64,000 nucleotides of DNA from an uncultured virus (IMG/VR IMGVR_UViG_3300030106_002045) (lineage: Duplodnaviria > Heunggongvirae > Uroviricota > Caudoviricetes): the IMG/VR virus record IMGVR_UViG_3300030106_002045; one strand, written 5' to 3'. The notes under the pieces were generated by a model. It was not told where the DNA came from. It saw nothing but the letters and a program-made list of their open reading frames with translations, and did not search any database. The position numbers were made by a program, and so were the translations under genes. Positions 1 through 64,000 of the stretch are shown here, piece by piece. Positions within the stretch are counted from its first letter, which is position 1. Every line of letters begins with the position of its first letter.

Positions 1-161
1 CTAAGTAACAATCGGTAATAATAAACTCATTATATACAAAACCTGGCTTACCATCATAATGCTCTACATTACGCTGTAAGTTCAGAAATTTATTTACCAT
101 AAGTTCTCCTTGTTAGTCTTTATATTTTAATAATAAAATTTTAAAATATCAAATAAAACAA

Positions 162-584
162 TTATAATCTAACAATATCCATCTTATCTCTCATATTCTC
201 AGATGGTCCTGGCTTTAAACTAATTGATTTAAAACTAGGAGCCTTATCATGGTCTAGTGGAGAGAACATTACATCAAAACCATAATAACATTCTAAGTAC
301 CAATCATTAATATTACCACTTGGCCAAGCATAACTTTTAGGGTAACCACCAAGAGAATAACTAACTCCCCAATCATGTGGTCCTGCTTCGAAAGATACAA
401 CAATAATTTTATCGCTTTGACTATCACTATTATACTCTTTGTACAAACAAATGTTAGTTTCCCAATCAGGATCCATACCCATTCGTCTGCAATTTTTGTC
501 GATTGCATCTTTGAATTGTCTAGCTGCAGTCAACATATCTACCTTCATACTTACAAAGTCTGGTAAATTTATTAATCTATCCAT
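162..584 (-). CDS. hypothetical early protein
   Basis: 140-aa ORF with an AGAAAGGAG Shine-Dalgarno upstream; no recognisable motif. Confidence 0.7.
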   Translation of the reverse strand: MDRLINLPDFVSMKVDMLTAARQFKDAIDKNCRRMGMDPDWETNICLYKEYNSDSQSDKIIVVSFEAGPHDWGVSYSLGGYPKSYAWPSGNINDWYLECYYGFDVMFSPLDHDKAPSFKSISLKPGPSENMRDKMDIVRL

Positions 585-669
585 AACTTTCTCCTTTCTT
601 AATTAGTTAGTATTGCTAATAAATATATAAAACTAAAAACAAAAATAAACAATAAAAAATAGTCTTCAC

Positions 670-945
670 TCATATGCTCTTACCATTCTCATCTATTATT
701 TTTTCTATGCTATCGACCTCTCTATTAGGGTCATCTTCGAAATAACTATTGTCAACTGGTGACAAGCCATATTCTTCAACATAATCAGAAGCAAGTATTT
801 GTTGTCCATCTTCATCGTTAGCTGCAGCAACAAAATCATTCTTATTCTCTAACCACATCTTTTCGTCAATAATCTCAAACTCTTTCTCAGCAGGAACAAT
901 AAGTTTAAATTTAACTTTGATTTTTTTCTTTAAAGTTGTTTCCAT
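670..945 (-). CDS. acidic hypothetical protein, homologue of 63706..63984
   Basis: Shares KVKF...VP.E.E....DEK and SDY.EEYG......DD.NREV with the ORF at 63706. Confidence 0.75.
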   Translation of the reverse strand: METTLKKKIKVKFKLIVPAEKEFEIIDEKMWLENKNDFVAAANDEDGQQILASDYVEEYGLSPVDNSYFEDDPNREVDSIEKIIDENGKSI

Positions 946-1235
946 TTACCGTCCTCTTTATGAAACATTTTAGTATGGCCACTGTGAGATTCCATAACCA
1001 TAAGTGGATCGAAATCTAAATTACCATAATACATTCCATATTCTTTATCTAAGTCATCGTCATCACATGTATAAAATTCTACACCTGAATCAGCGATTTC
1101 TTTATAGTGTTCTTTAACCCTAGTTTGTCTTGTAAAAACAGAAAAACCTTCATTCATATCTTTACTACAACATCTTATCCAGCTGTTAATACTTTTAAAA
1201 TAGTAACACCAATCTAGTTTATCTTTTGTAACCAT
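930..1235 (-). CDS. hypothetical early protein
   Basis: 101-aa ORF with an AAGGAG Shine-Dalgarno. Confidence 0.7.
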   Translation of the reverse strand: MVTKDKLDWCYYFKSINSWIRCCSKDMNEGFSVFTRQTRVKEHYKEIADSGVEFYTCDDDDLDKEYGMYYGNLDFDPLMVMESHSGHTKMFHKEDGKWKQL

Positions 1236-1248
1236 AACTTTCTCCTTT

Positions 1249-1287
1249 TTAGACGCAAAAGAATAATAGAAAACTTTTGCGTCTAAG
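1249..1287 (-). terminator. stem-loop downstream of 1322..1687
   Basis: Inverted repeat ttagacgcaaaag ... cttttgcgtctaa. Confidence 0.55.
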
Positions 1288-1321
1288 TATTTATAAAATA
1301 TAGAGAAAAAACAATATACAA

Positions 1322-1687
1322 CTATTTAAGATTGAAAGTTGCTTTAGGTGTTTTACTTGCTTGACCGACTTTGTCTTTGTCTTCTGTAGCAATAAAACCT
1401 CTTTCTCTATCCCAATCAAGGTCGATAGTCTTACCACCTTTTTCTAAGAATGCTCTAATAGTCATACCAGATTTATATAATTGAAATCTTTTATAACCAC
1501 CAGATCCTTCTCTTTTTGGGTTTTTATCGACAGTGACTTGTATTCTCGCATCTCTGTCATATTTGTAAGTACCCTTAAATTCTTTAGGGTCCATTACTTT
1601 TGGCTTTTTAACTTTAGCCTTAGGTTTAACAACCGTAGATTGACTCTTTGGAGTAACCTTTGGTTTGATCGCTAGATTAATTGTCAT
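1322..1687 (-). CDS. basic small protein with NPKRxGS...DLxWD domain (putative DNA-binding)
   Basis: K/P-rich N-terminus; close paralogue at 60158..60523 and a distant one at 57283..57672; strong SD. Confidence 0.8.
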   Translation of the reverse strand: MTINLAIKPKVTPKSQSTVVKPKAKVKKPKVMDPKEFKGTYKYDRDARIQVTVDKNPKREGSGGYKRFQLYKSGMTIRAFLEKGGKTIDLDWDRERGFIATEDKDKVGQASKTPKATFNLK

Positions 1688-1755
1688 ATTTCTCCTTTCT
1701 TAATCTAATTTATTTATATACTATATAAGCAACATATTATAAATTTAAACAATAA

Positions 1756-1870
1756 AATCAACCTTGCGAGCAGCCTCGGGTATTGGCGGTATTGGCATAT
1801 AAATAGTACCAATACCAGTTATTATTATTGATATACTTAAATAATAGTCTAAAAGGTATTGGTATTGGCT
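1756..1870. promoter_or_regulatory. GGTATTGG iteron-like element (candidate replication origin), copy A
   Basis: GGTATTGG at 1779, 1788, 1855 and 1861; inverted CCAATACC at 1809; AT-rich tract follows; spacing identical in copy B. Confidence 0.55.
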
Positions 1871-2029
1871 ATTTTTATATTTTTCAAAAAAATATTATTC
1901 AAAAATATTCTCTATATAGTAAGGACCCATAGTAATAAAAAAATAACAAAAGCATAAGCAATTAGATGTCTGAAGAAATAAATCATTAAATTCTTATATA
2001 CGTGATTTTTTAAAAACGAACAAGTATCT

Positions 2030-2356
2030 TTATTGCTCGTTCCTATTTATTTCAAGTAAAGAAACAATACCAGTAACAGTATTTGCTGTGTTAGCAGTCA
2101 AAGATAATGTTTGGTTTTCTTCAAGGACCAACGGTCCATCAAGCAAGTTAGTATGTGTATTGGTTAAAATCTCTTGAATTGCAGATTTAAAATCAGAAGT
2201 GCCATTATTACAAGTTAATGTAACCATTGTGTTTGCGCCTTCGTTTGTCAACTGAACAGTCTTGATCAAAGCTCTACTATCAGAAGGTGTTGTATAAACT
2301 AAATTAGCACCAGTATTCGCTAAATCAACCATTTCATTTTTAAAAATATTAGCCAC
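2030..2356 (-). CDS. small beta-rich virion-type protein
   Basis: MANIFKN...YTTP...IK; paralogue at 61163; similar pattern to 37985..38341; GTG start. Confidence 0.65.
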   Translation of the reverse strand: MANIFKNEMVDLANTGANLVYTTPSDSRALIKTVQLTNEGANTMVTLTCNNGTSDFKSAIQEILTNTHTNLLDGPLVLEENQTLSLTANTANTVTGIVSLLEINRNEQ

Positions 2357-2519
2357 TTAAAAACCATTCCTTTCTTTCGTTTTCATTATTTATATCAGTC
2401 GGATAAGTACTATTCAATATTTTAATCATGTCTTGTAAGTCTTCAATCAATTGATCAAAGTCAACTTCACTATATTCTTTTGGTGCTGAGTTCAATCGGG
2501 ATGTAGGTATCTTAGCCAT
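2349..2519 (-). CDS. 56-aa hypothetical protein (MAKIPTSRLN...ERKEWF), not in the ORF track
   Basis: Translated by hand; conserved in frame at 61487..61657. Confidence 0.75.
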   Translation of the reverse strand: MAKIPTSRLNSAPKEYSEVDFDQLIEDLQDMIKILNSTYPTDINNENERKEWFLSG

Positions 2520-2560
2520 AGTTTACACTAATCCAAAAAAACCTTAAAGTACAACAAAAA

Positions 2561-2728
2561 TTAGTCTTTCTTTTCGCTGTCTTCCTTTATATCTTGCGCA
2601 ACTTCATTTATCTTTTTTTGAATTTGCACCATTTCAATCGTTACCGAGCCGTTGGCTAATAACTTTGAGGCCCATTCAGCCTCGAGGTTTCGCTTCTGGC
2701 CCAACTTCTCTATCAGAGCCGTACTCAT
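2561..2728 (-). CDS. 55-aa coiled-coil protein (QKRNLEAEWASKLLANGSVTIEMVQIQ), not in the ORF track
   Basis: Translated by hand; conserved at 61699..61863. Confidence 0.7.
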   Translation of the reverse strand: MSTALIEKLGQKRNLEAEWASKLLANGSVTIEMVQIQKKINEVAQDIKEDSEKKD

Positions 2729-2918
2729 TATATTCCTCCACTGTTAGCCTATTTTCGTTTTCGGGACCTTCAACGTCTTCCCACCTAAAAGTACCAGGAT
2801 GCTCATTCCAAAGAGCCTTGCTGGCAGCATCTAAATTTTCGCTTTCTACTAAACCTTCAGCGAAGTATCCGCAGCGCCAAAATTTAAAATGCACTAACAT
2901 TAAAAAAACTGCTATCAT
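2676..2918 (-). CDS. hypothetical protein
   Basis: GY.A.GLVES.NLD.A..ALWNE..TFRWED conserved with 61820..62041; true start probably the internal MLV. Confidence 0.7.
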   Translation of the reverse strand: MIAVFLMLVHFKFWRCGYFAEGLVESENLDAASKALWNEHPGTFRWEDVEGPENENRLTVEEYNEYGSDREVGPEAKPRG

Positions 2919-2939
2919 GTTTTTGTTGATTTGTAAAGG

Positions 2940-3494
2940 TTATTTATACCAGTCTGGTATTCGAGTTTTCCAGGTTGCGAAATCTTTTTTATGAGATTTG
3001 TAAAAATTTCTATAAGCATCAATAGTATTTTTTTCGGGGTCATTTGTGCCTGCTATTTTTATTTCGTCAGGCATACATTGTGGTGGTGGTATAAACCCTA
3101 AACATTCTATATTATTTGGTAATTGATACAAATATTGAATAAGTTTTTTATAACAAGTATGAACTTTATCGTATCTGTTTGTGTATTCTTTACACAAGTG
3201 TACCCATAAATTAAGTAAATATAAATAATGTCCCTTAGATTTTCGCACCCATATAGAACTAGGATGATTATAATATGCTGCACGATATATCTTATCTTCT
3301 CTGTAATCTGGTAAAGTCCAGTAAGAAACCATTACTTTACCATTCTTAGATACTTGTTTGCTTTCTTCTCCGTCTAATATTCTATGTGCTGTAGATAATA
3401 ATTGAGCATATTCGATAATCATTTTAACGACATGTTTATCGCAATGATCCTCGGCGCATGCTTTCGGGTCAGAAGATAAATAAAATATATTCAT
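2940..3494 (-). CDS. pyrimidine-dimer DNA glycosylase-like protein (DenV-related family)
   Basis: MNIFYL...HCDKHVVKMIIEYAQLLSTAH, NHP..IW, PPQCMPD, AYR.FY motifs typical of this phage family. Confidence 0.65.
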   Translation of the reverse strand: MNIFYLSSDPKACAEDHCDKHVVKMIIEYAQLLSTAHRILDGEESKQVSKNGKVMVSYWTLPDYREDKIYRAAYYNHPSSIWVRKSKGHYLYLLNLWVHLCKEYTNRYDKVHTCYKKLIQYLYQLPNNIECLGFIPPPQCMPDEIKIAGTNDPEKNTIDAYRNFYKSHKKDFATWKTRIPDWYK

Positions 3495-3799
3495 GGTATA
3501 GGTGTAACAAGTACATCTTTATATTGATCGTCATGTGGAAAATAAAACATAACTTTATTCTCATATTCTCCTTCTAACTCAGGTCTTGATATATCTAATT
3601 TTATTTCAATCATATGTCCATCTTTTCTTATTTTTTGATTAGCGACACAAGTACCTGTCATATAAGAGTAGTTGTAATCGGTATCGTGAACAGTATGATA
3701 ATGTTCGTCAAATCTATATCGTTGTCCTACTTTAGCTTTTTTAATGTTGACTGGAGCATTCTTAGGATACTTACTCGGATGTTTAAATACGAAATTCAT
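3491..3799 (-). CDS. hypothetical protein, probably leaderless
   Basis: 102-aa ORF; ATG lies 8 nt after a TATAAT box. Confidence 0.65.
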   Translation of the reverse strand: MNFVFKHPSKYPKNAPVNIKKAKVGQRYRFDEHYHTVHDTDYNYSYMTGTCVANQKIRKDGHMIEIKLDISRPELEGEYENKVMFYFPHDDQYKDVLVTPIP

Positions 3800-3807
3800 T
3801 TAAATAG

Positions 3808-3836
3808 ATTATAAATTTTATAATTTTATTATACAA
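3808..3836 (-). promoter_or_regulatory. sigma70-type promoter
   Basis: Minus strand TTGTAT-N17-TATAAT. Confidence 0.6.
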
Positions 3837-3838
3837 TA

Positions 3839-4051
3839 TTATCGACATATACAACCATAAAAATATCCACTACCATCGTTCATAACGTGTTGATTAAAAG
3901 GATAATCCATGTAAGTTGTTAATTTTAATCTAATGATATCACAAAGATCAAAACAGTTTATATTCTTAGCATATATTTTAGTATCAGAAAGCATCTGTTT
4001 AGTTACTTCAATCAAAGTAAATAAACCATCATTTAATATTATTATTTCCAT
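3839..4051 (-). CDS. small Cys-containing hypothetical protein
   Basis: CFDLCDI.R.KLT.Y...MN.GSG...GC.C conserved with 63421..63624. Confidence 0.75.
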   Translation of the reverse strand: MEIIILNDGLFTLIEVTKQMLSDTKIYAKNINCFDLCDIIRLKLTTYMDYPFNQHVMNDGSGYFYGCICR

Positions 4052-4251
4052 TCCTTCTTTCTAGCCGAGTGAGTGTTAATTAACTGGGAGCTAAAACAAT
4101 CTCACTCGACTTAGACCTTAAGTTATGTCATAGACATTACCTCCGATCTCTCCTTTCAATTGAGCACGTCAGTTTCGAACCGCTAGGTTGCTTCTTTACG
4201 TTGGCCTGCTCGATTAATATATTAATTTTTAAAAAAGCAGTTTAAACAAAA

Positions 4252-4458
4252 TTATTTACGCATACTCCTTTTACCATTTTTATCTTTAGGAAACATTTTA
4301 TTCAAATGCATATAATTTAGTTTTACAAGTATTTTTCCTAAGTCTTCTGGTGAAAGTGTTTCTGCAATCTCTACAATTTTTTTCTTTTTATTTTGTTGAA
4401 ATGCTCTATCTTTATTCTCACTTTGTACAGCTTGAATAATTTCGTCTTGTTCAACCAT
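4252..4458 (-). CDS. hypothetical protein
   Basis: 68-aa ORF translationally coupled to 4458..4742. Confidence 0.6.
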   Translation of the reverse strand: MVEQDEIIQAVQSENKDRAFQQNKKKKIVEIAETLSPEDLGKILVKLNYMHLNKMFPKDKNGKRSMRK

Positions 4459-4742
4459 TATTGTAAACTTACCCTTTCGTCATTTTTAAGTACAAGTTTA
4501 AGTTGTTTATATATAGAGTTAGGTACATCTAGTTGATATAACTCTCCGTTACCGTGTTCAAATAAAATACGCATACATTCTGGTCGCATCTTTAATGAAA
4601 AATGTATCGGCCATTCTTGTTCTCTATCAAACTTTTTAATATCTTCAAACTCATGCTCTTTAAAGTGTCTCGGCCAATTATTTGACCGAGCAATAGCATT
4701 TGAATAAATTAATTGATCACGTTTAATTACTAAGTGACTCAT
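4458..4742 (-). CDS. hypothetical protein
   Basis: 94-aa ORF in an operon. Confidence 0.65.
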   Translation of the reverse strand: MSHLVIKRDQLIYSNAIARSNNWPRHFKEHEFEDIKKFDREQEWPIHFSLKMRPECMRILFEHGNGELYQLDVPNSIYKQLKLVLKNDERVSLQ

Positions 4743-4885
4743 TCATTACCGTCCATAATATCTCTTAGCTCATCTAACATATCGCCTGAATCGTCAAAGT
4801 CAGATGTTTCTAAATCGACCGACTTAGCAACTTCTTCGTCAGTCATATCATGTGCTGATACTTCTTTTTCTTTGTCTAAGTACAT
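4739..4885 (-). CDS. 48-aa highly acidic protein, not in the ORF track
   Basis: MYLDKEKEVSAHDMTDEEVAKSVDLETSDFDDSGDMLDELREIMDGNE; SD AAGGAAAG; ATGA overlap with the next gene. Confidence 0.65.
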   Translation of the reverse strand: MYLDKEKEVSAHDMTDEEVAKSVDLETSDFDDSGDMLDELRDIMDGNE

Positions 4886-5020
4886 AACTTTCCTTTCTTT
4901 ATTAAATTATTATAATTTTTATATAAATTTAAAAGACAATAAAAACAAGTAAAAATACCCTGATAGACTATATGGATTACTTTAAAACCTGCTAAATAAA
5001 CCGGCTCTACGTCACACTTT

Positions 5021-5308
5021 TTAATGGATTTTAAACTCATTTTCTATATTTTCAGAATATCTTAGACCTGGCGAAAAAGATTGCACAACTTCGTAATCTA
5101 CAAAATTAAAGTCTTTCATTGTCTTTACACAAAATTCGTAGAACCGATTTATTCTTGGAAAAAAAGGTTCGCTATCAAATTGTTTAAATTCTAATTCTTG
5201 AATAACATCTGGAGTTTGTTTATGATGATATTTAAATTTAACATAATAATCGTTAGTAGGCTGTTGATATAATTCGTGTATTAATTCTTTTTCTTTATCA
5301 AAAAACAT
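5021..5308 (-). CDS. hypothetical protein
   Basis: 95-aa ORF, coupled to the upstream gene. Confidence 0.65.
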   Translation of the reverse strand: MFFDKEKELIHELYQQPTNDYYVKFKYHHKQTPDVIQELEFKQFDSEPFFPRINRFYEFCVKTMKDFNFVDYEVVQSFSPGLRYSENIENEFKIH

Positions 5309-5541
5309 TATGTTATTTTATCCTGTTTTGGCGTACATATAAATTTAATATAAATTTTGTTTTTATTTACATCTTCGAAACCTATTTCTTCTAACTTTAA
5401 TATTGATTCATAGTTACCTGCTATCATACAAGAATAACCATCTACGAATAAATCAGGATATTTATACGGTGGTAAGCAAGTATTTGTTAAACCAGAACAC
5501 ATAATTAAATTTAAAACAAAATTCATTCTACCATTATACAT
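5308..5541 (-). CDS. small Cys-containing hypothetical protein
   Basis: L.L.MCS....C.PP...D.YSC..AG pattern common in marine phage small ORFs; start probably MNFVL. Confidence 0.6.
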   Translation of the reverse strand: MYNGRMNFVLNLIMCSGLTNTCLPPYKYPDLFVDGYSCMIAGNYESILKLEEIGFEDVNKNKIYIKFICTPKQDKIT

Positions 5542-5825
5542 CTAAACATTAAATTCCGAAGAACTTTATTTTGTTTTAGAATGTTATAGTATTCTTCTGT
5601 TAAACCTGCGACCTTTTCTTCGCCATGATTTGCGACAGAAAAATCATTTAAAGTGACTATTATATGAAATATTTCGTGAAAAAGAGTTTTACCTAATGTT
5701 CTTTTTGTAAGTCCGTTTCTAATTACTAAGGTATTATCATTTGTTTCGAAGTATCCATACTCATCTATATCTTTGAAAGATACTTTGATTATTTTATTTT
5801 TGTATTTAATCTCTGTTAGTTTCAT
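5523..5825 (-). CDS. HExxH metallopeptidase-like protein (ImmA/IrrE-like)
   Basis: TLFHEIFH followed by a downstream EE. Confidence 0.6.
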   Translation of the reverse strand: MKLTEIKYKNKIIKVSFKDIDEYGYFETNDNTLVIRNGLTKRTLGKTLFHEIFHIIVTLNDFSVANHGEEKVAGLTEEYYNILKQNKVLRNLMFRCIMVE

Positions 5826-5854
5826 AGGGCCAAATTAATGGCCCTATTATAACA

Positions 5855-6601
5855 TTATCGACCTAACATTCTACTTCTAATAGAGGCGTTATTTACTTGA
5901 GTATCAAGACCTATACCACCACCAGCTGCTTTACCATTATGATATGCGGCTCTATCTCTAATATTCATACTGCTTTTTTTCGAAACAACACGAATACCTT
6001 GCTTTTGAAGCCAATCAGTAATAGCTTTTTGCTCGTTTTTATAAACCATAGGTAATCCATCTGGATTTTCTATACCTTTATAATCTGGTACTAATTCTAA
6101 CCACCTATCTTTTATTCTTTTTGATAATCGAGAAGCACAGCCTAATTTAAAAGCTTGTTTCATTCGATTTATCTCTGATTTACTACCAGGCACTGTTTCG
6201 AACTCTTTATCTGCAAGTCTTATTACAGTGTTTATAAAGTAATCGCACATTGACTTAGCTACTATGCGATTAGATTTTCTTCCAACGAAAATAGCAACCT
6301 TAACTTGACGATACTTCTCATTCATACGAGAAGAAGTATACATTTGACAAAAGTATAATTTAGCAGTTGCTGATTGTATCCAGCCACGCCAATTATCTCT
6401 TTCGACATCAAATGATTCTTTTTCGATTGGTTCTATTACTGTGTCGTCTTTTACATCCGACATAGATAGATTATGTTCTGAAAGTAACTTTTGAGCTTTC
6501 TCTGCCGCAAGCATGGCTTCGTTTTCTGATGCGCCATTCTCTTGTGACATCTTTAAAAGCTTTTGTATACGTTTCAGAATACTCTCTTTTTCTTCTGGCA
6601 T
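5855..6601 (-). CDS. DUF2786-domain protein
   Basis: N-terminal ILKRIQKLL.....GASENEA..A..KAQKLL..HNL signature. Confidence 0.75.
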   Translation of the reverse strand: MPEEKESILKRIQKLLKMSQENGASENEAMLAAEKAQKLLSEHNLSMSDVKDDTVIEPIEKESFDVERDNWRGWIQSATAKLYFCQMYTSSRMNEKYRQVKVAIFVGRKSNRIVAKSMCDYFINTVIRLADKEFETVPGSKSEINRMKQAFKLGCASRLSKRIKDRWLELVPDYKGIENPDGLPMVYKNEQKAITDWLQKQGIRVVSKKSSMNIRDRAAYHNGKAAGGGIGLDTQVNNASIRSRMLGR

Positions 6602-6648
6602 ATTTCTCCTTTCTTATTATTACTTGATTATTCTTACTTTATATTTTT

Positions 6649-7044
6649 TTAAATCTTATTCGACAAGATTTTCTTTATTGTGTTCCAATCTTTCGCTATC
6701 GCTAATTGACTAAACCTTTCTCTTGTTACACCTTTAGCCAATTCCTCTCCATCTATACCTTTAAATAAAAAAATGTCTCTATCTTTTTTCACTATAATGT
6801 AGACAAGACCTCCGTAGTAGGTATAAGACTTGTGCCATGCGATTTGCTCTATACTCAATTTTAACTTTAATTTGGTTTTTTCTCTTTTGGGGGACTGCAA
6901 ATATTTTCCTTCCAACCAACCAGTCTGACCATTGGAACAGTAGTGCACATCCGGAATTCCACGTTCAATCTGTGTCTCAATCCTCTGAATAAAAAAATTA
7001 TTTAATTTAGTCCGAATTACTTGCCAAATTCTCTTTTCCATCAA
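6649..7044 (-). CDS. PD-(D/E)xK nuclease (VRR-NUC/resolvase-like)
   Basis: RIE...GIPDV...WLEGK...EQIAWH. Confidence 0.75.
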   Translation of the reverse strand: MMEKRIWQVIRTKLNNFFIQRIETQIERGIPDVHYCSNGQTGWLEGKYLQSPKREKTKLKLKLSIEQIAWHKSYTYYGGLVYIIVKKDRDIFLFKGIDGEELAKGVTRERFSQLAIAKDWNTIKKILSNKI

Positions 7045-7780
7045 ATTTACATACTGGTATAGCTTTCATTTTATGTAAATTCTGCTTTCTAATTTTTAGA
7101 TATTTTTCATATCCTTCTTCACTTGGCCTATCCATTAGATGTTCTATTTCTTTGTATGTTAAACCTAATTGAGTAGTATCAGTTCTTCCATCTGACCATA
7201 ACCCATCTGTAGGTTCAGCCATTTGTATTTCTTCTAAAATATTTAAATGTTTTCCTATATCCCATACTTGAGACTTTGTACAATCAGCAATAGGAGAAAT
7301 ATCTACACCACCATCACCATACTTTGTATAAAAACCTACACCAAAATCTTCAATCTTGTTACCAGTTCCTACCACAATACCACTAGTGCTTGCTGAAATT
7401 TGATATAAAGTCATCATTCTTAATCTAGCTTTAGAATTTGCTAAACCTAAATCAGATGTAAATTTTTTATCAATTAAAGTATTTTCAAAGTTTAAAAAAG
7501 TATTTGTTAAATCAATATTTACTGAATAAGCATTTGTAAATTTTCTTGTTAACCAATCTGCATGTTTTAAAGAAAGATCATGATGCTCGGGTCTTTGAGA
7601 AATTGGCATAGATGCAACTAATGTTTTTATACCAGTTAGACCACATAATGTGCTTACAACAGAAGAGTCAATACCACCAGATACACCTACTACTAAACAA
7701 TTTGCTGGCTTATCCATAGCTTCAACATAGTCTTTAATCCAATCTCTAATTATATCTATTCTTTTTCCAGTGTTCACCAA
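7007..7780 (-). CDS. nadE: NH3-dependent NAD+ synthetase
   Basis: SGGIDS PP-loop, N.KARLRM..LY, GTGNK.ED..GFYTKYGDGG, PTDGLW. Confidence 0.92.
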   Translation of the reverse strand: MVNTGKRIDIIRDWIKDYVEAMDKPANCLVVGVSGGIDSSVVSTLCGLTGIKTLVASMPISQRPEHHDLSLKHADWLTRKFTNAYSVNIDLTNTFLNFENTLIDKKFTSDLGLANSKARLRMMTLYQISASTSGIVVGTGNKIEDFGVGFYTKYGDGGVDISPIADCTKSQVWDIGKHLNILEEIQMAEPTDGLWSDGRTDTTQLGLTYKEIEHLMDRPSEEGYEKYLKIRKQNLHKMKAIPVCKFDGKENLASNSD

Positions 7781-9036
7781 GTATCTCCTATTGGTATGTA
7801 TCTTACTTCATTATTTAATTTTAAATACCTAAATGGATCAATTATAGTTGAGCCAGGTTTAAAATAAAAATGTTTAAATGCTTCGTGTTTAGTTCCTATA
7901 AAAAATAGTTGTGGCTCTGTTTCCCAATTATTTTTTTTAGAAACTTCTTCTAAATTCATAGAATCAACATAAGGATCCCACATTGTAACTTTCTCTCCTT
8001 TTTCTTCTAATATATTTTTAAGTAAAATAGATGGACTACCAACAGTCATATTAGTTTCTGGTTTAAAACATTTGCCAAGTATATTTATTTTTTTTTCAAA
8101 TCTTTCAGAAATAATTAAATCAGCAAGCCACTCTGTTTGTTTTTCTCGTTGCTTCATAATATTATCATACCAATTATATGACAAGTTTAATTTTCGAGCT
8201 AAATAACTGAGAGCTATATTATCACGTGGATGACAACCACCTCCATCTCCCATACCACCTAACAAATATTTAGATGATATAATCCTGTCTGTACAAAGAG
8301 AAAGTGCTTTTGTTACATCATCAACATTAGTATTAGGCATATGATGACATGTTTCCATAATTGTATTAATCATTGCAATTTTTGTTGATATAAAAGTATT
8401 GTAAACAACTTTAATAAGCTCTGCGTTTTCCAAAGTTGTTTCGTGAAATGGTGAGTTATTAATTGTTCTATAAAATTCTTTTGCTTTATTAGCAGCTTCT
8501 TTATCATCTACACCAAATAAAATTATTTCAGAGTTTAAAAAATCATCAATAGTTGTACCCATTGCTATAAAAAAAGGATTATAACAAAGTTTAGTATGCT
8601 TTCCTAAAATAGGTTTTATTTCTCTACGAATTGTACCTGGTAATACTGTTGAAATAATTACAACAATTTTATCTTCATGGTTTTTTTCTATTATTTCAGA
8701 TAAATTCATAATACCCTCTTTTAAATATTTATAATCAAAGTCTGCTCTTTCTTCTGGTATTCTAGTTATGCCTTCATACTTTTCGGTATGAGGAGTTTGT
8801 ATTGGTACAAATATTATTTCGCTTTCTTTTACAATTTCTTCAACAGGTTTAATTTTTATTTGTGATTTATCTAATAATTCTTGAGCACCTTTTTCTATGT
8901 AGTCTAAAGTTTTAAATCTTATGTTTCTTAAAGTTCTATCATTTATGTCAGTTCCTATAACTTTATGACCTTTTTCTTCTATTGCTAAAGCAACTGGTAA
9001 ACCAAGTTTTCCTAAACCTAAAAATCCTATATTCAT
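7774..9036 (-). CDS. UDP-glucose/GDP-mannose dehydrogenase family protein
   Basis: GLGKLG Rossmann motif, STVLPGT, AELIK..YNTF...KI, catalytic GGGCHPRD. Confidence 0.9.
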   Translation of the reverse strand: MNIGFLGLGKLGLPVALAIEEKGHKVIGTDINDRTLRNIRFKTLDYIEKGAQELLDKSQIKIKPVEEIVKESEIIFVPIQTPHTEKYEGITRIPEERADFDYKYLKEGIMNLSEIIEKNHEDKIVVIISTVLPGTIRREIKPILGKHTKLCYNPFFIAMGTTIDDFLNSEIILFGVDDKEAANKAKEFYRTINNSPFHETTLENAELIKVVYNTFISTKIAMINTIMETCHHMPNTNVDDVTKALSLCTDRIISSKYLLGGMGDGGGCHPRDNIALSYLARKLNLSYNWYDNIMKQREKQTEWLADLIISERFEKKINILGKCFKPETNMTVGSPSILLKNILEEKGEKVTMWDPYVDSMNLEEVSKKNNWETEPQLFFIGTKHEAFKHFYFKPGSTIIDPFRYLKLNNEVRYIPIGDTW

Positions 9037-9038
9037 AC

Positions 9039-10892
9039 TTATTTAATTGTACCCCAATTATCTCCTTTCTCTATATCTACTTTAAGAGGCACACTTAAAT
9101 TTACAGCATTTTTCATCAAATGTATAGCTTCGTCCACACATTTTTGTTGTAACACTTCAGCACTAAAATCTAATTCATCGTGTACTGTTAATTTTAAATC
9201 TATTTCGTCTAATAAACCTGCTTGCCAAATTTTCAACATAGCAGATTTTGTAATATCTGCTGAAGAGCCTTGAATTAAAGCATTTAATGCAGTATGAGTA
9301 TAAGCTCTTTTTAACTGTTGTTTAGGATATTGAGCATATGCTTCTGATAATGGATATGCTTTCTCTCCCCACATATCTCTTGGTTCCCACAACTCAAATC
9401 TTCTTTTACGACCTAAAATAGTTTTTATAAATCCTCTACTACTTGCAACATTAGATACTTGTTTAGATAATTCTTGAACAAATGGTACTTTAGTATGATA
9501 TTTGTTAAATAAATCATAAGCAGTCTCCTCATCTAAACCTAATTCATTTGCTAATTTTTTTTTACCCATACCATAAAATAATCCTAGATTAATAGTTTTA
9601 GCTTGTTTTCTAGGAATGTTTGCCATAGTTGCAACCATTGTATGAAAGTCTGTATTTTCATCTTTATGAAAAGCATTCTTTACATCGTTAGCTGAGCTAA
9701 TATTTTTAAGACTAGCATAATGTACTAATACTCTTGGCTCTTGTTGACTATAATCTGCGCAAATCCATTCTTGATCTTCTTCTGGTATAAATAGACTTCT
9801 GATCATCGGACCAAGTTCTGGATCTCTCGCAGGAACTTGCTGTAGATTAGGATATTGAGAACTAAATCTACCAGTAACAGTACCCATTTGATTAAAAGAA
9901 CAATGTATTCTACCTTTATTAGCTTTCTCAACAATCATATTTTTAATAAAGGTATTTCTAATTTTGTCTAACTTTCTTATTTGTAGTATAATTTTAGAAA
10001 CGTCATCAGTTTGAGTTTCCAACCAACTCGCAGTAAAACTCGGAGTTCCCTTTGCGGTGTGGTTATACTTAATTGAATTATTATCATAAGCATTTTTTAA
10101 TGAAGCATTTGCCCATACATTTACTTCGCATCCTCCAAGTTTATTTAGTAAATTTTGATTAAACTTTTGTTTTTTTTCAAGATCATTGTATAATCTCTTA
10201 GCTCTTTCAACATCAACACGGACACCTTTGCGTCTTATATGAAATAACATTGGTATTAAACTGTTTTCGAATTTAACAATTCTAGTTATTTCTTGTTTAT
10301 AAATTTGTGGTATTTGTTTAAGATGTATTTCTAAAGTTAATCTAGCATCTTCTTTAGCATACTCTGCAACTTCATTAGCATGTAATCGCCATAAATTTTC
10401 TTTAACTTTAGCACGTTTACCAAATCTATACATTACCGCTTGTTCTAATTCAATTTCGTATTTTGATTTTCTTAAATATTTTTGAGCCAATGACTCTAAA
10501 GAGTATTTTAACCTGTTTTCATCTAACAAATGTTCAGTTACTAATATGTCTAAAATACTGTGATGTCTAGTAAGGGTTAGTCGTGAATCCAGTGAATAAA
10601 GCCACTCTACGTCATACAATGCGTTAGCAAAAACCAGTACATGTCGCTTTTCTTCGTTTTTATTATAAATGTATTTTAAAAATCTTATAACTTTTTCTTT
10701 ATCTAAATTACCACCACCTTGATGATTTATTGGAAAATATTCTGTATAACCAGTATCTGTTGCAATTGAAATACCAGCGACATGACCGTCTTTTCTAAAT
10801 CCACCAGGTCCATTTGTTTTTAAATTAGGATCATGTGTTTCTGTATCAATTGCTATATATTTTGATTTATCTATTTCTTGTACATTAAACAT
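9039..10892 (-). CDS. polA: family A DNA polymerase with 3'-5' exonuclease
   Basis: IDTET exonuclease I, TGRFSS..PNLQQVP, DYSQQEPR (motif A), RKQAKTINLGLFYGMG (motif B, Leu at the 762-equivalent), VHDEL (motif C). Confidence 0.97.
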   Translation of the reverse strand: MFNVQEIDKSKYIAIDTETHDPNLKTNGPGGFRKDGHVAGISIATDTGYTEYFPINHQGGGNLDKEKVIRFLKYIYNKNEEKRHVLVFANALYDVEWLYSLDSRLTLTRHHSILDILVTEHLLDENRLKYSLESLAQKYLRKSKYEIELEQAVMYRFGKRAKVKENLWRLHANEVAEYAKEDARLTLEIHLKQIPQIYKQEITRIVKFENSLIPMLFHIRRKGVRVDVERAKRLYNDLEKKQKFNQNLLNKLGGCEVNVWANASLKNAYDNNSIKYNHTAKGTPSFTASWLETQTDDVSKIILQIRKLDKIRNTFIKNMIVEKANKGRIHCSFNQMGTVTGRFSSQYPNLQQVPARDPELGPMIRSLFIPEEDQEWICADYSQQEPRVLVHYASLKNISSANDVKNAFHKDENTDFHTMVATMANIPRKQAKTINLGLFYGMGKKKLANELGLDEETAYDLFNKYHTKVPFVQELSKQVSNVASSRGFIKTILGRKRRFELWEPRDMWGEKAYPLSEAYAQYPKQQLKRAYTHTALNALIQGSSADITKSAMLKIWQAGLLDEIDLKLTVHDELDFSAEVLQQKCVDEAIHLMKNAVNLSVPLKVDIEKGDNWGTIK

Positions 10893-11356
10893 TAATTTGT
10901 TTTACTTTCTAAAATTTTTAAACTTATAAATGTGTATCCTCTACCTGATTCTTCCCATAATTTTCTAGCCAATTCATGTACATATTTTTCTCCATAAATA
11001 ATTTGATTAGCAGTTGTATTTAAAAGAAGTTTAACACAATGTATACAAGGTTCTAAAGTTGTATAAACTCTATCAATATCATAAACATTTTTACATTGCA
11101 ATAAAGCATTTTGTTCTGCATGTATTGCTTTACATTTATCTAAATCAGTACCACTTTTTGAATCAGCACCTTCACAAGGATCATCTATGCAATGTGTAAA
11201 ACCTGCTGGATTACCATTGTAACCTGTAGCAATTACATGATTTCTTTTATTTACAAAAACACAACCTACTTTACGTCTAGCACAAGTACCTCGTTCTGAA
11301 ACTAATTTAGCCATTTTTAAAAAATAAAAATCAGTAGGTGGTCTATAATTATCCAC
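10892..11356 (-). CDS. dCMP deaminase
   Basis: ATGYNG, HAEQNA, PCIHC zinc motifs. Confidence 0.92.
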   Translation of the reverse strand: MDNYRPPTDFYFLKMAKLVSERGTCARRKVGCVFVNKRNHVIATGYNGNPAGFTHCIDDPCEGADSKSGTDLDKCKAIHAEQNALLQCKNVYDIDRVYTTLEPCIHCVKLLLNTTANQIIYGEKYVHELARKLWEESGRGYTFISLKILESKTN

Positions 11357-12167
11357 TATGTAAAATCCTCATTTTATATTCAGCTTTTTTAAAAGAAAAG
11401 TTTGCTGCTCTTTTTAGAGATTTTATAAATGAGTTAGGTCTATTTTTATATCTGTCTATTAAATCATTCATAGAGAAAATTCTATTTTCATTATGTGTAG
11501 ATATTAAAACGTCATCTAATTTATGAGCATCTGTTTCGTATAAATGTCTACTACCTGCTTGTATTGTTAATTTTCCTAATTTACATTTAATTGCTCTTTG
11601 ATTTAATAATAAACATAAATAAAAAGATATTGCTGAAAAATTAAATGTATCATAAGGTGTTCCTAACCATATATCGTTACTTCTCATTGTAGCAATAGTA
11701 TGTAACCATAATTCATCACTTGCTTCTCTTAAAAAAAATTGTAAAGATAATGTGCAAGGTACATCTAAACTTGATCTAGGATTTTCTCTCCATATATTTA
11801 TTACAGCTTGACGTGTAGATTGATCTTTTTCTAAAGCATCTAATACATAAGGCCATTGATCTATAATTTTAGGACCATATGCTCCATAGAAAGTTATACC
11901 ATTATCACTAAATCTTTTTATAGAATTAGCAAATTTACTTACACTTTCAACATCGTTTCTTCCTTCTAACATCCATGCTGCTTCACCCATCATAAAATCA
12001 TAACTTAATTTTCTTTCTGGTAATGTAATTACAGGGTCGTCCATATCAACAGACCAATTATCATTTAGTATTTCGTAACATTTAAGATTCCTAGGCTTGC
12101 TTATAAATTCTGGTTGTCTATAAATTTGCCAAAGTTTTCTTTTATATTTAATGTCTATATCTTTCAT
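11349..12167 (-). CDS. thymidylate synthase-superfamily enzyme with a dCMP-type specificity residue (dCMP hydroxymethylase/methylase/hydroxylase-like)
   Basis: Catalytic DVPCT, MRSNDIWLGTPYD (Asp where dUMP-specific ThyA has Asn), GSRHLY. Confidence 0.85.
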   Translation of the reverse strand: MKDIDIKYKRKLWQIYRQPEFISKPRNLKCYEILNDNWSVDMDDPVITLPERKLSYDFMMGEAAWMLEGRNDVESVSKFANSIKRFSDNGITFYGAYGPKIIDQWPYVLDALEKDQSTRQAVINIWRENPRSSLDVPCTLSLQFFLREASDELWLHTIATMRSNDIWLGTPYDTFNFSAISFYLCLLLNQRAIKCKLGKLTIQAGSRHLYETDAHKLDDVLISTHNENRIFSMNDLIDRYKNRPNSFIKSLKRAANFSFKKAEYKMRILHSG

Positions 12168-12717
12168 CTATTAATTTATTTGTAAATTCATCTAGTTTAT
12201 GGCCATCTTTAAACATATCGTATCTGATAAAATCTTTTCTTTCTCTTAATGGTGATAAATTTCTTAAAAATACTTGTCTTTTTGGTTTACCAAACCAAGA
12301 AAAATAATAATCATCTATTACTGAATCTATGTTATCATATTCTTCATGTCTTAATTCTTTATTAATTCTATGATTCTCTTTAACTCTAGCAATATCTTCT
12401 GGAATACACCAGACATAATTAGCACCTTGATCTTTTAATCTGTTATATAATAATCTAGGATTATAACTCGGACCATTACTTCTTATGTAAGAGTAGAATT
12501 GTTCACTAGGCCAATGTCTATCTAATAAAACTAAATATCCTTCTAACCTTTTTCTTATTGCTAATCGAGCACTCGCTGTATGCCAGAGTTTCATATTTTT
12601 ATGAACTCTTAAATGCATATAATAAGAGTTTTTATATTTTTTTCTTATGTGATTTATTAATGTAGTTTTGCCTACACCATCTGGTCCTTCAAATATTATT
12701 ATTCCTCTAGTAAACAT
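12148..12717 (-). CDS. dNMP (thymidylate kinase-like) kinase
   Basis: IIFEGPDGVGKTT P-loop, LLDRHWPSE. Confidence 0.8.
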   Translation of the reverse strand: MFTRGIIIFEGPDGVGKTTLINHIRKKYKNSYYMHLRVHKNMKLWHTASARLAIRKRLEGYLVLLDRHWPSEQFYSYIRSNGPSYNPRLLYNRLKDQGANYVWCIPEDIARVKENHRINKELRHEEYDNIDSVIDDYYFSWFGKPKRQVFLRNLSPLRERKDFIRYDMFKDGHKLDEFTNKLIDERYRH

Positions 12718-13727
12718 TTAAAAAATTCTTTCGTTCTTTCTTTAGTCCAAAATTTCTTTTTTAAAATTTCAGCTTGAGTATTAAATATATCAACTAACTC
12801 ATCGCTTCTACAATTTTCTATATTTTTTAAATCATGAACAAATCCTAAGATGCTAGTTTCAGAGGGATGTCCATAAATTATACAACCAGCATCTAATGCC
12901 ATTTTATATCTTACTCTCCACCAACCACTACCTTGTAAAGTATGATAATGAGGTGGACTTATTATACCCCAAATTTTACAATATTCTGCGTAAAGTTCGT
13001 GTTCTTTTAATCTCTCTTGTTTTTCTTTTAAATTACCATAAGTTTTAACTGGCCAACTAAATGTTTGATTTTTTAACCAATTTTGTTTACTTACAAGACT
13101 AGCACAAGCCCAATGTTTTTTTCGTTCTGAAGTTTGATCAGAGAATAAATTTACTAAATCAGGATGTTCTAAATGTAAATTACAATATACTGAAGGATCC
13201 CAATTAATTATTTCTTTAGCTCTCATACCTAGAGTTTCGTAATTACCTCCATCATATGCTGGTATTAATAATTTATGTGGCCATTTTTGAAAAGCAAATG
13301 TATCAACTAAATCTTCAATTTCTTTTTTATAAGGTTGTGCTTCATCCCAATTAACTTTACCTACTGGATTACCTGCTTTACTTAATTTTTTCCAAATTCT
13401 CCAATGACCACGACTAAAAGTTCCAAAACCACTTACTGAATCTTTAGTTTGCCAATCATCAATAGAAACAATTGCGTCAGGTCTTTTAATTAAAGTATAT
13501 GCAGCGCCATACCAAAAACGAGCTGATAAACTATTTGGACCAAATACAAACACAAATACTTTATCATAATGTGATACATCTTCTCCCGGGACTATTGCTT
13601 TCTGAGTTACTTCGTGCCCTAAATCTTTTAAAACTTTAGGTAAAATTCTAGCTGATGTAGATATATTTAATGTACTTCTAGCTGTACCAACAGCTAATGC
13701 GTTAAAACCTGTTATTAGTATCTTCAC
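12699..13727 (-). CDS. GT-B-like putative DNA glycosyltransferase
   Basis: MKILITG...LKDLGHEV.Q....GEDVS.YD.V...IDDWQ, C-terminal GSGWWRVRY..A..AG; recalled similarity to RB69-type putative cytosine arabinosyltransferases; sits in the nucleotide-modification operon. Confidence 0.6.
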   Translation of the reverse strand: MKILITGFNALAVGTARSTLNISTSARILPKVLKDLGHEVTQKAIVPGEDVSHYDKVFVFVFGPNSLSARFWYGAAYTLIKRPDAIVSIDDWQTKDSVSGFGTFSRGHWRIWKKLSKAGNPVGKVNWDEAQPYKKEIEDLVDTFAFQKWPHKLLIPAYDGGNYETLGMRAKEIINWDPSVYCNLHLEHPDLVNLFSDQTSERKKHWACASLVSKQNWLKNQTFSWPVKTYGNLKEKQERLKEHELYAEYCKIWGIISPPHYHTLQGSGWWRVRYKMALDAGCIIYGHPSETSILGFVHDLKNIENCRSDELVDIFNTQAEILKKKFWTKERTKEFFKCLLEE

Positions 13728-14157
13728 GTTGTTTCTCTCTTTCTTCGTAAATAACTTGTTCTATATCTGGTGGTGTCCAACCCTTTGGCTTTACAACATC
13801 AAAAGATGTACCACGTTTTTTTGATTTACTTTTAGCTCTTATCTTTTTCATATTTGCTTTTTGTACTTCTTCCCATGCTTTTTCAAATGGTAAATTAAAA
13901 AGCCAAGCAGTTCCTAAAGCAATATAAACTATATCAACAAGAGCATCTAATGCTGCTGCAGTATCTTTTTTAGTTATTGCTTGTGTATATTCTGCAAGTT
14001 CTTCTAATAAAAAAGAAGTTCTAAAATTTACTAATTCATTATCATCTGGTATTGACACAGTATCATTTTTTTTAAAACCAAATTTTTTATGAAATGCATC
14101 AATATCTCTTATTAAAGTATCTTTATCCATATCATCAAACATATCTACAACAGTCAT
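13702..14157 (-). CDS. MazG-like (all-alpha) nucleotide pyrophosphohydrolase
   Basis: FHKKF, LLEELAEY, LDALVDIVY, EVQKANM.K, KPKGW.PPD. Confidence 0.85.
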   Translation of the reverse strand: MTVVDMFDDMDKDTLIRDIDAFHKKFGFKKNDTVSIPDDNELVNFRTSFLLEELAEYTQAITKKDTAAALDALVDIVYIALGTAWLFNLPFEKAWEEVQKANMKKIRAKSKSKKRGTSFDVVKPKGWTPPDIEQVIYEEREKQREDTNNRF

Positions 14158-15215
14158 CAGAGCAAACTCTCTTGTTCTGGTGCTTTTCTATAATCTACAA
14201 TTTTTAATTCTTCTTTAGTTTTATTTTTATCTTCTATACTATTTTTAATTATTCTTGCTACATATTCAGCTACAGGTGGCATTACACCTCTTGCTATTTG
14301 TGAACCGATACTTGATGATGGTCCTTCCCATTTGTAATCTACAGGATAACCTGCCATGTATGCTAATTCTTTATGACCAAATAATCTATCTTCTGTTGGA
14401 TGAATATAAAAACCACCTGCGATTACTGGTATGTGAGCATCTTCTTTTAATCTCCATTTCATAAACTGAGGTCTACCTTTTACACCACCACGCATACCAC
14501 CTCTTACCCATGTTTCAGGTGGATTATATCTTTCCCATGTTACTCTTAAACTTTCACCTTGTTTACAATATTTTAAATATGGTATTTCATTTTTACCAAG
14601 TTTCATTAGATGTCCTATATCTTTTCCATGTTCTTTTCTAAATGAATCTAAAACTTCTTTAGTAGTTCTTAATGGTTGAAAATTTAAACCACCTGCATTT
14701 AAATTATACTTAGTTGCAATAAAGAAAAATCTTTTTCTACTATGATTTAAACCTGTAAAACCACCATCAATTAATAAATGAGTAACTTGATATCCTAGTT
14801 CATTAGCTTCTTTAGTAAATTCCATGATCATCGGTCTACCACCATTCTTACTATAAACTCTTGGCACTGATTCAATAGCAATTGCTTTAGGATTTAATTC
14901 TTTTAAAAGATTAAAACTATCTCTCCAACACGCAATTCTAGGATCATTTCTCCATGCACCTGCACCTTTTTGTGCTCCACCTAAATTAGACCAAGGAGCA
15001 CATGGTGGATTACAATAAACAAAATCAATTTTATTTTTATATTTTTCTCTTGGCCAATTTTCAACTCCTTCAAAGATAGGTATGTTAGGATAATTTGCTT
15101 GAAAAGTTTTTTTATAAGCAGCAGGTTTACCTTCGAAATGTGCTTCAACATTAAAATGTTTACTTACTCCAATTGTAAAACCTCCTGCAAAAATATATGT
15201 TCCCAGTGCTTTCAT
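14157..15215 (-). CDS. atypical C5-cytosine DNA methyltransferase-fold protein
   Basis: Motif IV NPPC, motif VI ESV, motif VIII HSRKRFF, late HPTEDR; motifs I (YIFAGGF) and X (IARGV) deviate from the canonical FxGxGG and GNAV. Confidence 0.8.
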   Translation of the reverse strand: MKALGTYIFAGGFTIGVSKHFNVEAHFEGKPAAYKKTFQANYPNIPIFEGVENWPREKYKNKIDFVYCNPPCAPWSNLGGAQKGAGAWRNDPRIACWRDSFNLLKELNPKAIAIESVPRVYSKNGGRPMIMEFTKEANELGYQVTHLLIDGGFTGLNHSRKRFFFIATKYNLNAGGLNFQPLRTTKEVLDSFRKEHGKDIGHLMKLGKNEIPYLKYCKQGESLRVTWERYNPPETWVRGGMRGGVKGRPQFMKWRLKEDAHIPVIAGGFYIHPTEDRLFGHKELAYMAGYPVDYKWEGPSSSIGSQIARGVMPPVAEYVARIIKNSIEDKNKTKEELKIVDYRKAPEQESLL

Positions 15216-16720
15216 AATAATTCGTAACTATACTTTGTTTCGGGCTGCAAAATGAACAAATTTTTTTTAGCTCTCGTTATAGCAACATAAAAAACTCTAT
15301 GTTCATCATCTGGTTCTACTGATAATTTTTTCCACGTTTTATAAGAAATATCAGATATTACCACCACATTTTCACTTTCTCCACCTTTCATTCCATGTAT
15401 TGTTGATAACCTAATTCTGGCTTTATTTTTATATATATCACCAGATTTTACTAATGATTCAAACATTAATAAATCTGATGGATCAAGACCATGTAAAATG
15501 TTTTGCCAATCTCCTTCTGCAATTAATCCACAATTTTCTTTTAAGTACTGTAAATTAAAATCTAATTCGGTATCTATACCTTTTAAATTTTTATACCCTC
15601 TTTTTACTCCGACACCAGTTCTTAGACAAGAATATAATTTTTTTAATTCGTCATATTTAATTGTTAAACCTTCTTGTAAAGATAACCATGCTCTTATTGC
15701 AATTACATATCTATTAGCTCTAAACTCGTGGTGGCCTTTTTCATAAAACCAACCCATTCTTCTACAATATGATTCTGCTCTACTAAGTTGATAACCGGAT
15801 CTTGCTAAAACTAACCAATCACCTTTAGACATGTCAACATCTTCTATTGATGTAATTTCTGTAATACTTCCTTCTTCATCTTTACAACCCCACTCTTTTA
15901 TTTGTCTTAAAGATATTCTGTGAGAAATTGTACATGCTAGTTTATGTATTTTTTTAGGAAGTCTATAACTTATTGGTAATACTTTTATATTTCCATTTAT
16001 AGATAAAAATTTTTTAACATCAGCACCAGCCCATCTATAAATTGCTTGATCATCGTCACCAGCAATATATCTAACTTTACAATGTTGACTAATCTTTTCA
16101 ATTACTTTCCATTGTTTAGTTGTTAAATCTTGTGCTTCATCAACAAAAATAATATCTAATTTAGGTATGTGTTCTTCATTTATAAATGCGTCAAGCATAT
16201 CTGTAAAATCAAGAAGTTTCTTTTTTTTCTTAAAATTTTTTAATGCCATAGAAAAAAATTCTTGTTCATGCCAACTATGTTCACACTCTAATTCTTTCCA
16301 CACTTCTTTTAAATTTCTTTCGCTTGATCTACTGACCTCATCACAAAATAAAAGTAAATCACCTCTTTTACCACCAACAGATAAACCAGAATTATCTTCT
16401 TCAGATACACCGGACATTTCTATTCTAACTAATTCACTAAATTCTCTTACACGTTCTCCCTTAAAAACTTGACCACTATTTATATTTAATGTTCTATAAC
16501 AAAGACTATGTATAGTTCTAAAAAATTCTAAATCATCATTAGATAAATTAAATTTTTTTATAACTCTATTTCTTGCTTCTTTTAAAGCACGTCTTGTAAA
16601 AGAAAAAAAACCTATTTTATTTGCTTCGTATCCTTCAGAAATTTTTTCTTCTAATATATTTAAAAGAGTTGTAGTTTTACCTGTTCCAGGACTACCAAAT
16701 ATTTTAACAGTATTATCCAT
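15212..16720 (-). CDS. UvrD/Rep-type SF1 helicase
   Basis: GSPGTGKT, DEAQD, GDDDQAIY, STIHGMKGGE, YVAITRAK. Confidence 0.93.
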   Translation of the reverse strand: MDNTVKIFGSPGTGKTTTLLNILEEKISEGYEANKIGFFSFTRRALKEARNRVIKKFNLSNDDLEFFRTIHSLCYRTLNINSGQVFKGERVREFSELVRIEMSGVSEEDNSGLSVGGKRGDLLLFCDEVSRSSERNLKEVWKELECEHSWHEQEFFSMALKNFKKKKKLLDFTDMLDAFINEEHIPKLDIIFVDEAQDLTTKQWKVIEKISQHCKVRYIAGDDDQAIYRWAGADVKKFLSINGNIKVLPISYRLPKKIHKLACTISHRISLRQIKEWGCKDEEGSITEITSIEDVDMSKGDWLVLARSGYQLSRAESYCRRMGWFYEKGHHEFRANRYVIAIRAWLSLQEGLTIKYDELKKLYSCLRTGVGVKRGYKNLKGIDTELDFNLQYLKENCGLIAEGDWQNILHGLDPSDLLMFESLVKSGDIYKNKARIRLSTIHGMKGGESENVVVISDISYKTWKKLSVEPDDEHRVFYVAITRAKKNLFILQPETKYSYELL

Positions 16721-17504
16721 GTTTCTTATAAATATTTCTAATTACTTCGTGTTGTTTACTAGATAATAAAATATGTTCGTCATATTTATCTAGTTTATCT
16801 ATCATAGATTTACAAAAATCACCTTCCCAAGCATTTAATTTAGTATAATCTATTGCGTGTAAAAATTTAACTAAATTTTTATATTGTTGACCATCTATTC
16901 TTTTTAAAAGTTCTTTTGGTATTTCTTGATGTTTTAGTAATTCTATATCTTTTCTTTTCATATGAAAATAAAGCTCTCTACATAACTGAACATCTAATAA
17001 AGCATCATGATAAGGTTGTTCTCCACCGTGAAAGAAAAATTTAAAACATTCTTCTAATTTAGGAAACTTATAATCTTTAAATTCACTTTTAAGTTTCATA
17101 ACATTTTTAGCTGACATCATTGTACAATGTGTATTATCAGGTATTTTATACATAAAACCTAGTTGATTAAATTCTCTTACCATAATTTGTAAATCAAAAG
17201 CTAAATTATGTGCAATAATAGTATGACATTTAGACATAAAATAAGTCATAGTTGCTAAAGGTAGTTCTAATTTAACACCAGTTCTTTGTGCTTCTTCTGT
17301 AGTAATACCATTTACCTTAGTTGCTTCTTTTGGTATTTTAAATTTTTTATTTGGTTCTATTCTACAAGATTGTTGAGCTATTACTTTTTCATTATCATCA
17401 CAAACTTGATATGCAACACTAACTAACTTAGGTTGATCTTCGTGTTCAGGATTTAAATCACGTCTCCATAAACCATTGGTTTCTGTATCAAAAAAAATAT
17501 ACAT
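16713..17504 (-). CDS. DEDDh 3'-5' exonuclease (DnaQ-like) with C-terminal extension
   Basis: FFDTETNG, AHNLAFD, HDALLDV. Confidence 0.88.
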   Translation of the reverse strand: MYIFFDTETNGLWRRDLNPEHEDQPKLVSVAYQVCDDNEKVIAQQSCRIEPNKKFKIPKEATKVNGITTEEAQRTGVKLELPLATMTYFMSKCHTIIAHNLAFDLQIMVREFNQLGFMYKIPDNTHCTMMSAKNVMKLKSEFKDYKFPKLEECFKFFFHGGEQPYHDALLDVQLCRELYFHMKRKDIELLKHQEIPKELLKRIDGQQYKNLVKFLHAIDYTKLNAWEGDFCKSMIDKLDKYDEHILLSSKQHEVIRNIYKKHG

Positions 17505-17506
17505 TA

Positions 17507-17692
17507 TTATCCTTTTAATAAATTAAATTCAAGACCTTCTATTTCTACTTTTGCATCTTTTTTATTTTTCTCCTTATCTTGCTCTAAAAAAATTATTGCT
17601 GCAGTTAAACCATCTTTGTCTGCTGCATACCAATCTTTATTATAATTTTTTGCAAAATCAAGAAGAATATTAATTGCTCTTTCTTTATTCAT
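17507..17692 (-). CDS. hypothetical protein
   Basis: 61-aa ORF in the operon. Confidence 0.55.
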   Translation of the reverse strand: MNKERAINILLDFAKNYNKDWYAADKDGLTAAIIFLEQDKEKNKKDAKVEIEGLEFNLLKG

Positions 17693-17807
17693 AATCTACC
17701 TTCATTAGTTGATTTAAAACAGTAGTCCAAGGATTAAAATCATAATCAATTTTGGCACAACCATTTAATAAAATTAATATAAATAATAATTTAATTAATT
17801 TATTCAT
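17685..17807 (-). CDS. 40-aa putative lipoprotein, not in the ORF track
   Basis: MNKLIKLLFILILLNG-C signal peptide with lipobox; overlaps both neighbours. Confidence 0.6.
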   Translation of the reverse strand: MNKLIKLLFILILLNGCAKIDYDFNPWTTVLNQLMKVDYE

Positions 17808-19305
17808 AAGCCTCTTTTTTAATTTCTGGTTGTGTAAACTGTTCAGTTTGCATTTCAAAGTTAGGAACAGACCAAGTGTTTAAAAATTTTCCTTTAACTT
17901 TTTTAGAATCATGTTCTGCGCCTAAATTTTTTAGATAAGCAGTAATTTCATTTAATTTAAATTCTTTAAATCTATGTCTATCTAAAAATTCCATAAAATC
18001 ATTAATTCTAAACTCTGTAACTTTCTCGTGTATTATTGATTTACCACGCAATATATCTTCTATATCACTAGATGACGTTGAACCAGTACAAAATTTTTCT
18101 AATAAATCAAATAATCTACCTTCATTACTACTATCTTTTGGTGCTTCAACAGGTATAACTCTTGACATTAAATCATTAACTGTTTCAGTCCATAATTTAT
18201 CATTTATTTTTGGTAATAACATATCTAAATTTTCGAAAACTACTTGTTTAAAATCTAAAAAATTATATATTTGTTTACTAGATAGAGGACCAATTTTTTT
18301 TTCTGATAGTGTTAAAAAATATTGTGGTGGATTTGTTAAAATTTTAGTAACACTATTTAATACAGGCATAGTGCCATCATCATTAATACCAAATTCGCAA
18401 GTTATACATTTAGTTTTATTACAAACAGAATTTATTGGACTATCTTTACATTTATAATTATATGTTTTTTTATCTAAACTTTCTAACACTGTTGTAAATT
18501 CTCTAGGTTTAAGTGGAGGATCAATGTAGTCATCATTATATTGTTCTAATTTATCTTGCCATTCTTCAGGAAACCTTTTTCTTAAATATACGCCTATATT
18601 AAATAATCCATTGTTTCTACTACCTTCTCCTAAAGCACCTTGAGAAAGTAAATCTTGTAGACAAGGTGGACCACCTGGTAAAATTTCGTTGGATTTATTA
18701 AGTTTTTTTATAAAAGTTAGATCCAGAGATTCCAATGAATCTAAAGAAAATTTATCTACCCATTTAATAAAGTGATCAAGACTTAAAGCTGAACCATCAT
18801 ATACTGCATATCTATCAGTATTATCTCCTTGAAAATATGGCATATTTAACCAACTACCAACATCTGTACTATCTAATAATTTAGTTTGTTGAGGTCTTAA
18901 ATCGTATTTTATAAAACCAAATGCTTTTGCTATGTCTTTAAGTTTTTCGATCATAGATTTAGCACTTACAAATTTTTTAGTAAATATAAATATATGTGCA
19001 CCACCTGATTTTGATCTACAAACTATTAAATTTTTTTTTACGAATTGTTTAGAAATTTTTTCTATGTTAACTGAATAGTCATCTACATCTAGACAACCCC
19101 ATTTACATTTATTATCTTCGTTTATAGGAACAACACCTAAACCGTTTTTACCGGACAGATGATGTTCCCATAATTCTTTTTTATATTCTTCTCTAATAGT
19201 TTTTCCATAGCCATCAAGCTTAGGTCCTTTTCTTTCTGTAACAAAGAAAAGACCATAAGCCCGATTTAAGCCTGGAAATATCCTATAAAGATTTTCTACA
19301 GACAT
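17800..19305 (-). CDS. primase (AEP-like with PriCT-type domain)
   Basis: WGCLDVD, RSKSGGAH, GPPCL...GEGSRNNGLF, Cys cluster; lies in the replication module. Confidence 0.75.
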   Translation of the reverse strand: MSVENLYRIFPGLNRAYGLFFVTERKGPKLDGYGKTIREEYKKELWEHHLSGKNGLGVVPINEDNKCKWGCLDVDDYSVNIEKISKQFVKKNLIVCRSKSGGAHIFIFTKKFVSAKSMIEKLKDIAKAFGFIKYDLRPQQTKLLDSTDVGSWLNMPYFQGDNTDRYAVYDGSALSLDHFIKWVDKFSLDSLESLDLTFIKKLNKSNEILPGGPPCLQDLLSQGALGEGSRNNGLFNIGVYLRKRFPEEWQDKLEQYNDDYIDPPLKPREFTTVLESLDKKTYNYKCKDSPINSVCNKTKCITCEFGINDDGTMPVLNSVTKILTNPPQYFLTLSEKKIGPLSSKQIYNFLDFKQVVFENLDMLLPKINDKLWTETVNDLMSRVIPVEAPKDSSNEGRLFDLLEKFCTGSTSSSDIEDILRGKSIIHEKVTEFRINDFMEFLDRHRFKEFKLNEITAYLKNLGAEHDSKKVKGKFLNTWSVPNFEMQTEQFTQPEIKKEAYE

Positions 19306-19307
19306 AC

Positions 19308-20081
19308 TTAAAATGGTGTTTTTGTATCATCTGTACTTGTATCAGCATTAATTGGTTCTGATGCTTTTACTTTTCCTTGAGTAACTGAATCAGCAAGAGT
19401 TTCGGCTTCTTTAAAAACATCTTTGCTTTCAATCATACCTATTTCTTCTAATTTATATTTATGCCAATTACCCAAATCATTTTCTGCTTCAACAGTAGAT
19501 AACGCAAATTCAAAAAGAAAAGAAGGCGCCTCTACAGTTTGGCCCTTTACATTAATTCTTTTCATTTTTAAAAGTGTATTCCATTTTCTTGAAACAGATA
19601 AATTACTAGATGTCATAGTTAAAACAGCAGGACTATATGAATCTTTGCTAGTTTTTACTAAAACAAAATGTTCTGCTGTATCAACAATTTGATTTTCGCC
19701 TAACATTGATTTTCTAGTTTTAGGATCTGTAGTAGTACCTTCAGGTTTAGAATCATGTACTTCTACAAGACCTCCACCTTTATCTCTTGGTACCCACTCT
19801 ACATATGTTTTTCTATAACCACAAGGTATTACTTCTATCTTTTCATAAACCTCATTAGTTACAGTATTAAATATCATACCCTCCTCTGCACCTTCAATGT
19901 ATTTCTCATCTTTCTTCTTACGTTGAGGTGAGCCAGATTGTATGATCGCTAGTCTAGGTATAGTAATGTCATCGTTACTAACATTTTGTAAACCCTTACC
20001 AGCATTTTTTACTATCAAATCAGCATTTATATTACCAATAGATAATTCGCTGTTTGATTTTTTTACCATCTTATCACTCAT
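19308..20081 (-). CDS. putative ssDNA-binding/annealing protein
   Basis: IPRL.I.Q..SPQ, YVEW.PR..GGG, acidic tail ending in PF typical of SSBs. Confidence 0.65.
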   Translation of the reverse strand: MSDKMVKKSNSELSIGNINADLIVKNAGKGLQNVSNDDITIPRLAIIQSGSPQRKKKDEKYIEGAEEGMIFNTVTNEVYEKIEVIPCGYRKTYVEWVPRDKGGGLVEVHDSKPEGTTTDPKTRKSMLGENQIVDTAEHFVLVKTSKDSYSPAVLTMTSSNLSVSRKWNTLLKMKRINVKGQTVEAPSFLFEFALSTVEAENDLGNWHKYKLEEIGMIESKDVFKEAETLADSVTQGKVKASEPINADTSTDDTKTPF

Positions 20082-20665
20082 TATTTCTCCTTTCCGAGTG
20101 TTACTTTTGCAATAGAAGCTTCATAAACATTAAAATATTCTTCTGGTAAAGTTTCTCCTAATGAATATCTTTCTTTTGCAAATGTTTTTAAAGTTTGAGG
20201 ATGAACACTACTTTTTTCGTCATAAGGTATATTCTTAAAATTTTTAGATAATACCTTTATTAACTTATCAGCTTGATCATACTCGCCTTTAGCAAAACTA
20301 ACTTTAACATCATGTTTAATTAGTCCTGCGTGTCCTTCTTTTTCTAACCAAGATAAAGCTTTTGATAACTTATCTTTTGGAATAGAGCAGAAGATTTCAT
20401 CTTTGACTTTAATTTGACTTCCGTCTTTTAAATCAAATCTAGTCATACCATTACAGGCTTGCATAGCATCTGGTAGTTCTCTTTCTTCAATCTCTCTTAT
20501 TTCAGCTTTGAGTTTTTTTAATCTTTCCTCTTCAGCTTCAAGATTTCTTTTTTTATCTACCAACTTGTTTCCAATAGCTGTAACAGTTTCTAAACCTACT
20601 GGTTCAAGTTTTTTCTTTTTGTGCTTTTCCACAGCATCAAATATCCAAGTTTTTTTCTTAGACAT
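20081..20665 (-). CDS. conserved phage replication-module protein (coiled coil)
   Basis: LPDAM, WL...GH..LIK, VHPQTLK.F; start moved to MSKKK after the AGAAAGGAG SD. Confidence 0.7.
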   Translation of the reverse strand: MSKKKTWIFDAVEKHKKKKLEPVGLETVTAIGNKLVDKKRNLEAEEERLKKLKAEIREIEERELPDAMQACNGMTRFDLKDGSQIKVKDEIFCSIPKDKLSKALSWLEKEGHAGLIKHDVKVSFAKGEYDQADKLIKVLSKNFKNIPYDEKSSVHPQTLKTFAKERYSLGETLPEEYFNVYEASIAKVTLGKEK

Positions 20666-20987
20666 CACTTTCTCCTTTCTGATAATAGTCAATAAATACA
20701 TTATAATAGGCTTTATTTTCTCTATCCCATTTAAGTATATTTACTTTACCATTATTATTATCTGAGGCTGCAATTGCTGCTATACCAATTGCAACTGGAT
20801 CACCCATAGCAAGTATAAAATCTTTATCACTATAATCTTTTAATTTAGATTTTAACAACCTTACTACAGGAGCAGATGACAATGTAATTTGTTTACCTGG
20901 TTTTAATAGAGGTATAAGCTCTCCATAATGACCAGCCGCAAGAATATTTACATTTGGATTTTCTTGCACTACAAAAACTCTCGCCAT
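20658..20987 (-). CDS. conserved hypothetical protein
   Basis: VFVVQE...A..YGE...DFIL..GDP...LKWDR. Confidence 0.75.
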   Translation of the reverse strand: MARVFVVQENPNVNILAAGHYGELIPLLKPGKQITLSSAPVVRLLKSKLKDYSDKDFILAMGDPVAIGIAAIAASDNNNGKVNILKWDRENKAYYNVFIDYYQKGESDV

Positions 20988-21010
20988 ATTTTCTCCTTTC
21001 TCATTTTTAG

Positions 21011-21048
21011 ATTTACTTATAAAGTAAATTATATATAAAGTAAATTAT
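21011..21048. promoter_or_regulatory. divergent promoter region with a palindrome and 15-bp direct repeats
   Basis: atttactt-ata-aagtaaat (21011-21029); tataaagtaaattat at 21018 and 21034; lies between divergent genes. Confidence 0.55.
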
Positions 21049-21071
21049 TATTTAGAAAACAGAAAGAGTAT

Positions 21072-22553
21072 ATGCAAGTAAAATTTATAGACCAAAAAAA
21101 ATTTTTAAAATATAATTTTAAAACAAAACCTTACCAACATCAGTATGATGCTTTTATTAAAAGCAAAGATAAAGATAGTTATGCTTTATTCATGGAACAA
21201 GGTACAGGTAAGTCTAAAGTTATTATTGATAATATTGCTTATCTTTATCGTAAAGGTAGTATTGATACTGCTATTATTGCTGCTCCTAAAGGTGTGTATC
21301 GTAATTGGCATGCTTCAGAATTTAAAACTCATATGCCCGAAGATGTTGTTAGTTTTACAGATTTATGTATTTGGAATCCTGTCGAAACTAAAACTAATGT
21401 TGACAAATTAATTGAGTTTTTAAAACCATCTGTTAAATTAAAATTTTTTATAATTAACATAGAAGCTTTATCTACCGATAAAGGCAAAAATTATTTACAC
21501 AGATTACTTAATTCTGGTAAATGTTTTTTATGTATAGACGAAAGTACCAATATAAAAAATAGAACAGCAAGAAGAACTAAAGCATGTCTTAAATTAGGTA
21601 GATTAGCAAAATATAGAAGAATATTAACTGGTACACCTGTGACGCAAGGTCCATTAGATTTATGGTCTCAAATAAATTTCTTAGATGAATACATATTACA
21701 AAATAGTTTCTATGCTTACAGAAATACTTTTTGTGTTATTCAAAGACGAAGATTATCTTCACATAGTTTTGACGAAGTAGTAGGTTATCAAAGACTTGAT
21801 GAACTACAAAAAATACTAGATAAACATTCTTTTAGAGTAACTAAAGAAGAATGTTTAGATTTACCAGCTAAATTACGTCAAATAAGACATATCGACATGA
21901 CGCCGGCTCAAAGGCGCATGTACGCACTACTTAAAAAACGTGCTATACTAGAACTAGAACGTGAAAAATTAGTGACTGCGCCTCTTATTATCACACGAAT
22001 ACTTAGATTACAGCAGATATTATGTGGTTTTGTTAAAACTGATGATGGAATCATAGAAAATATACAAGGTGAAAATCCAAGAATAAATGAGCTTATGGAT
22101 GTAATAGAAGAAACTCAAGGTAACATTATAATATGGGCAACATATCGTAATTCTATTAAATTGATCCGTGATACTCTGGCTAAAAAATATGGTGCTAATA
22201 AAGTTGCAACATACTTTGGCGATACACCATCAGAAGAAAGACAAAACATTGTAGAGAAATTTCAAAAAGGTCAGATTAGATTTTTTGTAGGACAACCTAG
22301 AACTGGAGGTTATGGTCTAACTTTAACTAATGCTAAAACTGTTATTTATTTTAATAATACTTATGATATGGAAGTTAGATTACAATCAGAAGATAGAGCA
22401 CATAGAATTGGTCAAAAAGATAAAGTCTTATATATAGATTTTGTTTGTCCTAAAACTCTTGATGAGAAAATTATTAAAACATTAAATACTAAGAAAAAAT
22501 TAGCAGATCAAATAACTGGAGATAATTGGAAAGAATTATTTAAAGAAATTTAA
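21072..22553 (+). CDS. SNF2-family (SF2) helicase
   Basis: MEQGTGKS, IDES, LTGTP, GGYGLTLT, QSEDRAHRIGQ; the only credible plus-strand gene. Confidence 0.93.
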   Translation: MQVKFIDQKKFLKYNFKTKPYQHQYDAFIKSKDKDSYALFMEQGTGKSKVIIDNIAYLYRKGSIDTAIIAAPKGVYRNWHASEFKTHMPEDVVSFTDLCIWNPVETKTNVDKLIEFLKPSVKLKFFIINIEALSTDKGKNYLHRLLNSGKCFLCIDESTNIKNRTARRTKACLKLGRLAKYRRILTGTPVTQGPLDLWSQINFLDEYILQNSFYAYRNTFCVIQRRRLSSHSFDEVVGYQRLDELQKILDKHSFRVTKEECLDLPAKLRQIRHIDMTPAQRRMYALLKKRAILELEREKLVTAPLIITRILRLQQILCGFVKTDDGIIENIQGENPRINELMDVIEETQGNIIIWATYRNSIKLIRDTLAKKYGANKVATYFGDTPSEERQNIVEKFQKGQIRFFVGQPRTGGYGLTLTNAKTVIYFNNTYDMEVRLQSEDRAHRIGQKDKVLYIDFVCPKTLDEKIIKTLNTKKKLADQITGDNWKELFKEI

Positions 22554-22626
22554 TCTTTACATTTAGATTTACATCTACATCTTTTTCCAAAGATTTTTTC
22601 TATAAGTTTATGTAAAAATTTTTTAA

Positions 22627-23016
22627 TCATTTCTTTTTAATAATATCTGCACCTTTTAAACCATAGATAGCTGAAACTACACCAATAAACAATGCTTGAT
22701 ACCAAAATGGCATATTGTTAAATTTATCAAAAAACATATCTACCTTTTCCATTATATTAGGATCATCACTAAATATAGACCATATCAATAACATGACAGG
22801 CGCCGACACCAATATTAAAACAAACTCGTCCTTCCATCCCTGTTGATTATTTTGTATTACTGCTTTTTTATATTCTAATTCTCCAGACGCCATACGTTCT
22901 GCATGTTTCATTTCTGCAACTGATTCTAGCTCTCTAGTCTTTCTTCTATTAGAAGCAATAGACATACCAGTTTTAATCATTCCGGGAACTAACTTTGCTG
23001 CAATATTAAGCCACAT
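22627..23016 (-). CDS. putative holin
   Basis: WKDEF followed by two hydrophobic segments; adjacent to the amidase. Confidence 0.65.
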   Translation of the reverse strand: MWLNIAAKLVPGMIKTGMSIASNRRKTRELESVAEMKHAERMASGELEYKKAVIQNNQQGWKDEFVLILVSAPVMLLIWSIFSDDPNIMEKVDMFFDKFNNMPFWYQALFIGVVSAIYGLKGADIIKKK

Positions 23017-23449
23017 TAATATTCTCTTTGTTTAACCATTCTTTTAAATTAAAACCGGGACAATTTGGTTTATTATCTTGTACATCACAATGTCCTACTA
23101 TTTCTACTATTTGAGAATTAGTTTTTTTTAATTTTATTATTAATTCTTTCAAAGATATAAATTGCTCTAATGTAAAATTATTTTCTGGTCCGCCATCTTG
23201 TGCCATACCGCCTACAATGCAAATACCTATGCTTCTTGAATTTACTGCTGGAGCATGTGCACCTTGAAAACTTTCAGGTCTAGCTACCTCTGTTTTACCA
23301 TCACGTCTTATAATGTAATGATAACCAACATCATCCCAGCCTCTATCTTCTACGTGCCATTTACGAATTTCTTTGTAACCAATATCCATTGTTGCTTTAG
23401 TTGCAGCACAATGAACTACAATCATATCTGTTTTTTTTCTTAATTCCAT
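23006..23449 (-). CDS. N-acetylmuramoyl-L-alanine amidase (T7 lysozyme-like endolysin)
   Basis: IVVHCAAT, GW.DVGYHY.I, GAHA, SIGIC, GH.D...CPGF. Confidence 0.93.
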   Translation of the reverse strand: MELRKKTDMIVVHCAATKATMDIGYKEIRKWHVEDRGWDDVGYHYIIRRDGKTEVARPESFQGAHAPAVNSRSIGICIVGGMAQDGGPENNFTLEQFISLKELIIKLKKTNSQIVEIVGHCDVQDNKPNCPGFNLKEWLNKENINVA

Positions 23450-23736
23450 ATTGCTTTTCTTTTCGGCACTATTCTACATTTTTTATTTTGTAAGTCTACA
23501 GATAAAATATGTATTCGTTTGTCTTTAATTCTAGGAGAACGAGCTATTATACTTCCGTCTTTTCTTTTACCTAACATTTTTACATCAAAATATTTATGTT
23601 CTAAAGTTTTAGGATCCACGGCAATTAAATCAATTGCACAATGTGTTTGACTACCTTTAAATACATAATAACCTTGATCTTGTAACCATACTACTGCTAA
23701 ATTTTCACAAAGACAACCTTTGTTTTTTTTAATCAT
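23440..23736 (-). CDS. Hjc-like PD-(D/E)xK nuclease / resolvase
   Basis: KG...E......L...GY.VF......IDLIA......DVK. Confidence 0.65.
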   Translation of the reverse strand: MIKKNKGCLCENLAVVWLQDQGYYVFKGSQTHCAIDLIAVDPKTLEHKYFDVKMLGKRKDGSIIARSPRIKDKRIHILSVDLQNKKCRIVPKRKAIWN

Positions 23737-23944
23737 TTATTATAAGTTGTATTAAAGTAGATCCTAAACCTGTCATTATTAAAGCTGCTGCACCTATAAG
23801 TATTTTTTCTAATCTAGAAATTTGTTTAGCCAAACCTTCTATTTTATCATGAGTTTCTTTTTGCATTATTCTACATAACTTTTCGTGATTATCTATACGA
23901 ATATGTGCCGTTGTGGCTGTAGTTATTTTTTTTTTAGTTGCCAT
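23729..23944 (-). CDS. small membrane protein (coiled coil plus C-terminal TM)
   Basis: RID.HEK.C...RLEKILIGAAALIM; start set at MATKK. Confidence 0.6.
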   Translation of the reverse strand: MATKKKITTATTAHIRIDNHEKLCRIMQKETHDKIEGLAKQISRLEKILIGAAALIMTGLGSTLIQLIIND

Positions 23945-26900
23945 ATTTCTCTTCAAATTCCTCTTTTTCAAAATCTCTTTCTTTTTCTTCTTCAGCTCCG
24001 GATACAGCTTCTTTAACAAATGTACCACCTTTTCCTAATTTTTTAAATACAGATTGCAAGGCTTCTATCGCAAATTTACCTGATATATCGATCGGATAAA
24101 ATACATCGGCATTATTTTCCATATCATCCATTCCTCTTACTTCTTCATACTTATCTTTTGCATATTCTTTATAAACCATAGGATTTCTTAAAGGATTACC
24201 AGTAAACATTTTTCTCGCACCCATGCCTCTGTTAAATCCAAAATTAGCAAAATCTATTAGGTTATCTGCAGTTGCATATTTTGATAAAGCTTTAGCTATG
24301 CCTTGGCTATTATCAACTTTAATTTTTTTTAAAACTTTATCTATTAAAGTAGCTCTTTTATTAATTCCCATATTATCCATAAATCTAGGATAATTACCAC
24401 CTAGAAAATTTTTCTTTGCTGCCTCTAAAAATTTTCCGTAATCAGTAAATAAAAATAAGTTGTCAGAATTAATTTTAAATAAATCCATTATACGTGCAAC
24501 TCTATTTAAAATTAATCTTTTATGATTTAATGGTCCTGCAAATATATCAACAAACAATCCAGCTTGATTAGCAACATCAGTTATTCCTTTGCCGCCTGCT
24601 ATTGATCCACGTTCCAATGGTTCTTGTAACATTCTTAGAACATTACCCATTTCTAAAAATGTATCATAAAAATTATCATTATATAATTGTTTAATTGATC
24701 CTCTATTTTTTCTCATAAAATCTAATAATCTTTCTCCATTAATTGATTCTGTAGATTTGTATATATATCCACCTGCTTTACCTGTACCAGTTGCGCTATC
24801 CATCATTTCATTTAAAAATAATGTTCTGATATTTGCTTTACTTGTATCTGGTAATGCCGCCATTAAAGCTGTTATATTTTTTTTATTAGAACTTTCGATT
24901 ATATGTTTTACAATTTGACCTGGTGCTGAATTATTAATTACGTCTACACTCAAACCAGGTAATGCTTTAGCAATGGCAGTGTTTTGGTCTAATCTAAAAC
25001 TTTGTGCATTTTCATAACCTTTTACTACTTTGTTTGCCTTTTTAAAAAATGTATTATATTCTTGTTTACCTAAGATAGATTCATAGTTTTTACCAAATTT
25101 CTTAATAAACTCGTCATGTGACATTTTCTGTACACCCTCTTTTGGAAATACATTATTAAAATAATTTCTATATAAAGAATTTTTTACAGTTAATGTAGTT
25201 GACTCTGGAAAAAATTTACTTGTTATTAATTCACCAAGTTCCATAGCATTTTGTCTTGCTACATTTGAATCATCAACAAATTTTTTAAATAAACTTTCTG
25301 ATTCTGCAGCAAGTTTTTTACCAGATACCATTTCTGAAAAATTAGTTCTATTAGCGCCTGCACCAAAATCATTACCCCAATTTTTAAATATATTATTTTG
25401 TTTTTGTCCAATTAATTTTATTTGATCTTTAAAGGCTTGTGCTACATTGTCAGGTCCTTTTATTAAATTATTTTGAATTATTTCATTCATTTGTCCTTGT
25501 ATTTGAGTATAAACACCTTGTGCTCTACCTGTTGATGTTTCTCTTAAAAGATTGATTGCATTTTTCATTGCATATATATCTTTTAATGTTAGTTTTCTTT
25601 GTTTTTGTAAAGTAGTAAAACCTTCGATTAAGGTTTTAAAATCTTTTGATGTTTCTGCTAAACCTGTTTTATCAAATACTTTTCTTAAAGCAATTAATTT
25701 ATTTTTACTAATTACATCTTTATATGTTTTCGCAGTTTTAGCTGGTACACGTCTTAAATCACCTTTTGGAAAAACATCAAATTCAAAAAACTTTTTGTCT
25801 TTTTGAATTAATTTTATAACAGGTGTCATACCCTCTAAATCAATAGGTCCTTTATAAGCTGTTACATAATCATCTATGACGTTGTCAACCTCTGTTAATC
25901 TTCCTTGTAAAGCTCTATAACTATCGTCAATAGTAATACCAAATCTATCTAATAAATCTGTTGCAGCATCCCCTATAGTATCTTTTTCTAATTTTAAAAC
26001 ATCATCTGTTTTACTTACTGCTTCTAATTCAGCTTTATTTAATGCTGCACGTGATACAGATTTAACTTCTGATTCTGCTGCATCAATTATTAAATCTGCT
26101 GTAGTATTATCGACATTTCTTAATCCTGTTGTTCTTTTAATTATTTTATCTTCTACTGTTTTAAATGTTGCTCTTGTTTTAATACTCTCTACTTCATCAG
26201 CGATAAGACCTTTTGCAATTCTAGATTTTTTTTGTAATACAGGTGATTCTATTAATGCTTTACCTAAACTTACAGCAAAATAATCATTTGCTTCTTGTTC
26301 TGTTAAATTAAAATTTTTTTGAAATTTATTTTTTACTTTAGTAACTTTATTTAAAACTTCATTATTTGTTTTTCCTTTTGCTTCTACATATTCTTTTAAT
26401 GTATTAGAGCTTAAAGAGTTCTTACCAAGTATTGTTGGTAATACTAATTTAGCAGCACCTAAAAAAGCAGTTGTTGCTACAGCATCTAATGCACCATATC
26501 TAACCGCTGCATCTTTAGCAACTTGTTCAAATTCTTCTGCTGTATACATATCATTTTGTAAACCTAATTTATGATAACCATACATTAATCTTGCATACTC
26601 TGCTAAAGCACCAGAAAAAGCAGAACCAGCAACTGTACCAACAGGGCCTCCAGCACTTCCCATAGTACCACCAACAATTGATGCAACTATTGGCATAGTA
26701 TCAGCTGCCGCATCAGCAAAATCTCTAATACCTATTTGTGGAGAATCAACAGCTGCATAAAAACCAGTTCCTCCTAATTCTTTTGGAATTCTATAAATTA
26801 AACCTTGATCTTCTTCTCCACCAAATTTTAAATTTTGATATTTAACTTCAATACCTTCAGCATATTTATTTATTGTGTCAATATCATAATTTTGTTTTAA

Positions 26901-27338
26901 ACTATCAATAATTAATTTTTTAAAATTTCTTTCTTGTGCTTGAGGATTATTTAATCCAAATCTAGCTAAATATCTTATACTTGAATTTAATTCTGTATCT
27001 TTACCAGCAGCAATACCATTTGATTCAAATAAATCTTTACCAGAAATATATCCAGCATCTTGTTCTACACCAACTTCATCAATTTGTACTTGATCCATTG
27101 ATTTTTTTGCTCTTTCAGAAGCTGGTGAAATTAAATCAATGTTTAATCCATTACTAGCAAGAATTGATGCATCAGTTGATTGCTCAGAAGAAGTATCTAG
27201 TTTAGGAAATAAATCTGCGGATGTACCTTCGAATTCACCAGTTACAATTTTAAATGCGTCCTCTGGCTTTACATTATTTGATAATAATGTATCGAAATCT
27301 TTTTGTTGTTCTTCATTAAGTTTAGTTTTATCTGCCAC
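23934..27338 (-). CDS. large internal virion/ejection protein
   Basis: 1134 aa, helical, with a Gly/Ala-rich hydrophobic stretch; last of three ejection-type genes. Confidence 0.6.
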   Translation of the reverse strand: MADKTKLNEEQQKDFDTLLSNNVKPEDAFKIVTGEFEGTSADLFPKLDTSSEQSTDASILASNGLNIDLISPASERAKKSMDQVQIDEVGVEQDAGYISGKDLFESNGIAAGKDTELNSSIRYLARFGLNNPQAQERNFKKLIIDSLKQNYDIDTINKYAEGIEVKYQNLKFGGEEDQGLIYRIPKELGGTGFYAAVDSPQIGIRDFADAAADTMPIVASIVGGTMGSAGGPVGTVAGSAFSGALAEYARLMYGYHKLGLQNDMYTAEEFEQVAKDAAVRYGALDAVATTAFLGAAKLVLPTILGKNSLSSNTLKEYVEAKGKTNNEVLNKVTKVKNKFQKNFNLTEQEANDYFAVSLGKALIESPVLQKKSRIAKGLIADEVESIKTRATFKTVEDKIIKRTTGLRNVDNTTADLIIDAAESEVKSVSRAALNKAELEAVSKTDDVLKLEKDTIGDAATDLLDRFGITIDDSYRALQGRLTEVDNVIDDYVTAYKGPIDLEGMTPVIKLIQKDKKFFEFDVFPKGDLRRVPAKTAKTYKDVISKNKLIALRKVFDKTGLAETSKDFKTLIEGFTTLQKQRKLTLKDIYAMKNAINLLRETSTGRAQGVYTQIQGQMNEIIQNNLIKGPDNVAQAFKDQIKLIGQKQNNIFKNWGNDFGAGANRTNFSEMVSGKKLAAESESLFKKFVDDSNVARQNAMELGELITSKFFPESTTLTVKNSLYRNYFNNVFPKEGVQKMSHDEFIKKFGKNYESILGKQEYNTFFKKANKVVKGYENAQSFRLDQNTAIAKALPGLSVDVINNSAPGQIVKHIIESSNKKNITALMAALPDTSKANIRTLFLNEMMDSATGTGKAGGYIYKSTESINGERLLDFMRKNRGSIKQLYNDNFYDTFLEMGNVLRMLQEPLERGSIAGGKGITDVANQAGLFVDIFAGPLNHKRLILNRVARIMDLFKINSDNLFLFTDYGKFLEAAKKNFLGGNYPRFMDNMGINKRATLIDKVLKKIKVDNSQGIAKALSKYATADNLIDFANFGFNRGMGARKMFTGNPLRNPMVYKEYAKDKYEEVRGMDDMENNADVFYPIDISGKFAIEALQSVFKKLGKGGTFVKEAVSGAEEEKERDFEKEEFEEKYGN

Positions 27339-27339
27339 A

Positions 27340-28545
27340 TTAATTCTCTTTTTTCTTTTGATTTTTTTCTATAATACTATCAACAGTTTTCATTTTATCT
27401 GCTTCACCTTCTAAAAATTTTTCCCAAGAACTTCCTTCGTAATTTTTATCAGCTTTAATATTTTTATAATTAAAAGCTTGTATAACTCTAAAATCATTTC
27501 TATCTGTATTACCATATAATTCTTTTAATAACTCATCAGAAACTTGATCATTATATTCTGCTGCTAATTCTTTAGCTGCTGCATCCATAGCATTTTTTTT
27601 AAAATTAACATCTCCTTTTAAATCTCCTCCAGGAAAAGCAAGACTTTGTGCTTTATCAAAAGCAAGAGTTTCTATATCAGCTAAAGCTTTTTCAGAAGAT
27701 AGTAATACTTTTAATGCACCTGTATTTGTTTCTAAACTACCTTGTCCTTTTAATAATATATTAATGTCTGCGTTAGATACTGGATATAAATCTTTTACTT
27801 TAGATAATATTCTTGTTTTTGAAGTAGAATCAAATATTTGTTTTAGTTTTACAATTTCCTCTGCGCTTGGTACATATTTTTTATTGTCTGCTTTAGACTG
27901 TCTATATCTTGTAATAACATCTCCATATCCTAAACCGATTGCAATTTCTTCTAGAGGTAAAAAGAAATCTTCCATTATACCAGTGATATCATAGTTTTTA
28001 GATTTTAACAAAGTATTATAAGCTGTCTCTGTCGCTTGATAACCTGCTTTGCTTTTATCATAATTGTCTGAATATTTATCATATGCTTTTAAAATATATT
28101 CTTCATCTATTGGTCTATATCTTCTTTCTTTACCTGTATTTAATGCTTTTATTCTGTCTGTTAGAGCTTTACTTTCTTGTAATTCTAATGCTTTAGCAGC
28201 AAGCATACCTTTTTTCTGTCCTTTTGCTAATTTAGCAATTGGAGATGAAGCTTGAGTAATTGGAGTGTAACTTCCAGCTTCTATTATTGTTTCTAACCCT
28301 GATAAAAAATTTCTTCTTTTAGAATCATCATCATATATTTCATCTAATTTTTTTGAAGTAGTTTCTCCAAGAGAAGAAAAAGCATCGCCAACTGCAGAGA
28401 AAAAACCTTTTTTTTCTTTTTCGTTGCCATCACCAGATAAACTATCACCTTCATCTAATGATTTATCTTCTACTTTTTTGTTTTCGTTTTCTAGTGCTTT
28501 ACCAGTAACTTCAACTTCAACTTTTTCTAAATCTTCTGCTGCCAT
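27340..28545 (-). CDS. putative internal virion/ejection protein
   Basis: 401-aa helical protein between ejection-type genes. Confidence 0.55.
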   Translation of the reverse strand: MAAEDLEKVEVEVTGKALENENKKVEDKSLDEGDSLSGDGNEKEKKGFFSAVGDAFSSLGETTSKKLDEIYDDDSKRRNFLSGLETIIEAGSYTPITQASSPIAKLAKGQKKGMLAAKALELQESKALTDRIKALNTGKERRYRPIDEEYILKAYDKYSDNYDKSKAGYQATETAYNTLLKSKNYDITGIMEDFFLPLEEIAIGLGYGDVITRYRQSKADNKKYVPSAEEIVKLKQIFDSTSKTRILSKVKDLYPVSNADINILLKGQGSLETNTGALKVLLSSEKALADIETLAFDKAQSLAFPGGDLKGDVNFKKNAMDAAAKELAAEYNDQVSDELLKELYGNTDRNDFRVIQAFNYKNIKADKNYEGSSWEKFLEGEADKMKTVDSIIEKNQKKKEN

Positions 28546-29378
28546 TAAAAGAACCCTCCTAAAGCTTGACCTAATCCGGCTATTTGCATTGCTGTACTAG
28601 GTGCACCTACTGGTGTTCCAACAAATCCTGATCGTTCTTCTCCATAAGTTCTTATAGGAGCACCTGCTAATGATCCAATCATTTGTCTTACTTGACCAGC
28701 TGCAAAATCTCTTTCTTCTATAAAATCTCTGTATTGCTCTGCTAATGCAGCTTGTTCTATTCCTCTTGCTGTAGCACCAAATTGACCTAAACCTGCTGCA
28801 GCACCAGCAAGACCTGATAGTTGTGCTTGCGCCGATTGTAATTGTGCTGCTCTATCAGCAGCAAATCTTTGTGCACCTGATTCAAAACCTGCTTGACGTA
28901 ATCTACCAGATACATCAGCAACTTGATCTTGAAATCTTTCTCTTGATAAAGCTCTTTCTACACCTTCTCTACTTCCACCAAAAGCTCCCGCACCTACAGC
29001 TCTTGTAGTTAAAGCTCTATCTCCCATTTGATATGCTTCTCCTAAATCAGATATTGTAGATTGTATTACATTGTTAGTGTAAGGATTCATATATTGTTGC
29101 GCAGTTGCTGTATCAAAAGTTTGAGCACCTATTTGTGCTAATTGACCTGCTTGTGGTAAAATTTGAGTTCCAAATACATTTGCAACTTGTTGTTCTTGAG
29201 GTGTTAATTGAGCTATACGTTGTCCTTGAAATTGTGTATAAGGTTCTGTAAAAACATTTTCAGCACGTCTTAATGCACGTTCTTGTATTTCTTTAAAATA
29301 TTCTGGTATTTGCGATGTCACAGTTTGTTGTGACGGCGCTTGAATTACAGTTGTTTTTGGTTTAAAAAGACTACCCAT
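28545..29378 (-). CDS. putative DNA-ejection (pilot) protein
   Basis: Q/A/G-rich; YMNPY, AGAFGGSR, Gly-rich C-terminus. Confidence 0.65.
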   Translation of the reverse strand: MGSLFKPKTTVIQAPSQQTVTSQIPEYFKEIQERALRRAENVFTEPYTQFQGQRIAQLTPQEQQVANVFGTQILPQAGQLAQIGAQTFDTATAQQYMNPYTNNVIQSTISDLGEAYQMGDRALTTRAVGAGAFGGSREGVERALSRERFQDQVADVSGRLRQAGFESGAQRFAADRAAQLQSAQAQLSGLAGAAAGLGQFGATARGIEQAALAEQYRDFIEERDFAAGQVRQMIGSLAGAPIRTYGEERSGFVGTPVGAPSTAMQIAGLGQALGGFF

Positions 29379-29826
29379 TGATTATATATGTTCCTCCAAT
29401 ATTTTTATAACCTAATTTTAAAAAAGCATTATGTTTTCTAAAAACATCTTTTCCTTGCATAACCTCTAATATAGTTGTGAGATTATGTTTAATAGAATAC
29501 TCTTTCAAAACCAACATTATTGCACGAAAAGCCGGATAGCTTCTATGTTTAGGATGTACATGTAACCATAGTGTTCTTAAAAACTTCTTATCACTATACC
29601 ATGTATCATCTATTGTTGCAGCTAGTGTTCCTACAATAATATTTTCTTTTTCTAATACTATAACAAAATTATGTTTAATGTAAAATACTATGTTTTCTAG
29701 TATTTTAGTATTATTTATGTTACCAAAGTTAAAAGGTGCTTCATGTAACCAAGTTCTCAAACACTCTCTTATCTTAACAGCATCGCTTATTTTAGCTTGC
29801 CTAATATGATATTTATCTTTTTCCAT
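29371..29826 (-). CDS. GNAT-family acetyltransferase-like protein
   Basis: IRQA...D, VG...A, WLHVHPKHR, F.KLGY; a usual position before ejection genes in podoviruses. Confidence 0.7.
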   Translation of the reverse strand: MEKDKYHIRQAKISDAVKIRECLRTWLHEAPFNFGNINNTKILENIVFYIKHNFVIVLEKENIIVGTLAATIDDTWYSDKKFLRTLWLHVHPKHRSYPAFRAIMLVLKEYSIKHNLTTILEVMQGKDVFRKHNAFLKLGYKNIGGTYIING

Positions 29827-31660
29827 CAGGTCTTATATTAATTCTTATTGTTCCAAATCTCCAGTTATCTCCTAGATTTTGATTTTCAATTCTTACACTA
29901 GATTGTCTACCACGGATTCGTGTATTATAAAACCTAGTTGTGTTGTTAACTGTAATTGCTTCTCCAGTTGTTTTACTATCATTAGGATAATCTCTTGTTT
30001 TTAGAGTAATTACAGCATTACCTTCCATATTTTGAAAATCTGGAATAACTTTATTTATAAAACTAAATTCTTCTCCATCAGCAATATCTCCGTCTCCAGA
30101 TTGTATAAATGCTTCTAATGCTGTACCATCAGCATCGACACCTGATTCATGTCTATAAATTAAACTTCTACCTGCTGTTAAACCGTTTATTTGTGAAAAT
30201 GTATTTGCTGTAGAATTAGCTGTATATTCAGAAGCTAATGGATTTAATTCTACACCATTATCTTGATAAGTGCTTCTTTCTAAATTTCCAAAATACCAAC
30301 TGTTTTCTAAATAATTAAAAATAACATATCTATCTATTTGATCCGAGTTGCTTGAACAATAGTACCAAATAATTTCTGAAAAATTAGAAGTTTGTCCTGC
30401 ATAAACTTGTGCATATTGTGTTTTATTTATATCATTAAAAACATGATTTAAAACACTACAAGGTAATTCTTGAACTGCACCAGCATATCTAAAAAATTGT
30501 CCATCGGACATCCAATAAGCAATATCATCTACAACTATCGCAGCATTTAAACCAACTGATCCGCAATCATTACCTAATTGTCTAAAACCAAATATAAAAG
30601 GAGGACCTACAAAAGACATTGAATGCATTGTAGTATCTGTCCAAATAAGAATAGTACCTTTAGCAGGTCTAGCACATCTTATTTCACTACCACCTGCAAT
30701 TCTTTGTGATCCCGCAGAGTTTGTTGCATTAGCTGTAAATTGTTCAAAGTTTTCTTGATCACTAAAACGAATAAACATTTTATCTTGAGTAGAGGGTGTA
30801 CCAATAGTTGTTTCTGTTCCCATTAAAATTAAGTGTCTTGTCTCTGTTGAAATTACAGATAAAGTGCTTGCAGTAGGAACATTCGCTATTTCAGTTGCTC
30901 TATTATCAGAAAGTCCTTGAGAAGAATCATAATAATAAGTGCTTCCATCTCTTTGTGTAATTATTAAATCTTCACCCCAATTGTTTATAGACCATTGTCT
31001 CATATCAATAGTAACATTAGAACTTGATCTTGGTGTATTCCATGTACCTACATTCCAAGCTCCAGTGTTCCAACCAAAACCAAAAGTTTGTTTATCTGGA
31101 CCAATAGAAAGTTGATATTTAGCAGTACAATTAGCTGTGGTTGTTACATTAGCAGATGCTGTATTATTACTTGTTATTATATATGCATCCGCATTTGTTA
31201 TGGTAACAATTTCATATTCAGCATCAATACTCGTATTGGCTATGCCGCCAACATTTGCAACAGAACAATTTGATATGGTTACAAAATCTCCAACTTTAGC
31301 TCCATGACTACTATGATTTACAGTAATATTAGCACTGTTTGCAGTTGTATTAAATACACTGGTTAAAGAGTTGCTTTGTCTTAATGGAGTTATATCTGCA
31401 CTTGTACCTGATGCAAATACATAAACTTTTCTATCTGTACCTAGAGCTTCTAATCTTGCACCAGATAAAGCAAGCCATTGTTCTAAAGCTCTTCCTACTC
31501 CAACATAATAATCTTGACTAAATTTTTGCCAACCACCTATTTTTTGTGGCAATCCTTTTCTAAATCTTACTTTATCACAATCTGACCATCTACCTTCTGC
31601 ACCTGTTTCTGTGTTTTCGGTATCTATACCAGGTTGAAAATTTAATTGAGTTAATGGCAT
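29813..31660 (-). CDS. tail/nozzle (head-stabilisation) protein
   Basis: PGI......AEGRW.D.DKVRFR.G.P.KIGGW, beta-propeller-like, RGRQ...WR.G...PDGKR end; start set at MPLTQL. Confidence 0.75.
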   Translation of the reverse strand: MPLTQLNFQPGIDTENTETGAEGRWSDCDKVRFRKGLPQKIGGWQKFSQDYYVGVGRALEQWLALSGARLEALGTDRKVYVFASGTSADITPLRQSNSLTSVFNTTANSANITVNHSSHGAKVGDFVTISNCSVANVGGIANTSIDAEYEIVTITNADAYIITSNNTASANVTTTANCTAKYQLSIGPDKQTFGFGWNTGAWNVGTWNTPRSSSNVTIDMRQWSINNWGEDLIITQRDGSTYYYDSSQGLSDNRATEIANVPTASTLSVISTETRHLILMGTETTIGTPSTQDKMFIRFSDQENFEQFTANATNSAGSQRIAGGSEIRCARPAKGTILIWTDTTMHSMSFVGPPFIFGFRQLGNDCGSVGLNAAIVVDDIAYWMSDGQFFRYAGAVQELPCSVLNHVFNDINKTQYAQVYAGQTSNFSEIIWYYCSSNSDQIDRYVIFNYLENSWYFGNLERSTYQDNGVELNPLASEYTANSTANTFSQINGLTAGRSLIYRHESGVDADGTALEAFIQSGDGDIADGEEFSFINKVIPDFQNMEGNAVITLKTRDYPNDSKTTGEAITVNNTTRFYNTRIRGRQSSVRIENQNLGDNWRFGTIRINIRPDGKR

Positions 31661-31764
31661 AATAAAAACATTATATAACAAATACAGGAAAAATATAGTA
31701 ATTAATTAAAGGGACAAAAGGGTGGTTTGGTGGAAACTTCTTTTGCCCCGAAATTAGATAATAT

Positions 31765-32353
31765 TTATTTTTTTGGTAAAGTAAAGCCTTTAAACCATGC
31801 TGGTAATCCTATAAAAGGTCTTCCATCATATTGATTTTTTTTAGCATTTTTAGAATTAGCTTTATTATAATGTAAAAAAACTTGTCCGCAATCTTTTCCA
31901 TTAAATTCTTCTCTCCAATGTTCTAAATCGCAGCCAGAATATATTAACATATCTCCAGGATTTAAAGTTATTTTAACACCAGCTTGACCTTGTTTACCTG
32001 TAGGATCAAGGTATATTGGCCAATCATCACCACCTAAATTTAATGTAGTAGATATTTCACAAGAGTATCTATCTNNNNNNNNNNGATAATTTTAAACCTG
32101 TATGTTTTTCCATAACAGGTTTTACTTTTTGTAATAAAGTTTCCATTACAATATCACCATAATGAGAGTAAGTATTTGGCACTTGTTGATCATTCCATAC
32201 TCCAAAGTATTCTGTAAATGGAGATATATATTTTTGATCAAATAAAAATCTTGTTACATTTCTTTTATTTAAAAAATATTGATAAGTAAATTCTGCTAAT
32301 TCTTTTGATATTGCATTTTTTAAAACACTATATTTATTATTTTTAAACGACAT
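31765..32353 (-). CDS. 2OG-Fe(II) oxygenase, interrupted by an assembly gap
   Basis: Track ORFs 32069..32353 and 31765..31950 are one gene: ...HTGLKL[gap]DRYSCEISTTLNLGG.WPI...EHWRE...QVFLHY. Confidence 0.8.
32075..32084. other. scaffold gap (10 N)
   Basis: Run of n in the sequence. Confidence 1.
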
Positions 32354-33011
32354 TTAATACTCCTTTTGGTATAGCTTGACAATTCCAATGTATAAACCTA
32401 AATGGTTCGTAACCCATATCAACTATGTATTGATGCGGCATATATGATGGAAAAAAAATCATTCTTCCTGGTTTGACTTTAAAACTTATCTGTGAACTAG
32501 CATAAGTTATTTTTGTTTTATCTTTTTCTGGTAATAAATTCATAACATTTCCTGCTCTTGGATCTTCAAATAATGGCATAGATGTTTTTTCACTAGCTTT
32601 TAAAAAATAAAAACCAGATATATGACCATTCCAATGTGTATGTAAAGTATGATGTCCACCACCTTTTTTAGCAAATTCTTGTACCCACATCTCTGTAATA
32701 AATATTTGATAATTTGTTAAACTAAAACCCATTTCATCTAAAAGATTATGTGAAGTTGCTCCAATATAATTTTGTAACTCTTTAAATTTAGGATCATCAA
32801 TTAACGATGTTGAATGAAACACATAACCCATATCTCCTTTATCTCCAAGTTTTTTATTTCTTTTATCTATTTCTTTTTTTAAATTTTTTTGAGATTGTTT
32901 AATATATTTATCAGATGATTTATTTAATGATTTAACAAATTTAGGTTCGTCTGCAAACCATATTGGACATTTAAAATATTCTTCTCTAGTTAATTGTTTT
33001 GGAAAACTCAT
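32343..33011 (-). CDS. putative 2OG-Fe(II) oxygenase (TIGR02466-like)
   Basis: MWV, H.H...HISGFYFL, FEDPR, PG..IFFPSY.PH. Confidence 0.85.
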   Translation of the reverse strand: MSFPKQLTREEYFKCPIWFADEPKFVKSLNKSSDKYIKQSQKNLKKEIDKRNKKLGDKGDMGYVFHSTSLIDDPKFKELQNYIGATSHNLLDEMGFSLTNYQIFITEMWVQEFAKKGGGHHTLHTHWNGHISGFYFLKASEKTSMPLFEDPRAGNVMNLLPEKDKTKITYASSQISFKVKPGRMIFFPSYMPHQYIVDMGYEPFRFIHWNCQAIPKGVLNVV

Positions 33012-33637
33012 CTATAAGGCCACCCTAAATTCCATATTACTAAACTTTTTCTTTCTCCACTTTTTACTGGACATACTCTATGCCATACAAAAGAAGGAAA
33101 TATAACCAAAGAACCCTTAGGTAATATTTCTTTACATTTTTTAATATTAGGTTTTTTATCAGGGTCCATATTTCTAAAATCAAATTCTAATTCACCACCT
33201 TTATATTCTTTAGGATCTGATAAAGTTACTGTTACAGATAACTTTCTAATTTTACCATGTGATGGGTCATTAGGATGTTGTCTAATATAAGGTCTTTCCC
33301 AACTATCGCAATGCCAATCATAATATTGTCCTTTTACATATTTTGTAAATTGACAAGATTCAGAATAATCCCATTGAAAATTCCAACCAGCATTAGCATT
33401 AGCTTGATGTACATATGGTTGTATTTCTTTATAAATCCATCTATCATTCATCCAAACAATATTGGAATCTCTTTTCTTTTTTAAATCTTTTACTTGTTTA
33501 TTTGTTAATTTTTTATCACCAAAATTACCAGTTACTGCCATTTGATCTTGAATAGATTTTCCATATCTAGCAATATCATCACAAATTCTACTTGGAATTG
33601 CAGATTTAAAATACCAATAATAATTAACTAGGTTCAT
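33008..33637 (-). CDS. PKHD/prolyl-hydroxylase-type 2OG-Fe(II) oxygenase
   Basis: QFTKY..GQYYDWHCD, RKLS, Y.GGEL, FPSFVWHRV.PV..GERKSLV.W. Confidence 0.9.
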   Translation of the reverse strand: MNLVNYYWYFKSAIPSRICDDIARYGKSIQDQMAVTGNFGDKKLTNKQVKDLKKKRDSNIVWMNDRWIYKEIQPYVHQANANAGWNFQWDYSESCQFTKYVKGQYYDWHCDSWERPYIRQHPNDPSHGKIRKLSVTVTLSDPKEYKGGELEFDFRNMDPDKKPNIKKCKEILPKGSLVIFPSFVWHRVCPVKSGERKSLVIWNLGWPYR

Positions 33638-33683
33638 AAAATAGTTTAAATCTTTTTTACTTATTTTAAAACAAAAGTAAAGA

Positions 33684-35534
33684 TTAAGAAACTGTCAATG
33701 TACCAGAAACTGTAAACGTAGCTAATTTATCACCGCCAGGGTGTGTAGACGTGCTGTTTGTTCCAGGAGATACCGCAAAAGTTGTATCACTAGGTGCTCT
33801 TACAATAACAATACCTGATCCACCAGAACCACCAGCAATAGTATTTCCACCACCACCAGCTTTACCTCCAGTAGCACCACCTCCACCACCAGTGTTTGCA
33901 GTTCCATTGTTTGCTGGTGGGGCATTATTCTTAACACCAGCTCCTCCACCACCAGAACCACCAGCTCCAACGGTTCCATTGTTATTAAATGTGGATCCAC
34001 CTCCACCGCCAGCATACGCTGTGCAACTGTTGTTAATATTATTAGTTGCTCCAGCACCACCAGCTCCAGCAGCACTAGGTGTTGCGTTTGCTCCAGCAGC
34101 GGTTGCTCCACCACCGCCTCCACCTGCAGCCACTGCAGTTGGTCCACCCGAATATTGAGGATCACCTCCATCATTACCTTGTGGTGGATTTGTTGGAGGA
34201 CTATTACCTGAACCTCCTGGTCCTAAATAAGACCCACCACCACCGGATCCACCAGGACTACCTCCTGAAGTTGTGCCTTCATTAGTTGAACCTTCTGCAC
34301 CACCTTTACCACCACCTGTTGATGTTATTGTAGAAAAAGTTGAAGGATTTCCATCAGCTCCTAATAAGCCTGATCCTGGGCCAGAAGCTTGTCCTGCACC
34401 CCCACCTCCAATTGTAATTGTGTAGTCTCCTCCAGATAATTCTAATGTTGATCCTTGTAAAGGTGATGGACCATAACCTGATGCACGATAACCTCCTGCA
34501 CCACCGCCACCGCCACCAACTTGACAAGCACCTACTGTTCCACCACCAGCACCACCACCTGCCACCACTAAATAATCTATATTAAATAATTTAACTGGCC
34601 ATGTATCATCTTTTCTTGCTTGAAATTGACTTTTCATTGACCACACACCACTTGCTTTGTTTAATTCTTTTACAATAACTATTCCTGATCCACCTGCTCC
34701 ACCTGAAGTAGACACTTGGCCACCACCACCTCCACCACCTCCAGTGTTTGTTGTACCTGCTGTTCCATTGCTACCTGGTCCTCTACCACCTGGTCCACCT
34801 CCACCAGTTCCTCCTGCTCTTGGTCCACTATCTGGAGGAGTTCCGGGGCCATCACCACCTCCACCTCCACCACCATAAACTCCAGAGTTTGGTGTTCCTG
34901 GAAAATCTGGACTAAAATCTGTTCCTGCTCCACCTATTGTGTTTGTTGATGCTGCACTAGATCCACCACCACCTGATCCTAAGTAATTTGGTCCTGATAT
35001 TGGAGTTTGTGCTGCTCCTGGAAATCCTTCTACAGGATCAAATCCTCCAGCATTTCCTGTTCCTGCTGGAAAAGGCACTGCAATTCTTCTTCCACCACCT
35101 GATCCACCTGGTTGTCCTGCTCCAGCATTACTTGGTCCTCCTGGATTAGTTCCATCTCCACCACCGCCTCCACCACCAGTTGATGTGTAGGTTGTGCTAC
35201 CAATAACTATACTTGAATTTCCACCTTGTCTACCGGGTGCGGTTGGTGCTCCTGGAGTTCCCGCTGCGCCACCAGCTCCAATAGTGACTGCGCCTAAAGC
35301 TGTAGCTCCACAAACAGAAATTGAATTAATTCTTCTTGTTCCACCAGCTCCACCGCCACCACCACCGTCATTTCCACCGCCACCAGCTCCAGCAACTATA
35401 ATTGTATCTATTGATCTTGTTCCTGCTTGTGTTGTGAGTGCACTTGGTGAGCTTGCTGTTACAGATGTAACTGTATTTTTTCCAAACGAAGTTTTATTCG
35501 TTTTTCCTATTATACCGCCATTTGATCTGGCCAT
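33684..35534 (-). CDS. glycine-rich tail fibre / receptor-binding protein
   Basis: Two Gly-rich domains (VAGGGxGG...GGGGAGG...GGSGIVIV) joined by ASGVWS. Confidence 0.8.
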   Translation of the reverse strand: MARSNGGIIGKTNKTSFGKNTVTSVTASSPSALTTQAGTRSIDTIIVAGAGGGGNDGGGGGGAGGTRRINSISVCGATALGAVTIGAGGAAGTPGAPTAPGRQGGNSSIVIGSTTYTSTGGGGGGGDGTNPGGPSNAGAGQPGGSGGGRRIAVPFPAGTGNAGGFDPVEGFPGAAQTPISGPNYLGSGGGGSSAASTNTIGGAGTDFSPDFPGTPNSGVYGGGGGGGDGPGTPPDSGPRAGGTGGGGPGGRGPGSNGTAGTTNTGGGGGGGGQVSTSGGAGGSGIVIVKELNKASGVWSMKSQFQARKDDTWPVKLFNIDYLVVAGGGAGGGTVGACQVGGGGGGAGGYRASGYGPSPLQGSTLELSGGDYTITIGGGGAGQASGPGSGLLGADGNPSTFSTITSTGGGKGGAEGSTNEGTTSGGSPGGSGGGGSYLGPGGSGNSPPTNPPQGNDGGDPQYSGGPTAVAAGGGGGGATAAGANATPSAAGAGGAGATNNINNSCTAYAGGGGGSTFNNNGTVGAGGSGGGGAGVKNNAPPANNGTANTGGGGGATGGKAGGGGNTIAGGSGGSGIVIVRAPSDTTFAVSPGTNSTSTHPGGDKLATFTVSGTLTVS

Positions 35535-35543
35535 GATGTCCTC

Positions 35544-36056
35544 CTATTCGGACACCCAAGCTGTGCCATTCCAATCGTATTTGGTAGGTGTATCCGATGT
35601 ATCGTCTGATTTAGTAGCTTCCCAACCTGTTGTATTATCTGAATTATATTTATCTTCGTTCCAAGAAATAAAATATCTCCAAACAAATGGATCTGCACCA
35701 TCATCAGTAATTGTTGGATAAGTTATTGGTGCTTTCCAATCATCATTATCATCTAATGACCATGAAGCAAAAGGTTGTGGATTTAAATATTTATCTTTTA
35801 CAGGATCATAAATCATTCCTATTCCTGCATATTGTTTTCTAAAATTATGATTATAAGAAGTTTGTTTCCAAATTCCACCTTTAAAAAAATTAGTACACCA
35901 TGTTTCTCCATCTACATGCATATCATTAGAACCTAATGGTCCTGCTGATGTAGATATATCATTTCCTACTACAACAACTCTTTGTACAACTTGATGTGAA
36001 TCTGACGTAAATCCAGTTGGATCTGTCATTGCTTTTAATTCTGCGAAATGTGCCAT
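35544..36056 (-). CDS. tail-fibre-associated protein
   Basis: MAHFA, WKQTSYN.NFRK.YAGIG..YD...D......P..SW; this pattern usually flanks Gly-rich fibres. Confidence 0.75.
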   Translation of the reverse strand: MAHFAELKAMTDPTGFTSDSHQVVQRVVVVGNDISTSAGPLGSNDMHVDGETWCTNFFKGGIWKQTSYNHNFRKQYAGIGMIYDPVKDKYLNPQPFASWSLDDNDDWKAPITYPTITDDGADPFVWRYFISWNEDKYNSDNTTGWEATKSDDTSDTPTKYDWNGTAWVSE

Positions 36057-36122
36057 TTTTATTCTCCTTAAAGTTTATAATAATTAGTTTTATTAATTTT
36101 GTACATATATAATTTTCATTTA

Positions 36123-37970
36123 TTATGATACTGTTAATGTACCAGAAACTGTAAATGTAGCTATTTTTTCACCTCCAGGATGAGTAGCTGTTGCGTTAGT
36201 TCCAGGTGCTACAGTAAAAGTTACACCACTTGGTCCACGAATAATTACAACTCCTGGTCCACCTGCTCCACCTGTTCCGCCATTACCAGCACCTCCACCG
36301 CCACCACCAGTATTATCTGTTCCTGCAGAACCTGGATTACCAGCACCAGGAGATCCTGCTCCACCGCCTGATCCACCACTTGACCCACCAGCTTTTGATG
36401 GTCCTGGTCCAGCTCCACCACCTCCGCCTCCAGCAAACGCTGTTACAGAAAAAGGTGTACCACCACAATTAATTAAATTTGGAACTCCAGCTCCACCTGG
36501 TCCAGCAGGGTTTGCACTACCACAAACATTTGAACCTGATCCTCCAGCACCACCTCCACCTGCACCAGCTGAGGCTCCTGAACCTGGAGGTCCTGATTGA
36601 CCACCTGGATTTCCTTGTGGAGGACTAACTGGTGGAGTATTACCAGCTCCACCTGGTTTAGTAGGTACACTTGGATTTTCCCATCCGCCTGCACCACCAC
36701 CTGAACCTCCAGCAACACCTACTGTACAATTAGGTGCTCCACCACCACCACCTGCTGAGGTGATCATTGTTGTGCCTTCACTACCACATGTGTTAAAAAC
36801 TGAATTGCTTCCACTAGCTCCTGTACTTGGCGATGGAGATCCAGCTCCACCACCTCCTACTGTAACATAATAACTTGATCCAACAGGTACACTAGAAAAT
36901 GATAATGCTGAACCTCTTAAAGGAGAAGGACCATAACCAGAAGCTCTATATCCACCTGCTCCTCCACCGCCGCCTCTTATGGCTCCACCTGCGCCACCAC
37001 CAGCGACTACTAAATAATTTAAATCATAACTTTGAACATTAAATCCTTGCCAATCACCTGATTTTCTTAAATCAAAAACTGTATCTAAACTCCAAACACC
37101 AGATGCTTTTTTACCTTCATTAGTTTGACATTTTTCTGTAACAACAACTAATCCAGAACCACCTGCAAGACCTGGTTCATTACCAGCTCCTCCACCAGCT
37201 CCTCCACCTGTATTAGCTGTTCCAGCTACTCCTTGACAAGAAGGTCCGCCACCGCCATTACCTCCACCAAAAGCAGTTGCTCCTGGTCCGTTAACGTAAG
37301 CTCCACCACCACCTGCATATTTTCCACAATTTGGAACTGAATAACCTGCTGCTGCACATGCTAAATAAGGTGTAATATCTAAACCTGCTCCACCACCTCC
37401 ACCACCACTACTACCACTTGGCGCTGCTGTCCCTGGTGCTGATTTACCACCTCCACCACCAGCTCTTGAAGCATTGTTAGGTCCTCCTGGATTTCCTTGA
37501 CCAGGTTCTCCATTTCCACCTGAAGCACTCGTTCCAGATCCACATTCTCTACCACCACCACCTGAACCTCCAGGGTTTCCTGGTCTTGCAGGTCCTGCTG
37601 ATCCACCTCCGCCACCACCACCAAGTGTTGACAAAGGAGAGGCTGCTCCAAAAGTTGTATTGCTACCGTTTGCTCCTCTTGGACCTGCGGGATGTCCAGT
37701 TCCACTTCCTCCACCACCAATTGTAACTGGTACTGAACTTGCAGGTAATGGATGATTTTCTGTAACTGTCATTCCACCTGCTCCACCTGCTCCACCAGCA
37801 TCGTTAGCACTTCCTCCACCTCCAGATACAACTACAACAGTTGCATTACCTGGTGCTGCTGGATTACATGATGATTTATTGAAAGTTCCTGATGATGTAA
37901 ACGTAGTTACTTTATCTTTAAAAACTTGTGTTACTGTGTTAGGTGGTCCAATTATGCCGCCATTAGCCAT
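36123..37970 (-). CDS. glycine-rich tail fibre, paralogue of 33684..35534
   Basis: Same architecture; shared GGYRASGYGPSPL and THPGG.K.ATFTVSGTLTVS. Confidence 0.8.
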   Translation of the reverse strand: MANGGIIGPPNTVTQVFKDKVTTFTSSGTFNKSSCNPAAPGNATVVVVSGGGGSANDAGGAGGAGGMTVTENHPLPASSVPVTIGGGGSGTGHPAGPRGANGSNTTFGAASPLSTLGGGGGGGSAGPARPGNPGGSGGGGRECGSGTSASGGNGEPGQGNPGGPNNASRAGGGGGKSAPGTAAPSGSSGGGGGGAGLDITPYLACAAAGYSVPNCGKYAGGGGAYVNGPGATAFGGGNGGGGPSCQGVAGTANTGGGAGGGAGNEPGLAGGSGLVVVTEKCQTNEGKKASGVWSLDTVFDLRKSGDWQGFNVQSYDLNYLVVAGGGAGGAIRGGGGGAGGYRASGYGPSPLRGSALSFSSVPVGSSYYVTVGGGGAGSPSPSTGASGSNSVFNTCGSEGTTMITSAGGGGGAPNCTVGVAGGSGGGAGGWENPSVPTKPGGAGNTPPVSPPQGNPGGQSGPPGSGASAGAGGGGAGGSGSNVCGSANPAGPGGAGVPNLINCGGTPFSVTAFAGGGGGGAGPGPSKAGGSSGGSGGGAGSPGAGNPGSAGTDNTGGGGGGAGNGGTGGAGGPGVVIIRGPSGVTFTVAPGTNATATHPGGEKIATFTVSGTLTVS

Positions 37971-37984
37971 ATCAATTCAACCTC

Positions 37985-38341
37985 CTAATCTGATATTATC
38001 TCATATGAAATCAAACATTCAAGATCACTATTTGCAGAAGCTGTTCCTTTTATAATTTCTGTTTCTTCTAAATAAAAAGAACTATTTTTATCTACAACCG
38101 CAAGAGTTGCATCAGCAGGTACAGAAATTGTACTTGCAATAGCTCTATCATTAGAACCATCATTATATTTAATGGTTACGTCTGCAGCATTAGTGCCATC
38201 AATATTTGAAACTAAAATAGAATTAATTTTAAAAACAGTATTTGCTGTTGCTGTAACTAAACTTGTCTCTGTAGTAGTTAAAGCAAATACATCTGTTTTT
38301 CCATTTATCGTTGCAACATTGACTATATTTGGGTTTGCCAT
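37985..38341 (-). CDS. virion structural protein
   Basis: MANPNIVNV..I.G, N.DGT.AAD, VPADATL, YLEE, SYE.I. Confidence 0.75.
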   Translation of the reverse strand: MANPNIVNVATINGKTDVFALTTTETSLVTATANTVFKINSILVSNIDGTNAADVTIKYNDGSNDRAIASTISVPADATLAVVDKNSSFYLEETEIIKGTASANSDLECLISYEIISD

Positions 38342-38350
38342 ATTATCCTC

Positions 38351-38965
38351 CTATCCAAAAACAATTGCCATTGCAATAGCCTTACCTGTTGATATACCAG
38401 CAGTGGAAAAAGATAATTGTCCACTAGCATCCGTTGTCAAAGCTTGACCACTTGTTCCATCTGAAGATGGAAGTTTAAAATAAGTAGATGAACCAGTATT
38501 ACCTATTCCATCAACATTAACATTTCCTAAGTCAGCCATTACATCGAACATTTTTGAACCAGTTGTATAAACTAAAGTTTTAGCACCTTGTTTAAGTGCA
38601 ACTCCATTTGCAGCATGACCTGTATTTGAAAAAGTTAAAGTTTGTGTACCACTTGTATTGTTAAACACTGTATATTTTGTTTCTACTGCATCTGTAAAAA
38701 CATGTATATTTCCAGTTAAAGCTCCAGTAAATTCTAAAACTGCATTATGTACTTGGTCATCAGTACCAGCATTATCAGTGTTACCAGTTGAATTATTAGA
38801 AACCAATGTAACATTAGCACTACCAGCAACATTAACGGCTTGATATCCTTTAATTGAAGCATCTAATCTGTTAAAAACAAAATTTGTTAGATTACCCCAA
38901 TTTCCAGAGTTTTCACCTGAAGCTTGTCTTTCTAATTTTAATCTCGATGTATAAGTTGACGTCAT
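38351..38965 (-). CDS. virion/tail structural protein
   Basis: STY...L.LE....GEN.G.WG..TN, LP..DG..GQ.L.TD.SG.LSF, GKAIAMAIVFG end. Confidence 0.75.
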   Translation of the reverse strand: MTSTYTSRLKLERQASGENSGNWGNLTNFVFNRLDASIKGYQAVNVAGSANVTLVSNNSTGNTDNAGTDDQVHNAVLEFTGALTGNIHVFTDAVETKYTVFNNTSGTQTLTFSNTGHAANGVALKQGAKTLVYTTGSKMFDVMADLGNVNVDGIGNTGSSTYFKLPSSDGTSGQALTTDASGQLSFSTAGISTGKAIAMAIVFG

Positions 38966-39026
38966 GGTTTTTTATACCTTATTTATTAATTTATGTAAAT
39001 AATAATATGTTGTATTGATTTGTACA

Positions 39027-39791
39027 CTAAATATCAGTCCATGTAAAAGAATTATTTGATGTAATTGGGTCCCAAAATCTTAAATTAAATGGTGTTACAT
39101 TTGCTTGTAAACCATCTATTTGTAAGAAATTTTGAGAGTTCGGTATTATCGAAGCAACATTAGCTGTTACTTCTATACCTGTAATATCTAAAGTTTGACC
39201 TATTATAAAAGATGTACTACCTACATTAGCATTAGCATTTATACCTGTAATAGGTATTATGTTTTGAGATGTAGTAGTTATATTACCAATATTAGAATTT
39301 AACTCTTGACCGGATATATCTACAAAATTAGCAGAACCTGTAGTTATATTACCTAAAGTAGTTGTTAAATCAAAACCAGGTGTTACAATCGTAACTGCTC
39401 CACCTGCTGCAATAGAAAAAGTTCCAATAAAAGTATTAGCTTGTTGACCAGTTATTGTTATTGGAGCATTACCTGTAACAGTAACACTGCTTACATTTGC
39501 ATTAGCATTAATTCCTGTTATTGTTGTATTTGCAGAAGCTTGTGCAATTGAAAAATTAAGAGCAGTAGTTGCTTGTTGTCCTGTAGTTGCAAATATAGCT
39601 CCATTACCTGTTAAAACTAAACCAATTGGAGAATTCCAAGCACCTTCGTTCCATGCTTCTCGACCCCAACCTTGACCAAAATTTACTGATGATAAAATTT
39701 GTTGTCCGGTTATAACAGCAGCCGTATCAGGTGATGTATTCCATGCACCTACATTCCAACCAAGTCTACCCCAACCTACACTTGCAGTCAT
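39027..39791 (-). CDS. virion structural protein with GWG..WN.GAW repeats
   Basis: Trp/Gly repeats, T/N-rich beta repeats. Confidence 0.7.
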   Translation of the reverse strand: MTASVGWGRLGWNVGAWNTSPDTAAVITGQQILSSVNFGQGWGREAWNEGAWNSPIGLVLTGNGAIFATTGQQATTALNFSIAQASANTTITGINANANVSSVTVTGNAPITITGQQANTFIGTFSIAAGGAVTIVTPGFDLTTTLGNITTGSANFVDISGQELNSNIGNITTTSQNIIPITGINANANVGSTSFIIGQTLDITGIEVTANVASIIPNSQNFLQIDGLQANVTPFNLRFWDPITSNNSFTWTDI

Positions 39792-39804
39792 AAGGATTTC
39801 CTCC

Positions 39805-40230
39805 TTATGCTATTCTGATTAAACCAGCAGTAGAGTTTGCAGTAGGGAACTGTAATTCAAATGTTCCGTTAGTAGAAGTTTTAACTCCTCCAAAATCTAA
39901 AACTGCAATAGCAGAATTAGAATTGTTTGCATTATACAATAGTGCAGCTTGAGCAGATATAGTTGCATTAGAAAATGAAACATTATCAGCATCAAAAATT
40001 GCAGTTGTTCCATCAGTCGAAATTGCAACATTTGTTAAAGTTGCTCCGCCAGCTGTGTAATTCGTACCACTAGATGAAACTTCATTTGCTGTTGCATAAG
40101 CAGTTGTATTTGCAGCTAATGATGCAGTGTTATCGTATAAAGCACACTTCAGTGTTTGAGCAGCTAAATTTCCACCAGGATTCATTAAATCTTCTTTGAA
40201 TACTGTGCAAATTGCTTGTGTTATTGCCAT
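39805..40230 (-). CDS. virion structural protein
   Basis: MAITQA.C..FK, K.ALY, Y.AGG..L, VLDFGG.KT...GTF..QFP. Confidence 0.75.
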   Translation of the reverse strand: MAITQAICTVFKEDLMNPGGNLAAQTLKCALYDNTASLAANTTAYATANEVSSSGTNYTAGGATLTNVAISTDGTTAIFDADNVSFSNATISAQAALLYNANNSNSAIAVLDFGGVKTSTNGTFELQFPTANSTAGLIRIA

Positions 40231-40231
40231 T

Positions 40232-40891
40232 TTATTGTCCTCCAGTTAAAGTGTTTTCGCCTAGCGGACTTCCAGGAAACTTGTAGTCTGTTCTTCTTCT
40301 TCTACGAGCTTCATTATTTATGGCAGTCACACTTTCGACATACTTTTGTTTATATATATTATAGTCTTCCATGTTCTTTGTAAAGAGATTTGCTTCAGAA
40401 AGAGTACCATACAATAAAGCATCAGAAGCATTTTCAGTATACCAATTAGTAGTATTGGTATTAGATAATGGATTAATTTTACCCTGATAACCTATTTTAA
40501 TGTCATAATTCTGATCTGGTGTAGGAGCTACATATATTTTATTATCATCAAAATTAGTAAAATATTTAGGTTCTCCTTGTAAAGAATTATTTGGCCAATA
40601 TTCTTTTATAAATTCTAAAGTTTTCATTTCTAAATATTTAGCATTAGAGCTTACAATAATTTCTACATAATTAAATAACATAGGTTCTACAGCAGTAGGA
40701 AGATTTACAAACCTATCTCCCTGAACCATAGTTGAATTTACATTTTCATTAAAACCTACAGGGTCTATATCTCTTGATAATTTTGTTTGAGTATTATCTA
40801 TGAAAGTATCTAACTGATTTGTAAAGTCTGTTCCTGTATTTTCAGCCCAAGTTTGTATATCAGTCTTTAGACTGTTGTATGTCATTGTCAT
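40232..40891 (-). CDS. head-tail adaptor-like protein
   Basis: TY..L...IQ, G.PKY, APTPD..Y, LLYG.L.EA. Confidence 0.7.
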   Translation of the reverse strand: MTMTYNSLKTDIQTWAENTGTDFTNQLDTFIDNTQTKLSRDIDPVGFNENVNSTMVQGDRFVNLPTAVEPMLFNYVEIIVSSNAKYLEMKTLEFIKEYWPNNSLQGEPKYFTNFDDNKIYVAPTPDQNYDIKIGYQGKINPLSNTNTTNWYTENASDALLYGTLSEANLFTKNMEDYNIYKQKYVESVTAINNEARRRRRTDYKFPGSPLGENTLTGGQ

Positions 40892-41678
40892 TTTTAGTTA
40901 CCTCATCAACTTTAAATTTAGTCCACACATGGCCTGCAAATGGATGCGTTCCATAATGTGTTAAAGGAGTATTAACATCTGCATATATCTTACCACCAAT
41001 TTTTTGCCATAATCTACAAAAAGCATAATCCTCTGATAAATATCTATTACTTTTTTCATCAATAATACAGTCAAAAAAAGCATAGCAATTTTGACTAGAA
41101 AATCTTTCATTATTTATTATTTGATCGCTTGTATATTTTAAATTAGGATAAGCTTCTTTCATTTTTATAAAAACTTCTTTTTTAATACACATAAAACCGG
41201 TTGCTGCATCCAATACTTCTGTAAATCCATTAGTTACTTTAATATTGGCAGGATTAGCAAAGTTTAAATTATAACCTAATAATTTTTGTTCTATATTTTC
41301 TAAATCGTTTTTTTTTGCATAACCTTCTATTGCTTTAAAATCTATTGATTTTCTAGGATATATTCCGCAAGAAATATCATAATCTGAATTTAACAATCTA
41401 GAAACTGCTTCACCAGTAAAACCTATATCACTATCTATAAACATTAAATGTGTAAATTTATCAGGATCTTTTTCACAAAAATCTAAGAATTGAGTTACTA
41501 AAGTATTTCTTGCTCTTGTAATAAGACTTTCATTTCCCATAGTATTAACGTGGCATTGAAATTTATATTTATTTGCTAAAGTAATTGTATTTAATAAACC
41601 GTGTAAATAACCTTCACTTAAAAGACCGCCATAACAAGGTGTTGCGATCATTACACCTTTAGTTTTTGTATTTGTCAT
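40860..41678 (-). CDS. GT-A fold glycosyltransferase-like protein
   Basis: IATPCYGG, ESLITRARN, HLMFIDSD (DxD), ATGFM, YLSEDYAFC..W. Confidence 0.8.
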   Translation of the reverse strand: MTNTKTKGVMIATPCYGGLLSEGYLHGLLNTITLANKYKFQCHVNTMGNESLITRARNTLVTQFLDFCEKDPDKFTHLMFIDSDIGFTGEAVSRLLNSDYDISCGIYPRKSIDFKAIEGYAKKNDLENIEQKLLGYNLNFANPANIKVTNGFTEVLDAATGFMCIKKEVFIKMKEAYPNLKYTSDQIINNERFSSQNCYAFFDCIIDEKSNRYLSEDYAFCRLWQKIGGKIYADVNTPLTHYGTHPFAGHVWTKFKVDEVTKNDNDIQQSKD

Positions 41679-42064
41679 GTTATTGATACTGTAACACTTC
41701 CTAAAGCTGTTGATAACAAATTTGTGCTTGCTTGTGCTATTCCATTAGCAGGTATATATCCTGCATTCGGTGGAAAAATTGGTTCTATTTGATCTGGAAC
41801 ACCGCCTTGTACAGATATATTTGCTTTAGGTCTTGCATTTTCTAAAGATTGAGCATCAGTAAAATACATTAAATCTAATTGTGGTTGTTTAGCTTCAAAC
41901 TCTGATACATGTACAAAACTTCCATTCCATTCAAAAACCATTTCATTATAAGGAAAAGCTAATCCACTTCTATCAGATATAGCTTGTGCAAATCTACCAC
42001 TTGCAAATTTATTATGTGGTGCTCTATGAGGACGTCTACCTCTATCGGCTAATTTATTAGACAT
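41675..42064 (-). CDS. conserved head-module protein
   Basis: ASG..A.AISDRSG..FPY..M..EW.G..VH..E.E.K.PQL. Confidence 0.75.
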   Translation of the reverse strand: MSNKLADRGRRPHRAPHNKFASGRFAQAISDRSGLAFPYNEMVFEWNGSFVHVSEFEAKQPQLDLMYFTDAQSLENARPKANISVQGGVPDQIEPIFPPNAGYIPANGIAQASTNLLSTALGSVTVSIT

Positions 42065-42753
42065 TAACTATAAAACCTATTTGTTGTTGCTGGTAATATT
42101 CTAGTAGAGGGTGTATCGTCACCAGCAATTAATCTTTCATAAGCTTGTTCATAATCTAATTTTAACTCTGCTCTCTGTGGTTGTTGTATATTAATTCTTT
42201 TTTTCGAAAGATAATAAGCTAAACCAGCACACATACATTCAAAAGCTCTAAAAGGTACATCAGTAGTTTGTTCTACACCTGAAACTGTTGAGGCAGTTAT
42301 ATCCATTATTTTTCTCATTCTATAATATCTTAAAGTATAACTTTGATCTGGCGCTGGATAAATTTTAATTACAGGAGTATTTAATCTTTGTAAATAAAAT
42401 TGAGTTGGTCTAGATTGTTGAGTTTTATTTGAAATGGCTGCATAATCATTTATACCTAAACGTGTCATTGAATATTCAGTTCCATCACTATCAACAACAT
42501 TAGCATTAATAATATCTACTAAATCATAATCTAAGGTATATTCAGTAGTTCCTTGACTAACTGATAAATCTTTTAATTCTACTGTCCACTGATTGTAACC
42601 TCTATTAGCCCAATCACTAAACATAATATTTAAACTACGTCTAGCTGATCGAACATCATAACCTAAAATAGGATCTCCTCCTATTCTATCATATGCTTCT
42701 TGTATTACATCAGTAACTGTTAAGTTAAATGTAGCTGTATTTGATGTAGCCAT
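42064..42753 (-). CDS. head-tail connector/adaptor protein
   Basis: EAY.R.G...GYD..SARRSLN....WANRG.N.WT, RP.Q.Y, AGLAYY. Confidence 0.75.
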   Translation of the reverse strand: MATSNTATFNLTVTDVIQEAYDRIGGDPILGYDVRSARRSLNIMFSDWANRGYNQWTVELKDLSVSQGTTEYTLDYDLVDIINANVVDSDGTEYSMTRLGINDYAAISNKTQQSRPTQFYLQRLNTPVIKIYPAPDQSYTLRYYRMRKIMDITASTVSGVEQTTDVPFRAFECMCAGLAYYLSKKRINIQQPQRAELKLDYEQAYERLIAGDDTPSTRILPATTNRFYS

Positions 42754-42756
42754 TTT

Positions 42757-43038
42757 TTATCCATGAAAAGTAGTTACACCAGCAACATTAGTTAGTGTGG
42801 CTTGTAAATTAGAGCTAAACTTTACACCATCAGCAGGTAGTCCAATATTTACTGGTCCTCCAGCTGCACTCGCCGCAGTTGCGACTGTAAATTTACTAGA
42901 GCCGCCATCTGAAAAAACTACAGTGCCTGCACTAGCTGTTGGTGTAATAATAAAAGCTTTTAATCTAGTAGGTCCACCAAACAATTCTTGTGCTCCTGAA
43001 GTATTACTTGTAAAAGCTACTTGTAAATCTGTTGCCAT
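42757..43038 (-). CDS. small structural protein
   Basis: GPTRLK, P..GV.F pattern; in the head module. Confidence 0.65.
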   Translation of the reverse strand: MATDLQVAFTSNTSGAQELFGGPTRLKAFIITPTASAGTVVFSDGGSSKFTVATAASAAGGPVNIGLPADGVKFSSNLQATLTNVAGVTTFHG

Positions 43039-43047
43039 ATTATTCTC

Positions 43048-43536
43048 CTATATTAATTTTTGTTTTTTTAATGTATCATATAGTAACTCAACTCTATTCA
43101 TTTGGCTACTAGGTTTGTTTGTTAAGAATGGACTAATATAACTTTTAGCCATTAATGCAGAAAAATCAACTGGTTCATTAATATTAATTACATCTTTTGC
43201 AGAGAATGGAGATTTAGCTGGTGTTCCAATAGGATTATCACCAAAAGTTTCTAAAACTTTTTCTATGCTTTTCAATTTTCTATCTAAATCTTCATCATCA
43301 TCTTCTTCTTTTTCAGCTTCCTCTTTTTTTAATACATCTATAATACTTTCAGTTTCTGCTGTATCCTCAGTTTGACCCAATAATATTTTATCTTTATCTG
43401 TTTTTTCTAATTCTTCATCTCTAGCTTCAATAACACTTACAGTTTTATCAACTAAGCTTTCTTCTTTTTCGTCATCTTTATCTTTTTTAAATAAATTTCT
43501 AAATGCTTCGCCTTTTTCTTTTAATTTTTCAAACAT
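43048..43536 (-). CDS. acidic hypothetical protein
   Basis: 162-aa ORF with an SD. Confidence 0.65.
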   Translation of the reverse strand: MFEKLKEKGEAFRNLFKKDKDDEKEESLVDKTVSVIEARDEELEKTDKDKILLGQTEDTAETESIIDVLKKEEAEKEEDDDEDLDRKLKSIEKVLETFGDNPIGTPAKSPFSAKDVININEPVDFSALMAKSYISPFLTNKPSSQMNRVELLYDTLKKQKLI

Positions 43537-43552
43537 ATTTACCTCTTTTAAA

Positions 43553-43570
43553 GTGGGCCCGAAGGCCCAC
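43553..43570 (-). terminator. C(UUCG)G hairpin, probable terminator
   Basis: Minus strand gtgggcc-ttcg-ggcccac-ttt just after the 43578 stop. Confidence 0.7.
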
Positions 43571-43577
43571 AGTTAAA

Positions 43578-44054
43578 TTATACTATTGTAAATGTTCTTT
43601 GTAACGAGTTATCTTGTGAATATGCAACAGTAGTTGTAATAGCACCTGTAGTACCATCACCATCTGTTCCAGTAAATACACCTACAATTTTCGTATCAGA
43701 AGCTCCTACATTTGCCATTAAACCTAAAGCAGCAGCAGATTGTGATGATCTACCTAAAGCCTTAGCATTATTTGCAGCAGTAAATGCTGTAGCATTTGAA
43801 GTTGTTCCAACAGAAAATGTAGCTGCATTTGTATCATTCGATACTTCAGTTACATCTACGTGTACAAATATAATTTGAGAATTAGCTGGTATTACAGCAA
43901 TATTTGTATTTGCTGAAGCACCAGTAATTGCAACATCTTTACTTTGTACCATTGTTACGTGACCAGTATTTTTTACATTAGCTCCAAGTGTACTACCAGT
44001 TGTTTCGTTGATAGTACCAGCTAAAACTGGTCCCGAAAATGTAGTTTTTCCCAT
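43578..44054 (-). CDS. capsid decoration/minor structural protein
   Basis: M..TTFSGPV.AG, IPANSQI; follows the major capsid gene. Confidence 0.7.
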   Translation of the reverse strand: MGKTTFSGPVLAGTINETTGSTLGANVKNTGHVTMVQSKDVAITGASANTNIAVIPANSQIIFVHVDVTEVSNDTNAATFSVGTTSNATAFTAANNAKALGRSSQSAAALGLMANVGASDTKIVGVFTGTDGDGTTGAITTTVAYSQDNSLQRTFTIV

Positions 44055-44093
44055 AGTCTACCTCCTTTGTAGTCTGCTTTCGCAGTCTAGGGA

Positions 44094-44121
44094 TTGTTAG
44101 GCGTATTACTACGCCTAACAA
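44094..44121 (-). terminator. 12-bp perfect hairpin after the major capsid gene
   Basis: ttgttaggcgta-ttac-tacgcctaacaa. Confidence 0.65.
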
Positions 44122-44132
44122 ATGTTTAATTA

Positions 44133-45044
44133 TTATGCAGCTCCTTCTGAACCGTAGATACTTCTCCAGTCTGTAAAACCAAAAGAATATCTTTCTCTAA
44201 CTTTGTATCTTAGATTACCAGTTTCAAAATCGCCTTCTACAGCTTTTTTGATTGGTGCTCTTACAAAGTGTTTCATACCATCTGGGCAATCAGTCATAAT
44301 AAAGTATGCATCAGGGTCTGTTAATCTTTGGTTAACAATTACTCCTCCTGGTATCATACCCATACTTCTCATTGCATTGATGTCGTTATCTGCAGTTCCA
44401 GGTCTTAAATTAGATTTAAGAACTCTCTCTGCTATAAACACCAATGAAGGTGGTACTATTAGTTTTTGTCCAGTTAATGCAATTGGAATTGATCTATCAT
44501 CAACTGCTTCAGAGATTTGAATTAAAAGAGATTCAAGTGAAGTCTCAGTTAAGTCTGCTGCTGTAGCAAGTTTGTTAGATGCTGTTCCACCGCCGCCAAG
44601 TGGGTGGTCTGTAGCAAGTAAAGTCTTGCCATCGCCACCTAATTGTGCTGCGCTAGTTGCATTGTTTAGGATGTTTGCACCTTTGATCTCTTTAGTATGT
44701 TGCATTGATCTTGCAAGTGCTCTAGCATATTTTGCTCCTAGAGAACCATATAGACCATCTTCTTCAGCTTCTTCTGTAATAGAAAATGCTAAAGCTACAG
44801 TCTCATGGACATATCTTGAGACAAAGCCTTCTCTGCCACTTTCATAATTGATCATGGCACCTTCAGCTTTTGTTGGTGCAGCACCGAATCCGATCATTTG
44901 TACATCTTCTTCGAATGCTTTTTGTGATTGCTCAACGGAATAGATAGCTCTCCACTGCTCAGGGTATCTATCATATTCCATACCAAACACGGTATTTAAA
45001 CCTAGATTGAGCTGTTTGGTAAATAGTGCTCTATTTAAAGGCAT
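44133..45044 (-). CDS. major capsid protein
   Basis: GLN.VFG.EY, AFEE.V...GFG.A..K.EG, HET.AL.F.ITEEA.ED.LY, GDF.TGN.RYK.RERYSFG..DWR. Confidence 0.9.
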   Translation of the reverse strand: MPLNRALFTKQLNLGLNTVFGMEYDRYPEQWRAIYSVEQSQKAFEEDVQMIGFGAAPTKAEGAMINYESGREGFVSRYVHETVALAFSITEEAEEDGLYGSLGAKYARALARSMQHTKEIKGANILNNATSAAQLGGDGKTLLATDHPLGGGGTASNKLATAADLTETSLESLLIQISEAVDDRSIPIALTGQKLIVPPSLVFIAERVLKSNLRPGTADNDINAMRSMGMIPGGVIVNQRLTDPDAYFIMTDCPDGMKHFVRAPIKKAVEGDFETGNLRYKVRERYSFGFTDWRSIYGSEGAA

Positions 45045-45062
45045 GTTATTTATCTCCTATGA

Positions 45063-45629
45063 TTATACGCCAGCTTGTCGAGTGCCATATAAGTGATTGC
45101 TGATTACAACTTCCACTTTAGCATCCGCGCCTGCATCGTTATTTGGCATATCAACAAGTCTTAATATTCTTAAAACTTTAGCAGTTGTTGCTAAAGTAGA
45201 AATATCAAGTTCATCTGTTGAATGACCATATGTTGAGTTGAATGTTCCAATAGTAACATTTGCAAGCTCACCTACGTTAGCTGTTGCAAAAGTACCATTG
45301 CACTGTACTTGGAATGTAATGTTTGGATCATCATACACATAAGCTTTCACCGCAGTGTTAGCTTTTACTGTAGTTCCTGAGTTCCAAACTTTAACAAATT
45401 TTACATCCCCTGATGTGTTATCTTGATACTCAACGCCATAAAAAACACCTAGCGCAGTTCCGCCAGCTGTTCCTCTGATGATAGTTCCGTCTGTCGTCAT
45501 CGTAACTAGATCACCACTTGCTAAATTAGCCGCAAGGCCATTAGCGATAGCATACTCTTGAGGTCTTATAACACCACCAGTTAAATGCCTAATAGGTACG
45601 AAACCATTAGGTGCATTAGTGTTTGCCAT
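45063..45629 (-). CDS. capsid-associated structural protein
   Basis: MAN..AP.GF.P, GVF.G.EY, V.DDP...F.VQ; directly upstream of the capsid gene. Confidence 0.75.
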   Translation of the reverse strand: MANTNAPNGFVPIRHLTGGVIRPQEYAIANGLAANLASGDLVTMTTDGTIIRGTAGGTALGVFYGVEYQDNTSGDVKFVKVWNSGTTVKANTAVKAYVYDDPNITFQVQCNGTFATANVGELANVTIGTFNSTYGHSTDELDISTLATTAKVLRILRLVDMPNNDAGADAKVEVVISNHLYGTRQAGV

Positions 45630-45649
45630 AATTGACTCCTATTTATTTG

Positions 45650-46099
45650 TTACTCTTTAAAGCCTCCTCTAGTAACTTCAGTCTTAAAGGTTTTCGTAAT
45701 AGGATTTCCAGGCTGTTCTACCTTGTGAATATCTGCTTGAACTGATCTCATAAGATTTTCAGTCATTTGTGCGTAATATAAATTACGTTCATTTACCATT
45801 TCTTCTGGCATTTCACAGAGTACCATTCCTTCTATACCTATATAACCAGCAAACTTACCATGTTCTATCGTTGGAAAATGTTTGATATTAGGGACGGTTT
45901 TAATGTCTCTAGGTACCCAACCTTCTCTCAATCGTTTAGCAACGTTTGTTGGCGTTTCCTCACCTAAAACCATAGTAGCAATCCATCTTTGTTTCATGCC
46001 AGCTCTTGGTTCAGGTGCCTCTAATAAATTACTAGGGCGCCATTGTGAAACCTTTGCTTCTTCAGCTCTAGTTTCGTGTTTTATTTTATTATCGTTCAT
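45650..46099 (-). CDS. conserved head-module protein
   Basis: W.P...L.AP....G...RWI, N..KRLREGW. Confidence 0.75.
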   Translation of the reverse strand: MNDNKIKHETRAEEAKVSQWRPSNLLEAPEPRAGMKQRWIATMVLGEETPTNVAKRLREGWVPRDIKTVPNIKHFPTIEHGKFAGYIGIEGMVLCEMPEEMVNERNLYYAQMTENLMRSVQADIHKVEQPGNPITKTFKTEVTRGGFKE

Positions 46100-46114
46100 G
46101 TCGTGCTCCTATGT

Positions 46115-47056
46115 TCACGTATTGGTTGCAAAAGTTTTTACCTCTTTTGCAAACCGTTTTAGTGCCGCTTCATCGTTTATATCAATACCGAATTGTCTTG
46201 CGGTATCAAGGTCATCAGAAGTGAGCTTAACTCTATTGCTATCTGTAACTTTTTTACGAGATACACCAGCAACTGGAGATTGCACTCTGTTGTTTTTTTG
46301 TACTACATTTTTACTTGTTTGAGAAGAACTTTCTTCATCTTTAACAAAAAAAGGTAATTTAGATGCTTTTAATCTTTTATCCATTTCTGAATAATAATCT
46401 GGATCATTAACATCCCAACCTTCTTCTGTTAATTCTGCATCAATACCATATGCCATAGCTGTTTCTTTTCTATAACCAGGTTTATTAAACCATTGACTAT
46501 TTTCTTTTACCCAATCTGCAGCTAATGGTGGTGTTTTAGCAGGTTTTTTACTTTTTGATGGTTCTTCTATTTTTGTATCATCAATTTTAGTCATTTGAGC
46601 ACGAATATCTGACATTTGTTCATATAATTTTACTTGTTCGTCAGTATTTCCTGTTTCAATAGCTTCTTTTAAACGTGATGATACACCTTGATATTGATTT
46701 TTTAATGATTTAGAACCAATGTCAAGTGTTCTTTTTTCTAAATTTGCAAGTCTTTCTTGCAAATCTACTACTCTTTGTTCAGCTTCTGCTCTTTTAGCCA
46801 CTTCTTTTGCTATTCTTTTACGAACTCGCTCAGAATATGGTGCATCTTCTGAATATGGTACAGTTTTTTTCGTTTCAACATCATATTTAACTTCATTTTC
46901 ATATGACATATCTGTATTTTTTTCTTTTTCTTCCTTATCTTCTGCTTTCTCTACAAGATCATCAATAGGATTTTTAGGAACTTCTACTTCCTTTTCCTCG
47001 TTTTCTTCTATTTTAACTTCTAACTCTTTCTGATCTTTTTCATCTTGGTTTGTCAT
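46115..47056 (-). CDS. putative scaffolding protein
   Basis: Acidic N-terminus, coiled coil YSE.V.KRI, W...N.WF, VKLT......A..FG. Confidence 0.7.
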   Translation of the reverse strand: MTNQDEKDQKELEVKIEENEEKEVEVPKNPIDDLVEKAEDKEEKEKNTDMSYENEVKYDVETKKTVPYSEDAPYSERVRKRIAKEVAKRAEAEQRVVDLQERLANLEKRTLDIGSKSLKNQYQGVSSRLKEAIETGNTDEQVKLYEQMSDIRAQMTKIDDTKIEEPSKSKKPAKTPPLAADWVKENSQWFNKPGYRKETAMAYGIDAELTEEGWDVNDPDYYSEMDKRLKASKLPFFVKDEESSSQTSKNVVQKNNRVQSPVAGVSRKKVTDSNRVKLTSDDLDTARQFGIDINDEAALKRFAKEVKTFATNT

Positions 47057-47093
47057 AGTAACTCCTATGTTGTCGATATCCTGATATATCGTA

Positions 47094-47459
47094 TTATATT
47101 TGTTGAGATACTATTTCAGGGCTGCTAATTGTTGCAAGTACCTCATCGTCATTTATTAACACCATTTTTACCTTTTGTACAGATATTTTTGCACCAGCAT
47201 ATCTACCATAAATTACCCAATCACCAACTTTGCACCAAGGTTTTCTTTCAGAATAACATTCTGGACCCATTGCTATTACTTTTCCAACAGAATTTAATAA
47301 ACTCTGCATTTCTTTATTTGAATCAGGTAGATATATTCCACCTTTTGTTTTATCCATACTTCCTTTAGGTCTAATTAATATTCTATAACCAGCAGGTTGT
47401 GGAACTTCTTTTGGTGTTTTTATAGAATCATCTGTTGCCCATTGTTCGTTACTTATCAT
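47094..47459 (-). CDS. groES: GroES-like co-chaperonin
   Basis: P.GYRILI.P....KTKGGIYLPD, G.V.A.GP, VGDWV.YGRYAG, INDDEVLA. Confidence 0.85.
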   Translation of the reverse strand: MISNEQWATDDSIKTPKEVPQPAGYRILIRPKGSMDKTKGGIYLPDSNKEMQSLLNSVGKVIAMGPECYSERKPWCKVGDWVIYGRYAGAKISVQKVKMVLINDDEVLATISSPEIVSQQI

Positions 47460-47655
47460 CTTCGTCTATATCTCCTTCCTGATATTTTTTAATTGTTTCA
47501 TTAATTATTTCTAGAGCTTTATCTAAACCTTGTGCCATTCCATGTATTTTTTTGTAATCATGTAAAGTTTCTACATCTTTAGTTAACAAATTGTTACCTA
47601 ATTCTGTTTTATATTTTTTAATTTGATTTTTTATTGTTTGTAGTAGTAGTTCCAT
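47449..47655 (-). CDS. conserved small helical protein
   Basis: YK...G...GL pattern; usual position upstream of phage GroES. Confidence 0.65.
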   Translation of the reverse strand: MELLLQTIKNQIKKYKTELGNNLLTKDVETLHDYKKIHGMAQGLDKALEIINETIKKYQEGDIDEDDK

Positions 47656-47812
47656 CTATTTGATCTGTTAAAAATTCTAATGTTTCATCAAAATTTTTTT
47701 GTAAACTGTTTGCAGCGATAGCAAATAATCTAGGTTTTACATGTTTTATAGAAATTTTTTTATTTTCTAAATATTTTTTAGCTTGTCTAATTTTTTCGTT
47801 GTCGAGTGCCAT
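47618..47812 (-). CDS. hypothetical protein
   Basis: 64-aa coupled ORF. Confidence 0.55.
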   Translation of the reverse strand: MALDNEKIRQAKKYLENKKISIKHVKPRLFAIAANSLQKNFDETLEFLTDQIDGTTTTNNKKSN

Positions 47813-48090
47813 TATTTTTTTCTTTTCTTTCTAATCGCTTCTTTACCTTTTTTAAATATAGAAGCAACTTTTGTTTTACCCATGACTTTAGCTCTTTGTT
47901 CTCCGACAGTTAAAATTTGTATTTTACGTGCATAAGGTTTTTTTATTCTTTTAACTTTAGCAACAGTTTTACGTGCATCAGCTGGTGTAGCAAATTTTAT
48001 ACCTACTGTGTCTTTAGGATTTTCGTCTGTATATAATCTCCTACCAGAACCTTTTGGTTTTTTTCCTGTTCCTTTTTTAGGGTCAGCCAT
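47812..48090 (-). CDS. small basic protein
   Basis: DPK.GTGKKPKGSGRRLYTDENPKDTV. Confidence 0.75.
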   Translation of the reverse strand: MADPKKGTGKKPKGSGRRLYTDENPKDTVGIKFATPADARKTVAKVKRIKKPYARKIQILTVGEQRAKVMGKTKVASIFKKGKEAIRKKRKK

Positions 48091-50399
48091 TACTTATCAC
48101 GTTTTGCAACTCTTGAAGCTGTTTCAACAATTTTAGCTTTTACTTCTGCGTCCTTTCTAGCTTGAGTTCTTTCTTTGTCTTTAACACCTTCAGCAAATCT
48201 CGCTTTTCTAATATTTAATTCTTCTGCTTTTAATTGTAATTGTGCAGCATCTTTTTGTCTTTCCATTTGTTCTTTTTGTTGTTCTGGACTTGGTGGCATA
48301 GACCCCATTAAACCTTGTGCAGCTTGTGCTGCTGCAGCAGCTATTCTATTTTCTTGTTCGATATTAATTTCTTGACTTGGCTCATCATTCATTTCTTTGT
48401 TAAATTCACCAGATGAAGTAGGCATACCTTCTGGTACTTGAGCTTGCATTTGTTGTTGGTATAAATATGCCATATGTTGTCCTATATGAGCCATCATTGA
48501 TGGATATAAAACTTCTTTAGCTTGTGGATTACCACCAAATCTTGGATCATTTATAAATTGTTGATGTACTATTATATGAGCTTGATGATCTTGATCTTCA
48601 AAAACTTTAATTGGTTTACCATTTAATAATGCCATGTTTTCTGATACTGGATCTCGTCTTGGTGTTTCTTCATCTTCTATCATAAGTTCGTTATATTCTG
48701 GAACATTTAAAGCTTGTAAAAATCTTCTTGTTGCTTCTTTTACATTAATTATTTGTGGTGAAGATTGAGCTAGTTGTAAACCTGTTTGTGCTAAAGCTAT
48801 TCTTTGTGCTTGAGAAAAAATATTAGGATCACTTACTGGTATTACATCTACTGCATCACTAAAATCTTTTCTTCTTATAATTTTCTTTTCTCCAATTACA
48901 TCATATGGATATTCATCATCTAAGTATTCTCCATTTAATTCATAAATTAATTTAAATTCTCTACCTTGAGCTTGGTGTAATCTTTTATGTATAGCACTAA
49001 ATACTTTAGAACCTTGTTCTATTAAAGCGATGGTGGTTCCAACTGGACCGGAACCAGCGGAATCACCAATCATTGCATCTGCTATTGATGCAAAACGTCT
49101 TCCTGATTCAGTTAAAACGCCTAAAAGCTGTAAGAGAGTAGGTGATGGTTCTTTGAAAGGAAGAGGGATAAAACTCTTTCTAAGATCATCACCATAGGCT
49201 TCGACTTCTACCCATTCACCAGGTGAAACAGTTATATCTCCACCTTCTATTCTTGCTCCTTTAGCTCTAAATCCTCCATTGAGGTTGGCAAAGGCAGCTG
49301 AATCTAGTAGAGCACGAAGTGCTCCAGTGCTTGCATGTTGCAGACCGCCGATCATTTGGATTAGGCCGAAACCATAAAAACCTAAACCAGGAAGATATTT
49401 ATAATGTATAAAATAAGTTCTTTTTCTTTTTAATGGATCATCTTCTTTCCAATTTCTTCTTATTGCTAAAACTACAGTGCTATCTTGGTCAACTGTTACA
49501 ATGTAAGGTAAAGCTAAACCATTTTCATCTTCTCCTATATCTAAATTTGCGTGTATTTCTAAAATTGTATGTATCTTATCAGACATACTAGGTGTCATAC
49601 CTTGTAATCTTTCCATTGTTTGTTCAACAGTTCCACCTTGATTTGAAGTTGTTTCAGTTTTACTTAATGGTACATCTTTATAAAATCCTTCTATTTGTCG
49701 TCTTTTAATTTCGTTTCTTGAAAGTTTCATTACTTGAGTATATCTTTCAGATGTTTCTAAATCTGTATTATCATATGATATTACAAAATCTTCTGCTGGT
49801 ACAAATACTGAACAAATTCTATCTAAAGAATTATCAAAATATATTTTTTTAAATGCAGAACCAGCTAAAGATAAATAAAATAACAACTGATCTAATTCAT
49901 TAAAGTAGTCTTTTATTTGATTTGTTACTTGCCAATTCATAAAATCTTGAACACGTTGTGCTTGCTCTATTTTTTTATTTGAAGATTTACCAATCACTTG
50001 TGTTTTTACTGGACCACCAGACGGAAAAAGTTCTGCTATTGCTCTTGCTTGAAACTGAGTTGCTGCCTCAGCCATTAATGGATGATGTACACCAGAAGCT
50101 CCCGGGAAAGGATCTTGTCTATCTTCTACAACGACACCTAACATTTTAAGACCTTTAGAATATTGATCTTCCCAATCTTTTCTAGATGATTTATCATCTT
50201 GATAAGCTTTAACTAAATCTCTACCAATACTATTTACTTCTTGATCTGTTAATTCTTCTGCTAAATTAGAATAATGATCTGATTCAAAAGCTTCTTCTTC
50301 TTTATCTGTTAAATCTGAATCGACTTCTACTTTAACTTTTTTACCTTTATCATCAGTAAATTCTAAATTTTTTTTATCTAATTCTACTTCTAAAGCCAT
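48090..50399 (-). CDS. portal protein
   Basis: D..SR.DWE, PF.GASGV.HP...EA..QFQA, LAGSAFKK.Y, PG.GFYG.GL, LPFKEPS.TL, PVGTT.AL.E. Confidence 0.9.
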   Translation of the reverse strand: MALEVELDKKNLEFTDDKGKKVKVEVDSDLTDKEEEAFESDHYSNLAEELTDQEVNSIGRDLVKAYQDDKSSRKDWEDQYSKGLKMLGVVVEDRQDPFPGASGVHHPLMAEAATQFQARAIAELFPSGGPVKTQVIGKSSNKKIEQAQRVQDFMNWQVTNQIKDYFNELDQLLFYLSLAGSAFKKIYFDNSLDRICSVFVPAEDFVISYDNTDLETSERYTQVMKLSRNEIKRRQIEGFYKDVPLSKTETTSNQGGTVEQTMERLQGMTPSMSDKIHTILEIHANLDIGEDENGLALPYIVTVDQDSTVVLAIRRNWKEDDPLKRKRTYFIHYKYLPGLGFYGFGLIQMIGGLQHASTGALRALLDSAAFANLNGGFRAKGARIEGGDITVSPGEWVEVEAYGDDLRKSFIPLPFKEPSPTLLQLLGVLTESGRRFASIADAMIGDSAGSGPVGTTIALIEQGSKVFSAIHKRLHQAQGREFKLIYELNGEYLDDEYPYDVIGEKKIIRRKDFSDAVDVIPVSDPNIFSQAQRIALAQTGLQLAQSSPQIINVKEATRRFLQALNVPEYNELMIEDEETPRRDPVSENMALLNGKPIKVFEDQDHQAHIIVHQQFINDPRFGGNPQAKEVLYPSMMAHIGQHMAYLYQQQMQAQVPEGMPTSSGEFNKEMNDEPSQEINIEQENRIAAAAAQAAQGLMGSMPPSPEQQKEQMERQKDAAQLQLKAEELNIRKARFAEGVKDKERTQARKDAEVKAKIVETASRVAKRDK

Positions 50400-50683
50400 T
50401 ATGCTTTCCTTTTAGTTTTTTTCTTTCTGCCATCTGGTCTTCTGTTTCTATCTCGTTTACCTTTTAAAATATCTCTATCAACTTTAGCAGCTTTACCACC
50501 CGTTAATGCAGAATTTACTCTAGCCATAGCCCATGCTTGTGGGCTAACACCTTTTCTATGACCACTTGTTCTATATGCAGCCAAGCCTCTATTATAAATT
50601 GCTCTTATTTTGGAAGTTGATACACCAGTTTTTTTTGCTTTGTTTCTAATCGCTGTTGCGGTACTCGATTTTCTTTTAGCCAT
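50399..50683 (-). CDS. small basic protein
   Basis: YNRGLAAY..SGHR......WAMARVNS. Confidence 0.7.
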   Translation of the reverse strand: MAKRKSSTATAIRNKAKKTGVSTSKIRAIYNRGLAAYRTSGHRKGVSPQAWAMARVNSALTGGKAAKVDRDILKGKRDRNRRPDGRKKKTKRKA

Positions 50684-50930
50684 ACATTCTCCTAAATCTT
50701 TTATTATGTATACTTTCTTTTTTAGATCCTACAAATTTTCCACCTTTTTTATCTCCAGGTAAAACTCCAGAACCTTTATTATCTTTGTTTAATCTTTTAA
50801 TAGCAGCTTTTCTTGCACTACGAAGTTTTCCAGAAGTGCCAGTTAAATATTTTTTAGGTACCTTTTTACCTTTTTTTCTTTTTCTAGGTACAGATACTTG
50901 TTTAGTAAAATTAGCACGTGACATTGGCAT
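50676..50930 (-). CDS. small basic protein
   Basis: K/R-rich; PKKYL, LPGD, S.H.K.F. Confidence 0.65.
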   Translation of the reverse strand: MPMSRANFTKQVSVPRKRKKGKKVPKKYLTGTSGKLRSARKAAIKRLNKDNKGSGVLPGDKKGGKFVGSKKESIHNKRFRRMYG

Positions 50931-51052
50931 TATTTTGGAAAACCTCTTCTCATGTTTTTATATGCTTTTTTAGAAATAGTGGATTTCTTTTTAGTTCTAG
51001 AAATTCCTTTTTTTCTACGAGCATTTATGTTTGCATAAAGACCTTTTTTCAT
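50930..51052 (-). CDS. 40-aa basic protein, not in the ORF track
   Basis: MKKGLYANINARRKKGISR... Confidence 0.6.
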   Translation of the reverse strand: MKKGLYANINARRKKGISRTKKKSTISKKAYKNMRRGFPK

Positions 51053-51117
51053 TTTTGCATCATACCTCCTGGTTCATACCATACTTTCCTGTATAAGATA
51101 TAAAACAAAAATATTGA

Positions 51118-51330
51118 TTATTCTAGTATTATTTTCTTGATTGATTGAGAACCATCAATGTTTTTTTCTAACTCTGCTTTACCTTTCCAACATTTATATG
51201 TAACAGATTCAGAATATTGTCTTTCTGCAGTTCTTTTTCCACGTAAACATTCAGCCATTGATGATTGTAAACGAGCTTCTTTTATCTCTCCGTTTACAAA
51301 CATTAGTAATCCTACTACAGCCTCTATCAT
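51118..51330 (-). CDS. hypothetical protein
   Basis: V..LLMF.NG.IKE......M.ECL.GKR.AER. Confidence 0.65.
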   Translation of the reverse strand: MIEAVVGLLMFVNGEIKEARLQSSMAECLRGKRTAERQYSESVTYKCWKGKAELEKNIDGSQSIKKIILE

Positions 51331-51764
51331 TTTCCATTACCGTTTGTATATTTCATTTCTCTGTTTTGATCTTTCAATTTTTCTATATCAACTAAAACTT
51401 TATCCATCTGCCCTCTTAAAAATTCTATATTAACTTTGTTTAAAGCCATAGATTCTATATGTTTATTTAACTTGTCGGTAGTCTTATATAAATCCTCGAT
51501 CATCATAAATTGTTCTGAATCAGCAGGTAAAGAACCTAATTGTCCACGTGGCCATTTAATTCTAAATTCTGTATTTTCTTCTAAATCTTTTTCCATTATC
51601 TGTATACGAGTATCAGCAACATTTAGTCGTTCTATAATTTGAAAATAACCCATTGTTCCAAGTGCTACAATTATAATTAAACTTGCAACAGTCTTCATTG
51701 GCATTTGTACAGCTGCCTCCTCTGATATATTTAATGGTTTTTTAATAGGCACTAGGTCCTCCAA
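51327..51764 (-). CDS. membrane-anchored coiled-coil protein (possible spanin)
   Basis: N-terminal TM segment, then WPRG.LGSLP.DSEQF and a coiled coil. Confidence 0.6.
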   Translation of the reverse strand: MEDLVPIKKPLNISEEAAVQMPMKTVASLIIIVALGTMGYFQIIERLNVADTRIQIMEKDLEENTEFRIKWPRGQLGSLPADSEQFMMIEDLYKTTDKLNKHIESMALNKVNIEFLRGQMDKVLVDIEKLKDQNREMKYTNGNGK

Positions 51765-51819
51765 AAAGTGCGAGTAAAGTTATTAATATGATTAGAATTG
51801 CAGTAAAGTAATAATTCAT

Positions 51820-52125
51820 CTAACATCTCCACCGCCTTCTAGCTTGTCTTATTCTAGAATTAGGATTATTTCTTGTTTTGGCAGAGCTTCTTTTTAATTG
51901 ACCTAGTGATCTTGCACAATATGATTTTCTTCTTTTTGCTGCTTTACTACCTGGTTTAACTTTACCAGTTACTGCCATTTTTAATTTAGAACCAGGATTA
52001 GCTCGTCTATAAGCTTTAATTCCTGCTCTTGTCATACCAGCACCTTTTTTAGTAGGTCGATAATATTTTTTTCTTCTTGGTATATCTCCAGTTCTTTTTC
52101 TAGGTCTTATTCTTGTTCTAGCCAT
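51820..52125 (-). CDS. small basic protein
   Basis: GAGMT.AG..AYR..NPGSKLK, RRKSYCARS, ARRRW.C. Confidence 0.75.
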   Translation of the reverse strand: MARTRIRPRKRTGDIPRRKKYYRPTKKGAGMTRAGIKAYRRANPGSKLKMAVTGKVKPGSKAAKRRKSYCARSLGQLKRSSAKTRNNPNSRIRQARRRWRC

Positions 52126-52127
52126 AA

Positions 52128-52745
52128 TTAATAACCACCTGCTCCTGCTGCTGCATCATCGGCTGCTTGTGATGCTGCTGCATCTGCAGCTGCTTGTCCT
52201 CCAGCATGTCCACCACTTACATTACCACCACCCATTTTAATATCACGAGCTGTAGGTTGTATGTTCATAATTCCTGTTGGAAATGTTTGTACATCACCTT
52301 GTGGATCTTGCATAGTAATATTTTCAATTCTTTTTTCTTCATTACTTTTTAAAGCAGCACCTGCAAAAAAAGGTATAGCAAATGGAGTTATTACACCAGC
52401 TAAACCAGCACCAGTTGTTACATTATATGCTGCAGTACCTATTCTTAAAGCATTTTGTACATTAGAAGGAATTCCTAGAGTATCTTCTACAAAACTATTA
52501 TAATAACTTATATTATCGGCAAGTATATTCTTGGCAGATTTTTTTGAGGATTTAGTAGGTTTTTGAAAATCAAATTCAAAAAAACCTTTTTTCTTATCTT
52601 TTTCAATATCTTCAATTTCAGAATATTTTTCATCAAATGTTTTAGGTTTGTTAAAATCTTTAATTTGACCATCATCACCTTCAAATATAGGACATACTCC
52701 ATTTACAGACATTCTTCCGTTTGGACATATAAATTCTTTTATCAT
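52128..52745 (-). CDS. hypothetical protein with Ala/Gly tail
   Basis: 205-aa ORF in the operon. Confidence 0.6.
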   Translation of the reverse strand: MIKEFICPNGRMSVNGVCPIFEGDDGQIKDFNKPKTFDEKYSEIEDIEKDKKKGFFEFDFQKPTKSSKKSAKNILADNISYYNSFVEDTLGIPSNVQNALRIGTAAYNVTTGAGLAGVITPFAIPFFAGAALKSNEEKRIENITMQDPQGDVQTFPTGIMNIQPTARDIKMGGGNVSGGHAGGQAAADAAASQAADDAAAGAGGY

Positions 52746-52870
52746 CTGCCTTGACCCCTATATTTTTTTCTAGTAAATTTTTTATTTGGTCGCTTACTAT
52801 GACGACCAGGTCTTTTTCTTGGCTTATCTCTTGGAAGAAAACTTAAACCAATCGCAGCCTTTCTAGCCAT
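52742..52870 (-). CDS. 42-aa Arg/Lys-rich protein, not in the ORF track
   Basis: MARKAA...RKRPGRHSKRPNK...KYRGQGR. Confidence 0.6.
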   Translation of the reverse strand: MARKAAIGLSFLPRDKPRKRPGRHSKRPNKKFTRKKYRGQGR

Positions 52871-53143
52871 TTACTTTTTTTTATTTAAATTAATCGGAAT
52901 AACTTTATCTTTATTTCTTTTGATAATTTTAGAAATTCCTGGATAATTTTTTGCTTTTCCTTTGTAAATAACTCCACCTTTACCAAAATGATCCTTAACA
53001 AGCTCATCTTTTTTGGCAATCATTTCTCTGTCTTTTGATTTACCTTCTTCATAGCCATCATCATCTAACATTTTAGCTTTAGATGTATCTTCAAAATCTA
53101 CATCTAAAATTTCTTTTGTTACGTCTTTTGTAGTTTTAGCCAT
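52871..53143 (-). CDS. hypothetical protein
   Basis: 90-aa coupled ORF. Confidence 0.6.
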   Translation of the reverse strand: MAKTTKDVTKEILDVDFEDTSKAKMLDDDGYEEGKSKDREMIAKKDELVKDHFGKGGVIYKGKAKNYPGISKIIKRNKDKVIPINLNKKK

Positions 53144-53301
53144 TATCTTTTTTTCCGTTTCTTCATTTTTAATTCACGTACTATTCTTTTCTTCTCAGCT
53201 TTAAGATTTTTTTTACCTTTTTTAGTTTTTGCTTTTTCAGCATCAACTCTGCCAAGTTCTTCAAGTCTATTCATACGTCTTGTGTTTTTTCTTTTCTTCA
53301 T
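53143..53301 (-). CDS. 52-aa basic protein, not in the ORF track
   Basis: NTRRMNRLEELGRVDAEKA.TKKGK.NL. Confidence 0.6.
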   Translation of the reverse strand: MKKRKNTRRMNRLEELGRVDAEKAKTKKGKKNLKAEKKRIVRELKMKKRKKR

Positions 53302-53495
53302 CATCTTTTTTTCTTGCCTTTCCTTTTAATTACACCACGTGCAATTAAAATATCTTTTTTAGTTACTTTGCCATCTCCAGACATATCTGGAAATTTGCCT
53401 TTTTTCTTTTTCTTTTTTTTCTTCATCATCTTTCCAGTCATTTTAGAATTTTGCATTCTACCTTGACCAGAGCCTGCGCCTGCTGTCATTTTCAT
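53301..53495 (-). CDS. small basic protein with an EF-hand-like motif
   Basis: AGAGSG.GR, FPDMSGDGKVTKKDIL. Confidence 0.65.
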   Translation of the reverse strand: MKMTAGAGSGQGRMQNSKMTGKMMKKKKKKKKGKFPDMSGDGKVTKKDILIARGVIKRKGKKKR

Positions 53496-53740
53496 TAGAA
53501 CGTCTCCACTTCTATTTTAATACCACGCATCATTTTTGCATGTTCTGCTTTTCTTGTATCATCTTCTTTTACAACTTCGTCACCAGGATTTTGCATTGCT
53601 TTCTTTAACATAGCAGCATCTTCTACAGCACCAGGAAACTTATCATAAAATCTTTTATTAGCAGCCTTGACATCCTCAACACTATAGGTTTTTACACCTA
53701 TCTTTGGCGATGGGCTTGTTCTTTTAAAAGGGTTACTCAT
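53495..53740 (-). CDS. hypothetical protein
   Basis: 81-aa coupled ORF. Confidence 0.6.
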   Translation of the reverse strand: MSNPFKRTSPSPKIGVKTYSVEDVKAANKRFYDKFPGAVEDAAMLKKAMQNPGDEVVKEDDTRKAEHAKMMRGIKIEVETF

Positions 53741-54071
53741 CTTTCAGATCCTCCGTTGTACTTATTTTTTTGGAAACTATACTTTGAAATATCGAGTGTG
53801 TAAAGGTCGGAAGCATTAATTCGCTAATAGGATTATCGACATGGCCTGTAGACCACGAAATACATGGTACTCCTTTCTGGTCCCAAGCAACCAAAGCATA
53901 ACCTTTTACATCAATTTTATCAGTAATTTTTATACAAGCATCGTGAAAAGCTTGAACAACTTCGTCATTTTGTTTATGTACAATTTCTTTTTTGGTAGGC
54001 CTTCGAGGAGTTACTCTCCATCTATCAAGAGTAATAATGTTTGTTTTTGCGGTATTTTCTTTTTTCGTCAT
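53733..54071 (-). CDS. hypothetical protein
   Basis: ORF overlapping the end of terL; start set at MTKKENT. Confidence 0.6.
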   Translation of the reverse strand: MTKKENTAKTNIITLDRWRVTPRRPTKKEIVHKQNDEVVQAFHDACIKITDKIDVKGYALVAWDQKGVPCISWSTGHVDNPISELMLPTFTHSIFQSIVSKKISTTEDLKDE

Positions 54072-55527
54072 AATCATCGTCCTCAGGATCATCTGGATGT
54101 GTTACTAAAAACCCATCACGCATTCTCATTAAAGCTTGTATACAAGTATCATGTATATCATCGTGCTTTCCATATGGGAATTGAGATGATTCTTCAATTA
54201 CACTCTTAGTCCAATCTTCATCCAAAGTAAACACTAATCCACCTTCAAACATTGCAGCTACACTATGAGTTCTTGAAACTTTATCTCTTTCTGGAGTATA
54301 AGTAACTACAGGTACTCCTGACCTTCTCATATCTTGTATAAGAGATTGACCACTAGCTCTTTTTTCTATTAATACTTGATCGGGCATCCATTCATCATAA
54401 CTTTCTTGCGCACGTTTTCTTAAATCTGGATATTCTAATCTTTCTTTCCAGGCGTCTAATAATAAACATGCAGCATATGGAGTATTGTTTTCATCTCTTG
54501 CTGTAAATACTCCCCATGTAGTACAAGCTGAATAGTCAGCAGAGGATCTTGTACTGAATGCTGTATCATAAGATTGTACAACATAACCTAATGTAGGAAT
54601 TTTATCTCCTTCGTAAATATTCCACCAATCTTTTTTTATAATAGAACCTTCTTCGTTAGAGGGTCTTTGTTGATAAAGAGATTGCCATACACGTTCTCCT
54701 ACTGTATTTTGTATTTTATCTAAATCTTCTTTTGAATAAGCATCTGGCCATAAAGCATTTCCTTCTTTATCAATCGCAGGTAAATCTAAAATTTTCCAAT
54801 CTTCACTAGATTCATTTAAAATATAACCCGCAAGGTCATCTTGGTGCCAACGAGTTTGTATTACTATAACTTTACCACCTGGTTGTAATCGAGTATATGC
54901 TACAGATTTATACCACTCTAATAAATTTTTTCTTTGTACTTCTGATTCTGCGTCCTCTCTTCCTTTTATAGGATCATCTATAATTAATAAATGCGCACCT
55001 CTACCAGTAATAGCTCCGCCTGCACCGACTGCTGCATAAGTTCCTCCATGTATAGTATGAAATCTTTTAGCTGATGTACTATCTGATCGAAGGGCCACTT
55101 GTGGAAATACTTTGTTATAATCGTCAGATTGAAGTTGATTACGGACCTTTCGTCCAAAGTCATCAGCCAGTTCTTGAGCATATGTAGATTGAATTACAAA
55201 TTCGTTTGGATTATTACCAAGATACCAAGCAGGAAAAAATTCTGAGCATAACATAGATTTACCATGTCGAGGTGGCATAAAGACTGCTAGCCTTTTAATA
55301 TCTCCTTTTTCTAAACTTTCTAAATTTTTTGCAATTAATTTTATATGCGCAGGTTCTTTATAACCAGGATACATATGTTTAGCATAAGCTAAAAAATTAT
55401 TACGAGCTTTATAAGTAGATAATAAATTATTTAAATGTTCAATTAATTCACCTGCACGTTTATCACGTGTCTTTTGGTATATCTGAATAGCTGACTTTAA
55501 TTTCTCTTTGATTTGAACTTCTTGCAT
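54025..55527 (-). CDS. terL: terminase large subunit
   Basis: MPPRHGKS Walker A, GAITGRGAH.LIIDDP, TRWH.DDL, SYDTA, FP.GKHDD..D nuclease motif. Confidence 0.95.
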   Translation of the reverse strand: MQEVQIKEKLKSAIQIYQKTRDKRAGELIEHLNNLLSTYKARNNFLAYAKHMYPGYKEPAHIKLIAKNLESLEKGDIKRLAVFMPPRHGKSMLCSEFFPAWYLGNNPNEFVIQSTYAQELADDFGRKVRNQLQSDDYNKVFPQVALRSDSTSAKRFHTIHGGTYAAVGAGGAITGRGAHLLIIDDPIKGREDAESEVQRKNLLEWYKSVAYTRLQPGGKVIVIQTRWHQDDLAGYILNESSEDWKILDLPAIDKEGNALWPDAYSKEDLDKIQNTVGERVWQSLYQQRPSNEEGSIIKKDWWNIYEGDKIPTLGYVVQSYDTAFSTRSSADYSACTTWGVFTARDENNTPYAACLLLDAWKERLEYPDLRKRAQESYDEWMPDQVLIEKRASGQSLIQDMRRSGVPVVTYTPERDKVSRTHSVAAMFEGGLVFTLDEDWTKSVIEESSQFPYGKHDDIHDTCIQALMRMRDGFLVTHPDDPEDDDYDEKRKYRKNKHYYS

Positions 55528-56317
55528 TTTGTTGACCCATTCCTAATCCACCACTTTCTTTATATAACTTAAATTTTTCTGAAAGTAAAAAAAACGGTTG
55601 TCTTTTTTTCAAGATAACTTCTTTCCAAGCTTCTGATGGTTGTCCTATCTTATCTAGAAACCAAGCTAGTTTTGAAGCTTCTGCTAATCTTAGATTTACC
55701 ATTTCTTGATGATGTAGGTCTCCTTTTTCTTGTGGATTACCCTCGTTATATTTTCTTAATCTAAAAGTTTCATCATTATTATTACCAGTTATATCTGCTC
55801 TATCGTGAATTACATTAATATCAACTTCTACCATTATATCTAATGCATAAGCAATTTCAGAGAGCCACGCATCATTTTGACCGTGTAGACTTATATGATC
55901 TAAACATCTAAACCAATCTCTTGGAAAACATGGAAAGATACTATAAGGATGTCCAGTTTGTTCTTTAAACTTTAATAAACAAAACTGATCTTCAAAATCC
56001 ATAATCTTATCATCCCAATTCTTAGTACACATTAAAGCATCGTCATTAAAGAACATTATCCATTTACCAGTTGAATATTGAGCTAATGTATTATTATATC
56101 TATGTAAATTTTCGTAACCTATGGGATTAAATTGTAAAGCAATTTGATTTGGATATTTTGAATCTTTTAAATATTTAAAAGTTTCTAAGTCATCTTTATC
56201 TACACCGAATAAGAATTGTAACTTATCGGGCTCTCTTGCATTATTGATTAATGACTCTACAGCTTTTTTTAATAAGAGCAATCTTTTACGAGTTGGTAAA
56301 AGTATAGATATGTTCAT
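55463..56317 (-). CDS. GT2/GT-A glycosyltransferase
   Basis: ISILLPTRKR, GVD.DD, WIMFFNDD, NDAWL; start moved to MNISIL; overlaps the terL start by 65 nt. Confidence 0.8.
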   Translation of the reverse strand: MNISILLPTRKRLLLLKKAVESLINNAREPDKLQFLFGVDKDDLETFKYLKDSKYPNQIALQFNPIGYENLHRYNNTLAQYSTGKWIMFFNDDALMCTKNWDDKIMDFEDQFCLLKFKEQTGHPYSIFPCFPRDWFRCLDHISLHGQNDAWLSEIAYALDIMVEVDINVIHDRADITGNNNDETFRLRKYNEGNPQEKGDLHHQEMVNLRLAEASKLAWFLDKIGQPSEAWKEVILKKRQPFFLLSEKFKLYKESGGLGMGQQNARSSNQREIKVSYSDIPKDT

Positions 56318-56410
56318 GGATCCACAGTACTCAAATATAAATACAATAAAACAAAAATATGCCCGCCTTCCTCCCTGATACAACCAGTCTCCCGGCATAT
56401 GTATCAACTC

Positions 56411-57052
56411 CTATTCTTTTTCTTTTATCTCGTAAAAAAATCTATCTGTATCATCTGTTACCCAATCTTTGTTTTCTACATTCCAGTCGTTTGTTTGGAC
56501 TTTATAGTCTGGCACTTCGCTTCTCGTAGTGAATGAATTAACATTCCATAATACTCTATTATTTGGCTGAGCAGCAAAATTACCATTGTCAAGCTCCAAT
56601 ATATGAGCACATTTATGCTCCTGAGGAATTTCAGAATGATCTGTATCAATAACATTGGGGTCAGGGTGACACCAATCAACAGTAAACAGATACTCACCTG
56701 TATAAAGTTTTTTATCTTTACCAAAATATTTAGCTCTTTGTCCTGTTAGAAAAGCAAACTCAGTAATGCTATGATGATAATCAAAGCTATTCCACAGCTC
56801 AAGTAAGTCGTTTTGCATATCTGGCACTTCTCGCCTTTCCATCTTCGCAGAAAAGAAGGCAGCAATTGGCAACCGCCAAAAGCACGCACCGTTCGGTAAC
56901 ATGATATTAAAAAGGATACCACGACCCTGTATACTTGTGAGACCGAAGATAACACAATCTTCGCTTTCTCCATGATGTTTTTGTTGGTCATATAAATACT
57001 CCTTGCGTATTTGACAATATATTGGTGGAATGCTACTATTTAAAAAGGCCAT
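56411..57052 (-). CDS. conserved marine-phage hypothetical protein
   Basis: LN..IPP.YC..RKEYLYD, G.YLFT.DW, EHKC.H...LD.GNFAAQPNNR. Confidence 0.8.
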   Translation of the reverse strand: MAFLNSSIPPIYCQIRKEYLYDQQKHHGESEDCVIFGLTSIQGRGILFNIMLPNGACFWRLPIAAFFSAKMERREVPDMQNDLLELWNSFDYHHSITEFAFLTGQRAKYFGKDKKLYTGEYLFTVDWCHPDPNVIDTDHSEIPQEHKCAHILELDNGNFAAQPNNRVLWNVNSFTTRSEVPDYKVQTNDWNVENKDWVTDDTDRFFYEIKEKE

Positions 57053-57235
57053 TGTAAAGCTATATTACAAAAAAAAATATTTTTCTAGAGAAATTTATAC
57101 GCATATAAGTCATTCTACACTAACTCTAGCTCTACCTCTAAGACTAACGCCAAATCGCCGCAAACTTTATACGAATTTTTATAAATTAAACTTAATACGA
57201 ATTTTTAAAAAAAGTGAGAGAAAAAAAGATAAAAA

Positions 57236-57267
57236 AAAACTAGCGTAAAATTAATTACGCTAGTTTT
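57236..57267 (-). terminator. rho-independent terminator of 57283..57672
   Basis: aaaactagcgtaa...ttacgctagtttt, followed by a long U-tract on the minus strand. Confidence 0.75.
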
Positions 57268-57282
57268 ATTATTTAAATAATA

Positions 57283-57672
57283 TTAAAGACTTTTTATTTT
57301 TTCTTCGAAGAATTTAATATTTTCGATTATCGAATTATCGACTTTATTTTTTTTAATAAACTCTTTATTCGAGTTAATTAAATCTAAATATAAATCTTTT
57401 TTAGATTTATCGATATACGAATTTAAATCGATTAATAAATTTACTTTTTTAAATCGATTATTTCTAGTCGTATCGTATTCTATATCGACTTTTCTATAAT
57501 CGTTATTAAAAGCGTTTTCTATAGTAGTAGAAAATTTCGCCTTCTCGTAAATTATAAACGACTTAGTTTTATCTCGTTTATTATTAAATAATCTAAATAA
57601 AACTTTTTTATCTTTAAACTCTCTAAAAGATAAAGCTATTTTATTCTCGATTATATTTTTCTTAGTAGTCAT
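57283..57672 (-). CDS. compositionally constrained paralogue of the 1322/60158 protein
   Basis: Own promoter, SD and terminator; NNKRDKTKS...TI...VDIEYD aligns without gaps to NPKREGSGG...TI...IDLDWD; no CA/TG except the start codon. Confidence 0.75.
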   Translation of the reverse strand: MTTKKNIIENKIALSFREFKDKKVLFRLFNNKRDKTKSFIIYEKAKFSTTIENAFNNDYRKVDIEYDTTRNNRFKKVNLLIDLNSYIDKSKKDLYLDLINSNKEFIKKNKVDNSIIENIKFFEEKIKSL

Positions 57673-57740
57673 TAGCTTTCTCGCTTTCTAATTCTTAAAC
57701 TATTTTAATTATTAAAATATTTAAATTTAAGAATTAACGA

Positions 57741-57769
57741 ATATTAAAAAATTTTTTTTAAAAAGTAAA
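57741..57769 (-). promoter_or_regulatory. sigma70-type promoter
   Basis: Minus strand TTTACT-N17-TAATAT upstream of 57672. Confidence 0.5.
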
Positions 57770-57805
57770 TAGTTAATTTCTGTTGTTTTCGCTTGTAGAT
57801 AGAAA

Positions 57806-57839
57806 GAACAAAGATAGAACACTCGTTCTCGTTTCGTTC
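57806..57839. promoter_or_regulatory. paired alphaproteobacterial LexA-type boxes
   Basis: GAAC-N7-GAAC (57806-57820) and GTTC-N7-GTTC (57825-57839). Confidence 0.55.
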
Positions 57840-58023
57840 TCTTTAAAATAAAGTAAACAAAATCGATAACGTAAAAAATAAAAAAATAAAATCTTTTAAT
57901 AAATAAAGTAACATAAGTATTATAATAAATTATTTATATCATTTTTATACGTTTTAATTTTAATTTATTAATTATTCTGTTTTGTCGGAAAAAGCTCTAT
58001 CCTTAATTTTTTTTATTTCACGT

Positions 58024-58124
58024 GATCCTTGCGGATCAGCCCTGATCAACTAGATACTAGGATCAAGCTGGATCATCTAGGCTCATGCCACAACAAGCAA
58101 CAGTCGCCTGCCACAACAAGCAAC
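58024..58124. repeat. phased GATC cluster and 16-bp direct repeat downstream of terS
   Basis: GATC at 58024, 58034, 58044, 58061 and 58071; tgccacaacaagcaac at 58086 and 58109. Confidence 0.7.
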
Positions 58125-58129
58125 CGCCG

Positions 58130-58579
58130 TCAATCTAGTTTATGTTCTGATTTGATTTGTTCTAGGTACTTGGCCAAAGCATCATCGTCCATGTTGTCTA
58201 GTGTTGAGTGCTGTACTTCCTTCTTTTCAACAAGGAACCCTAATAGCTGAGACTTCAACCTTATCGCATTGACTGCTGCTGTATATTGTTTCTTGCCACA
58301 AGCATCAACATACAGTTTATCTAGCTTTTCAACCTCTTTTGACACAGACTCACTGGTCAAGCGCCTAGTGTCAACACGCAATCTGTCTATATACTGGAGG
58401 ATTTTATCTTTCTTTAAGTTCCGGGCAGCTTGTACGTGAGCAGAAGTTTCAGAGTAACCTGCTTCAACAGCCGCTTGTCTCTTACCTTTTCCTTGCGCTA
58501 TACCCTCACAAAACTTTTTTTCCATTGAGGATAAAGTCGCTTCGTTGGTTTGATGTATTTGGTCAATAGTTATCGCCAT
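58130..58579 (-). CDS. terS: terminase small subunit
   Basis: L...EKKFC........QAA..AGYS..SA....ARNLK...I..YI, AA..A..L...LLG..VEKKE. Confidence 0.85.
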   Translation of the reverse strand: MAITIDQIHQTNEATLSSMEKKFCEGIAQGKGKRQAAVEAGYSETSAHVQAARNLKKDKILQYIDRLRVDTRRLTSESVSKEVEKLDKLYVDACGKKQYTAAVNAIRLKSQLLGFLVEKKEVQHSTLDNMDDDALAKYLEQIKSEHKLD

Positions 58580-58621
58580 ATTTATCCTAATATAGCGATT
58601 ATTTTATGATTGTAAATTGTA

Positions 58622-58903
58622 TTATAATCTCGATTTATGCCATGAAATTATATCTTTAACACCATGAAAATTTTTAAATTTAACATGCACACATCCTGTA
58701 TGTCCATCATCAATGTCAACAATAGTTTCGGGTACAACAGTTTGTTTACTATGGTAAACTGCTATGTTATAGCTTTCGTTTTTACCTCGACCTTGCAATC
58801 TGAAATCTTTTTCGTCTTGTTCAGTCATTACATAATCGCCATCAAGTATGCAATCTTCTACATATTTGTTTAACTTTTGTTTCATTATAGCTACAGGGTC
58901 CAT
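58622..58903 (-). CDS. hypothetical early protein
   Basis: 93 aa, AGAAAGGAG SD. Confidence 0.65.
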   Translation of the reverse strand: MDPVAIMKQKLNKYVEDCILDGDYVMTEQDEKDFRLQGRGKNESYNIAVYHSKQTVVPETIVDIDDGHTGCVHVKFKNFHGVKDIISWHKSRL

Positions 58904-58973
58904 TAGTTCTCCTTTCTATATTTATTTATAATTATAAATTATAGAAAGAAGAACAATATTAAACAATTATCGT

Positions 58974-59177
58974 TTATTGTAATCTAACTTTTATGTTGTA
59001 TTTGCTTAAATCTTCAGGGTAATCGTTGTACCCTGCTTTAACAACAATAGTGTTTTCTCTAAAGTCTGTAATGTAATCTTTTAACTCTTTATCAGTAACA
59101 CTACCCTCTTGATTTCTTCTTTCTGCACGTTCTAACCAAGTTTTTGCAACAACATCTGGTACTACTCTTTTGCTCAT
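58974..59177 (-). CDS. hypothetical early protein
   Basis: 67-aa ORF. Confidence 0.6.
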   Translation of the reverse strand: MSKRVVPDVVAKTWLERAERRNQEGSVTDKELKDYITDFRENTIVVKAGYNDYPEDLSKYNIKVRLQ

Positions 59178-59178
59178 A

Positions 59179-59406
59179 TTAACCTACCTGTTCTTGGATA
59201 GTAATAACCTCAACATCTACTTCTTTAACATTTTCTTGCTTACCAAGACCATCTGACATAACAGATAACTGTGTATGAAATGCTTGATAGATGTCGTGAA
59301 AAGTTTTACCGTAACAATAAGCAGTTATAAAGATTGTAGTATCTTGATAACCCTCTACTTTGCTGGTGTCTTTATAACGAATAACACCTTCACATTTTTT
59401 ACTCAT
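59179..59406 (-). CDS. hypothetical early protein
   Basis: 75 aa, AAGGAGG SD. Confidence 0.65.
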   Translation of the reverse strand: MSKKCEGVIRYKDTSKVEGYQDTTIFITAYCYGKTFHDIYQAFHTQLSVMSDGLGKQENVKEVDVEVITIQEQVG

Positions 59407-59471
59407 AAGCCTCCTTAGCTTTTAATTTATTTATAATTTTAAGATAAAGAATAGATTTCATTTAAATACAA

Positions 59472-59846
59472 TTAAAGAGTTCGAGCAACATATTTAGACC
59501 ATAATTCGTTTATATTGCTGTGCTCTATTAATTTTTCGTTATGAAAATCTACTTGCCAAATTTTAACCATCAGATCATTATATTTAAAATAAACGTCATA
59601 CCGATATGATAAATCTCCATGACGGTGAGGTCCTTCTGTTAGTCTAGCACCACCAGCTCTTCCATCTTTTGCTACATAACAAAAAGCAGCAGCAAATTCA
59701 TCAGCTTCAAATCGTGGAAATTGCCAAGCTGATTCTTTGGCTTTATTAATCATTTGTAAAGCATTAGCAGGGTAACCATCGTAGTGATAGTAAACACTAA
59801 ATGCACCATCTTTGTCTTTAAAAGTGTAACATGCTCTAGTTGACAT
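59472..59846 (-). CDS. conserved phage early protein (MSTR...Y.HYDGYP family)
   Basis: MSTRA, VYYHYDGYP, HGDL.YRY. Confidence 0.75.
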   Translation of the reverse strand: MSTRACYTFKDKDGAFSVYYHYDGYPANALQMINKAKESAWQFPRFEADEFAAAFCYVAKDGRAGGARLTEGPHRHGDLSYRYDVYFKYNDLMVKIWQVDFHNEKLIEHSNINELWSKYVARTL

Positions 59847-60090
59847 TGTTATCCTTTCTAAAAGATTCAGTTAATCTTTCTGATCTTTTTCTTTCTTCTC
59901 TTGCCTCTAGCCAGTTTATAATTGCAAGTAAAGTAACACCTACAAAGATAATAAATAAACCAGCTAATATTAATAACTCAAACAACATATCTTTCTCCTT
60001 TTTAAAGTGATAGCCGACCCTTTCGTTTGTTACATAGACACTTATTAATGTGCCAGCCTGCTATCACACTCCTTTCTTTCCTATAGGGTT

Positions 60091-60120
60091 ATAGCCACAA
60101 AGAATAAACTCTGTGGCTAT
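60091..60120 (-). terminator. stem-loop downstream of 60158..60523
   Basis: atagccaca...tgtggctat. Confidence 0.5.
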
Positions 60121-60157
60121 AATTATAGAATAAATTAAAATAATCATAGTTATACAA

Positions 60158-60523
60158 TTATTTTAAATCGTAAGTTGCTTTAGGCGTCTTATTAGGCGCA
60201 CCAGCAGCATCGATAACTTCGATTGCAATAAATCCACGTTCTCTATCCCAATCAAGATCAATAGTCTTTCCACCAGCCTTTAAAAATTCTCTAATTTTCA
60301 TGCCAGTTTTGTATAGACTAAATCTCTTGTATCCACCAGATCCTTCTCTTTTAGGATTTTTTGGAACTTTGATTTGGATTTTAGCATCTCTATCATACTT
60401 ATATGTACCCTTGAATTGTTTAGGATCCATAGCCTTACTTTTTACTTTAGCCTTAGGTTTAACTACTTCTGACTTTTTAGTCTTAGGAGTTACCTTAGGT
60501 TTTGTAGCCAAGTTAATAGACAT
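60158..60523 (-). CDS. paralogue of 1322..1687
   Basis: Near-identical core KGTYKYDRDA...NPKREGSGGYKRF...GGKTIDLDWDRERGFIA. Confidence 0.8.
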   Translation of the reverse strand: MSINLATKPKVTPKTKKSEVVKPKAKVKSKAMDPKQFKGTYKYDRDAKIQIKVPKNPKREGSGGYKRFSLYKTGMKIREFLKAGGKTIDLDWDRERGFIAIEVIDAAGAPNKTPKATYDLK

Positions 60524-60597
60524 AACACTTTCTCCTTTCTATATTTATTTTATATATTTACTATATAAGCAACCAATTATAAATTAAAACAATAAAA

Positions 60598-60828
60598 TTA
60601 AACCTTAGCTTTATTAGTGTGAGTAAATCCTTCTTTTTTAGCAGACTTAACTCCTGCTAATCTTTTATTATCATCAGATTTATTTTCTTTTTTACTAAAT
60701 TCATCAAAATTTTGGTCAAGCCAATTATCAAATTCAAGTCTATCAAAATCTTCATCAATGAGACCCATATCTTTAGCTTTATCAAAGTATTTATCGACAC
60801 CTTTATCTGTTTTAGGAAATTTAGCCAT
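60598..60828 (-). CDS. hypothetical protein present only in copy B
   Basis: 76-aa ORF inserted between the conserved element and the 60158 gene. Confidence 0.6.
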   Translation of the reverse strand: MAKFPKTDKGVDKYFDKAKDMGLIDEDFDRLEFDNWLDQNFDEFSKKENKSDDNKRLAGVKSAKKEGFTHTNKAKV

Positions 60829-60881
60829 AATTATTAATTTATACTATATATAAAAAATTAATAAATAAAATTAAACAAGAA

Positions 60882-60996
60882 AATCAACCTTGCGAGCAAC
60901 CTCGGGTATTGGCGGTATTGGCATAAAATAAGCTCCAATACCAGTTATTATCATTGGTATAATTGAATAGTAGTCGAAAAGGTATTGGTATTGGCT
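60882..60996. promoter_or_regulatory. GGTATTGG iteron-like element, copy B
   Basis: GGTATTGG at 60905, 60914, 60981 and 60987; CCAATACC at 60935. Confidence 0.55.
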
Positions 60997-61162
60997 CTTT
61001 TTATATTTTTTCATTTTATTTTTTTCAAAAATATTTTCCTTATTAGAATAACGTGAATAATATAATTAGCATAATTATTAAAAAAACAAAATCTTTAAAT
61101 ATAAATATCATGGAGATATTATCTTTTATACTATTATTTTAAAGGAAGTACAAGTATCTTAA

Positions 61163-61486
61163 TTATTCATTCCTATTTATTTCAAGTAAAGAAAGCACTC
61201 CAGAAACGGTATTTGCTACATTGGCAGTAAGAGATAATGTTTGACTTTCTTGAAGGATCAAAGGCGCATCAACAAGGTTACTATGAGTGTTAGAGCTTAT
61301 TTCTTCAATAGCAGTATTAAATGTATTTGTTAAATTATTTGAAGTTAATGTTACTAAAGTGTTAGCTCCGGAGTTAGTTATTTGAACACTTTTGATCAAT
61401 GCTCTACTATCAGATGGTGTTGTATAAATTAAATTAGCACCAGTGTTAGCTAAACTAAACATCTCATTTTTAAAAATATTTGCCAT
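61163..61486 (-). CDS. paralogue of 2030..2356
   Basis: MANIFKNEM..LANTGANL.YTTPSDSRALIK. Confidence 0.75.
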   Translation of the reverse strand: MANIFKNEMFSLANTGANLIYTTPSDSRALIKSVQITNSGANTLVTLTSNNLTNTFNTAIEEISSNTHSNLVDAPLILQESQTLSLTANVANTVSGVLSLLEINRNE

Positions 61487-61657
61487 TTATCCTCCTAAAA
61501 ACCAAGTCTTTCTTTCTTCTTCATTTGATTGATCTTCTTGAAAAGTTGAATTTAAAATTTTAATCATATCTTGCAAATCTTCAATAAGTTGATCAAAATC
61601 AATTTTATTGTAATTTTCAGGTGCAGTATTTAAACGTGACGTAGGTATCTTTGCCAT
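61487..61657 (-). CDS. paralogue of 2349..2519
   Basis: MAKIPTSRLN...DFDQLIEDLQDMIKILNST. Confidence 0.75.
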   Translation of the reverse strand: MAKIPTSRLNTAPENYNKIDFDQLIEDLQDMIKILNSTFQEDQSNEEERKTWFLGG

Positions 61658-61698
61658 AGCTTACACTATTCCAAATGTATACGAAAGTACAACAAAAA

Positions 61699-61863
61699 CT
61701 ATGTTTCTTGTTCTGTGTCCTTCTTAATATCTTGTGCAACTTCATTAATTTTTCTTTGAATTTGCACCATTTCAATTGTTACTGAGCCATTAGCTAGTAA
61801 TTCAGAAGCCCATTTGGCTTCAAGGTTTCGCTTCTGGTTCAGTTTTTGTTCCAGACTGCTCAT
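61699..61863 (-). CDS. paralogue of 2561..2728
   Basis: QKRNLEAKWASELLANGSVTIEMVQIQ. Confidence 0.7.
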   Translation of the reverse strand: MSSLEQKLNQKRNLEAKWASELLANGSVTIEMVQIQRKINEVAQDIKKDTEQET

Positions 61864-62041
61864 GCCATTCCTCCACAGTTAGTGTGTTCATTTCATTAGG
61901 TAGATAGTTAGTCATATCTTCCCATCTAAAAGTTGTGACTGGCTCATTCCAAAGAGCCGTGACAGCTTTATCTAAGTTATCGCTTTCAACTAGGCCTTTA
62001 GCATAGTATCCGTAGCGCCTAAATTGAAAAAACACTAACAT
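61820..62041 (-). CDS. paralogue of 2676..2918
   Basis: GLVESDNLD.A..ALWNE...FRWED. Confidence 0.7.
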   Translation of the reverse strand: MLVFFQFRRYGYYAKGLVESDNLDKAVTALWNEPVTTFRWEDMTNYLPNEMNTLTVEEWHEQSGTKTEPEAKP

Positions 62042-62080
62042 TTATGTTAGGGCTAACACATTTTTATCGTTTTGTAAAGG

Positions 62081-62614
62081 TTATTTATACCACTCAGGTA
62101 CTTGATTTTTCCATGTAGCAAACTCTTTCTTGTGAGCCATGTAAAAAGTTCTATAAGCTTCAACAGTATCTTCTTTTTTACACTCATCTGGCATACATTG
62201 AGGTGGTTGAGTAAAATTACCTATATCGATGTTTTTAGGAAATTGATAAATATGTTGAATTAATTTTTTATAAGTATCGTGGACTTTATCATATCTTTTA
62301 GTGTATTCTTTACAAAGAGCACACCACAAATGTAATAACCACCTATAATTATCTTTATTTAATCTACACCAAATAGCACATGGGTGATTATAATATGCTG
62401 CTTTATATAAAATATTTTCTTTTTCGTCAGGTAAAACCCAATATTTTACCATAGTTTTACCATTTACTGATAATCTAGTTTGTTCCTCGCCATCTAATAT
62501 TCTATGAGCAGTAGAGAGCAGTTGTGCGTATTCAACAATCATTTTAGTTACGTGTTTATCGCAATGATACTCGGCGCATTTATCAGTATGGAAGTCTAAA
62601 TAAAAAATATTCAT
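62081..62614 (-). CDS. pyrimidine-dimer DNA glycosylase-like protein, paralogue of 2940..3494
   Basis: HCDKHV.KMI.EYAQLLSTAHR. Confidence 0.7.
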   Translation of the reverse strand: MNIFYLDFHTDKCAEYHCDKHVTKMIVEYAQLLSTAHRILDGEEQTRLSVNGKTMVKYWVLPDEKENILYKAAYYNHPCAIWCRLNKDNYRWLLHLWCALCKEYTKRYDKVHDTYKKLIQHIYQFPKNIDIGNFTQPPQCMPDECKKEDTVEAYRTFYMAHKKEFATWKNQVPEWYK

Positions 62615-62708
62615 TTTCTTCTATTTATAATAAAATAAGCAATTAATAATCCAATAAATAAACAGCCAAGATTATAAAAAAACATAAGTAATCCAAATTC
62701 AAATGTAA

Positions 62709-63035
62709 TCATTTTAACAATCTATTTATTTCATCTCTTAATTCTCTCAACTTACAACGAACTTGATAATCTTTTTGATAATAATAAGCTGGATTATTTT
62801 GATCAAAGGTTTTAGTGTCTATATAAACTGCAAAATGCTCAGCATATTTAAGTGGTAAATTTTGACCATTGCCATGATATTTACGTGTACCACGACCTTT
62901 TACTCTTATCTTGTATCTATCTTTATTTAAAAATTGTCTTAATAAAGTTATGAAATATTTACCATTTTGAGTGTTAGGTATTTTATAAAAATAATGTACG
63001 AATGATTTTTGATTCTTTTTACTTCTAAATGTCAT
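62709..63035 (-). CDS. hypothetical protein
   Basis: Start set at MTFRSK after an AAGGAG SD; LNKDRY.IR.KGRG. Confidence 0.6.
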   Translation of the reverse strand: MTFRSKKNQKSFVHYFYKIPNTQNGKYFITLLRQFLNKDRYKIRVKGRGTRKYHGNGQNLPLKYAEHFAVYIDTKTFDQNNPAYYYQKDYQVRCKLRELRDEINRLLK

Positions 63036-63262
63036 TTTAAAACTCCTTTTTTTTCTTTTACATAGTCTTGTAGTTCTTGAAAACATTGTTCCATAAACCA
63101 ATCACTTAAATCACCACTATTTAATTTAATTGTTTTACCATTAGGATTTGTTAATTCAATTTTAACACTATCCCATTGCCACTCGTTATTGTGTCCGTTA
63201 TCTCGTTGTGTCATTTTATCCTTTCTAAGTCTTTCTGCGCTTGTCTTATAGTTTGATACCAT
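63032..63262 (-). CDS. hypothetical protein
   Basis: Probable start at MTQRD. Confidence 0.55.
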   Translation of the reverse strand: MVSNYKTSAERLRKDKMTQRDNGHNNEWQWDSVKIELTNPNGKTIKLNSGDLSDWFMEQCFQELQDYVKEKKGVLK

Positions 63263-63414
63263 CTACGTGTAAATGATATTTTATTTAATTTTCTAATCAA
63301 AGTCTTCAATTTTATTTTTCTAATTTTTTTATCACCCATTGTATAATAAACATTTACATCTGACACGGGTTTATCCATTACTTCTTTACTGAAATTTCTC
63401 TTTTTTATAATCAT
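63211..63414 (-). CDS. basic hypothetical protein
   Basis: 67-aa ORF. Confidence 0.55.
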   Translation of the reverse strand: MIIKKRNFSKEVMDKPVSDVNVYYTMGDKKIRKIKLKTLIRKLNKISFTRRWYQTIRQAQKDLERIK

Positions 63415-63420
63415 TCTAAA

Positions 63421-63624
63421 CTAACACACACATCCTATTAAATTACCACTACCATTATTCATTATATATAAATTTAATGATTCTATATAATTTGTTAATT
63501 TAATTCTTAAAATGTCACAAAGGTCAAAACAAGTTAAATCTTGTATTATTACAACATTTTCTAACATTTTTTTTGTAACAGGTATAAGTTTATATAAACC
63601 ATCATTATAAACTATTAAATTCAT
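63421..63624 (-). CDS. paralogue of 3839..4051
   Basis: CFDLCDILR.KLT.Y. Confidence 0.75.
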   Translation of the reverse strand: MNLIVYNDGLYKLIPVTKKMLENVVIIQDLTCFDLCDILRIKLTNYIESLNLYIMNNGSGNLIGCVC

Positions 63625-63705
63625 TAGAATAGAATTACACCAGTTATAAAACCTAAAATAAAAAATACTATCTCACGTCTATTATATAAAGACCATATAT
63701 CAAAT

Positions 63706-63984
63706 TTATTTTTGATCTTGCTCAAATAAGACATTACCTTTTTCGTCTGTAACTTTATAAACATTCTCAACCTCCCTATTAAGATCATCTTTATAAAAAG
63801 TATCTGAAACTGATTCTATACCATATTCTTCGATATAGTCAGAAACAATTACTTGTGCTGTATCGTTATCTTGACAAGCTTGTATAAAAGATTCCTTGTT
63901 TGCATTAAATTCTTTTTCATCGACTACATTTAATTCGATTTCGCAAGGAACTCTCATATTGAATTTAACTTTTAACTTCGTCAT
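63706..63984 (-). CDS. homologue of 670..945
   Basis: KVKF...VP.E.E, SDYIEEYG, DD.NREV. Confidence 0.75.
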   Translation of the reverse strand: MTKLKVKFNMRVPCEIELNVVDEKEFNANKESFIQACQDNDTAQVIVSDYIEEYGIESVSDTFYKDDLNREVENVYKVTDEKGNVLFEQDQK

Positions 63985-64000
63985 CTTCTAATACTCCTAT

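Follow-up and report, generated by a model that had tools for sequence, protein, structure and literature searches.

In an uncultured marine phage, a small gene lying between the genes for the terminase small (terS) and large (terL) subunits has been rewritten, together with its flanks, so that the dinucleotides CA, CC, TG and GG are almost completely absent from both strands. The gene occupies positions 57283..57672 on the minus strand of the window, by which we mean the whole 64,000-nucleotide stretch of DNA that was analysed. Avoidance of these four dinucleotides (hereafter the forbidden dinucleotides) at the level of DNA has forced synonymous recoding and, beyond that, the replacement of P, Q, G, M, H, C and W in the encoded protein. 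We are confident that selection at the DNA level altered the protein, as the earlier note on this sequence had proposed; the codon changes between tandem gene copies and the amino acid counts across orthologues both bear this out. As an overall explanation we favour, on balance, that of a recoded terS-side gene carried in a target-free cassette.

The window has a G+C content of ∼31.6% and 97 of its 103 chosen ORFs lie on the minus strand. It encodes a full structural module and a replication module, as well as two 2OG oxygenases and a glycosyltransferase. Its terL is 42–44% identical to terL of the HTVC023P-type pelagiphages, and a match to these phages at the DNA level was found for one auxiliary gene only. 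The source is a podovirus-like marine phage that has not been cultured. Head (1315-3494) and tail (60151-62614) of the window share 73–75% identity, and four complete relatives of 59–64 kb each carry a single copy of the gene that we refer to below as NPKR...DLxWD, which is present twice in the window because the head is repeated, in diverged form, in the tail. The window is probably slightly more than one genome length, running into a diverged copy or a second strain.

Extent of the avoidance and organization of the unit

The core stretch (57216..57781) contains just two forbidden dinucleotides, one in the ATG start codon and one a GG at 57540-57541, against ∼53 expected from base composition. 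CA was observed 0 times (20.9 expected), CC 0 times (3.9 expected), TG once (21.9 expected) and GG once (6.3 expected), and CG was enriched 4.6-fold (23 observed versus 5.0 expected). The GG varies among strains without changing the protein (AAG versus AAA), and most other strains lack it. In the rest of the window the four dinucleotides are not avoided (observed/expected 1.02–1.13) and CG is depleted (0.52); over the whole window the mean gap between forbidden dinucleotides is 5.8 nt. TT, TC and CT are abundant inside the island, where TC and GC are common. The avoidance spans leader, coding region and terminator, crosses codon boundaries and is equal on both strands, and the spacer upstream is also depleted as far as a G+C-rich element next to terS. 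The island corresponds roughly to one transcription unit, as an RNA-level cause would likewise predict. Phage genomes usually avoid short motifs in a statistical way and along their whole length; here, in contrast, the avoidance is absolute and local.

The same pattern was found in related phages. Each of the five island-bearing genomes, including the window, has exactly one island, its lowest 400-nt window holding 0 to 10 forbidden dinucleotides against a median of 65–68. Among 79 complete orthologues the number per ORF was 0 in 16, 1 (the ATG) in 35, 2–5 in 23 and more than 5 in 5. The longest stretch free of forbidden dinucleotides at any locus was 921 nt, and at several loci, such as L048 (free run 758-1678, ORF 1094-1504), the free run begins over 330 nt before the start codon and continues for ∼170 nt beyond the stop codon. 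The contig position of the island differs among the four complete relatives (G001–G004). Many short contigs end near the island, which a physical genome end or assembly breaks would explain equally well.

The ORF encodes a protein of 129 amino acids (pI 9.7), the recoded “copy 2” member of a family of small basic phage proteins, with more than 1500 relatives in the databases. It is a real gene under purifying selection. The frame is open at 79 of 80 IMG/VR loci, the 80th being clipped by the end of its own locus, and dN/dS is 0.18 over 383 pairs of the recoded copy compared with 0.15 over 49 pairs of its normally composed counterpart; the lineages that keep the avoidance have diverged to a dS of ∼0.66. 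The AlphaFold model of the protein has a pLDDT of 91.3, a high-confidence predicted fold in spite of the recoding, and comprises a strand (residues 23-26), three helices (37-45, 51-56 and 61-67), a second strand (79-81) and a helical hairpin (89-127). Neither this protein nor the NPKR...DLxWD protein at 1322 was assigned to a family by Pfam, NCBIfam or PHROGs. Foldseek searches of the island model against PDB and BFVD returned nothing at E ≤ 0.001, the best Z among 48,161 chains searched with VIA-align was 4.1, which is no convincing fold match, a PDB sequence search gave weak ribosomal matches only, and ESM Atlas gave only unnamed viral clusters. None of these searches placed the protein among the winged-helix or helix-turn-helix DNA-binding proteins. 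A homodimer prediction scored 0.00, which counts neither for nor against dimerization. Because of its charge, nucleic-acid binding can be guessed at as a role that the protein perhaps has. None of the deposited phages encodes the island protein in a search with the low-complexity filter on. Two metatranscriptome runs (X19 and X20) contain contigs on terS, and X19 also on a ferredoxin-like gene; their matches to the island are short, loose-ended and of low complexity, and as contigs they are uninformative on its expression.

Upstream of the gene lies terS (58130..58579, minus strand), its conserved neighbour, followed by a non-coding spacer of 457 nt in the window. Directly after terS is the G+C-rich element (58024..58128), made up of four GGATC-type hexamers (58024-58075) and a 23-nt tandem repeat (58086-58128). 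The remaining elements of the unit are all on the minus strand. A purine-rich, Shine-Dalgarno-like leader without GG (57676..57689) stands directly before the start codon and aligns in all 19 upstream regions examined, whether before ATG or ATA. Further upstream is a leader hairpin of six pairs (57702..57718); all six pairs are kept through two-sided changes in at least one of 18 sequences, and its A/U stem gives it a weak energy. On the far side of the gene is an intrinsic terminator (57227..57267), a 13-pair hairpin (57267-57236) followed by a T run and built of allowed dinucleotides only, whose fold (−16.5 kcal/mol, z −6.7) was equalled by none of 200 shuffles.

Two adjacent boxes, GAAC-N7-GAAC (57839-57825) and GTTC-N7-GTTC (57820-57806), together span 57806..57839. 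The pattern has three matches in the 64-kb window, two of them here, against a shuffle mean of 1.2, and all 19 upstream regions that were aligned have kept the GAAC-N7-GAAC box. This GAAC/GTTC-N7 pattern is the one given in PMC3091678 as the consensus of LexA sites in Alphaproteobacteria, so that the defining pattern of that consensus is present upstream of the island gene. The upstream region of the one normal copy inspected (locus L021) has no GAAC-N7-GAAC-type box. The box, read as LexA-type from its letters, suggests gated or regulated expression rather than simply the first expression that the earlier note had imagined for a possible pioneer or anti-defence factor, a role that would be speculative, as would the label of an early protein. 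At locus L034 the box lies within an 11-nt repeat, and another binder is possible. A scan for sigma-70 sites found 7 against 7.5 expected, and no promoter could be named.

Recoding of the protein and its normally written tandem paralogue

In related phages the gene order is terS, a normal family member, the recoded member and terL, with the ferredoxin-like gene before terL in most. The loci with the closest tandem pairs (L021–L024, L039, L047, L056, L059–L062 and L064) provide a direct comparison of the two ways of writing the same protein. In eight pairs compared, 72–85 of 126 residues (57–67%) are identical. In these closest relatives the first copy has 37–48 forbidden dinucleotides per ORF and the second 0–2; the first contains P and Q and an N-P-K-R motif, while the second has neither P nor Q and reads N-T/N-K-R. 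Each of the two units has its own G+C-rich GGATC-repeat element ahead of it, its own A+T-rich leader, purine-rich ribosome-binding stretch and hairpin terminator. The avoidance in the second copy is weaker in more distant clades, with 3–9 forbidden dinucleotides in L109–L118 and 13–21 in L081–L107.

The codon changes between tandem copies follow the dinucleotides. Codons with an inner forbidden dinucleotide changed their amino acid in 113 of 176 cases, compared with 159 of 590 for clean codons. Where the residue was unchanged, codons were recoded synonymously, TCA>TCT, ACA>ACT and CTG>CTA being common. Several of the replacements (P>N, P>T, P>A, Q>N and Q>D) require transversions. Across 66 orthologues C, H and W were never used, and G, M, P and Q each made up at most 0.16% of residues. 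The earlier note had asked whether orthologues all lack G, P, W, C, H, Q and M; this holds within the recoded branch only, for normally composed members of the family exist.

The start codon appears to have been affected too. In 16 of the 79 orthologues ATA stands in place of ATG, and these are the ORFs with no forbidden dinucleotide at all. No ATG, GTG or TTG is found near their start, and the same purine-rich leader precedes the ATA, which is therefore the apparent start codon in these genes. Seven amino acids have thus been removed from the protein, and the ATG start is gone in a fifth of orthologues. We regard this as a natural experiment on how far a demand made at the DNA level can reshape a folded protein, with the normal paralogue next door as the control.

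The normal tandem copy was not found among the ORFs of the window, in which the recoded unit stands alone. Judged from the sequence comparisons, the true normally encoded counterpart of the island gene is the full-length tandem paralogue beside terS and not the gene at 1322. The suggestion that this phage keeps both a normal and a CM-free version of one domain (that is, one without cytosine before A or C) needs correcting for the window: the true normal copy is missing from it, and the 1322 gene is only a distant relative at the level of a domain.

Kinship with the NPKR...DLxWD protein

The NPKR...DLxWD gene (1322..1687, minus strand) encodes a protein of 121 amino acids with a Lys/Pro-rich tail and a globular domain of ∼50 residues homologous to residues 16-69 of the island protein; the second copy (60158..60523, minus strand) has 75% protein identity to the first. 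The earlier note had described the island gene as a recoded paralogue of this protein on the strength of a gapless 38-residue alignment. We reproduced that alignment with its eight identities (N, K, R, K, T, I, D and D), and by eye on the translations each P, G, Q, M and W of the 1322 ORF within it is replaced as had been listed. A BLASTP comparison of this single pair returned the same register with 9 of 42 identities and an E value of 0.01. When the island protein was compared with 98 ORFs of the window, however, the 1322 match had an E value of 1.6 (19.2 bits) and was outscored by one unrelated ORF and equalled by another. Taken alone, the 38-residue pairwise match is at chance level.

Profiles gave a clear result. 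We compared an alignment of the island family (15 sequences) with one of the 1322 family (20 sequences) and one of the broader NPKR domain (49 sequences). With hhalign the first two could be aligned along 46 columns, again in the register of the 38-residue alignment, at 80% probability (E 1.4e-5), and a null of 120 column shuffles and 2 reversals scored at most 19 against 38.5 for the real pair. Against the broader alignment the probability rose to 94.2% (E 1.1e-7) over 54 columns. The profile alignment of 57283..57672 with 1322..1687, which had been put forward as one of the checks on the proposed kinship, thus came out in its favour. A whole-library search with the island protein added a bridge between the two. 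Among its 39 representatives, four (P0213, P0214, P0226 and P0228) are of ordinary composition, and P0213 matches the island protein at E 9e-13 and the 1322 ORF at E 4e-7 by BLASTP, with 13 of 38 identities in a gapless alignment of the same register. Two long matches in the representative search (P0221 and P0231) were set aside as unrelated repeat proteins.

From these alignments the N-terminal ∼50 residues of the island protein are very probably homologous to the globular domain of the NPKR...DLxWD proteins. The reading of the island gene as a recoded paralogue stands in so far as the two share a homologous domain, and has to be narrowed in that the kinship is distant and confined to the domain. 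That the similarity is instead due to chance or composition and the two proteins are unrelated we consider very improbable. It would agree with the chance-level BLASTP result in the window (E 1.6), the Lys-rich character of both proteins and the low confidence of the 1322 model (pLDDT 53.8, too poor for a superposition); the order of secondary structure elements in that model is nevertheless the same as in the island protein, offset by 26 residues. It is contradicted by the hhalign match, by the 122 null runs, by the normally composed bridge P0213 and by the normal tandem copy, which itself bears the NPKR motif.

The NPKR...DLxWD proteins of marine phages have this ∼50-residue domain (strand, three short helices, strand) in common. 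The island protein is without their Lys/Pro-rich tail but has a helical hairpin at its C terminus, and the invariant P, G and W positions of the family have been replaced in it. Of the residues invariant in the broader alignment (N56, P57, K58, R59, Y71, G84 and D93), it keeps, at the offset of 26, the N, K, R and D, whereas the P has become N, the Y has become K and the G has become D. It therefore falls outside the family as defined by these invariants; we regard it as a recoded relative rather than a typical member because the losses of P and G were forced by the dinucleotide rule. No Pfam, NCBIfam or PHROG function or solved structure was found for the NPKR...DLxWD proteins, and searches of Pfam, PHROGs and NCBIfam with 24 longer relatives of the NPKR domain likewise returned no family.

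Possible causes of the avoidance

Since two reverse-complementary pairs of dinucleotides are absent alike from both strands, across codons and in the flanks, we infer that the constraint acts on double-stranded DNA and not on RNA or translation. The simplest rule would be that no cytosine is followed by A or C on either strand, and a single dinucleotide-specific enzyme could read it. Candidate readers would be the C5-methyltransferase of the phage, its hypermodification pathway or a nuclease of the host. On this view no other stretch of the genome would be without target sites, which would give the cassette a chemical state, and through it an expression or survival, unlike that of the remaining genome, with the upstream LexA-type box possibly gating its expression. 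Escape from modification or cleavage as the cause of the avoidance is our best guess, put forward tentatively and as less likely than not.

A candidate source of such a rule, by inference only, is the nucleotide and DNA-modification module of the window (10892..15215, minus strand), which encodes a dCMP deaminase, a thymidylate-synthase-like protein, a P-loop kinase-like protein, a 342-amino-acid protein of unknown function, a MazG-type pyrophosphohydrolase and the C5-cytosine methyltransferase (14157..15215, minus strand). The methyltransferase is present in all four complete island-bearing relatives, and tblastn located the rest of the module in them too, so that all five island-bearing genomes, including the window, carry it. 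In two cultured relatives whose first 50 kb contain no island, HTVC027P and 023Pt_psg01, neither the methyltransferase nor the thymidylate-synthase-like gene is found. The association of module and island is a small one, five related genomes against two, and is confounded by kinship. The methyltransferase fails to distinguish strongly avoiding clades from partially avoiding ones, and a comparison of gene content between the window and the four complete relatives revealed no gene that tracks the strength of avoidance. None of the deposited phages encodes a close relative of the window methyltransferase. There is also no hint that CA or CC is a methylation target, because CA, CC, TG and GG are not depleted genome-wide and it is CG that is.

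Enzymes of suitably short specificity are documented in other phages. Published work describes thymidine hypermodification that reads TG/TC (PMC6449724), phage C5-methyltransferases that read GpC[C/T] and feed TET enzymes and glycosyltransferases (PMC8256090), and thymidine-hypermodification genes in some clades of HTVC023P type (PMC9599517). These systems use enzymes that read two or three bases, and the window encodes a comparable set in its C5-methyltransferase, thymidylate-synthase-like, kinase-like and MazG proteins, 2OG oxygenases and glycosyltransferase. TG, a target in the system of PMC6449724, is among the dinucleotides avoided in the island; TC and GC, which are targets in the systems of PMC6449724 and PMC8256090, are in contrast common inside it. 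Modification is documented in those phages and would, in the window phage, be a prediction from its genes. In the available text of the literature searched, no gene-sized modification-free island was found.

The more specific proposal, that the cassette alone is free of targets for the phage's own modification (cytosine before A or C, read by the C5-methyltransferase, with the mark possibly elaborated further) and would be a “bare” copy of a gene for a chromatin-like protein under LexA-type gating, beside or instead of a modified copy, we regard as possible but rather unlikely. If it were true, the expression of one gene would be uncoupled from the epigenetic state of the remaining genome, and a protein would have been fitted to a DNA alphabet of 12 dinucleotides, non-AUG start included. 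The avoidance points to an undiscovered dinucleotide-specific enzyme in abundant uncultured marine phages, and the rule itself provides a search pattern for similar cassettes elsewhere.

An alternative is that the cassette is shielded from a host or competitor nuclease that cuts at cytosines before A or C, leaving the gene expressible during attack. The symmetry between strands agrees with this, as do the graded counts among clades (0–1 in the window clade, 3–9 in L109–L118 and 13–21 in L081–L107), which fit the expectation that fewer sites are better; since the GAAC-N7-GAAC box matches the alphaproteobacterial LexA pattern, DNA damage could moreover switch the gene on. We know of no nuclease of such short specificity, however, and protection is doubtful because the remaining genome carries a forbidden dinucleotide every 5.8 nt, so that sparing 0.6–0.9 kb saves no genome. 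Many 4-base palindromes also remain possible, and TCGA-type sites are frequent in the island. We therefore consider a nuclease unlikely as the cause. General restriction-site avoidance was rejected on the same palindromes and TCGA-type sites.

Less likely still is a constraint on the mRNA: the transcript would be built to withstand an endoribonuclease, either a toxin of the host or a shut-off enzyme of the phage, much as ACA-less messages resist MazF. Such messages, both natural and engineered, have been described in published work. In ACA-less messages and in the island, coding was rewritten by synonymous or conservative changes such that a short target is removed and the protein kept. The core island, from ∼110 nt before the start to ∼12–20 nt past the terminator, is roughly one transcript, and the covariation in the leader hairpin shows that the structure of the RNA is important in this region. 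In contrast, the ACA-less rule concerns one strand, the RNA, and one trinucleotide, and the island rule is strand-symmetric, concerns four dinucleotides and includes the flanks. An RNA rule needs no symmetry, yet the two reverse-complementary pairs are absent alike from both strands: on the coding strand CA, CC, TG and GG number 0, 0, 1 and 1, so the avoidance is not confined to the transcribed strand. The free runs at several loci, at L048 more than 330 nt upstream and ∼170 nt past the stop, reach beyond the likely transcript, and the upstream spacer to the GGATC element is depleted too.

The idea of a mutational scar on a duplicated copy, such as context-specific deamination of the kind seen in fungal repeat-induced point mutation, would suit the position of the recoded unit as the second of tandem duplicates, its A+T-richness (20.5% G+C in the gene versus 31.6% in the window) and the loss of CA/TG expected from C>T at CpA, but is largely refuted and highly improbable given a dN/dS of 0.18 with the frame intact at 79 of 79 complete loci, the transversions that the replacements of P and Q listed above require, a CG that is 4.6-fold enriched and not decayed, avoidance maintained across lineages to a dS of ∼0.66, and a sole GG in the window that is a synonymous strain variant. 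Two further candidates were discarded, a diversity-generating retroelement because no reverse transcriptase is among the annotated ORFs of the window, and UV or oxidative-damage contexts because TT, TC and CT are abundant in the island.

Returning to the target-free cassette, among its closest known parallels are the first-step-transfer region of T5 and the leading end of T7 (gene 0.3), where restriction targets are locally avoided in the DNA that enters first. Like these regions, the island is a short, self-contained part of the genome shaped by enzymes acting on DNA, with a gene thought to be self-acting. It differs in that T5 and T7 drop a few sites of 4–8 bp, whereas the island drops four whole dinucleotides over 0.6–0.9 kb; in the island phages, moreover, the protein sequence and sometimes the start codon have been changed, and a normally written paralogue exists. 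A position at a genome end would be no more than a possibility for the island, which lies between terS and terL and, in complete relatives assembled as metagenomic contigs, at varied contig positions.

Elements upstream of the recoded gene

Two boxes, GAAC-N7-GAAC and GTTC-N7-GTTC, lie at 57806-57839 on the minus strand, 5' of the recoded gene (57283..57672, minus strand). The first is kept in 19 of 19 relatives, and at L034, one of the IMG/VR loci carrying a relative of the gene, the box forms part of an 11-nt tandem repeat. The pattern is identical to the alphaproteobacterial LexA-site consensus quoted in PMC3091678, a hint that the host is an alphaproteobacterium and that DNA damage gates expression of the recoded gene. 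The leader also carries a six-pair A/U hairpin (57702-57718, minus strand) immediately 5' of the ribosome-binding stretch, and all six of its pairs showed compensatory changes among 18 sequences.

Repeats flanking the recoded gene

Immediately past the terS stop codon, at 58024-58128, we noted a cluster of four GGATC-type hexamers together with a 23-nt tandem repeat. Relatives have one GGATC-type element ahead of each of the two gene units, the normally written and the recoded; this element could act in packaging or as an operator. On the other side, between the terminator of the recoded gene and the next gene (ferredoxin-like, phrog_3704), the window contains a 26-nt tandem repeat of 1.9 copies with 91% matches (57162-57211).

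Among the 80 IMG/VR loci carrying relatives, many short contigs begin or terminate no more than a few hundred bases from the recoded island. Instead of marking genome ends, these may be places where assembly broke in a stretch that is very rich in A+T and varies between strains.

Genome length and database relatives

The head of the window (1315-3494) and its tail (60151-62614) are 73-75% identical and share a gene order comprising a Pyr_excise-like gene, two small PHROG families and the NPKR gene (1322..1687 and 60158..60523, both minus strand). The intervening genes differ. The window seems to be longer than one genome length, its excess belonging either to a diverged copy or to another strain. 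The NPKR gene is single-copy in each of four complete relatives.

At 90% identity the recoded protein falls into approximately 1500 database clusters, almost all with a single member, whereas the NPKR protein forms 72 clusters of up to 171 members each; this contrast could represent true microdiversity or an artefact of clustering low-complexity sequence. One database relative, P0199 (141 aa), corresponds over its N-terminal ∼70 residues to the first ∼70 of the recoded protein, and its remainder, judged by a motif, looks like the C terminus of a DNA methyltransferase. P0199 could be a genuine fusion or an assembly chimera.

Candidate DNA-modification genes

A minus-strand gene row at 10892-15215 encodes a dCMP deaminase, a divergent thymidylate-synthase-like protein, a P-loop kinase-like protein, a 342-aa protein of unknown function (phrog_14998), MazG and a C5-cytosine methyltransferase, for which no close relative was found among deposited phages. 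Together these genes resemble a route to a modified DNA pyrimidine.
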